Of a stretch of DNA of 32,000 nucleotides, positions 1 to 32,000 are shown piece after piece. The notes under the pieces are model-generated. The model saw only the letters and a list, made by a program, of their open reading frames with translations, ran no database searches and was not told the origin of the DNA. Source of the stretch: Candidatus Electronema aureum (GTDB lineage Bacteria; Desulfobacterota; Desulfobulbia; Desulfobulbales; Desulfobulbaceae); assembly GCA_004284765.1 (NCBI GenBank), contig NQJD01000002.1, forward strand, positions 187,202 through 219,201. The letters are read 5' to 3'. How positions within the stretch are numbered: the first letter of the stretch is position 1; each line of letters begins with the position of its first letter. Both the position numbers and the translations under genes were made by a program.

Positions 1-1
1 G

Positions 2-2599
2 TATCCGTTCGCCACCCGCAATCTGAGCGAGTATTTCAGCATCATGGATGTGTATTGTGATGTGGTGCTCAATCCAATCTTGGCCCGCAGCACTTTCGAG
101 CAAGAGGGCTGGCATTATCACAAGGAAAGTCAGGGTGCGCCCTTAGAGTTCCAAGGGGTGGTCTTAAATGAAATGAAAGGGGCATTTGGTGATCCTACCC
201 GGGCACTCTTTCAGAACACCTTTGCCGGTCTGATGCCTGAATCAACCTATGCCCAAGAGTCGGGCGGCGACCCAGCCTGCATTCCTGCTCTGAGCTACGA
301 GCAGTTTATCGAGTTTCATCGCAAGCATTATCATCCCTCCAACGGAATGCTGTTCTTCTACGGTGATGCTGATCTTGAGCAGGAGTTGGCAGCCGTGCAG
401 GACAAGTTCCTCTGCACCTATACGAGCGCGGGCGAAAAGGCCAAGATTGTGCCGGGCCGCACGATTGCCAAGCCGGTGTTCATTGATGATACCTATGCAG
501 TGCAGCCGGGCAGTAACCTCAAGGGCAAGACCTATTTGGCAGTAGGCACTGCAATTGGTACTCTGCTGGACCGAGAGCTTACCACCGCCTTTCAGATCAT
601 TGCTAACATCCTCTACAATTCAGATGCGTCGCCGCTGAAGAAAGCCATTGTCGAGGCTGGCTTGGGCAAGGATTTCGGCGGGATGTTTATTACTGATCAT
701 TGCTTTCAGACAGTGATGCTGACCTATCTGGTTGGCTCTGATGCGGACAAGCGCGACCGCTTCTTGGAGCTGCACCGGCAGGCCTTAACCCAGATTGCTG
801 AACAAGGACTTGAGCATGATCTGGTGCTGTCTGAGCTGAACCATTACGAGTTCTCTGTCCGGGAAGAGCTGACTCATGCCCAGCGCGGCCTTGATCTGAT
901 TGGCAAGGCACTGACTGCGCTCCAGCATGGTGCAGACCCATTTGCCGCTCTGGAGATTGACCAGCTCTTTGCCGCTGTCCGCCGCAAAGCGTTAGAGGAA
1001 CAGTACTTTGAGCAGCTGATCCAGAGCACCTTGCTGGATAGCCCGACCTTTGCTGCGGTCACACTGCGGCCTGATCCAGATAAGGCCACCCGCACTCAGC
1101 AGGAAGAGCAGCGCAGGCTGGCAGCGTATGAACAGACCCTTGACCCAGCCCAGGTACAGTCACTGATCGCCACTACTCAAGAACTGATGCGCTTGCAGCA
1201 GACCCCGAACACGGAAGAGCAGCTGGCCTTGGTGCCTCGGCTTGCCCGCAAGGATTTGGAATGCAGGCCACCGATGCACAGTGCCAGCACCGAAGTCTGC
1301 GGCTCGGTGGAGTGTATCAGCAGTGAATTAGATACCAACGGTATCACCTACGTCCAGTTTGGCTTGGACTGTGCAGCCATCGGTCCAGACCTGCTGCCAT
1401 ACCTTGATCTCTTTGCCACCATTGCTACTGAGATTGGTACCAGCAAGCGTGATTACGTCCGTTTTGCTAAAGACATCAACATCTGCACCGGCGGCTTCAG
1501 CCATTCGTTCTCCACGTATCATCATCTTGAGAGCAAAGCACAGCTGCTGCCTTTGCTCTGGTTCCAGATCAAGGCCCTGTCCGGCTATTTACCCCAGGCT
1601 TTAGATTTAGTGCGCGAGGTCTTTGCTGATGTCAATCTCAGCAACCGGCAGCGGATTAAAGAAATAGTTTTGCGGGAATTCACTTGGGCCGAGCATTCAG
1701 TGCAAAGTGAGGGGTATCAGCTGGCAGCAAGCCGGGTCTTTGCCCATCTCAGTCGGGCCGGGATGATTAATGAACACGTCAACGGTGCGACTGCATATCT
1801 TACCCTGAAAGAGTTAGCAGCCAACTACGATAAGCAGGAAGAACAATTCCTTGCCAAAATAGAACGTCTGCGTCAGCTCGTCTTGCAGCCTGCGGATATG
1901 AAAATTGCTGTCACTGGCTCTGCGGCAGATATTGGCACGATCAAGGCGCAGATCAACGAAATCAAGCAGAGCCTGCTTGGCAGCACCCCACAGCCTGCTG
2001 AGATGCTCTTCCCGCAGTTTGCCGAGCAGCAGGCGTTCACTACTTCAGCGGATGTGGTCTATAATGTTCAAGGCTGCAACCTGTTTACCAATCCTAAGCA
2101 ATATGACGGCACCTTCGAGGTGCTGAAAACATGGTTGTCACGGGATTACCTGTGGAACACCGTGCGCCAGTTGGGCGGTGCTTACGGCTGTTTTGTTCAA
2201 TTTCATCCGGTGTCTGGCAATTTCGCCCTGATCAGCTTCCGTGACCCTCAAGTGAGCAAGACCTATGCGGCCTATGAGGCGATTGCCGCAGCAGTCAAGG
2301 AGCTTGATTTGAGCCATGCTAAGTTGGATCAGCTGATTATCGGTGCGTATGGTAGCCTGAATCCGTTGCGCTCCCCGGCGGCTGAAGGTGTGAAGGCCCG
2401 TGATGCGTACCTTTGTGGTATTACGCCAGAACACCGGCAGCAGATACTGGAGCAGCTGATCGACACAGAGGCAGCAGCACTACGTGGCTTTGCGCCGCTA
2501 TTTGCCCAGCTCACAACCAATAGCTTTAAGGCAACTATCGGCAGCAGCGAGAAGATTAGAGCCAATGCTGAATTGTTTAATGCGGTGGTGGAGTTGTAA
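2..2599 (+). CDS. M16C-family (PreP/presequence-protease-like, insulinase fold) metallopeptidase, 5' end cut by window edge
   Basis: Frame is open from nt 2 (YPFATRNLSEYFSIMD...), so the Met at 44 is internal and 865 residues are visible. PreP-like stretches include GVVLNEMKGAFGDP and GGAYGCFVQF. The N-terminal HxxEH zinc motif would lie upstream of the window. Confidence 0.8.
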   Translation, partial: YPFATRNLSEYFSIMDVYCDVVLNPILARSTFEQEGWHYHKESQGAPLEFQGVVLNEMKGAFGDPTRALFQNTFAGLMPESTYAQESGGDPACIPALSYEQFIEFHRKHYHPSNGMLFFYGDADLEQELAAVQDKFLCTYTSAGEKAKIVPGRTIAKPVFIDDTYAVQPGSNLKGKTYLAVGTAIGTLLDRELTTAFQIIANILYNSDASPLKKAIVEAGLGKDFGGMFITDHCFQTVMLTYLVGSDADKRDRFLELHRQALTQIAEQGLEHDLVLSELNHYEFSVREELTHAQRGLDLIGKALTALQHGADPFAALEIDQLFAAVRRKALEEQYFEQLIQSTLLDSPTFAAVTLRPDPDKATRTQQEEQRRLAAYEQTLDPAQVQSLIATTQELMRLQQTPNTEEQLALVPRLARKDLECRPPMHSASTEVCGSVECISSELDTNGITYVQFGLDCAAIGPDLLPYLDLFATIATEIGTSKRDYVRFAKDINICTGGFSHSFSTYHHLESKAQLLPLLWFQIKALSGYLPQALDLVREVFADVNLSNRQRIKEIVLREFTWAEHSVQSEGYQLAASRVFAHLSRAGMINEHVNGATAYLTLKELAANYDKQEEQFLAKIERLRQLVLQPADMKIAVTGSAADIGTIKAQINEIKQSLLGSTPQPAEMLFPQFAEQQAFTTSADVVYNVQGCNLFTNPKQYDGTFEVLKTWLSRDYLWNTVRQLGGAYGCFVQFHPVSGNFALISFRDPQVSKTYAAYEAIAAAVKELDLSHAKLDQLIIGAYGSLNPLRSPAAEGVKARDAYLCGITPEHRQQILEQLIDTEAAALRGFAPLFAQLTTNSFKATIGSSEKIRANAELFNAVVEL

Positions 2600-2657
2600 G
2601 AAGTTTTACGCAAGTATCATTATCAACATTCCAGTACAAGGAGAGGAGGGAGACAAC

Positions 2658-3650
2658 ATGGCCGGAGGATACACCCACGTCACGCTGGTGCAGCTGGCGA
2701 TTGAGGAGGCAGTTCATCGGAGATCGTTGCTGCACGATGAGGCAGCACAGGCTTTACAGCTATGGAAAAAATACGCTATCATTGGTTCAATGGGGCCGGA
2801 TTATCCCTATTTGGATGTTGCCGATACTTCTTCCGCAGCGTGGGCAGCAGCCATGCACAGCCGCCATGTGCTGGATTTCGTCCGAGAGGCAGCACGACGC
2901 ATCCGTATCCTGCCTGATAAGAATATCCGCCAGAAATGCACGGCATGGCTCTTCGGCTTTGCCTCGCATTGTGTAACTGACGGCACCGTGCATCCGGTGG
3001 TGAATCGGAAAGTTGGCCCTTATGAACAGAACAAGACTGAACATCGTTGCTGTGAAATGTCCCAAGATGTGCTGGTTCATGCTCAACTCAATTTGGGCGC
3101 GATTGAGCTGAACGGGCAGATATCTTTTAATGTAGCAGAAACCTCTGACGGTAGCAACCGATTGAGAATAGATCACGATATTGCCGTACTCTGGCGTGGC
3201 GCGCTGAACGCTGTTTGGCGTGGTGGTCGCACTGACAATCCATTTTCGTTGAGCGGGGCAATGGACAGGTTGAAACAATGGACGGGTAGTACGCCAGCAG
3301 AAGGGCTACCTGCGCCTGATCCTGATCAGTGGCATCGGGCTATGTGGCGGATGTTGAAACTGGCTGAAAGCGGCGGTCAGCTGGTACCTTTTGCTCGCCA
3401 TGCAGCAGCTAATGCTGGGGTAACATATCCGGCCAAGCCTGAGTTACAATATGTCCGCAATTTGGAAGTGCCGGGGAATCGCAGGATGGACTTTGAGCAA
3501 GTTTTTGTCCACGCTAAACAGAACACGGTTGCATTTTGGGGCGACCTGTCGCTTTTCCTCCAAGGCAAGCCCTCGCCCTTGGACAACATGGCAGGCTGGA
3601 GCTTAGATGACGGCATTGATCACAACGAACATTATGTTTTCTGGAGCTAA
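2658..3650 (+). CDS. zinc-dependent phospholipase C-like family protein (330 aa)
   Basis: ATG at 2658 is preceded by a strong RBS (AAGGAGAGGAGGG at 2638-2650); the listed ORF start at 2484 overlaps the upstream gene and is unlikely. The His/Asp pattern is typical of the PLC/P1-nuclease-like zinc fold: GGYTHV, GSMGPDYPY, HSRH, FASHCVTDGTVHPVVN. Confidence 0.65.
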   Translation: MAGGYTHVTLVQLAIEEAVHRRSLLHDEAAQALQLWKKYAIIGSMGPDYPYLDVADTSSAAWAAAMHSRHVLDFVREAARRIRILPDKNIRQKCTAWLFGFASHCVTDGTVHPVVNRKVGPYEQNKTEHRCCEMSQDVLVHAQLNLGAIELNGQISFNVAETSDGSNRLRIDHDIAVLWRGALNAVWRGGRTDNPFSLSGAMDRLKQWTGSTPAEGLPAPDPDQWHRAMWRMLKLAESGGQLVPFARHAAANAGVTYPAKPELQYVRNLEVPGNRRMDFEQVFVHAKQNTVAFWGDLSLFLQGKPSPLDNMAGWSLDDGIDHNEHYVFWS

Positions 3651-3652
3651 AC

Positions 3653-4081
3653 ATGACACCTGCTCGTAAAAAGATACTGCTTATTCTTGTTCTCGTTGCA
3701 GTGATCGATCTTCTCATCGCCGCTGGAATCTTTTTTTGGTGGAAAAACAGTCAATCTGATCTTCCTCATCAGAAAGACATCGCTGAATTAGCTACTCAGT
3801 TAGTTGATTTGAGTTCGAGGGTGGAAGGTCTCATAATTACGCAAGAAAACGAGGCAGAAATACTCCGCCAAACAGAGAAATTTGCACCCTATCAGCTCAA
3901 GGTGCAGTATCAACATCCTTATGCTGTCCTGCTGCTCTGCACACCAGATGGAAAACAGGCTCTACTGGAGGATGCAGGCTGCTCGGCCAAGTTAGATCGG
4001 AAGGTAAAGAATGAGGCTCCCTGCGAATTCACCTTACGAGTTAAAGAAAACTGCCAAGTGCAGGGCGCAGATATGCAGTAA
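3653..4081 (+). CDS. hypothetical N-terminally membrane-anchored protein (142 aa)
   Basis: ATG lies 2 nt after the upstream TAA, suggesting coupling. N-terminal hydrophobic helix ILLILVLVAVIDLLIAAGIFFWW. No recognisable catalytic motif. Confidence 0.55.
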   Translation: MTPARKKILLILVLVAVIDLLIAAGIFFWWKNSQSDLPHQKDIAELATQLVDLSSRVEGLIITQENEAEILRQTEKFAPYQLKVQYQHPYAVLLLCTPDGKQALLEDAGCSAKLDRKVKNEAPCEFTLRVKENCQVQGADMQ

Positions 4082-4093
4082 GAACGTTTTTCG

Positions 4094-4906
4094 TTAGTTC
4101 CCAGCTTGAAGCCGCCACTGGAGGGCCTGTAAATCCTCCCAAGCGGCTTTTTTCATTTCGGTATGCTGAAGCAGCAAGCGAGGGTGATAGGTGGGCAATA
4201 CCTGTGCAATGCTGTCGGAAGGGCAGCAGCAGGGATGAAATTTTTTCTGTAGTCGAAGTCGTGCCAAGGGTGTGTTTCCGCCTATCAGAACGCGAGCAGC
4301 AGTTTCACCCAGAGCGCAAATGAGCTGAGGACGGATAGCTTGCAGCTCTGCTTCCAGCCAAGGGCGGCAATTTTGTTCAGCTTTACTGGTGGACTGAGGC
4401 AATTCCCTCTGTGCGCATTTGAACACATTGGTGACATAAACCGTTTCTCGACTCAGGCCGATGGCCGTCATCATCTTCCAGAATAGCTCGTCCTCCTCTC
4501 TGCCCCAAAGTACGTTCTGTCCGCGTTCTGCGCCGATGAAGTAATCACCAACCACCACCAAACGGGGTGCGGCACTACCAAACCCAAGTATTGGGGGAGC
4601 AGCAGCGTCAGGGCAGCGGCGACACTGAGCAAGCTGTTCCGCGATTTCTGCTCTGCTCGATATCGGTGCTTGCGGTTTCTTTTCAGCAGCGGGAAGGGAT
4701 TGCGCAGTGGACGGCAGCTTGTCGGATTTTCTGCTTTGTACGACTGGAGAAACAGGACGATGAGCGGCAAAATGGCGGAGTTCCGGCGTGGCTGGATAGT
4801 TGATGATGCCTATCTCTACATGGCAGGCCAACACGCTGCGGGTCTGACGGAGCAACTGGGCCAACGCTGCGGGATCAGGCGTTTTATGTTCGCAAGAGAG
4901 TGTCAC
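4094..4906 (-). CDS. family-4-like uracil-DNA glycosylase superfamily protein with about 100-aa N-terminal extension
   Basis: Fe-S Cys pattern CRRC ... KC-x17-C, YVTNVFKC and a C-terminal YHPRLLL motif. GTG start overlaps the stop of the upstream ftsB-like gene (GTGA at 4903-4906). Confidence 0.75.
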   Translation of the reverse strand: MTLSCEHKTPDPAALAQLLRQTRSVLACHVEIGIINYPATPELRHFAAHRPVSPVVQSRKSDKLPSTAQSLPAAEKKPQAPISSRAEIAEQLAQCRRCPDAAAPPILGFGSAAPRLVVVGDYFIGAERGQNVLWGREEDELFWKMMTAIGLSRETVYVTNVFKCAQRELPQSTSKAEQNCRPWLEAELQAIRPQLICALGETAARVLIGGNTPLARLRLQKKFHPCCCPSDSIAQVLPTYHPRLLLQHTEMKKAAWEDLQALQWRLQAGN

Positions 4907-5262
4907 TGTACTGTTTCTTCGGTTTCGATCTCTGACGACTGCTCCGCAGACTCAATTGGTTGAGTATAATACACCTCTTCATTCTTCTTGAGCATTCCGT
5001 ATTTTTCTCGAGCAATCTTCTCTAAATATTGGTCATCATGCTGAAGCAGCTTAATCTCCTCATTCAGCTGTACGGTTTCTCGTAGCAGCAGTCGGTTCTC
5101 GGCCTCTACAATTGCAATCTTTTTCTTGACGGAAAAATACGAATGCAAACTACGGCCCGGCGTAACAGCAAGAAATAACAGGGCCAGAACAAAAGCGGCC
5201 AGCAGAATGCGGGCAAGTGCTCTTTTTTCTCTCCTGTTTAAGTTCTGTCTCTGCTGCTGCAC
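4903..5262 (-). CDS. ftsB: septum formation initiator family protein (FtsB/DivIC-like)
   Basis: 119 aa with a single N-terminal TM helix (ILLAAFVLALLFLAV). This is followed by a coiled-coil/leucine-zipper segment ending in YLEKIAREKYGMLKKNEEVY, typical of the family. Confidence 0.75.
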   Translation of the reverse strand: MQQQRQNLNRREKRALARILLAAFVLALLFLAVTPGRSLHSYFSVKKKIAIVEAENRLLLRETVQLNEEIKLLQHDDQYLEKIAREKYGMLKKNEEVYYTQPIESAEQSSEIETEETVQ

Positions 5263-5361
5263 CGTACCCCCGTCTCCTTGCGGACAAGCGAATGATTTGA
5301 CTGGATTATATCATCAAGAACGATTATATTCTTCTACGCCGTGCTCTTTCACTACTATATC

Positions 5362-5778
5362 ATGCCTGTCAACAAACCTGAACAGTGCATCGTTAGCAGC
5401 TGCTTGATTGGTCTCTGTACCCGCTATGACGGACGCAGTAAGCCAGACTGCAATTGCTTGGAGATGCTGAAAAATTACCAGTACATTCCGGTTTGCCCGG
5501 AGCAGCTTGGTGGTCTATCCACGCCCCGCGTTCCAGCTCATTTAAGCGGCAGTGGCGACGAGGTGTTGGCGGGCCGAGCAGCGGTTATCACTCGTGAAGG
5601 AACAGATGTAACCCGGCGATTTATAGCCGGAGCTGAAGCGGTGTTGCAGATTGCTCAGGCGCAGAATATCCGGCTGGCTCTGCTCAAAGCCCGCAGCCCT
5701 TCTTGCGGCCTGACACCACAGCTTGGTGTAACCGCTGCCTTGTTGCTGGCTCACGGTATCCGGGTTATTGAGTTTTAG
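5362..5778 (+). CDS. DUF523 (TudS-like) family protein
   Basis: SCLIGLCTRYDG and VCPEQLGGLSTPR motifs. ATG at 5362 is preferred over the listed GTG at 5341. The 3' end overlaps convergent tatC by 14 nt. Confidence 0.7.
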   Translation: MPVNKPEQCIVSSCLIGLCTRYDGRSKPDCNCLEMLKNYQYIPVCPEQLGGLSTPRVPAHLSGSGDEVLAGRAAVITREGTDVTRRFIAGAEAVLQIAQAQNIRLALLKARSPSCGLTPQLGVTAALLLAHGIRVIEF

Positions 5779-6490
5779 CCACTGCCTGTTTTTCGTCAAT
5801 TCGCAGCAGCCTAATGACCAAAATTCCAGCCTCATAGAGCAGATAAAGCGGTAGTCCCATCAAGGCCATGTTGACCACATCAGGCGTGGGGGTCAGCATC
5901 GCCGACAGAATGGCAATGGCCAGCACAGCGAAGCGGCGATTTTTTTCATAAAAACGGTGAGACAATGCACCAATTTGGGCGGAGAAAACCATGAAGACCG
6001 GCAGCTCGAAAATCACCCCAAAGGCCAGCACTAAGATGGTCACAAAATTAACAAAGCTACCGATGGCGATGTAAGGCTTCAGGTGTTCCGACTGAAAACC
6101 AAGCAGAAAACTCGCGCCGTAGGGCAGGGTAACAAAGGCGCAAAACACAGTGCCCACGTAAAAAAGCAGACACGTAGCGGCGGTGAAGGCGAAGAGCTTC
6201 TTGCCGGTCACGTCGAAAGGTTTGCCAAGAGCTTTCCAGAGGATGTGCATGAACAGGGGCATCAGGCAATAAATTGCGCCGAAGAAAGCAGCCTTGATGT
6301 GAGCGAGAAAGGGTTCGGCTACTGAAAAAAAGTAGAGCTTTTCATCCAGATGCTCTTGAAAGACCCCGATCAAGCCGGTTGACAGGCAAAAGATCACCGC
6401 TGTCAGCGCAAATAGGCTGATTGCCGCGAAACGAAGCGATTTGCGCAGCTCCGCTATGAAAACTATCAGGTTACTGAAATGTTCTTGCAC
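5765..6490 (-). CDS. tatC: twin-arginine translocase subunit TatC
   Basis: 241 aa polytopic membrane protein with a TatC-like N terminus (IAELRKSL) and a C-terminal TPTPDVVNMALMGLPLYLLYEAGI motif. GTG start. Confidence 0.85.
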   Translation of the reverse strand: MQEHFSNLIVFIAELRKSLRFAAISLFALTAVIFCLSTGLIGVFQEHLDEKLYFFSVAEPFLAHIKAAFFGAIYCLMPLFMHILWKALGKPFDVTGKKLFAFTAATCLLFYVGTVFCAFVTLPYGASFLLGFQSEHLKPYIAIGSFVNFVTILVLAFGVIFELPVFMVFSAQIGALSHRFYEKNRRFAVLAIAILSAMLTPTPDVVNMALMGLPLYLLYEAGILVIRLLRIDEKQAVAKTQ

Positions 6491-6668
6491 AAGATGTCGG
6501 GAAGTATGGTTCAGATTTTAAGCCGCCTTTTGCTGCGGACTTGCTCTATGTAACAAACCCGCAGAGCAAAATCAATTGAATACCCGTTGCAGAGCGGCCT
6601 CAGTCGTGCTAAAAAAGTAGACGGACAACTGACCTTGCAGCTTTCAACTTCTCCTTTTGGTTTCTATC

Positions 6669-7940
6669 ATGCTTGAATTACGCTTCATCCGGGAAAATAT
6701 CGACCTTGTTCGAGAAAAATGTCTCCGCCGGAGCATGAATACCGATCTGATCGACACCTTCGCTGCCATTGACTCCAAACGGCTGGCCCTGCTCAATCAG
6801 GTTGAGCAGCTCAAAAATCAGCGCAACACCGTCTCCAAGGACATCGCCCAGCTGAAAAAGGCGGGCGATGATGCAAAAGCCGAGCCGTTGATTGTTGAAA
6901 TGCGTGAAGTTTCTGACCGCATCGCTGCGCTGGATAAGGAGCTAATCGAAGTCGAGGCCCAGCTCATGGATGTGGTGATGTCCATCCCCAATCTCTGCGA
7001 CGACTCGGTTCCTGCGGGCAAGGACGACAAGGACAACATTGAGGTGAAACGTTGGGGCAATATTCCGGCATTTTCTTTTCAGCCGAAACCGCACTGGGAG
7101 ATCGGCGAACAGCTTGGTATCCTTGATTTTGAAACGGCGGCCAAACTCTCTGGGGCGCGGTTCTGTTTGCTCAAAGGCTTTGCCTCGCGGCTTTCCAGAG
7201 CTTTGATCAATTTTTTCCTCGATCTGCACACCCAGAAGCACGGCTACACCGAGTTTCTGCCGCCCTTTATGGTCACGGCACAAACCATGACCGGCACCGG
7301 CCAATTACCTAAATTCAAGGAAGATTTGTTTAAGTTAGAAGGTCGCGATCTTTGGTTGATTCCGACCGCCGAGGTGCCGCTGACTAATATTCATGCTGAT
7401 GCCACGTTGACCGAGGCGGAATTGCCAGTCAAATATACCGCTTACACGCCTTGTTTCCGTTCTGAGGCTGGTTCTTACGGCAAAGACACACGCGGGCTGA
7501 TCCGTCAGCATCAGTTTGACAAGGTGGAGTTGGTCAAATTTGCTGCGCCGGAGACATCAGGACAAGAATTAGAATTCCTGCTGACTGATGCCGAGGAAGT
7601 GTTGCAGCTGCTCGAATTGCCGTATCGAGTGGTGGCTCTCTGCGCCGGCGATCTGGGTTTTTCCTCAGCCAAAACCTACGATATTGAAGTTTGGCTGCCG
7701 GGCCAGAATACCTACCGAGAAATATCTTCTTGCTCAAATTTCCTCGATTTTCAGGCACGGCGGGCGGGCATCCGTTACCGACCTGAAGGTGAGAAAAAAA
7801 GCCGTCTTGTACATACCTTGAATGGTTCTGGTTTGGCCGTTGGGCGCACTTTATTGGCGATTCTGGAAAATTATCAGCAAGCAGACGGCACGGTGCGCCT
7901 GCCCAAAGTGCTGGAGCCGTATTTCACCGACCGCTTCTGA
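6669..7940 (+). CDS. serS: seryl-tRNA synthetase
   Basis: Starts [14 protein letters not shown] at ATG 6669 (the listed TTG at 6657 is less likely). N-terminal coiled-coil arm plus class II motifs TGQLPKF, FRSEAGS and [18 protein letters not shown]. Confidence 0.95.
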
Positions 7941-7959
7941 GACGCGAATGCTTCCCTGC

Positions 7960-7988
7960 TTGACACCGTTCCTGTGGATTGGTATCAC
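7960..7988 (+). promoter_or_regulatory. candidate sigma-70 promoter for the 8029 gene
   Basis: TTGACA (7960-7965), a 17-nt spacer, then TATCAC (7983-7988), about 40 nt upstream of the ATG. Confidence 0.3.
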
Positions 7989-8028
7989 TTAAGAAGCACG
8001 AAACATAGTTGCGTTTCAGAAACTCTGC

Positions 8029-8934
8029 ATGGGATGGACGATGAGAAGATTTTTTTCTGCTGTTTTTGCGCTGGCCTTTGTCGTCAGCTGTTTATCTTTA
8101 GCATGGGCAGGCGAAAAGGAGGATGAGCTGCTCAAGGCGATGGAGGCAATTGTGCAGCAGTATAAGGCAGGCGAGGGCAATCAGCAGCAATCAAAGGACG
8201 ATACGCCTCCCGCCGTTGAGCAGCAGAAGAGCCAAGCATTGCAACAAACACCTGTTGAGGCGGCTTCTTCTTGGTTACAACCTCCAGCTGCCACTACGCC
8301 TCCAGTTCCAACAGAGCAGTTACAGAGTGTTGAGGAAGAAGCAGCGATTCCAGCAGAAATCGCCGATATCTTCCAACTGTCGCCATCTCCTGCGCAGGTG
8401 GCTAATAATGATGACATTATCACCACCATTGAAGAAGCGGTGCGCCAGTATCGGGCTAACGATTTTGCCGGAGCGATTTCCAATCTCGACTATGCCACTC
8501 AGCTGATCCGCCAGAAAAAAAGCGAACGAATGAAGGCTCTGCTGCCTGAACCTTTGCTCGGCTGGCTGGCCAAGCCCGCTTTGGCAAAATCTTTAGGTAC
8601 AGCGGTCTTTGGCGGTGGATCGACAGTCAGTCGCGATTACTTTATCGGTGGTGGTGCCGTCGTTTCTGTCGAAATCATCTCCGATTCCCCGGTACTCCAA
8701 TCGATCATCATGATGCTCAATAATCCGCTTTTTGCTGGAGCTTCGGGCGGGAACATTCAAACCATCAAACAACAGCGGGCCATGCTCAAATACAATGAGC
8801 AAGATCACAGCGGCGAAATTAATATTGTGGTTGCTGGGCGTTTCATTGTCACCGTTAAAGGCCGAGCTGTAGATCAAATTGTGCTGTTCCGCTATGCTGA
8901 AGCCGTTGATTTTGAAGCATTGGCGAAAAATTAG
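8029..8934 (+). CDS. secreted hypothetical protein with Q/P-rich linker
   Basis: Signal-peptide-like N terminus (MRRFFSAVFALAFVVSCLSLAWA; the start could be ATG 8041). Low-complexity Q/P/A segment, then a Gly-rich C-terminal domain. Followed by an intrinsic terminator. Confidence 0.6.
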   Translation: MGWTMRRFFSAVFALAFVVSCLSLAWAGEKEDELLKAMEAIVQQYKAGEGNQQQSKDDTPPAVEQQKSQALQQTPVEAASSWLQPPAATTPPVPTEQLQSVEEEAAIPAEIADIFQLSPSPAQVANNDDIITTIEEAVRQYRANDFAGAISNLDYATQLIRQKKSERMKALLPEPLLGWLAKPALAKSLGTAVFGGGSTVSRDYFIGGGAVVSVEIISDSPVLQSIIMMLNNPLFAGASGGNIQTIKQQRAMLKYNEQDHSGEINIVVAGRFIVTVKGRAVDQIVLFRYAEAVDFEALAKN

Positions 8935-8989
8935 ACTGTCTAAAATTCTCCCAAGAAGTGCCTTTAAGGGTTTTTCCTGTGTGAGATGA

Positions 8990-9040
8990 CCTCAGCCACC
9001 CGAACTGAACTGGCCTTCTTCCGGGTGGCTGAGGTTTTTT
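8990..9040 (+). terminator. rho-independent terminator
   Basis: 12-bp perfect stem CCTCAGCCACCC (8990-9001) / GGGTGGCTGAGG (9023-9034), followed by TTTTTT (9035-9040). Confidence 0.7.
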
Positions 9041-9058
9041 CCTTTTTACGGCAAAAAT

Positions 9059-9244
9059 ATGTCTGAACAAAAAATTGTCCGGCCCGTGACTGACGAGGCG
9101 GTGCTGAAAGCGGCCAAAGAAATCATGGTCAAATTCATCGAAATCGGCAAGGTGACTCCGGCGAATTTCGAGGAGCATTACGAGCGGATTTTCAACACCA
9201 TCAAGAAGTCGGCGCAAGAGTTGAACGATGACAGCCCAGCTTGA
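9059..9244 (+). CDS. small hypothetical protein (61 aa)
   Basis: ORF with host-like codon composition directly after the terminator; its 3' end overlaps the mpl start by 17 nt. No clear Shine-Dalgarno sequence and no recognisable motif. Confidence 0.4.
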   Translation: MSEQKIVRPVTDEAVLKAAKEIMVKFIEIGKVTPANFEEHYERIFNTIKKSAQELNDDSPA

Positions 9245-10709
9245 TCCGCAGCTCAATTGTGCGCCGGAGAACATCCATCACATTCATCTGATGGGCATCT
9301 GCGGCACGGCGATGGCCGCCTTGGCCGGAATGCTCAAGGAAAGCGGCTACGTGGTCAGCGGCTCAGATCAGAACGTGTATCCACCGATGTCGGATTTCCT
9401 CGCGCAGGCTGGCATTGCGGTCATGCAGGGCTACAAGCCGGAGAATATGGAGCCGCGCCCGGATTTGGTCATCGTCGGCAACGTCATCCGGGCCATTTAC
9501 CCGGAAGCCGAGCGGCTGGCCGAGCTGCGCATTCCTTACCTGTCCATGCCCCAAGCACTTGGGCATTTTTTCCTGCGCAGCGCAATCAAGCCGTTAGTGG
9601 TGGCGGGAACGCACGGCAAAACAACGACTTCCTCGCTCTTGGCCACGGTTCTGCACCGCGCCGACCGCTCGCCCGGCTTTTTCATCGGCGGGATTGTCGA
9701 GGCATTTGGCAGCAATTACCGCATCGGCACCGGCGACTGTTTCGTGATCGAAGGCGACGAATACGACACCGCCTTTTTCAACAAAGTTTCCAAATTTCTG
9801 CACTACCGGCCTTTCTGCGCCATTGTCACGTCAATTGAGTTCGATCACGCCGACATTTTCGCCGATCTGGAGCAGATCAAGGCTTCGTTCCGCCAGTTTG
9901 TCCGTTTGATTCCGAATGAAGGCGCGTTGGTCGCCTGCATGGATGATCCAGTTGTGGTGGAAATTGCCGCGCTTTGTCCCGGCCAAATAATCAGCTACGG
10001 CACAGGTGCAAACTGCCGCTGGCAGCTCAGGGATTTTGCCGCAAATGGGCTTGGCTCGACCTTTGCCGCTTGGAAAGACGGCAGCCTGTTCGGCGCATTC
10101 AGCCTGCCCATGCCGGGCAAGCACAACGCGCTCAACGCCTTGGCCGTGATTGCCTTGCTGGAGCATCTTGGCCTCAGCCGCGAGGAAATACGGCGCGGGC
10201 TGGCTTCTTTTGAGGGCGTGAAGCGACGGCAGCAGGTGCGCGGCGAGGTCAACGGCATCACGGTGATTGACGATTTTGCTCATCATCCCACCGCAGTGCG
10301 CGAGACGATCAGCGCGTTGCGGCTGGCTTGGCCGGAACGCCGCCTGCTGGTCGTCTTTGAGCCGCGCACCAACACCAGCCGCCGGGCGGTGTTTCAGCGG
10401 GATTACGAAACCGCCTTTGCGGGCGCAGACATGGTGGTGGTGCGTGAGATTCTGCCGCTTGACCACGCCGCGCCGGGCGACAGCTTTTCCTCGCGGCAGC
10501 TGACTGCGGCTCTGAACGGCCAAGGCATTCCGGCGGAGTATTTCCCGAACACCGATGCCATTCTTGCTTTTCTACTCAAGCAGGCTCGGCCCGGCGATGT
10601 GATCGCCATTCTTTCCAACGGCGGATTTGACAACATTCATGCGCGGCTGCTGGAAGGGCTGCGCCTTGTCGGCCTGACCGCAAAGTCTGGCGGCAACTCT
10701 GCGCCGTAA
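9228..10709 (+). CDS. mpl: UDP-N-acetylmuramate:L-alanyl-gamma-D-glutamyl-meso-diaminopimelate ligase
   Basis: Mur-ligase architecture: IHLMGICGTAMAALAGML N-terminal fold, P-loop GTHGKTTTSSLLA, and a C-terminal ...IAILSNGGFDNIHARLL typical of Mpl. Confidence 0.9.
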   Translation: MTAQLDPQLNCAPENIHHIHLMGICGTAMAALAGMLKESGYVVSGSDQNVYPPMSDFLAQAGIAVMQGYKPENMEPRPDLVIVGNVIRAIYPEAERLAELRIPYLSMPQALGHFFLRSAIKPLVVAGTHGKTTTSSLLATVLHRADRSPGFFIGGIVEAFGSNYRIGTGDCFVIEGDEYDTAFFNKVSKFLHYRPFCAIVTSIEFDHADIFADLEQIKASFRQFVRLIPNEGALVACMDDPVVVEIAALCPGQIISYGTGANCRWQLRDFAANGLGSTFAAWKDGSLFGAFSLPMPGKHNALNALAVIALLEHLGLSREEIRRGLASFEGVKRRQQVRGEVNGITVIDDFAHHPTAVRETISALRLAWPERRLLVVFEPRTNTSRRAVFQRDYETAFAGADMVVVREILPLDHAAPGDSFSSRQLTAALNGQGIPAEYFPNTDAILAFLLKQARPGDVIAILSNGGFDNIHARLLEGLRLVGLTAKSGGNSAP

Positions 10710-10778
10710 AGAAAAAATTTCAACCACTGCCCCCGAATCAATCTGGCAGATCAACTCATATTTGCGGCAGATGAAATT

Positions 10779-10898
10779 TAATAGGACTTACGCAGTTGAA
10801 ACGAGAAATTCAACTATTACAGCAAGTTGTCTTTTTGCCGCATAAATCGCCAGTTGAATAAAATCAACAAGTTGGCAATGGAACTGCGTAACTCCTAT
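10779..10898. repeat. 120-bp element, copy A (MITE-like, 17-bp terminal inverted repeats)
   Basis: Base-for-base identical to 11020-11139. Ends ATAGGACTTACGCAGTT / AACTGCGTAACTCCTAT pair 16/17. Internal hairpins GTTGAA-N8-TTCAAC and GTTGA-N6-TCAAC. Confidence 0.95.
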
Positions 10899-11019
10899 TT
10901 AATTTGCCTCGGACGCAATGTTGTTTGAGGCAAAACATATGTCGTCTGCCATAATTACAAAATTATTTTGGCGAGAAACATTTCGTTCGTTGTTTTCAAC
11001 TAAGAACAGCGGCTTTTTC

Positions 11020-11139
11020 TAATAGGACTTACGCAGTTGAAACGAGAAATTCAACTATTACAGCAAGTTGTCTTTTTGCCGCATAAATCGCCAGTTGAAT
11101 AAAATCAACAAGTTGGCAATGGAACTGCGTAACTCCTAT
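11020..11139. repeat. 120-bp element, copy B (identical to copy A)
   Basis: Checked character by character against 10779-10898: 120/120 identity, same orientation, 241-bp period. Flanks are unrelated. Confidence 0.95.
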
Positions 11140-11224
11140 CTAAGTAAAAATCGTGCCGTTTTAGTGAACAGGAGATAATTTTGTTCGGAGCAAAGAAGAA
11201 ATGAGCAGGCTGCTGCCTCTTGCG

Positions 11225-11362
11225 GCGGCAGCGTTTTTCTGGCACCGCTGCCATTTTTGCTTTTCTGCTGGCGCAGGCGAAATCATCGCCATTTTTTCAA
11301 ACGGCGATTTTGACAACATTCATGCAAGGTTACTGGATAAAATAACCATTCAAGAAAGATGA
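11225..11362 (+). pseudogene. diverged, frameshifted second copy of the mpl 3' end
   Basis: Nucleotide similarity to 10530-10653. It encodes IFAFLLAQA in one frame, then after a roughly 10-nt gap relative to mpl, GEIIAIFSNGDFDNIHARLLD in another (mpl has ILAFLLKQARPGDVIAILSNGGFDNIHARLLE). Its TGA (11360-11362) overlaps the ATG of the next gene. Confidence 0.7.
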
Positions 11363-13098
11363 ATATTTTTATATTTTCAATTTTTGTTTCTCTCGTTCTC
11401 TATTTAACACTTACGATCTCTTTTGCTGGGTACGGAAAAGCTATATATCTGATAATTAACGACAGATATAAAAAAGAAGTGAATCACCAAATATCCTTCT
11501 TGGTATGGACTGGATTTTGCTGTTTTATTTTCATTATGAGCATTATTCATCTATTCTTTTCTCTTGATTTATATGTAGTTGTCCCGACTCTTACTTTTGG
11601 AATCATCCTTTCAATAATATTTTTTATCAAAAACTTTAATTATTATTTACAAATTGTCTTGTCAGTACCAACTTGGTTGTTGGTTGTGATGTTTTTCGCA
11701 CTCTCCTTGGTCTCCACGTGGCTTGCATTACGCGCCATGTTACCTCCAACAAATTACGATTCTGGACTTTATCATTTCAACTCAATAAAATGGTTAAATT
11801 CTTTCCCAATAACATATGGGATTGGAAATTTACATGGAAGATTATCGTTTAATCAATCTTTTTTTGCATACGCAGCATCTCTTAATTTTTATCCATTATT
11901 TAATCACGGACGTTCTATAGCAAACAGCTTTCTTATTTTGCTATCTTTTGCAACCTTAGTTGAATTTAGTTTTCGATTAAGAAGTAAAGATAAATTTAAA
12001 AATTTAAATTTTGTTTTATCTATTTTTACAATCCCAGTACTTGCATACTGGTCACTCACATCAGACGGAATGCAGTCTCCTTCTCCTGATCTAACATCTA
12101 ATCTTATTCAAATAATAATTTTTTTCTATTTTGTAGAGTTTCTAAATACAGAAAAAAATTCAACAAAATCAATATACTTATTGTCTCTTCTGACTGCAAC
12201 AGCAATAACGATAAAATTAAGCAATTTATTATTTTGCATGTCAATTATTTTTTTATTATTTTTTATATCTTCTTTGCGTAAAAACTTTTCTGTTAAAGGG
12301 TATTTACTATCTACATTTATTATATTTGCAATATTGGCAGTCTGGTGTATTCGCGGATTTATTATGTCAGGAGCGCCTCTTTATCCTTCAACGATTGGCT
12401 ATATCAACGCAGAATGGTCTGTCCCTGTGGACGAAATAAATGAAATGGAAAAATGGGTTTACAGCTGGGCGCGACAGCCAAAAATGCACTGGAGTGTTGT
12501 GCTGGGAAACTGGAACTGGTTTACACCTTGGATTAATGTAATAACAACAAAAAGAAATATAGAAGTAGTTTTTCCATCTTTTGTTTTTTTATCGTTAACT
12601 ATAATTAATATAGTATTATATTTCAGATCGAAAAATATCTTTAGACTATATTTTCTATCTAAATTAACAATAATTATACCTCCAGCTATTGGGTTGTTGT
12701 TTTGGTTTTTTACTGCCCCTGATCCAAGATTTGCGCAGGGACTTTTTTTCTTACTGCCAATTTCTTCAGCTCTTTTTATGCTTTACTTGACAAGAGAACT
12801 GCTAAAACGTACCACTTATATAATAACTATATGCATTCTTTTTTTATTTTGTAGCTTTAACTTAATAAGGTTTATGGTAAACAACATGTCGACATTTAGA
12901 CAAATTTCAATGATTGGCTGGCAAAATATCAAAAATGTTGAGATAGAAAGAAAAATTACAAAACATGGTGTTGTTATATTTAAGCCCTTACACGGAGATC
13001 AGTGCTGGGACTCTCCTATTCCTTGTACTCCATACTTTAACGAAGAACTACGCATGAGAAACCACAAGGTAGTGTCATCAGGGTTTTCAATAAAATAA
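11359..13098 (+). CDS. AT-rich polytopic membrane protein, possibly a GT-C / O-antigen-polymerase-like glycan-processing enzyme (function uncertain)
   Basis: 579-aa uninterrupted ORF in sequence of about 30% GC (sampled lines) with more than 10 hydrophobic helices. A loop motif PPTNYDSGLYHFNSIKW...GNLHGRLSFNQS resembles polysaccharide polymerase/glycosyltransferase-type membrane proteins. Confidence 0.75.
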   Translation: MNIFIFSIFVSLVLYLTLTISFAGYGKAIYLIINDRYKKEVNHQISFLVWTGFCCFIFIMSIIHLFFSLDLYVVVPTLTFGIILSIIFFIKNFNYYLQIVLSVPTWLLVVMFFALSLVSTWLALRAMLPPTNYDSGLYHFNSIKWLNSFPITYGIGNLHGRLSFNQSFFAYAASLNFYPLFNHGRSIANSFLILLSFATLVEFSFRLRSKDKFKNLNFVLSIFTIPVLAYWSLTSDGMQSPSPDLTSNLIQIIIFFYFVEFLNTEKNSTKSIYLLSLLTATAITIKLSNLLFCMSIIFLLFFISSLRKNFSVKGYLLSTFIIFAILAVWCIRGFIMSGAPLYPSTIGYINAEWSVPVDEINEMEKWVYSWARQPKMHWSVVLGNWNWFTPWINVITTKRNIEVVFPSFVFLSLTIINIVLYFRSKNIFRLYFLSKLTIIIPPAIGLLFWFFTAPDPRFAQGLFFLLPISSALFMLYLTRELLKRTTYIITICILFLFCSFNLIRFMVNNMSTFRQISMIGWQNIKNVEIERKITKHGVVIFKPLHGDQCWDSPIPCTPYFNEELRMRNHKVVSSGFSIK

Positions 13099-13116
13099 CA
13101 AGATATTTTTTTATAA

Positions 13117-13221
13117 CAAGTAAGCAATATTTTGACTGTAAATTTTAACGGCATCAATCACCTTGCATTAGTGACTGGCGACATGGAGGCCACCATCCAC
13201 TTTTGGCGCGATCTACTATGA
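13117..13221 (+). pseudogene. N-terminal stub of a VOC/glyoxalase-family gene
   Basis: Short frame reads ...NFNGINHLALVTGDMEATIHFWRDLL then TGA. INHLALVT..D.E.T..FW.D.LG is the typical first beta-alpha unit of VOC proteins; the rest of the gene is absent. Confidence 0.5.
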
Positions 13222-13603
13222 ATGCGCCTGATAAAATATGTGTTTCTAACCAGTCGCTATTCAAGACAAGAAAAAATGTAAGGGACGTGGCACCGAGTCG
13301 TAGCTTTGGCGTGTCGGTTGGTTGCCCCTTGCGTCGGCCATTTTTTATTTGCAATTTTAGCGGCATTATGTCATAATTATGTCGTGCTTTTAAGCCGTTG
13401 TTTGTCAGTGTCAAAGACAAGCTGTCTCATCGTTTTTTCTGATATCTTTGACCCTTTCTGGGTCTGAATGTTCTTCCACAGTTATGGCAGATGGGCGATA
13501 AAGCCACCCGCTCTGCTTTCATTAAGTTCTTATGGCCTGCGTTCAGGGGGCTATCCGCCAACCTTTCCTGATTTTGTCGGCCTGAAACATTACGGAGAAG
13601 AAA

Positions 13604-14212
13604 ATGTCTGACTATCAACCGAAAATCTTGGGGTTTCTCTGCAACTGGTGCTGCTACACCGCCGCTGACTCCGCTGGCGTGGGCCGCTATCAGTATCCGC
13701 CCAACCTGCGGGTAATCCGCATGATGTGCACTGGCAGGCTCGATCCGTCGTTCCCGCTGGAAGGGCTGGCGAATGGGGCTGACGCAGTCTTTGTCGGCGG
13801 CTGTCATCCGGGCGAGTGCCACTATATCGACGGCAACTACCACGCTTTGGTCTCAGCCGCTTTGGTGCATGAGACCTTGGCGCGTCTGGGCATCAGCAAA
13901 GACCGCTTCCTGATTGATTGGGCCTCTGCTGCCGAAGGGCCGAATTTTGTCAAGATCATCACCAAGTTTACCCAACGGGCCGCCGAGCTGGGACCGCTGG
14001 GCAAGGCTGAAGGGTTGAACGAAGCCGAGCTGCGCAAGAAGCTGGTCGAGGCGGCAGAGGTCTCCCGCAATGCCAAGGTACGCACCGGCTTGATCAGTGC
14101 GAGCAAAGAGATGATGAAGAGCGGCGACTATTCCCGGCCCGCCATCGCTGCCTTGGTGGCGGCCAAGTGCGACAAAAACCTGACTGAACTCCTTGGAGGA
14201 CGACCTGTATGA
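13604..14212 (+). CDS. MvhD/FlpD-like hydrogenase iron-sulfur subunit family protein
   Basis: RBS GGAGAAG lies upstream. Motifs KILGFLCNWCCYTAAD, MCTGRLDP and FVGGCHPGECHY. The stop overlaps the next start (ATGA at 14209-14212). Confidence 0.85.
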   Translation: MSDYQPKILGFLCNWCCYTAADSAGVGRYQYPPNLRVIRMMCTGRLDPSFPLEGLANGADAVFVGGCHPGECHYIDGNYHALVSAALVHETLARLGISKDRFLIDWASAAEGPNFVKIITKFTQRAAELGPLGKAEGLNEAELRKKLVEAAEVSRNAKVRTGLISASKEMMKSGDYSRPAIAALVAAKCDKNLTELLGGRPV

Positions 14213-17200
14213 GCAAGACCGCAACCCTGACCATCAACGGCCAGCAGTTCAGCCTTGCCCCTGACCAGACCATTCTGGCAGCGGCAGATCAGGCGGGCAT
14301 CCGCATTCCTCGCCTCTGTCATCTGCCGGGCCACCGCGATGCCGACCAGCCCTGTCTGCTCTGCCTCGTCGAGGTGAACGGCAAGAGGGCGCGGGCCTGT
14401 CAGACCAAGATCGCTGACGGCATGGTGATCGAGACGGAGACCGCCGAGCTGATCGCCCACCGCAAGGAACGGCTGACTCAGCTCGCCGCTGTTCATTACG
14501 GCGACTGCAAGGCCCCCTGCAACCTGACTTGTCCCGGTTCGATCAACGTGCAGGGCTACATCGGCCTGATCGCCCAAGGCCAGCACAGCGCGGCCCTTCG
14601 CCTGATCAAGGAAGTGAACCCGCTGCCAGGCATCGTCTGCCGCGTTTGCCCGGCTTTCTGCGAGAGCCGCTGCCGTCGTTCGCTCTTGGATGACGCGATT
14701 GCCATCAACAATCTGAAGCGTTTCGCCTCAGACTACGCGGTGCAGCATCCGCTGCCGCAAGAGCCAGTTGCCCCAGCTACAGGCCGCAAGGCTGCTGTTA
14801 TCGGTGGCGGCCCAGCAGGTTTGAGCGCAGCGTGGTTCCTGCGCAAGCAGGGCCACAGTGTCACCATCTTTGAAGCAGCTGCGCAGCTCGGCGGCCTGCC
14901 GCGCACGGCCATGCCCGCCTACAAGATGCCCAAAGATGCGCTGGACCGGGAGATTGCCACTGTCCTCGCTTTAGGCGTGGAAGCGAAGACCGGCACAGCT
15001 TGGGGCAAGGATTTCTCGCTCGCTGATCTTCAGCAGCAGGGCTACGAGGCTATTTTCATCGCCGCTGGTTTGTCTGGCCGGAAGAAGCTGACTGTGCCCG
15101 GCTCTGAGCTGGCGCAGGATGGCATGGACTTCCTTGCTCAGGTCAATGCAGGAGCAGCGAAGCAGCTTTCCGGCAAGATACTGATCATCGGCGGCAGCAA
15201 GGCAGCAATTGAGTCGGCCCGCTGCGCTGTTCGCATGGGCGCAAGCGAAGTGACGGTAGTCTTTGACCGCCCGACTGAGGAAATGAGTGCCTACGAGAAG
15301 GACGTGTCCATGGCCATGCGGGAGAAAGTGCGCTTCCTGCCCATGACCGCGCCGCTCTCCATCCGGCAGGAGCAAGACGGTTTCGTGGTTGAGCTGACCA
15401 AAATGGTCTTCTTGGAAGCAGATCAGCGCGGCCAGCGGCAGACTGTGCCTGCGGACGGCTCGCTCCTGCGCTGGGAAGGCGCGGCAGTGTTGAGCTGCTT
15501 GGGCCAAGAAGGCGACGATGCCTTCCGCAGCTTCGGCGAGCTGGAAGGCAAGCTGGCGGTCAATCCCAACAAGACGATCAAAGTCAGCCCCTCCACCTTG
15601 CATACCAATCTGCCTGGCATCTACGCGGGCGGTGAGATTGCCAGCGGTGCCAAGGCGGTGATTCAGGCGGTGAACGCGGGCCGCAAGGCTGCTGAAGCTA
15701 TACACCGGCAGTTCGGCGGGACAGAGACCGAGCTGGCTGACGGCACCTTCAACTTCAGCAAGGGTAAGAAGTTTGATGACGTTGACCTGCGCAACTACAG
15801 CGGCATGACTGTCCAGCCGCGTCTGCGCCTGCCCGTGCGTCCGGTCGCTGACCGCAGCCGCGACTTCCGCGAGAGCGAGCTGGGCTACACCGAGGAAACA
15901 GCTGTGCGCGAGGCGCAACGCTGCCTGTCCTGCGGCTGCACCGGCCTGAGCAAGTGTGAGCTGCGCCCGCTCTGCCAGGAGCACAAAGTGCCGCTCTCTG
16001 CTGCCCCCAACAAGCAGCAGGCCGCGCCGGACAGCTCGCATCTCTTCATCACTGTTGATGTGAACCGCTGCACCGCCTGCCAACGCTGCGAGCGGGTCTG
16101 CGAGTTCGATGCCTTCGCGTTTTCCTGCGAGCGCGGCAAGGACGGCGGCATTGCCAGTATCAGCCTGAAGATCAAGGAAAACTGCGTCTCCTGCGGGGCC
16201 TGCGTGGATGCCTGCCCGACCGGCGCACTGACCAAGAAAGAGCTGGCTGTGCCGCTCCTGCCCGGCGAGGCGGAAAGCACCCGCAGCGTCTGCACCTACT
16301 GCGGCACCGGATGCAGCATTGACATTCAGGCCAAGCACGGTGCTATTCTGGAGGTCAAATCCTTTGCCGACGCGCCGCCTAATCAAGGTGACCTCTGCGT
16401 CAAAGGCCGCTTTGGCTGGGACTTCTACCGGCACAAAGAACGTCTGACCGTGCCGCTGATCCGCGAGAGCCTTGATCAACCTTTCCGCAAAGCCACATGG
16501 CCGGAGGCTCTGGCCTTTGCCGCTGCGGGCTTCAAGCGTATTCAAGAACAGCAAGGCCCGGCAGCGCTGGGCGTGCTCTCCTCCTCGCGCTGCGAGAACG
16601 AGGTGAACTACCTCGCTCAGAAGTTCTGCCGCACCGTCTTCCACAGCAACTCGGTGGACAACTGCGCCCGCGTCTGCCATGCGCCGTCAGTGAGCGGCCT
16701 GCGCATTGCTCTTGGCAGCGGCGCGGCGACCAACTCGCTCGCCGACATCGAAGGCGCGGAGGTGCTGCTGATCAGCGGATCCAACACCACTGAGGCGCAT
16801 CCGGTGGCGGGCATGAAGGTCAAACGCGCTCTTGGCAAGAAGGGAGCCAAGCTGATCGTCATTGATCCGCGCAAGACCGAGCTGGCAGCGCGGGCGGACA
16901 TCCATCTCCAGCTCATTCCCGGCACCAACGTTCTTCTGCTCAACTCCCTGCTCAGCGCCATCTTCGACGAAGGCTTGGAGGACAAGGACTTCATCGCCAA
17001 TCGGACGGAGAACAGCGAGGCAGTGCGCCAGCATCTCGCCGCGTATTCGCCTGAAGTGATGGAAGCGCAGAGCGGGGTTCCCGCCGCGCTGGTGCGGCAG
17101 GCGGCCCGGCTCTATTGCAGCACCAAAAAGGGCATGATCCTCTACGGTCTCGGCATGACCGAGCACCGCAACGGCACTCAAGGCGTAATGGGGCTGGCGA

Positions 17201-18309
17201 ACATCGCACTGGCTTCAGGCAATGTGGGCAGGCCGAGCGCGGGCATCTGTCCGTTGCGTGGCCAGAACAACGTCCAAGGCTCTTGCGACATGGGCGCGCT
17301 GCCCTATGTCTATTCCGGCTATCAGGACGTGGCGGATGATGCCGCCCGCAGCCGGATGGAGCAGCTCTGGCAGTGCGGCCTGTCCGACGTGCCTGGCATG
17401 ACTGAGCCGGAGATGTACGAGGCGGCCCGCGCCGGTCAGTTCAAGGGCCTGTACTGCATCGGTTATGACCCGGTGCACACACAGGGCGATGTCAACAACG
17501 TGCAGGCCGCCTTCCGGCAAATGGACATGGTGGTGGTGCAGGACATCTTCCTGACCAAGACAGCGCAGATGGCGCACGTGGTGCTGCCCGCCTCCTGCTT
17601 CTACGAGAAGGATGGCACCTTCACCAACGCCGAGCGGCGCATCCGGCGCATCCGCAAGGCCGTGGAGCCGCTGAGTGAGTCGCGGCCTGACTGGAAGATC
17701 GTCTGCGATTTGGCGCAGGCGATGGGGCACAGCATGGATTATGCGGATGCCGCAGCGGTGATGGACGAGATTGCCGCCTGCTCGCCAATGCTCGGCGGGG
17801 TGAAGTACGACCGCCTCGAAGGCGACGGCCTGATCTGGCCCTGCCCGACCGCTGATCATCCCGGCACGCCCATCCTGCACAAGGAGAGCTTCACACGGGG
17901 CAAGGGCTACTTCTCCGTGCTTAAGAACGTGGAGACGCTGGAGAAGCCGGATGCTGAATACCCGCTCATCCTCGTCACCGGCAGGCGGCGTGAGCACTAC
18001 AACAACGGCTCCATGACCCGCCGCTGCTCCGGCCTGCTGGCCCTTGTGCCGGAAGAGCTGGTGGAAATCCACCCGGATGACGCGGCCTGGCTCGGCATCG
18101 TGGATGGCCAGCGGGTGTCAGTCAGTTCGCGGCGCGGCGCAATTGAGCTGACCGCTTGGGTGACTGAGCGCAGCCGTCCCGGCGCGATCTTCATGGCCTT
18201 CCACCACGAAGAGCCATTGACCAACACCCTCACCAGTCCGGGCGTGGATGAGATCGCTCTTACGCCTGAGTACAAAGCCTGCGCGGTGCGGGTGGCTCCG
18301 GCGGCATAA
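14209..18309 (+). CDS. fusion protein: [2Fe-2S] domain, GltD/NfnB-like FAD/NAD(P) oxidoreductase, 2x[4Fe-4S] ferredoxin, and molybdopterin formate dehydrogenase alpha (Cys type)
   Basis: 1366 aa. Cys37/49/52/64; CKAPCNLTCP and CRVCPAFCESRC; VIGGGPAGL (about nt 14800) and IIGGSKAA folds; CTACQRCERVC and CVSCGACVDACP; MopB cluster CTYCGTGC...C730; active-site ARVCHAPS (Cys823, TGC 16675-16677); C-terminal dinucleotide-binding domain. Confidence 0.9.
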   Translation: MSKTATLTINGQQFSLAPDQTILAAADQAGIRIPRLCHLPGHRDADQPCLLCLVEVNGKRARACQTKIADGMVIETETAELIAHRKERLTQLAAVHYGDCKAPCNLTCPGSINVQGYIGLIAQGQHSAALRLIKEVNPLPGIVCRVCPAFCESRCRRSLLDDAIAINNLKRFASDYAVQHPLPQEPVAPATGRKAAVIGGGPAGLSAAWFLRKQGHSVTIFEAAAQLGGLPRTAMPAYKMPKDALDREIATVLALGVEAKTGTAWGKDFSLADLQQQGYEAIFIAAGLSGRKKLTVPGSELAQDGMDFLAQVNAGAAKQLSGKILIIGGSKAAIESARCAVRMGASEVTVVFDRPTEEMSAYEKDVSMAMREKVRFLPMTAPLSIRQEQDGFVVELTKMVFLEADQRGQRQTVPADGSLLRWEGAAVLSCLGQEGDDAFRSFGELEGKLAVNPNKTIKVSPSTLHTNLPGIYAGGEIASGAKAVIQAVNAGRKAAEAIHRQFGGTETELADGTFNFSKGKKFDDVDLRNYSGMTVQPRLRLPVRPVADRSRDFRESELGYTEETAVREAQRCLSCGCTGLSKCELRPLCQEHKVPLSAAPNKQQAAPDSSHLFITVDVNRCTACQRCERVCEFDAFAFSCERGKDGGIASISLKIKENCVSCGACVDACPTGALTKKELAVPLLPGEAESTRSVCTYCGTGCSIDIQAKHGAILEVKSFADAPPNQGDLCVKGRFGWDFYRHKERLTVPLIRESLDQPFRKATWPEALAFAAAGFKRIQEQQGPAALGVLSSSRCENEVNYLAQKFCRTVFHSNSVDNCARVCHAPSVSGLRIALGSGAATNSLADIEGAEVLLISGSNTTEAHPVAGMKVKRALGKKGAKLIVIDPRKTELAARADIHLQLIPGTNVLLLNSLLSAIFDEGLEDKDFIANRTENSEAVRQHLAAYSPEVMEAQSGVPAALVRQAARLYCSTKKGMILYGLGMTEHRNGTQGVMGLANIALASGNVGRPSAGICPLRGQNNVQGSCDMGALPYVYSGYQDVADDAARSRMEQLWQCGLSDVPGMTEPEMYEAARAGQFKGLYCIGYDPVHTQGDVNNVQAAFRQMDMVVVQDIFLTKTAQMAHVVLPASCFYEKDGTFTNAERRIRRIRKAVEPLSESRPDWKIVCDLAQAMGHSMDYADAAAVMDEIAACSPMLGGVKYDRLEGDGLIWPCPTADHPGTPILHKESFTRGKGYFSVLKNVETLEKPDAEYPLILVTGRRREHYNNGSMTRRCSGLLALVPEELVEIHPDDAAWLGIVDGQRVSVSSRRGAIELTAWVTERSRPGAIFMAFHHEEPLTNTLTSPGVDEIALTPEYKACAVRVAPAA

Positions 18310-18521
18310 CCAAGCCTGCCCGGTTTGGGGGTGAGCAGTCGCTCATCCCTAAACCAGCTGCCTTCCGCGTACTTCCCTGCCTTGGCCATCACCCAGCGCA
18401 TGAATGAGCATCCTCTGCATCCCTCTTCCAAGCCAGCTGCCCAGCCAGATCATTCAATTACTTCCATAGTGGTTGCGGCGCAGAATATAGGGTGGTGTGA
18501 GGAGCGAACTCCGGCACAAGG

Positions 18522-19546
18522 CTACTTCTTGAGAAACTCTTGTTTCCTCTCTTCGACGACTGCGCAGAAATCAGAGTTGTTTACATTGAAGAAGTCCTGA
18601 ATCTCTTGCGAAAAACCGAAAACAGCCCATGGCGCAGACTCTGCGGCCAAGGACAGGCTACGGTCAGTCGCAATCTCACTGCCCTGAATTTCAGCTATTC
18701 CGCCCCGGCAGATCAAGCGTACACTATAGGTCTTGCCGGTTGGGATGTGAAATTGGTACTGTGCTTGGTGACTGTCTTATATGCCCAGAGCAAGTCACTG
18801 AACTGCAAGATATCAAACGTGAACCATGTTGACTTGATCAAAAAGTCTTTTGTAAGAGTCCAGCTGCTACCTGTGAAGCGAGGCGAAGAAGACTGCCTTT
18901 CTGCCGCTGAGGCGATAAGGATTGGATTGCCCCAGCGACTGATCCTTTTCATCAGCGGGTGCAGAGCTGGGTTCCGCCAATACCTCCACGCTGGAATGCC
19001 AATGTAGGCTAAGAAACCGCCTAAGCACACCAGCACGACTATTGCGAAGTATCCAATGGAACGGAAGGGCTGCGTTTCGAGATAAAAGGGATAGAACTGG
19101 CTGCGAATCTCCAGCATTTCCCTGCTGGAAAAAAGATGATTGCTCACCTCAGCAGGCATCTCCGCTAATGCGCCCTCAACAGTTGTCAGCGGGGTATAAT
19201 CGCCCTCATAGATGAGGAACTTTTCTCCTATAACCAGTCCATAGTACTTTGCTGACACCGACCGATCTGTTTCAACACCGTTCCGCGTGTGGACAGCAAA
19301 TTTTTGGATTCCTGTATCTATCGCTTTAGAGCCGGATATTCTGGCAAAGTACCGTGGTGTTTGCGACACATCACGAATAAGGTCGAGGTCAGCGGCACTA
19401 AGATCATAAGGCCCGTTGATAAAATTCTGAATGTAACGCTTCTGCACGAAGAGAAGCAGCGCAATACAGACGGCTATGACCGCACAGACTGTGATTCGAC
19501 GGATGCTTTTCTCTTTGATCATCCTGTAAATCCATGTATCCATCAC
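18522..19546 (-). pseudogene. two-TM membrane protein of unknown function, split by a frameshift (277-aa plus 64-aa ORFs)
   Basis: The 64-aa ORF has only a TTG start embedded in the stop of the 277-aa ORF (TTGA). Its frame is open 20 codons further upstream and reads ...HIPTGKTYSVRLICRGG..., continuing naturally from ...KTVTKHSTNF in the first frame. The shift lies somewhere in 18715-18776, most likely near 18745-18750. Confidence 0.55.
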
Positions 19547-19696
19547 TTTGATCTCCTGCTTGTTTTTTCATGCGCACATCCGGTTATGCCGCCTCCTGCG
19601 TTCAGATGGCAACGTAAACTGATCTTTCCCAAAAAGCAACCAAAACTTGCTGTGTTGCCAAAGTATTGCGAACTGCCCACCTCCCCCTCCCCCGCC

Positions 19697-19737
19697 GATC
19701 ATGCCTCGCACATCGGCGAGATGTGCGAGGCATGATC
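19697..19737. repeat. perfect 18-bp inverted repeat (hairpin/operator candidate)
   Basis: GATCATGCCTCGCACATC (19697-19714), loop GGCGA, then GATGTGCGAGGCATGATC (19720-19737). Preceded by the C-rich tract CCCACCTCCCCCTCCCCCGCC (19676-19696). No flanking T-tract on either strand. Confidence 0.9.
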
Positions 19738-19964
19738 TTGACAAAGTCCTACCGCAGCTCTACGCTGGCGAGCGCATAGCATAACCTGGGCAGACAAAGA
19801 GAGCTGCCCCTATCGGCAGGGCGAACCAAGGTGTCCGCCCTGATCTCTTCCGTTTGGCCTTTTGTTTATTTGTTCCTTTCCCATCCGCACTATTTTGGGT
19901 AAACTGACTGCAAACCCTCTTTGTGCCGTGTCCTTGCGGCCTGCAATCCAAACAGGAGAACACT

Positions 19965-20318
19965 ATGCTTGAAGTAACTGATTCAGCAGTTAAAAACGTT
20001 AAAGAGTATCTGAGCCAGCACAGCATCGAGTCTGCTGTCCGGGTCAGCATGATTTCTGGCGGCTGCTCTGGCCCCAGCCTGAGCTTGTCCATCGACGAAG
20101 CAAAAGACAGCGACCTGACCGTAGAGAAAGACGGGGTTAGCTTTGTTATGGACAAGGGCCTGTCAGCTACCTGCGGCGCAGTGAAGGTTGATTTCATTGA
20201 ATCATCCGGTGGCTGTGGCTGCTCCGGTGGTGGTTTCACTATCACCTGCGAGAACCCCTTGCCCGGCGCACGGAGCGGCGGCTGTGGCGGTTCTTGCTCC
20301 TCTGGTTCCTGCTGTTAA
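19965..20318 (+). CDS. IscA/HesB-family Fe-S assembly-like protein with Cys/Gly-rich C-terminal tail
   Basis: ATG 19965 with RBS AGGAG (19954-19958); the listed GTG at 19923 is unlikely. Motifs MLEVTDSAVKNVKEYL, GGCSG and GGCGCSGGGF, then an extra tail TCENPLPGARSGGCGGSCSSGSCC. Confidence 0.75.
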   Translation: MLEVTDSAVKNVKEYLSQHSIESAVRVSMISGGCSGPSLSLSIDEAKDSDLTVEKDGVSFVMDKGLSATCGAVKVDFIESSGGCGCSGGGFTITCENPLPGARSGGCGGSCSSGSCC

Positions 20319-20338
20319 TCTCCGTTCAAGGAGATGAG

Positions 20339-20360
20339 GGGTTACGGTGCGCCGTAACCC
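20339..20360. terminator. hairpin between convergent genes (weak terminator candidate)
   Basis: GGGTTACGG / CCGTAACCC 9-bp stem with loop TGCG. Only a weak T-rich run follows (TGCTCGTTTC). Confidence 0.35.
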
Positions 20361-20386
20361 TGCTCGTTTCAAGACAGTACGTCACC

Positions 20387-22006
20387 TCACTTCACCTTAT
20401 ACTTCTTCGGCTCAATCCCATAGTTGTGAATTTTGTAGTTGATGATCCGCAGGCTGGTGTCTAAGCGTTCCGCCGCCTTGGTCTGGTTGCCATTGCATTG
20501 CTTGAGTGCTTCGATGATCAGGTCGCGCTCGAAATGCTCCACAGCGGAAGCTAAGGACAGCGGACTGCCGTTGCCGCTGCTGCCCACGCTCTCTGCGCTT
20601 TGCAAAGTAGGTGGCAGATGCACCGAGCTGACCGTACTGGAATCGCAGATCAGCACCGCCCGTTCCATACAGTTCTGCAATTCGCGCACATTGCCTGGCC
20701 AGTGGTATTTGATCAGCAGGTCAATCGCCGAGGTGGAGATGCGTTCGATCTTCTTACCGTTCTCTCGGCTGTACTGTTCGAGGAAATAGTCAGCGAGCAA
20801 GAGAATATCGGTGCGTCGCTCGCGCAAGGGCGGCAGATAAAGGGGAAAGACGTTGAGGCGATAATAGAGGTCTTCGCGGAACTTACCCTCGCGTACCGCT
20901 GCTTCCAAATCGCGATTGGTGGCCGCGACAAGGCGGATGTCCGCCTTGATCAGCTCTGCACCGCCGAGTCGCTGAAAGGTGCGTTCCTGAATCACATTTA
21001 ACAGCTTCACCTGCACCGCCGTGCTGATCTCACCGATTTCATCGAGGAAGAGCGTGCCGCCTTGGGCTTGCTCGAAGCGGCCTGCCTTGCGTTCTACTGC
21101 GCCGGTGAAGGCTCCTTTCTCATGACCAAACAGCTCGCTTTCGAGCAAAGTTTCCGGCAGTGCCGAACAGTTGACGATCACAAAAGGCTTCTTCGCCCGG
21201 CCTGAGTTCTGATGTAAGGCTTTGGCCACCATGGATTTGCCCGTGCCAGATTCACCGCGCAGCAGCACCGTGGCGTTGGAGTTCGCCACCCGATGCACCA
21301 TCGCAAAGACCTCTTGCATCCTTGAGGAATTGCCGATAATCTCCTCAATCCGGTTCTTGGCAGATAGCTCACGTCGGAGCTGCTGATTCTCGTGGTGCAA
21401 TGCCTCCTTTTCTCGGCTGACGCTTTGAATGCGATGCACAGTCTGAGCAATCAGAGCACTAACTATGGTGAGAAAGCGGAGATCGCGCTCTGATTGCAGC
21501 CCGAATTCTTTTTCATAACAGCGGTCAATCGACAGCGCACCGATGGCGAGGCTTTCCGTCTGCATCCGCTGGCTATCAGCAGAGCTTTCTACTGCTGTTT
21601 TGATCGGCACACAGATGAACGAGCTTTTCCGCTTCTGCTCCTCAGTGCGCATCCCGGTACGGTTGAGGAAAAGCGGCTCCTCAGCGATCTGCGGCACAAT
21701 GACTGGCTCACCGGTAGCAACGACTCGCCCAGTGATGCCCTCACCTAATTTGTAGCGACCTTTTTTCCGAGCAGCAGGTGTGCTGCCACAAGCCACCTCA
21801 ATTTCTAACTCCCGCGTCACCGGATTAACAATAGTGACAGTGCCGTTCTGCATTTTTTTTAGGGCAGCGAGAATGCTGACCACCTTATCTAAGGCCTCCT
21901 GAAGATCAGTGGCAGCAGCAAGATTTCTGGTAATTTCATAGAGACAGGAGAGGTCTTGCAAGGCAAGTTCCTGGTCAGCCGAGGAAGTTCCGGCATCAGC
22001 ATTCAT
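20387..22006 (-). CDS. sigma-54-dependent transcriptional activator with N-terminal GAF domain (NifA/FhlA-like architecture)
   Basis: AAA+ Walker A GESGTGKS, sigma-54 contact loop GAFTGA, Walker B LFLDEIGE, and a C-terminal Fis-type [23 protein letters not shown]. The N-terminal roughly 190 aa are GAF-like. Confidence 0.9.
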
Positions 22007-22029
22007 AGCGAATCAGAGACAAGAGATTG

Positions 22030-22058
22030 TTGACAAGAATCGTGCTGCATGGTATATC
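22030..22058 (+). promoter_or_regulatory. candidate sigma-70 promoter for the tRNA-Ser pair
   Basis: TTGACA (22030-22035), a 17-nt spacer, then TATATC (22053-22058), about 17 nt upstream of the tRNA 5' end. Confidence 0.5.
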
Positions 22059-22075
22059 CTTCTTGCGTAGAAGCT

Positions 22076-22161
22076 GGAGGAATGGCCGAGCGGTTGAAGG
22101 CGGCGGTCTTGAAAACCGTTGTGCGAAAGCACCGTGGGTTCGAATCCTACTTCCTCCGCCA
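22076..22161 (+). tRNA. tRNA-Ser (anticodon UGA), CCA encoded
   Basis: Hand-folded. Acceptor GGAGGAA/TTCCTCC; anticodon stem GCGGT/ACCGT with loop CTTGAAA; long variable arm GTGC-GAAA-GCAC; T arm GTGGG-TTCGAAT-CCTAC; 3' GCCA. Confidence 0.9.
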
Positions 22162-22176
22162 AAATCGACGTATCCC

Positions 22177-22268
22177 GGAGAGATGACCGAGTGGCCGATG
22201 GTGCTCGCCTGCTAAGCGAGTGTAGGGGTAAAACCCTACCGAGGGTTCAAATCCCTCTCTCTCCGCCA
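22177..22268 (+). tRNA. tRNA-Ser (anticodon GCU), CCA encoded
   Basis: Hand-folded. Acceptor GGAGAGA/TCTCTCC; anticodon stem CTCGC/GCGAG with loop CTGCTAA; long variable arm GTAGGG-GTAAAA-CCCTAC; T arm GAGGG-TTCAAAT-CCCTC; 3' GCCA. Confidence 0.9.
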
Positions 22269-22285
22269 TCATCAAGTGCAAAAAA

Positions 22286-22316
22286 CCCGTTCCTGCATAA
22301 GGAACGGGTTTTTTTA
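22286..22316. terminator. bidirectional rho-independent terminator
   Basis: Stem CCCGTTCC (22286-22293) / GGAACGGG (22301-22308), flanked by AAAAA on the left and TTTTTTT on the right. Sits between the tRNA pair (+) and the convergent SH3b gene (-). Confidence 0.8.
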
Positions 22317-22346
22317 TCTGCTGCTTTGTGCTGGCAGTCTGCCGCA

Positions 22347-22793
22347 TCAAAATCCCCAGAGCAAGTCATCGTTCACCCAGCCGGTCACGCTGCCTTGCCT
22401 GACCTTAACCCAGCCTTTTTTCTTTTCCAGCGTTTTAAACACCACGCCATAACTGGCTTTGGCCACGATGTTACTGCGGGTATGGGGACGGCTACGGAGA
22501 TTGATTGTTTTCTTTTTAACAATCATGTGGCCCTGTTTACCCGCTACAGATGTGTGAACCCAACCAGAAGCACCCTCGAAATCCCGCACGTTGAGCCATT
22601 TACCAGAACGCTTCTGCACCTTCAAGGGAAAACCTTGATCAAGTCGCCACAGCACTTTTCCTTTCTTGTCTGGCTTAGACAACATACTCACGTTATTACG
22701 GTTAACGGCCACCATTTCGGCACGTGCTGCTGCTGTATTCAGGAACAGCAGAGATAATGCAAGCAGCAGAATGAAACAAGATGATTTCTTCAT
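22347..22793 (-). CDS. secreted protein with two bacterial SH3 (SH3b) domains
   Basis: Start taken at internal Met MKKSSCFILLLALSLLFLNTAAARA (signal peptide); the listed start at 22850 would overlap the upstream gene. Two repeats carry the SH3b pattern ...G.V...L..G....V.....GW..V....G..GWV. Confidence 0.75.
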   Translation of the reverse strand: MKKSSCFILLLALSLLFLNTAAARAEMVAVNRNNVSMLSKPDKKGKVLWRLDQGFPLKVQKRSGKWLNVRDFEGASGWVHTSVAGKQGHMIVKKKTINLRSRPHTRSNIVAKASYGVVFKTLEKKKGWVKVRQGSVTGWVNDDLLWGF

Positions 22794-22816
22794 GACGCTC
22801 CAGTTGAGTTGTTGAG

Positions 22817-23731
22817 TTATATCTTTTGAATCTTCCTTGGCCAGATACACTTCTTGGTTTTACCCAAATCAGGGCCGAACATCGGGAAGCCAGCTACTTC
22901 CACGGAAATGGCATCAAAGGCGCAGGCTTCAGTCATGCACTTCATACAGTTGACGCATTCGCAGCTGTTCGGATTTTCGTTAAACTTGATATCAACCGGA
23001 CATACTTTGTGACAGACTCCGCACCCGGTGCAGTTATCCTTATTCAGTTGGAGCCTGATCAGCTGAAAGCGGCTAAACAGGGCATAAAAGGCTCCCAATG
23101 GACAAGCAGTGCGGCAGAACGGTCGAGAGGCAAAGACTGACCACGTTGTAAAGCCAAAGGCGATGATCAGCTTATTGACAAAAAGCCAGCCAACCGCGCC
23201 GCGTAGATTAGGATCAAGAAGCAACATGGGAATACCGGCCTGAAACGTACCTGCGGGGCAGACGTATTTACAGAACCAAGGCTGGCCCATGCCAGAATTA
23301 CTAACAAAGATCAACGGAAAAACGATGACCAGTAAAAGCAGGACAGCGTATTTTAGCCAGCGGAGCTGATCAGGAATCGAGAGCTTGCGCGAAGGTATCT
23401 TGTGCAGCAGTTCTTGAAAAAAGCCAAAAGGACAGGCCCAGCCGCAGATGAAGCGGCCAAAGACTGCTCCTAACATGCCGATAGAGCCGAGGACAAAGGC
23501 ACCAAAATAATGTTGCCCGCTCTGGATGGAAAAACGGATATTGGCTAAAAGTTGCTGAAGCGTACCAATTGGGCAGAACGCGGTTGATGAAGGGCAGGAA
23601 TAGCAGTTAAGGCCGGGAGAACAAACCACCTTCATCGGTCCCTTGTAGATAGTGCGGGTCCAAGGAAAGGCCCAGTAGCCGTTCACTAAGAAAAACCAAA
23701 CTCCCTGTACCCACTTTCGCGCACGTTCCAT
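22817..23731 (-). CDS. membrane-bound polyferredoxin, NapH/YccM-like 4Fe-4S binding protein
   Basis: Several TM helices. Repeated Cx3CP motifs (CGWACPFG, CKYVCPAG, CRTACPLG) plus CYSCPSSTAFCP. The C-terminal part carries 2x[4Fe-4S] motifs CTGCGVCHKVCP and CVNCMKCMTEAC. Confidence 0.85.
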   Translation of the reverse strand: MERARKWVQGVWFFLVNGYWAFPWTRTIYKGPMKVVCSPGLNCYSCPSSTAFCPIGTLQQLLANIRFSIQSGQHYFGAFVLGSIGMLGAVFGRFICGWACPFGFFQELLHKIPSRKLSIPDQLRWLKYAVLLLLVIVFPLIFVSNSGMGQPWFCKYVCPAGTFQAGIPMLLLDPNLRGAVGWLFVNKLIIAFGFTTWSVFASRPFCRTACPLGAFYALFSRFQLIRLQLNKDNCTGCGVCHKVCPVDIKFNENPNSCECVNCMKCMTEACAFDAISVEVAGFPMFGPDLGKTKKCIWPRKIQKI

Positions 23732-23733
23732 AA

Positions 23734-23883
23734 TTATCCTATGCCGATACAGCTCAGGCAGATGGATTTAGCCTGCTCCAGCACTCGCGCTGGCTCGTTC
23801 AGGGTCACCCCGACTATCCAAAGAAGGAGGAAAAACACCAATAACACAAAAGGGGTCTTACGAATTTCGATTTTCTTTCTCAT
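23734..23883 (-). CDS. 49-aa membrane micro-protein with C-terminal CxxC (ICLSCIGIG), not in the supplied ORF track
   Basis: Hand-translated: MRKKIEIRKTPFVLLVFFLLLWIVGVTLNEPARVLEQAKSICLSCIGIG. RBS GGTGGAGA lies upstream. TAA is followed 2 nt later by the ATG of the polyferredoxin gene (TAATTATG). Confidence 0.55.
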   Translation of the reverse strand: MRKKIEIRKTPFVLLVFFLLLWIVGVTLNEPARVLEQAKSICLSCIGIG

Positions 23884-24072
23884 TACCGTCTCCACCTGAA
23901 AAGTATTGTACTGGTATAAAAACTGTAGCCGCTGCTGTCAAGTATTTTCGGGCGTTGTTCGTCCGCGCTCATAGAACGGTAGCCTGATTTTTTTCTATGC
24001 AATTCCAGCTTGGGCGGGGTAGAGTGCGGCTTTCGGTATTCTTCGTTTCAATCTCAGCCCGCAGAGACAGAC

Positions 24073-25683
24073 ATGTTTTGCACCGATATCCTCGTCATCG
24101 GCAGCGGCGTGGCAGGCTTGTCCTTCGCCCTCAAGATTTCCGCCTTTGCCCGCGTCACCCTGATCACTAAGAAGAAAAAGGCCGACAGTGCCACCAACTT
24201 GGCGCAGGGCGGTGTGGCAGCAGTGCTGTCTGCTGAAGATCGATTGGAGGATCATGTCAATGATACCCTCATTTCTGGCGACGGTCTCTGCAATGAAGAA
24301 ATCGTCCGCTTGGTGGTGACTGAAGGGCCAGAGCGGGTACGAGAGTTAGCCCTTCTTGGTGTGAACTTCCAGCGCGGCAAGGCAGGCGGGGAATTTGATC
24401 TCGGCATGGAGGGCGGTCATTCCGCCCGGCGGGTGGCGCACGCCAAAGACCTGACTGGTCGCGAGATTGAGACTGCCCTGCTTGCTCAAGTTTATGCCAA
24501 CCCGCAGATCGAGGTGCTGGAAGATCACATGGCTATCGATCTGCTCATAGAATCGAAGGCCACGGGCTGGAAAGAGGGCAATGACCGCTGCCTCGGTGCC
24601 TACGTCCTCAATCGCAGCACCGGCGAGGTCGAAACGTGGCGGGCCAAAGTGACGGTGCTGTGCAGCGGCGGTTGCGGCAAGGTCTATCGTTACACGACCA
24701 ACCCGGATATTGCCACGGGCGACGGCGTGGTCATGGCGTGGCGGGCAGGCGCACAAGTAGCAAACTTGGAGTTTGTCCAATTCCACCCCACGTGCTTCTT
24801 CAATCGCTACGTCAAGAACTTCCTCATCTCTGAGGCGGTGCGCGGCGAGGGCGGTATTCTGCTCAATGACCAAGGCATTCCCTTTATGAAGGGCTACGAC
24901 AGTCGAGGCGATTTAGCCACGCGGGATGCGGTGGCGCGAGGCATAGACGCAGAGATGAAGAAGAGCGGCGCAGATTGCGTCTATCTTGACATCACCCACA
25001 AGGGCCGCGCGTTCCTCCAGCAGCGCTTTCCCAATATCTACGGCACCTGCCTGCACTACGGAATCGACATCAGTAAACAGCCGATTCCAGTGGTGCCAGC
25101 GGCGCATTACATGTGCGGCGGAGTGCGGGTGGATGAGTGGGGATGCAGCTCGGTCGGCAATCTTTTAGCCTTGGGTGAGACCGCCTGTACTGGTCTGCAC
25201 GGGGCTAATCGTTTAGCTAGCAACTCGCTCTTAGAGGCGGTGGTGTTTGCCCACAGAGGCGCGCAATGGGTGCAAAGAAATTGGTCAGAGCTACAACGTC
25301 AGCCCTTACCGACAGTGCAGGCTTGGCGCACTGGCTTTGCCCGCTCCATCGAGGAAAACGTGCTGATCAGCCACAACTGGGATCAGGTGCGGCAGTTGAT
25401 GTGGGATTACGTTGGCATAGTTCGTAGCAAAAAGCGGCTCCAGCTTGCCACTCGGCAGCTTGCGCCCATCCTTGCCGAGACCAAGGAGCATTTTCATGAC
25501 TACTTACTCACGCCTGATCTGGTTGAGCTGCGCAATATCGTCCTCATTGCCGAGTTGATCATCTATAGTGCTTCGCTGCGCCACGAATCAAGGGGATTGC
25601 ATTATATCACCGACTTCCCAGAGAAGGATGACGCGCAATTCGGTCAAGACACGGTGATAGAGAAGAACGATGGCTCTATGTAG
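24073..25683 (+). CDS. nadB: L-aspartate oxidase
   Basis: Start at ATG 24073 (MFCTDILVIGSGVAGLSFAL, FAD GxGxxG). Motifs EFVQFHPT, RGEGGILLN, GLHGANRLASNSLLE. About 536 aa. Confidence 0.92.
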   Translation: MFCTDILVIGSGVAGLSFALKISAFARVTLITKKKKADSATNLAQGGVAAVLSAEDRLEDHVNDTLISGDGLCNEEIVRLVVTEGPERVRELALLGVNFQRGKAGGEFDLGMEGGHSARRVAHAKDLTGREIETALLAQVYANPQIEVLEDHMAIDLLIESKATGWKEGNDRCLGAYVLNRSTGEVETWRAKVTVLCSGGCGKVYRYTTNPDIATGDGVVMAWRAGAQVANLEFVQFHPTCFFNRYVKNFLISEAVRGEGGILLNDQGIPFMKGYDSRGDLATRDAVARGIDAEMKKSGADCVYLDITHKGRAFLQQRFPNIYGTCLHYGIDISKQPIPVVPAAHYMCGGVRVDEWGCSSVGNLLALGETACTGLHGANRLASNSLLEAVVFAHRGAQWVQRNWSELQRQPLPTVQAWRTGFARSIEENVLISHNWDQVRQLMWDYVGIVRSKKRLQLATRQLAPILAETKEHFHDYLLTPDLVELRNIVLIAELIIYSASLRHESRGLHYITDFPEKDDAQFGQDTVIEKNDGSM

Positions 25684-25747
25684 AAGTCTAAGTTTTGGAA
25701 TTTGATAATCTAACTGATCAACTGTGTAACGCCTAAGGAGATTCAAC

Positions 25748-26722
25748 ATGGTCTTTCCCGAATATCGCCCACGCCGGATGCGGCAGAATGAGAACTTCCG
25801 CGCTATGATTCGCGAAACCCGCTTGGCCCCAGAGCAGCTTGTGTATCCACTCTTTGTCATGCCGGGTAAGGGTAAGAAAGAAGAGGTGCCTTCCATGCCG
25901 GGCGTGTTCCGCCTTTCGGTGGATCAGCTCAAGCAAGAGGCTAAGGACTGCCTTGAAGTCGGTGTCCGCTCAGTGATTCTCTTTGGCCTACCAGAGAAAA
26001 AGGATGCGGTTGGCTCTGGTGCGCACGCGAAAAACGGCATAGTCCAGCAGGCGATTAAGGAGCTGAAGAACACCGCACCGGATATCATGGTGATTACAGA
26101 TGTTTGCCTCTGCGAATATACTGACCACGGTCATTGCGGCTGTCTTGCGGGCAAAGAGGTTGATAACGATGCTACCTTGGAATTGTTGGCCAAGACCGCG
26201 CTTTCTCATGCCCAAGCCGGGGCTGATATGGTTGCACCTTCAGATATGATGGATGGCCGAGTGAGCGAAATTCGCAGCACCTTGGATGAGAACGATTTCC
26301 ACAACGTGCCGATCATGTCGTACGCGGTGAAATACGCTTCAGCCTTTTACGGCCCTTTCCGTGATGCCGCTGACTGTGCGCCTCAGTTCGGTGATCGCTG
26401 CAGTTATCAGATGGACCCGGCTAACAGCCGCGAGGCTCTACGTGAAGCCACCTTGGATGTCGATGAAGGTGCGGATATTTTGATGGTCAAACCAGCGGTT
26501 GCCTATTTAGACATCATCAGTCGCCTGCGCGATGAATTTGATCTGCCGATTGCAGCCTATCATGTTAGCGGCGAATATGCGATGATTAAGGCAGCAGCAG
26601 CACGGGGCTGGATCGATGAACAACGGGTGATGGCTGAGACTCTGCTTTCAATCAGGCGAGCAGGGGCAGATATTATCCTGACCTATTTTGCCAAGGATAT
26701 GGCGAGGATGCTGCGGGGATAG
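25748..26722 (+). CDS. hemB: porphobilinogen synthase (delta-aminolevulinate dehydratase), Zn-type
   Basis: Motifs [11 protein letters not shown], Cys-rich zinc site [14 protein letters not shown], active-site lysine context MVKPA, and YHVSGEYAM. Confidence 0.95.
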
Positions 26723-26836
26723 AGAAAGTTCTTTCGGCGGTGGAAAAACTGTTCGCCGCCGAAAGGTAAACATGAGACCTGCTGCATAACTCATTCGCTG
26801 AGATCAGACGGCACTTCCTACATGAATATACCTCTT

Positions 26837-27241
26837 TCAGATCTCTCGCCAACGCCTCATTCTGCGCCTTGATAAGCCGGTCAAGCGCACATCATCATGG
26901 CCACCGCCGTCCGCTTCCGGCTGCTCTCTCCAACTGTCCGGCTGGTGATTGCCAAGCCAGTATTTAAAGGCCGCCGTGTCGAGCGGCATCTGCTTGCGCC
27001 GGGTGACTTTCTTCAGCAGCTTGCCCCCGGCATCCTCTTCTGTCATCACCTCTTCAAGGACGTAAATCCCTGCCGCTCTGGACTTCAGGCTTTCTTCCAT
27101 CCTGCCGCTGTCGAAAGCGTCTTTGCCTGCCCGTACCGCAGCGGCAAAGTCCTCATGCTCCTGCTTCCACAGATAAAAGGTTGACCGGGCCACGCCCAAC
27201 GCCTTTATCACCTCGTTGTCAGTTGCGCCGCCCCTGAACAT
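26837..27241 (-). CDS. phage terminase small-subunit-like HTH protein (orphan, possibly N-terminally truncated)
   Basis: GATDNEVIKALGVARSTFYLWKQEHEDFAAAVRAGKDAFDSGRMEESLKSRAAG...PLDTAAFKYWLGNHQPDSWREQ matches the pattern I know from phage TerS-like proteins (GAT..EIA..LGVS..T...W...HPEF..A...G....D..VE.SL..RA.G...PDT.A..FWLKNR.P..WRD). ATG 27241; the alternative GTG at 27250 has no good RBS either. Confidence 0.65.
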   Translation of the reverse strand: MFRGGATDNEVIKALGVARSTFYLWKQEHEDFAAAVRAGKDAFDSGRMEESLKSRAAGIYVLEEVMTEEDAGGKLLKKVTRRKQMPLDTAAFKYWLGNHQPDSWREQPEADGGGHDDVRLTGLSRRRMRRWREI

Positions 27242-27334
27242 GCCTTCCACAAGGCTGTTTTATTTCTGATCGTATTCAGTCGGCCTGCCCTTCGCAGAAA
27301 TATTCCTTGCAATATATTCCTGTCTCGATAAGAT

Positions 27335-27348
27335 AGTAATAGATTACT
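27335..27348. promoter_or_regulatory. candidate TetR operator palindrome
   Basis: AGTAAT-AG-ATTACT perfect inverted repeat 19 nt upstream of the tetR-family ATG, in the divergent intergenic region. Confidence 0.3.
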
Positions 27349-27366
27349 TACTTTAGGGTGCAAGCA

Positions 27367-27966
27367 ATGAGCAAACATCTCCCGGCAGATGAACGGCGAG
27401 CGGCCACAGTAGAAGCAGTGATCGATCTGGCTGCTGAACAAAACCCAAGCGACATCACCACTACGGCGATTGCACGACGCATGGGGCTGACCCAAGGTGC
27501 GCTGTTCCGGCATTTTCTGACCAAGGATGCCATCCTGGAAGCTGTAATGAGCTGGGTGACAGAACGCCTCCTTGTTCGGACAGACAAAGCGGCGCAAAGT
27601 TCCGCTTCTCCGGTTGCTGCGCTTGAGGCGGTTTTCATGGCACATATCGACTTTGTTTCCGAGCACCCAGGCGTGCCAAGGATTCTCTTTGGTGAATTGC
27701 AGCGAGCCGGAGACACTCTGCCAAAGAAAATGGTTCAGACCCTGATCAAGCACTACGGAGAACGCATACATCGGCTGCTTGAAATGGGAAAAGCGTGCGG
27801 GGAACTTGATGCGGGCTTGGATGTGGATGCTGCCTCCGTCTTGTTCATCGGGTCAATTCAAGGCTTGGTGATGCAATCCCTGATCGCAGGCGACGTGACT
27901 CGCCTTCGCCAAGACGCAGCAGGTGTTTTCTGCATTTATCACCAAGGCATCAAGAGGGCAGCATGA
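27367..27966 (+). CDS. TetR/AcrR family transcriptional regulator
   Basis: N-terminal HTH TTTAIARRMGLTQGALFRHFLTKDAILEAV. ATG 27367 is preferred over the listed GTG at 27358. The stop overlaps the next start (ATGA). Confidence 0.85.
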   Translation: MSKHLPADERRAATVEAVIDLAAEQNPSDITTTAIARRMGLTQGALFRHFLTKDAILEAVMSWVTERLLVRTDKAAQSSASPVAALEAVFMAHIDFVSEHPGVPRILFGELQRAGDTLPKKMVQTLIKHYGERIHRLLEMGKACGELDAGLDVDAASVLFIGSIQGLVMQSLIAGDVTRLRQDAAGVFCIYHQGIKRAA

Positions 27967-29114
27967 AACTTCCACATCTTCATTGCCGCACATTCGCGCT
28001 CATCACCGTTATTGCCCCGTTGCTGGTTCTGTTCATTTATGTCGCCATGCATTCGGGGCCGTTAGCTCCGGTGAAAGTGACAGTCAGCACTGTGGAATCC
28101 AAATCAGTCGCTCCTGCTTTATTCGGTATTGGCACAGTGCAAGCGCGATTTACCTACAAGATTGGCCCTACCTTCACTGGGCGCGTCAAGTGGCTTGATG
28201 TGCATGTCGGCGATACCGTGAAAGCCGCCCAAGTGCTGGGAGAGATGGATACAGTGGATTTGGACGACCGCATCGTCGCGCAGCAAGCGGCCATCAAGAG
28301 TTCGGAGGCAGTCGTGCGACAAGCAAAGGCGAAGCAATCCTTTGCGCAAATACAGGTCACACGCTACGAACAACTTCTGGCGGTGCGCGGCGCCAGCAAG
28401 GAAAACGTCGCAACTAAACAACAAGAATTGACGGTGGCGAATGCCGCACTGGCTGCCGCAGGCGAGGATGTCATCCGTCTGCGAGCCGAGTTGGAAGGGC
28501 TTCGGACGCAACGCGGCAATTTGAGACTGGTGGCCCCTGCGGCTGGATTGGTGACGGCGCGTGATGCCGAGCCGGGCACCACTGTGGTTGCAGGACAAAC
28601 GGTGATTGAGGTCATTGATCCGACAAGTCTTTGGGTCGATGCGCGTTTCGATCAGATCAGCGCTGAAGGACTGGCAGCAGGCCTGCCTGCTCAGATTGTC
28701 CTGCGCTCACGACGAACCCAGAGCCAATCTGGCAGCGTGTTGCGCATCGAGCCGCGTGCTGATGCCGTAACCGAAGAAATCCTGACAAAGATTGTTTTCG
28801 ACATAACACCAGCGCCGCTGCCGCCCTTGGGTGAATCGGCTGAAGTCACGGTGCAGCTGGACAAACTGTCCGCTGCGCCGGTCGTCCTTAATGCGGCCAT
28901 ACGCACGGTCGATGGGCAACGCGGCGCGTGGAGGCTTGTTGATGGGGATTTGATCTTCACGCCGCTCACACTGGGTCGTTCCGATCTGGACGGCTGTGTT
29001 CAGATCATCAAAGGATTGACTGTCGGTGACCGCGTGGTGCTCTACAGCGAAAAGGCGCTCAGCGCCAAAAGCCGGATTGTCATCGTCGAGCGTCTGGCTG
29101 GAATGTCGCCATGA
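27963..29114 (+). CDS. efflux membrane-fusion (HlyD/DevB/MacA-type periplasmic adaptor) protein
   Basis: N-terminal TM helix, lipoyl-like GRVKWLDVHVGDTVKAAQVLGEMD, a long coiled-coil (QQAAIKSSEAVVRQAKAKQSFAQIQ...), and beta-barrel segments. Confidence 0.85.
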   Translation: MKLPHLHCRTFALITVIAPLLVLFIYVAMHSGPLAPVKVTVSTVESKSVAPALFGIGTVQARFTYKIGPTFTGRVKWLDVHVGDTVKAAQVLGEMDTVDLDDRIVAQQAAIKSSEAVVRQAKAKQSFAQIQVTRYEQLLAVRGASKENVATKQQELTVANAALAAAGEDVIRLRAELEGLRTQRGNLRLVAPAAGLVTARDAEPGTTVVAGQTVIEVIDPTSLWVDARFDQISAEGLAAGLPAQIVLRSRRTQSQSGSVLRIEPRADAVTEEILTKIVFDITPAPLPPLGESAEVTVQLDKLSAAPVVLNAAIRTVDGQRGAWRLVDGDLIFTPLTLGRSDLDGCVQIIKGLTVGDRVVLYSEKALSAKSRIVIVERLAGMSP

Positions 29115-30313
29115 TCAGCTTGGCCGGGCGGGATATTCTGCATGCGTGGGGAAAATTTATCTTCACCGGCGTAGGACTCGGCCTGCTGATTGGTGTCACT
29201 TTGATCATGGCTGGCGTATATCGCGGCATGGTCGATGACGGCAAGATTCTGCTGAACAACAGCGGCGCAGACCTGTGGGTAGTGCAAAAAGACACGCTTG
29301 GCCCCTACGCCGAGTCGTCCAGCATTCCTGACGATCTCTGGCGCAGCATTCGCACCATGCCCGGCGTGGCACAGGCAGCCAATGTCACCTATCTGACAAT
29401 GCAGGTCAGAAAAGGCGACAAGGACGTGCGAGCCATGGTGGTGGGCATCACGGCTGGAGAACCGGGAACGCTTGGCTGGCCGCCGCAACTCACAGCAGGC
29501 CGCCAGATCACACGCGGCCACTACGAGGCCGTCACCGACATGGCGACCGGTTTTCGACTTGGAGATGCGCTCAATATTCGCCGCAACCGCTACACAGTGG
29601 TTGGCCTCACGCGCCGCATGGTGTCCTCAAGCGGTGACCCGATGGTGTTCATTCCGCTCAAAGATGCGCAGGAGGCGCAGTTTCTCAAGGACAACGATGC
29701 CATCCTGATGCAGCGTCGTCGCATTGAGGCAAATCCCGCCTTCAATCGCCCCAGTGTGCCAGGCCTGCTTGATGCAGTGATCTCCTCGCAGACCAGCAAC
29801 AACTCGGTCAATGCCGTGCTGGTGCGCATCCGGCCCGATTATCCCCCGGAAGATGTGGCAAATCCAATCCAGCGCTGGAAACGATTCACCGTTTATGACC
29901 GCACGCAGATGGAAGAGATTCTGGTGGGCAAACTCATCGCCACATCGGCCAAGCAAATTGCCATGTTTTTAGTAATTCTGGCCATCGTCAGCGCAACTAT
30001 CGTGGCGTTCATCATTTACAGTCTGACTATGGACAAAATTCGTGAGATTGCCGTGCTCAAGCTGATTGGCACGAAAAATCGCACCATCGCAGCAATGATC
30101 CTGCAACAGGCGCTGGTGTTGGGGATGATTGGATTCGTGGTTGGCAAGGTTGCCGCAACCTTCGCTGCTCCCTTGTTTCCAAAATATGTGCTGCTGGTGC
30201 CTGCTGACTCGATCACTGGATTCTTTGTTTTGCTTGTCATTTGTGTGCTGTCAAGCATTGTCGCTATCCGCATGGCGCTCAAGGTCGATCCTGCTGAAGC
30301 GATAGGAGGCTGA
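29111..30313 (+). CDS. ABC transporter permease, FtsX/MacB/DevC type
   Basis: 400 aa: one N-terminal TM helix, a large periplasmic domain, and three C-terminal TM helices (FtsX-like). ATGA overlap with the MFP gene. Confidence 0.85.
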   Translation: MISLAGRDILHAWGKFIFTGVGLGLLIGVTLIMAGVYRGMVDDGKILLNNSGADLWVVQKDTLGPYAESSSIPDDLWRSIRTMPGVAQAANVTYLTMQVRKGDKDVRAMVVGITAGEPGTLGWPPQLTAGRQITRGHYEAVTDMATGFRLGDALNIRRNRYTVVGLTRRMVSSSGDPMVFIPLKDAQEAQFLKDNDAILMQRRRIEANPAFNRPSVPGLLDAVISSQTSNNSVNAVLVRIRPDYPPEDVANPIQRWKRFTVYDRTQMEEILVGKLIATSAKQIAMFLVILAIVSATIVAFIIYSLTMDKIREIAVLKLIGTKNRTIAAMILQQALVLGMIGFVVGKVAATFAAPLFPKYVLLVPADSITGFFVLLVICVLSSIVAIRMALKVDPAEAIGG

Positions 30314-30315
30314 AG

Positions 30316-31026
30316 ATGGCAGCAAAAGGCATTCACATTGAAGGGTTGAGCAAGTGTTATGGCAAGGGCGATACAGCTGTCTTCGCCTTGAAGGATGCGA
30401 ACATGCATGTCCTGCCTGGCGAAGTGGTCGGCCTGATTGGTCCTTCAGGCTCAGGCAAGAGCACCTTGCTCAAATGTTTGGGCGCAGTGATCAACCCCAC
30501 CGCCGGACGCATGGTGCTGGGCGACGAGATAATTTTCGACAATGAATGGAAAGTGCGCGACCTGCGGGCATTGCGCCGCGACAAGATCGGTTTTGTGTTT
30601 CAGGCTCCCTATCTCATTCCGTTTCTTAATGTCACCGATAACGTGGCTTTGTTGCCAATGCTCGCTGGAGTGTCTAATGCCGAGGCACGAAAGAGCGCTC
30701 TCGATCTCCTCACCGCGCTGGATGTGCAACACCGCGCCAAGGCCATGCCCGTTCAGTTGTCCGGCGGCGAACAGCAACGCGTGGCCATCGCGCGCGGACT
30801 GGTCAACCGCCCGCCGGTGATATTGGCTGACGAGCCAACCGCGCCGCTGGATTCGGTACGGGCCATGGCGGTGATCCGCATCCTCAACGATATGGCCAAG
30901 CACTTTGAAACCGCCATCATCGTGGTCACCCACGATGAAAAGATCATACCGACCTTCAAACGTATCTACCACATCCGCGATGGCATCACGCACGAGGAAG
31001 CTGGCGAAGGGCGTAGTTTCGACTAG
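30316..31026 (+). CDS. ABC transporter ATP-binding protein (MacB/DevA/LolD-like)
   Basis: Walker A GPSGSGKST, signature LSGGEQQRVAIARG, Walker B VILADEPTAPLD, H-loop VVTHD. Confidence 0.92.
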   Translation: MAAKGIHIEGLSKCYGKGDTAVFALKDANMHVLPGEVVGLIGPSGSGKSTLLKCLGAVINPTAGRMVLGDEIIFDNEWKVRDLRALRRDKIGFVFQAPYLIPFLNVTDNVALLPMLAGVSNAEARKSALDLLTALDVQHRAKAMPVQLSGGEQQRVAIARGLVNRPPVILADEPTAPLDSVRAMAVIRILNDMAKHFETAIIVVTHDEKIIPTFKRIYHIRDGITHEEAGEGRSFD

Positions 31027-31496
31027 CCTGCCGGGACAGAGGCAGCACTGTGTGGGACCGGACTGTCCATCTTCATCCTTTCGCCGGGAATGGGCCAGAG
31101 GGCCGCTGTCAATATGGTGAACTGCAAGGCAAGTTTCGTGGACGTGTCAATGTCCGCCCGCATAAGGGCCTGCATAAACTCCGGCAGCTCATCGCCGGAC
31201 GACAGCGCGCGGCGCGGGCCTGTGAATCACCTTGCGGCTTTTTAAGGCGGCTCCCCGCATGTCGGCAGCGGGGTTATAAGTGGCACTGCCAGTCTGTACC
31301 GCATAGCGGAACACGGCGTTTCAATCTTTCCCACAGAACTCAGGCAGACTCCTTGCCGTCCACTCTGAAACGGTAACGCCATGTGCTTTTTCCAGACTCG
31401 GCGACATGAAAATAAAGCCCCTGACCATTAGGTCAGCTTGCAGGGTTTGTCTTTCGGCTTGGCTTGACGGATTTGAACAGCGGTAAGTTTTGACAT
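31027..31496 (-). pseudogene. degraded P4-type (DUF4102-N-terminal) tyrosine integrase remnant
   Basis: Hand translation of the minus strand gives four pieces in different frames. MSKLTAVQIRQAKPKDKPCKLT then TAA; shifted frame GQGLYFHVAESGKSTWRYRFRVDGKESA then TGA; VFRYAVQTGSATYNPAADMRGAALKSRKVIHRPA; and RALSSGDELPEFMQALMRADIDTSTKLALQFTILTAALWPIPGERMKMDSPVP, ending at the ABC gene stop. The catalytic R/K/HxxR/Y region is missing. Confidence 0.75.
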
Positions 31497-31625
31497 GGTG
31501 CGGCTATCGGGAAGGCAGCGCAAATAACGCAGCGGTTACGTTGTTTATCTTGTCAGATACCCGCAGTTATACCCGCTTCATGCAGCGGAAGTCAACGGAC
31601 TTTTTTGGACGGAAACGGAAGAAAA

Positions 31626-31662
31626 GGCAAAGAAAAACCCGCTAACCTGTTAAGGTTACGGG
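31626..31662 (-). terminator. rho-independent terminator (minus strand)
   Basis: Minus strand reads CCCGTAACC-TTAACA-GGTTAGCGGG (one bulged base) followed by TTTTTCTTTGCC. Confidence 0.55.
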
Positions 31663-31700
31663 CTTTATTGAACAATCGCGGGAGCGAATGGACTACTCTA

Positions 31701-31787
31701 TGGTGCCGGAGGTCGAAACTTTGGCACACAATGCAGAACGTTGATATGATGCTGTTTTGCTGCGCCAAACTTAAATCTGTCCGGCAC
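31701..31787 (-). other. 87-nt rod-like imperfect inverted repeat ending ...TTCGACCTCCGGCACCA (candidate sRNA or att/tRNA-derived relic)
   Basis: Outer 8-bp stem GTGCCGGA/TCCGGCAC, inner 9-bp stem TTTGGCGCA/TGTGCCAAA (one G-U), and apical GCAG..AAC/GTTCTGC. Lies 205 nt upstream of the integrase remnant start on the same strand and about 40 nt upstream of the minus-strand terminator. Confidence 0.3.
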
Positions 31788-32000
31788 AACATTCCGTATA
31801 TTCACTCTGTATAACGAAAGAATACCATACTTGAAACGGCTTAACCATATATTTTTTCATCACTTCGAGTTTGATTTAAACAAGTAAACCCCCGGCTCTG
31901 CCGGGGGACTCCCGAAGTTTGACAGTTCCGGGAAAATATAGAAGTCTCGCTATTCTGAACCGCTCAAAGTTCAAAAAGAGGAGACTTCCATGTACGACAG

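Follow-up and report, generated by a model that had tools for sequence, protein, structure and literature searches.

A translationally coupled mvhD–fdhBA gene pair of Candidatus Electronema aureum encodes a predicted single-chain formate dehydrogenase and is one piece of an HdrL–MvhD–FdhBA set

Introduction

Cable bacteria and sulfur disproportionators assimilate CO2 through the Wood-Ljungdahl pathway (WLP), and the sulfide oxidation that supplies their electrons proceeds at a potential far too positive for the reduction of CO2 to formate. In Desulfurivibrio dismutans, a fused FdhAB that combines domains for NAD(P)H/FAD, ferredoxin and molybdopterin has HdrL and MvhD as its neighbours (RS08735/08730/08725; PMC12142623, 2025), and was reported to be co-expressed with WLP genes, hdrL and mvhD. 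Earlier, hdrL/hdrA-mvhD-fdhB-fdhA loci of Desulfobacterium autotrophicum were proposed to serve in electron cycling (PMC2702500). In NfnB, R201 hydrogen-bonds N5 of the FAD, and this Arg has been linked to bifurcation; the FAD of StnC, which is homologous to the GltD-type FAD considered here, does not bifurcate, passing NADPH electrons linearly into clusters that form one path from the FAD, with K170 as the Lys ligand of cluster C7 (PMC10482914). Here we compare with these systems a gene pair lying within a 32,000-nucleotide stretch of the Ca. Electronema aureum genome (the window). A preliminary description had suggested that the pair could be a self-contained, possibly electron-bifurcating formate dehydrogenase.

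Results

The pair consists of two overlapping genes:

13604..14212, + strand: mvhD, 202 aa, [2Fe-2S] adaptor protein
14209..18309, + strand: fdhBA, 1366 aa, single-chain predicted formate dehydrogenase/CO2 reductase, comprising an SfrB/GltD-like flavin module and an FdhA catalytic module

The open reading frame list confirms the coordinates given earlier, including the 4-nt ATGA overlap at 14209-14212, a translational coupling that is kept in four cable-bacterium loci. Both proteins are deposited and annotated, the fdhBA product as 'formate dehydrogenase major subunit' of Ca. Electronema aureum (TAA76093.1/CAK8713613.1). The preliminary description had raised the possibility that the long frame is a misassembly joining separate genes. 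We rejected this, because an identical protein is encoded on four contigs, which comprise three independent SRA-run assemblies and one contig of more than 1 Mb, and the full-length architecture recurs in over 100 clusters formed at 90% identity; the three listed contigs with identical FdhBA also share the same gene context.

A GGAG ribosome-binding site precedes the mvhD ATG at 13604, and one weak promoter candidate was found upstream:

13348..13377, + strand: sigma-70-like promoter candidate 5' of mvhD, TTGCAA-17-CATAAT with TG, from a consensus scan

The scan returned four sites against 1.2 expected in the region, and this site is put forward as a candidate only. A sigma-54 promoter 5' of mvhD was considered, there being a sigma-54 activator gene nearby, and was rejected because matches were at chance level (4 against 4.07 expected, none within 13100-13600). 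The intrinsic terminator scan gave no match after fdhBA; its sole match is internal, and fewer matches were obtained than shuffled sequence would give.

Among the 20 large window ORFs scanned there is no hdrA, nuoEF-like, fdhD or hydrogenase gene, as had been observed before. One nearby gene may be a conserved neighbour of the module, its product being 45% identical to that of the gene following hdrL-mvhD in Desulfurivibrio (L003):

19965..20318, + strand: IscA/HesB-like protein with a Cys/Gly-rich tail (Pfam Fe-S_biosyn)

To describe FdhBA and MvhD at the residue level we relied on the solved homologs StnC, NfnB, FdsA and MvhD. The following features were located:

14218..14442, + strand: Fer2_4 N-terminal [2Fe-2S] domain (residues 4-78; Cys37/49/52/64; Pfam)
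14503..14748, + strand: Fer4_20, GltD-type domain for two [4Fe-4S] clusters (residues 99-180; C100/104/108, C147/151/155, K170; Pfam)
14788..15681, + strand: Pyr_redox_2 FAD/NAD(P)H module with two dinucleotide folds (residues 194-491; Pfam)
15922..16227, + strand: CLSCGCx5C motif (572-583) and Fer4_7 ferredoxin domain for two [4Fe-4S] clusters (620-673; Pfam for Fer4_7)
16276..18285, + strand: formate dehydrogenase catalytic module (FS0 [4Fe-4S] domain Molybdop_Fe4S4, 690-739; Molybdopterin, 745-1170; cap Molydop_binding, 1253-1359)
16675-16680 (Cys823-His824) and 17257-17259 (Arg1017), + strand, with Lys732: predicted active site, from alignment

Pfam mapping bears out the four-module order first proposed for the long ORF, and the motifs quoted at that time are all present where they had been placed. 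A match to PRK12814 (SfrB/GltD-like) spans residues 3-632. The two [4Fe-4S] motifs that open a GltD/NfnB/SfrB module are present, as is its FAD GxGxxG fold, the FAD motif VIGGGPAGL (197-205) being intact, and the flavin module aligns with NfnB 4ylf_B and NfnL 5jca_L at E 1e-65. Together with the MvhD alignment given below, these matches uphold the earlier view that an SfrB/GltD/NfnB-type flavin module is fused into a chain translationally coupled to a canonical MvhD.

The C-terminal half is, by sequence, a bona fide Cys-type formate dehydrogenase. It contains the Mo/W-bis-pterin binding domains PF00384 and PF01568 (Pfam), matches TIGR01591 (Fdh-alpha, FdhF/FdsA type; NCBIfam) over residues 694-1362 with 793.8 bits against a cutoff of 666.25, and aligns with the formate dehydrogenase alpha subunits 9wxb_B/6tg9_A at E 6e-204. 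Across 12 FdhBA homologs of 38-74% identity, the Fe-S Cys ligands (including Cys37/49/52/64, C695/698/702/730 and the four-Cys motif) are invariant, as are K170, Cys823-His824, Arg1017 and Lys732, and in loci L012-L014 the Cys823 codon is replaced by Sec (TGA). A cytoplasmic location is predicted, the chain opening directly with Fer2_4 at residue 4. The cytoplasmic formate dehydrogenase/CO2 reductase suggested by the preliminary description is thus retained as a prediction, on the strength of the TIGR01591 score, the conserved Cys-His-Arg and this N-terminus.

The closest solved chains with the same fusion are of the StnC type. FdhBA aligns with StnC 8oh5_C at E 1.4e-164 over residues 5-1032; StnC, 9bov_A and 9n5u_A align from FdhBA residue 2-9 to at least 722, and StnC and 9bov_A to about 1030. 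The Fer2_4 domain corresponds to StnC cluster C4 (PMC10482914), K170 aligns in register with StnC K170, and the CLSCGCx5C and Fer4_7 clusters are probably homologous to StnC C5, C3 and C2. StnC is annotated as a formate dehydrogenase and has no formate activity, and this, together with the long N-terminal alignment, raises the question of whether the molybdopterin domain of FdhBA is likewise a dead remnant in a transhydrogenase or other redox subunit. We consider this very improbable: TIGR01591 scores above cutoff, the Mo and cap domains are full-length (StnC-like proteins have 1150-1270 aa), the active-site residues listed above are invariant with Sec at the catalytic Cys in relatives, and no StnAB/NuoEF-like genes are adjacent among the window ORFs scanned.

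The flavin module departs from its relatives at two places:

15184..15270, + strand: non-canonical NAD(P)H site, IIGGSKAAIE (326-335) and VVFDR (350-354), from alignment
14923..14925, + strand: Lys239, at the position of StnC R239 and NfnB R201 (the Arg at FAD N5), from an alignment to 8oh5_C that is in register

The second dinucleotide fold reported earlier is real, but it is not canonical. The NADPH signature is GxGxxA followed by Arg-Arg after beta-2, and the solved relatives 8oh5_C, 9bov_A, 9n5u_A, 4ylf_B and 5vj7_A carry G(G/A)GNTAMD and YRR, whereas FdhBA has GGSKAA, with Ser in place of G330, and FDR, which includes Asp353. The Arg-Arg is absent from 79 of 121 family members, and the whole clade of the window protein is without the NADPH signature. 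Position 239 follows suit, being K in 64 of the 79 members without YRR and R in all 42 with it. The nucleotide-site change follows the tree built from the formate dehydrogenase half alone, and conservation of the NADPH subdomain relative to the Mo core is lower in the remodelled set (0.75 versus 0.97). From the lost signature (Asp353, Ser330, Lys239) we therefore infer that the GltD pocket has probably changed its specificity, plausibly towards NADH, or lost weight as the principal point of electron entry. Binding of NAD(P)H could still be possible with Ser330 and Asp353 in place.

These residues bear directly on the earlier proposal that the pair is a self-contained bifurcating or confurcating formate dehydrogenase, in which the GltD FAD would act as an Nfn-like site, with MvhD and the Fe-S chain as its branches and no need of HdrA. 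The homology of the GltD module to NfnB speaks for it, as do two properties of the loci described below, namely that mvhD and fdhBA stay together where hdrL is gone (the window and L008) and that the extended MvhD is found with the fused enzyme also where hdrL is not adjacent. However, Lys239 replaces the NfnB Arg at FAD N5, and StnC has a linear cluster path without bifurcation (PMC10482914). The 20 large window ORFs scanned and the genes called in the relatives' loci include no NfnA-type partner (PyrK-like, FAD plus [2Fe-2S]), and hdrL is a conserved operon partner that is retained in the genome. An Nfn-like bifurcating flavin in the GltD module is unlikely, and we regard the two-protein scheme as a whole as quite doubtful. 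Its specific claim of an Nfn-like site in place of HdrA is not sustained: to Lys239, the degraded NADPH signature and the non-bifurcating StnC FAD must be added that the solved MvhD entries hold HdrA.

MvhD itself has two parts:

Residues 8-130, + strand: FlpD core of MvhD (Pfam FlpD PF02662, E 6.7e-47, full profile 1-123)
14000-14209, + strand: C-terminal extension of MvhD, residues 133-202, ~70 aa, from locus comparison

Residues 1-138 align with Methanothermobacter wolfeii MvhD 5odc_D at E 5e-45, including the CNWC, C-TGR and GGCH-G-CH motifs, and all six solved MvhD chains that were matched come from entries also holding HdrA. The extension is kept at loci with fused FdhBA and is missing from other MvhD-like proteins. 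The preliminary description had asked how widespread the architecture with an adjacent MvhD is. The architecture proved widespread; every one of the 10 fused loci with a remodelled site had the extended MvhD, against neither of the two with canonical YRR, in a context sample of 12 loci that was not randomly drawn. The remodelled nucleotide site, which goes together with the extended MvhD, appears not to have been reported earlier. The synteny rests on 12 loci because generic enzymes swamped the contig survey, in which formate dehydrogenase catalytic-core patterns returned more than 600 generic FdsA-type enzymes and the fused loci L012-L015.

In relatives, a third gene belongs to the unit. HdrL, about 1018 aa long, is an HdrA-like flavoprotein that has a second FAD/NAD(P)H domain, and the order hdrL-mvhD-fdhBA occurs in five relatives (L001/L002, L007, L011, L092 and L094; 50-94% identity), with fdhBA-hdrD-like-hdrL-mvhD in Desulfurivibrio (L003). 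Accordingly mvhD lies beside an HdrA-type gene in L001, L003, L007, L011, L092 and L094, but not in the window or in L008 (Ca. E. halotolerans), where hdrL does not adjoin mvhD-fdhBA. At L012 and L095 the extended MvhD occurs with MetVF-type genes, and HdrL was not seen up to 10 kb away. Window DNA homology to the closest hdrL-mvhD-fdhBA operon begins with the final base of the stop codon of hdrL, with none 5' of 13589. An hdrL remnant 5' of mvhD was looked for and rejected, since no homology was found there and the space is filled by a 31%-GC DUF8201 gene. The same 2.94-Mb chromosome nevertheless retains hdrL elsewhere, next to an HdrD-like gene and with a transposase gene ~1 kb downstream. 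With hdrL carried by the relatives, the homology break at its stop codon and its retention in the genome, the pair is probably not self-contained, contrary to what had been supposed.

The GC3 of hdrL, mvhD and fdhBA is 0.72-0.79, versus 0.58-0.73 for the other window genes measured. Because orthologs of the unit in relatives likewise lie 4-10 points above their own locus GC, and hdrL has the same bias, gene-specific composition or codon bias is as likely a cause as horizontal transfer.

The same loci were used to weigh a simpler explanation, that FdhBA is a non-bifurcating NAD(P)H-dependent formate dehydrogenase of the Moorella FdhAB/SfrAB type in one chain, with MvhD as an accessory or optional second port. 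Its domain set is that of the SfrB-like beta and FdhA alpha subunits of the purified NADPH-dependent Moorella enzyme (PMC13040438), as the PRK12814 match reflects, and the StnC FAD delivers NADPH electrons linearly. The fused homologs with canonical GGGNTA…YRR (L093, L015) stand alone or by WLP genes, without MvhD or HdrL, and hdrL is not adjacent in the window. Against this, the window clade lacks the NADPH signature present in every solved relative, mvhD is coupled by ATGA in four cable-bacterium loci, hdrL is kept in the operon down to 50% identity, and NADH alone cannot drive CO2 reduction at cellular potentials (argument in PMC13040438). We judge this explanation possible, though well short of probable. 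NuoE/F-like genes were not found next to fdhBA in the window or the relatives' loci, except for a 78-aa 2Fe-2S_thioredx ORF in L093.

Relatives of fdhBA end or abut Wood-Ljungdahl operons in L012, L093 and L095. A cytoplasmic CO2-reductase role is well supported for the predicted enzyme, because it has a bona fide formate dehydrogenase half and relatives in such operons.

Discussion

Together, these observations appear to suggest that the pair would supply the catalytic core of a Cys-type Mo/W-bis-pterin formate dehydrogenase located in the cytoplasm, and that in Ca. [quoted passage not shown] The large chain would be a beta-alpha fusion of the SfrAB/Moorella-FdhAB type, in which, by homology with StnC, electrons could pass from the FAD through a single chain of six [4Fe-4S] and one [2Fe-2S] clusters to the pterin site. 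The MvhD [2Fe-2S] adaptor may connect this chain with HdrL, whose gene, the first of the operon in relatives, was presumably separated in this genome by rearrangement. Bifurcation or confurcation, if any, would have its site in the HdrA-type flavin of HdrL rather than in the GltD flavin, which may use NADH or carry reduced weight as an electron entry. We lean, by a modest degree, towards this model of a Cys-type core wired by MvhD to HdrL. Because no hdrL adjoins the pair in the window or in Ca. E. halotolerans, the two proteins might also act without HdrL.

A more specific version is offered tentatively. HdrL, the extended MvhD and FdhBA may constitute an uncharacterised bifurcating CO2 reductase of sulfur-oxidising and sulfur-disproportionating Desulfobacterota, in which the MvhD/HdrL port was gained as the NADPH site was dismantled, leaving the flavin as an NADH-using site or a relay. 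The motif would have changed stepwise, from YRR through YPR/YER to HDR/FDR, with Arg239 becoming Lys and Gly330 becoming Ser; such a series yields a concrete prediction on cofactor specificity.

FdhBA is a candidate for the CO2-to-formate step, the first and most reducing one, in sulfur disproportionators and cable bacteria. Should it cooperate with HdrL by way of MvhD, the system would be the bacterial equivalent of the Fdh-MvhD-Hdr machinery of methanogens on a different formate dehydrogenase scaffold and, if true, also an evolutionary intermediate accounting for the 'dead' formate dehydrogenase domain of Stn-type transhydrogenases. The practical value is more modest, and lies in correcting the 'self-contained Nfn-like' reading.

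Comparison with known systems

A fused FdhAB with HdrL/MvhD neighbours has already been described genomically in D. dismutans (PMC12142623), and the gene pair is one piece of such a three-component set. The proposed WLP CO2-reductase role is common to both, and a Desulfurivibrio sp. homolog (P0035) is 62% identical to the window FdhBA. In D. dismutans the three genes lie together beside WLP genes, whereas in the window hdrL is split from mvhD-fdhBA; that genomic description assumes NAD(P)H dependence without discussion of altered nucleotide motifs (PMC12142623). The D. autotrophicum loci likewise associate HdrA/HdrL, MvhD and cytoplasmic Fdh genes, but there FdhB and FdhA are separate genes, which are fused in the window (PMC2702500, 2009).

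The Moorella thermoacetica NADP-dependent formate dehydrogenase (beta = SfrB2, alpha = SfrA2/FdhF3) and Geobacter SfrAB also combine a GltD/SfrB-like flavin Fe-S subunit with an FdhA-type subunit, a likeness drawn for Moorella from the papers' descriptions and the PRK12814 match rather than from sequence comparison. The NADP-dependent enzyme has two subunits, a Sec active site and a described NADPH dependence, without MvhD or HdrL; FdhBA, unlike it, is one chain with a Cys active site and without GxGxxA…RR.

StnC of the Sporomusa Stn transhydrogenase (8oh5_C), the Bfu-type 9bov_A and 9n5u_A share the domain order of FdhBA, and the StnC-type cluster count is the same, with one [2Fe-2S], six [4Fe-4S], one FAD and the conserved Lys170. 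StnC, however, has a shortened FdhF-like domain without activity, works with StnAB (NuoEF/HydBC-like) as its partner and carries a canonical NADPH motif and Arg239, whereas FdhBA has an intact formate dehydrogenase domain, mvhD as its partner gene and a remodelled nucleotide site.

Finally, the methanogen Fdh-MvhD-HdrABC complexes (such as 7bkb and 9sfi/9t1s) hold MvhD, formate dehydrogenase and the HdrA flavoprotein in the same solved entries, and the window MvhD aligns with their MvhD chains at E 1e-24 to 1e-45. In methanogens Fdh is the F420-type FdhAB, and Hdr includes the HdrBC that reduces CoM-S-S-CoB. In the system described here, a GltD flavin module is built into Fdh, the place of HdrA is taken by its bacterial homolog HdrL, in which the FAD domain is duplicated, and DsrC is a possible candidate for the disulfide substrate.

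Gene pair and domain architecture

An ORF scan and profile searches of the window, from the freshwater cable bacterium Candidatus Electronema aureum, gave the following features.

Features of the mvhD and fdhBA genes (positions in the window) and domains of FdhBA (residues)
13604-14212, + strand: mvhD, ORF of 202 aa; TGA stop inside ATGA (ORF scan)
14209-18309, + strand: fdhBA, ORF of 1366 aa; start overlaps the mvhD stop as ATGA (ORF scan)
Residues 4-78: Fer2_4 (Pfam)
Residues 99-180: Fer4_20 (Pfam)
Residues 194-491: Pyr_redox_2 (Pfam)
Residues 620-673: Fer4_7 (Pfam)
Residues 690-739: Molybdop_Fe4S4 (Pfam)
Residues 745-1170: Molybdopterin (Pfam)
Residues 1253-1359: Molydop_binding (Pfam)

The FlpD/MvhD profile matched the small protein, MvhD, over its full length (E 6.7e-47, Pfam). 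In FdhBA, the fused formate dehydrogenase (FDH), residues 3-632 are spanned by the SfrB-type model PRK12814, and residues 694-1362 score 793.8 bits against TIGR01591 (formate dehydrogenase alpha, NCBIfam; cutoff 666.25). All Fe-S cysteine ligands are invariant in an alignment of 12 homologs reaching down to 38% identity, as are Lys170, Lys732, the catalytic Cys823-His824 and Arg1017. The two ORFs and ATGA overlap of the preliminary description are therefore confirmed, with the Pfam domain order exactly as it had given. Here, an FDH module is fused to an FAD/Fe-S module and translationally coupled to a canonical MvhD.

An assembly artefact is excluded as the origin of the long ORF: identical FdhBA occurs on four contigs (three from SRA-run assemblies and one of more than 1 Mb; longest record 2,938,053 bp), and the full-length architecture recurs in over 100 clusters (90% identity). 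The neighbours of identical FdhBA are the same at all three places shown. Deposited Ca. E. aureum proteins match both products exactly and are annotated as 'formate dehydrogenase major subunit' and 'coenzyme F420-reducing hydrogenase, delta subunit'. Antisense ORFs of up to 569 aa within 14209-18309, for example 14971-16680 (-), are most likely shadow ORFs from the 63% GC of the gene.

True fused FDHs comprise only about 15 representatives at 50% clustering; the numerous matches 1150-1270 aa long belong to StnC-like proteins, in which the molybdopterin domain is shortened. About half of the representatives are truncated at an in-frame TGA that coincides exactly with the Cys823 codon (CARV*HAPSV); the fusion thus exists in a Sec and a Cys form. 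In gene calls the Sec versions (loci L012, at 12473-12475, L013 and L014; proteins P0105-P0118) are wrongly cut to about 824 aa, stopping just before the catalytic residue. In Dissulfuribacter thermophilus (L092), selB, for the Sec-specific elongation factor, lies directly 3' of an hdrL-mvhD-fdhBA operon (14247-16232), yet the FdhBA active site is Cys, not Sec.

Linkage to hdrL

In Ca. Electronema sp. V4, the nearest relative (94% identity at the protein level), the operon consists of hdrL, encoding an HdrA-like flavoprotein (1014 aa), followed by mvhD and fdhBA. This order recurs on a JGI contig (89%), in Ca. Electrothrix scaldis (73%; one small gene interposed), in D. thermophilus (58%) and beside a homolog at 50% identity. 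Desulfurivibrio has the order fdhBA, hdrD-like, hdrL, mvhD; Ca. E. halotolerans has mvhD-fdhBA with no hdrL beside it. HdrL matches HdrA (5odc_A, E 5e-193), with an extra Pyr_redox_2 (603-875) and a 2x[4Fe-4S] domain.

At the DNA level the window matches the V4 operon only over 13589-18306, beginning at the final base of the hdrL stop codon. Where the closest relatives have hdrL, the window has a gene for a 579-aa predicted membrane protein (DUF8201; 11359-13098, +) of 31% GC and GC3 0.27, in a window of 53% GC; it resembles foreign DNA that was inserted at a rearrangement breakpoint or marks it. Ca. E. aureum retains hdrL elsewhere (P0267, 1018 aa; record OW818638.1, 2,938,053 bp), paired divergently with an HdrD-like (Fer4 + CCG) gene of the type found between fdhBA and hdrL in Desulfurivibrio; about 1 kb downstream is a DDE transposase gene. 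The record is as long as the longest one carrying FdhBA. Genes at this locus (L009) lie at 8210-9484 (-), 10001-13057 (+) and 14142-15035 (-). GC3 is elevated in hdrL, mvhD and fdhBA alike (0.72-0.79).

A further gene lies downstream of the pair.

19965-20318, + strand: IscA/HesB-like gene, 1.6 kb downstream of fdhBA, with a Cys/Gly-rich tail, GGCGCSGGG…GGCGGSCSSGSCC

Its product is 45% identical to that of the gene directly after hdrL-mvhD in Desulfurivibrio (L003 19946-20293). Because this gene is shared, the window locus appears to have retained some of its original gene context, hdrL having moved; the gene may be a conserved accessory of the module, perhaps for Fe-S delivery. Also downstream are genes for a GAF-domain sigma-54 activator (20387-22006, -) and a NapH-like Fer4_5 membrane Fe-S protein (22817-23731, -). 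The region upstream of mvhD yielded no sigma-54 promoter motif, and a link of these two genes to the FDH genes is therefore not evident.

The flavin and nucleotide site

Across this region, residue numbering in FdhBA equals that of StnC (8oh5_C), the large subunit of the Sporomusa Stn transhydrogenase. The second Rossmann motif of the GltD module, the FAD/NAD(P)H part of FdhBA, reads GGSKAAIE, against G(G/A)GNTAMD in StnC, 9bov, 9n5u, NfnB and NfnL, and VVFDR follows beta-2 where solved relatives have VYRR. In Rossmann folds generally, basic residues after beta-2 bind the NADPH 2'-phosphate, and an acidic residue favours NADH. Lys239 aligns with StnC Arg239, equivalent to NfnB Arg201, whose hydrogen bond to FAD N5 is regarded as crucial for bifurcation; the FAD of StnC is no longer able to bifurcate (PMC10482914).

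YRR is kept in 42 of 121 family members, with Arg239 and Gly330 in 42/42 and the full GGGN in 39/42. RR is missing from the other 79, position 353 being Pro in 37, Asp in 20, Gln in 10 and Glu in 5; these members have Lys239 in 64/79 and, at position 330, Ser in 36/79 or Thr in 4/79. In a neighbour-joining tree of the FDH half only, sequences cluster by motif state, in a graded series from YRR through YPR/YER to HDR/FDR that terminates in cable bacteria. Between sets defined by the motif itself, conservation of the NADPH subdomain relative to the Mo core is 0.75 without RR and 0.97 with it; for the linker and Fe-S domains, relative conservation is higher without RR.

Judged by these residues, the flavin site of the GltD module would be neither Nfn-like nor a canonical NADPH site. 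The preliminary description had proposed that the pair could be self-contained, possibly bifurcating or confurcating at an Nfn-like flavin. The homology of the GltD module to NfnB accords with such a pair; the altered NADPH motif, Lys239 at the N5 position and the non-bifurcating FAD of StnC argue against the flavin site, and the pair is probably not self-contained, as hdrL joins it in relatives down to 50% identity and is kept in Ca. E. aureum. We regard this reading as improbable.

The extended MvhD and Wood-Ljungdahl context

The first 138 residues of the window MvhD align with M. wolfeii MvhD, and 6/6 solved MvhD chains matched come from entries also holding HdrA. The window protein is extended at its C-terminus by about 70 aa that archaeal MvhD lacks. 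In a small, non-random sample of loci, the extended form accompanies 10/10 fused genes with the remodelled site, that is, an NADPH motif without YRR (the window, L001/L002, L007, L008, L011, L003, L092, L094, L012 and L095), and no MvhD was found at canonical-YRR fused loci with flanks (0/2; L093 and L015). The extension is also missing from the second FlpD of the L012/L095 operons and from MvhD-like proteins at ordinary-FDH loci (L035, L051, L060). This suggests that the extended MvhD is a specific partner of the remodelled-site clade; the proposed two-gene unit stands to that extent, but in relatives hdrL belongs to the set.

Dehalococcoidia/Pirellulales loci (L042 5456-14109, L051 4405-10205, L035 963-11509) have a different arrangement, in which GltD-like proteins (about 1030 aa) are encoded separately. 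In L042 and L051 an FdsA-type FDH (about 905 aa) comes directly after the GltD-like protein, L042 also has a 730-aa SfrB-like protein, and nearby genes in L035 and L060 include short MvhD-like ones and one for a 1500-aa HdrL-like protein.

In three lineages the fused gene closes or adjoins a Wood-Ljungdahl pathway (WLP) operon. The order in L095 and L012 is FlpD-Fer4-FlpD-MetV-MetF-CdhD-ACS-CdhE-AcsE-fdhBA, headed by the extended MvhD gene; in L093 the fused gene abuts MTHFR, AcsE, CdhD/E, ACS, CODH and FolD. A 'fused FdhAB' of Desulfurivibrio dismutans lies beside WLP genes and is reported to be co-expressed with them (PMC12142623). That FdhBA would act as the cytoplasmic CO2 reductase of the WLP methyl branch is well supported by these contexts.

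Proposed electron path

We lean towards a composite model. MvhD would bridge the Fe-S chain of FdhBA to HdrL, possibly at a surface matching that where StnB docks on StnC, and any bifurcation or confurcation would occur at the HdrA-type FAD of HdrL. An HdrD-like protein with a DsrC-type disulfide, as proposed for D. dismutans (PMC12142623), may serve as the high-potential arm, and the GltD pocket would have moved away from NADPH.

Alternatively, FdhBA may be a simple NAD(P)H-linked FDH to which MvhD is an optional port. Its split counterpart, a purified NADPH-dependent FDH of Moorella thermoacetica (beta, SfrB2; alpha, SfrA2/FdhF3; PMC13040438), is consistent with this; the altered NADPH motif and the conserved hdrL linkage point to the composite model, and we consider a simple enzyme rather unlikely.

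Comparison with known systems

The genes themselves are already annotated. A 2025 paper described the fused FdhAB/HdrL/MvhD set and put forward a hypothesis for it (PMC12142623); loci of the hdrL/hdrA-mvhD-fdh kind go back in the literature to 2009 (PMC2702500). In the literature searched we found no purified member of the set, and no discussion of the remodelled nucleotide site or its tie to the extended MvhD.

Among solved structures, the C-terminal half of FdhBA comes nearest to the alpha subunits of NAD-linked and other cytoplasmic FDHs (9wxb_B and 6tg9_A, E about 1e-204; FdhF 1aa6, E 6e-158). Three solved chains align from its N-terminus: 8oh5_C (5-1032), 9bov_A (9-1030) and 9n5u_A (2-722). 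The first, StnC, is the same fusion and holds one [2Fe-2S], six [4Fe-4S], FAD and NADPH; its electron path is linear, FAD-C7-C6-C5-C4-C3 and then StnB, and the two clusters that lead towards the FdhF-like domain are described as a 'non-functional evolutionary remnant' (PMC10482914). Formate oxidation is absent in StnC (PMC7483475). A similarly dead scaffold in FdhBA would fit this shared architecture, but is highly improbable given the invariant catalytic residues. The cluster-motif count equals that of StnC and the FDH domain is intact only in FdhBA; the simplest inference is one wire, from FAD through seven clusters to the pterin.

Geobacter SfrAB is, like the Moorella enzyme, a split counterpart of the fusion. 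We take FdhBA to be a variant, not a plain member, of the characterised families, because one defining feature of each fails: the NADPH motif of the GltD/Moorella type is missing, as are the N5 Arg of Nfn and, among the 20 large window ORFs scanned, its NfnA partner; FdhBA likewise has neither the dead FDH domain nor the StnAB partners that mark Stn.
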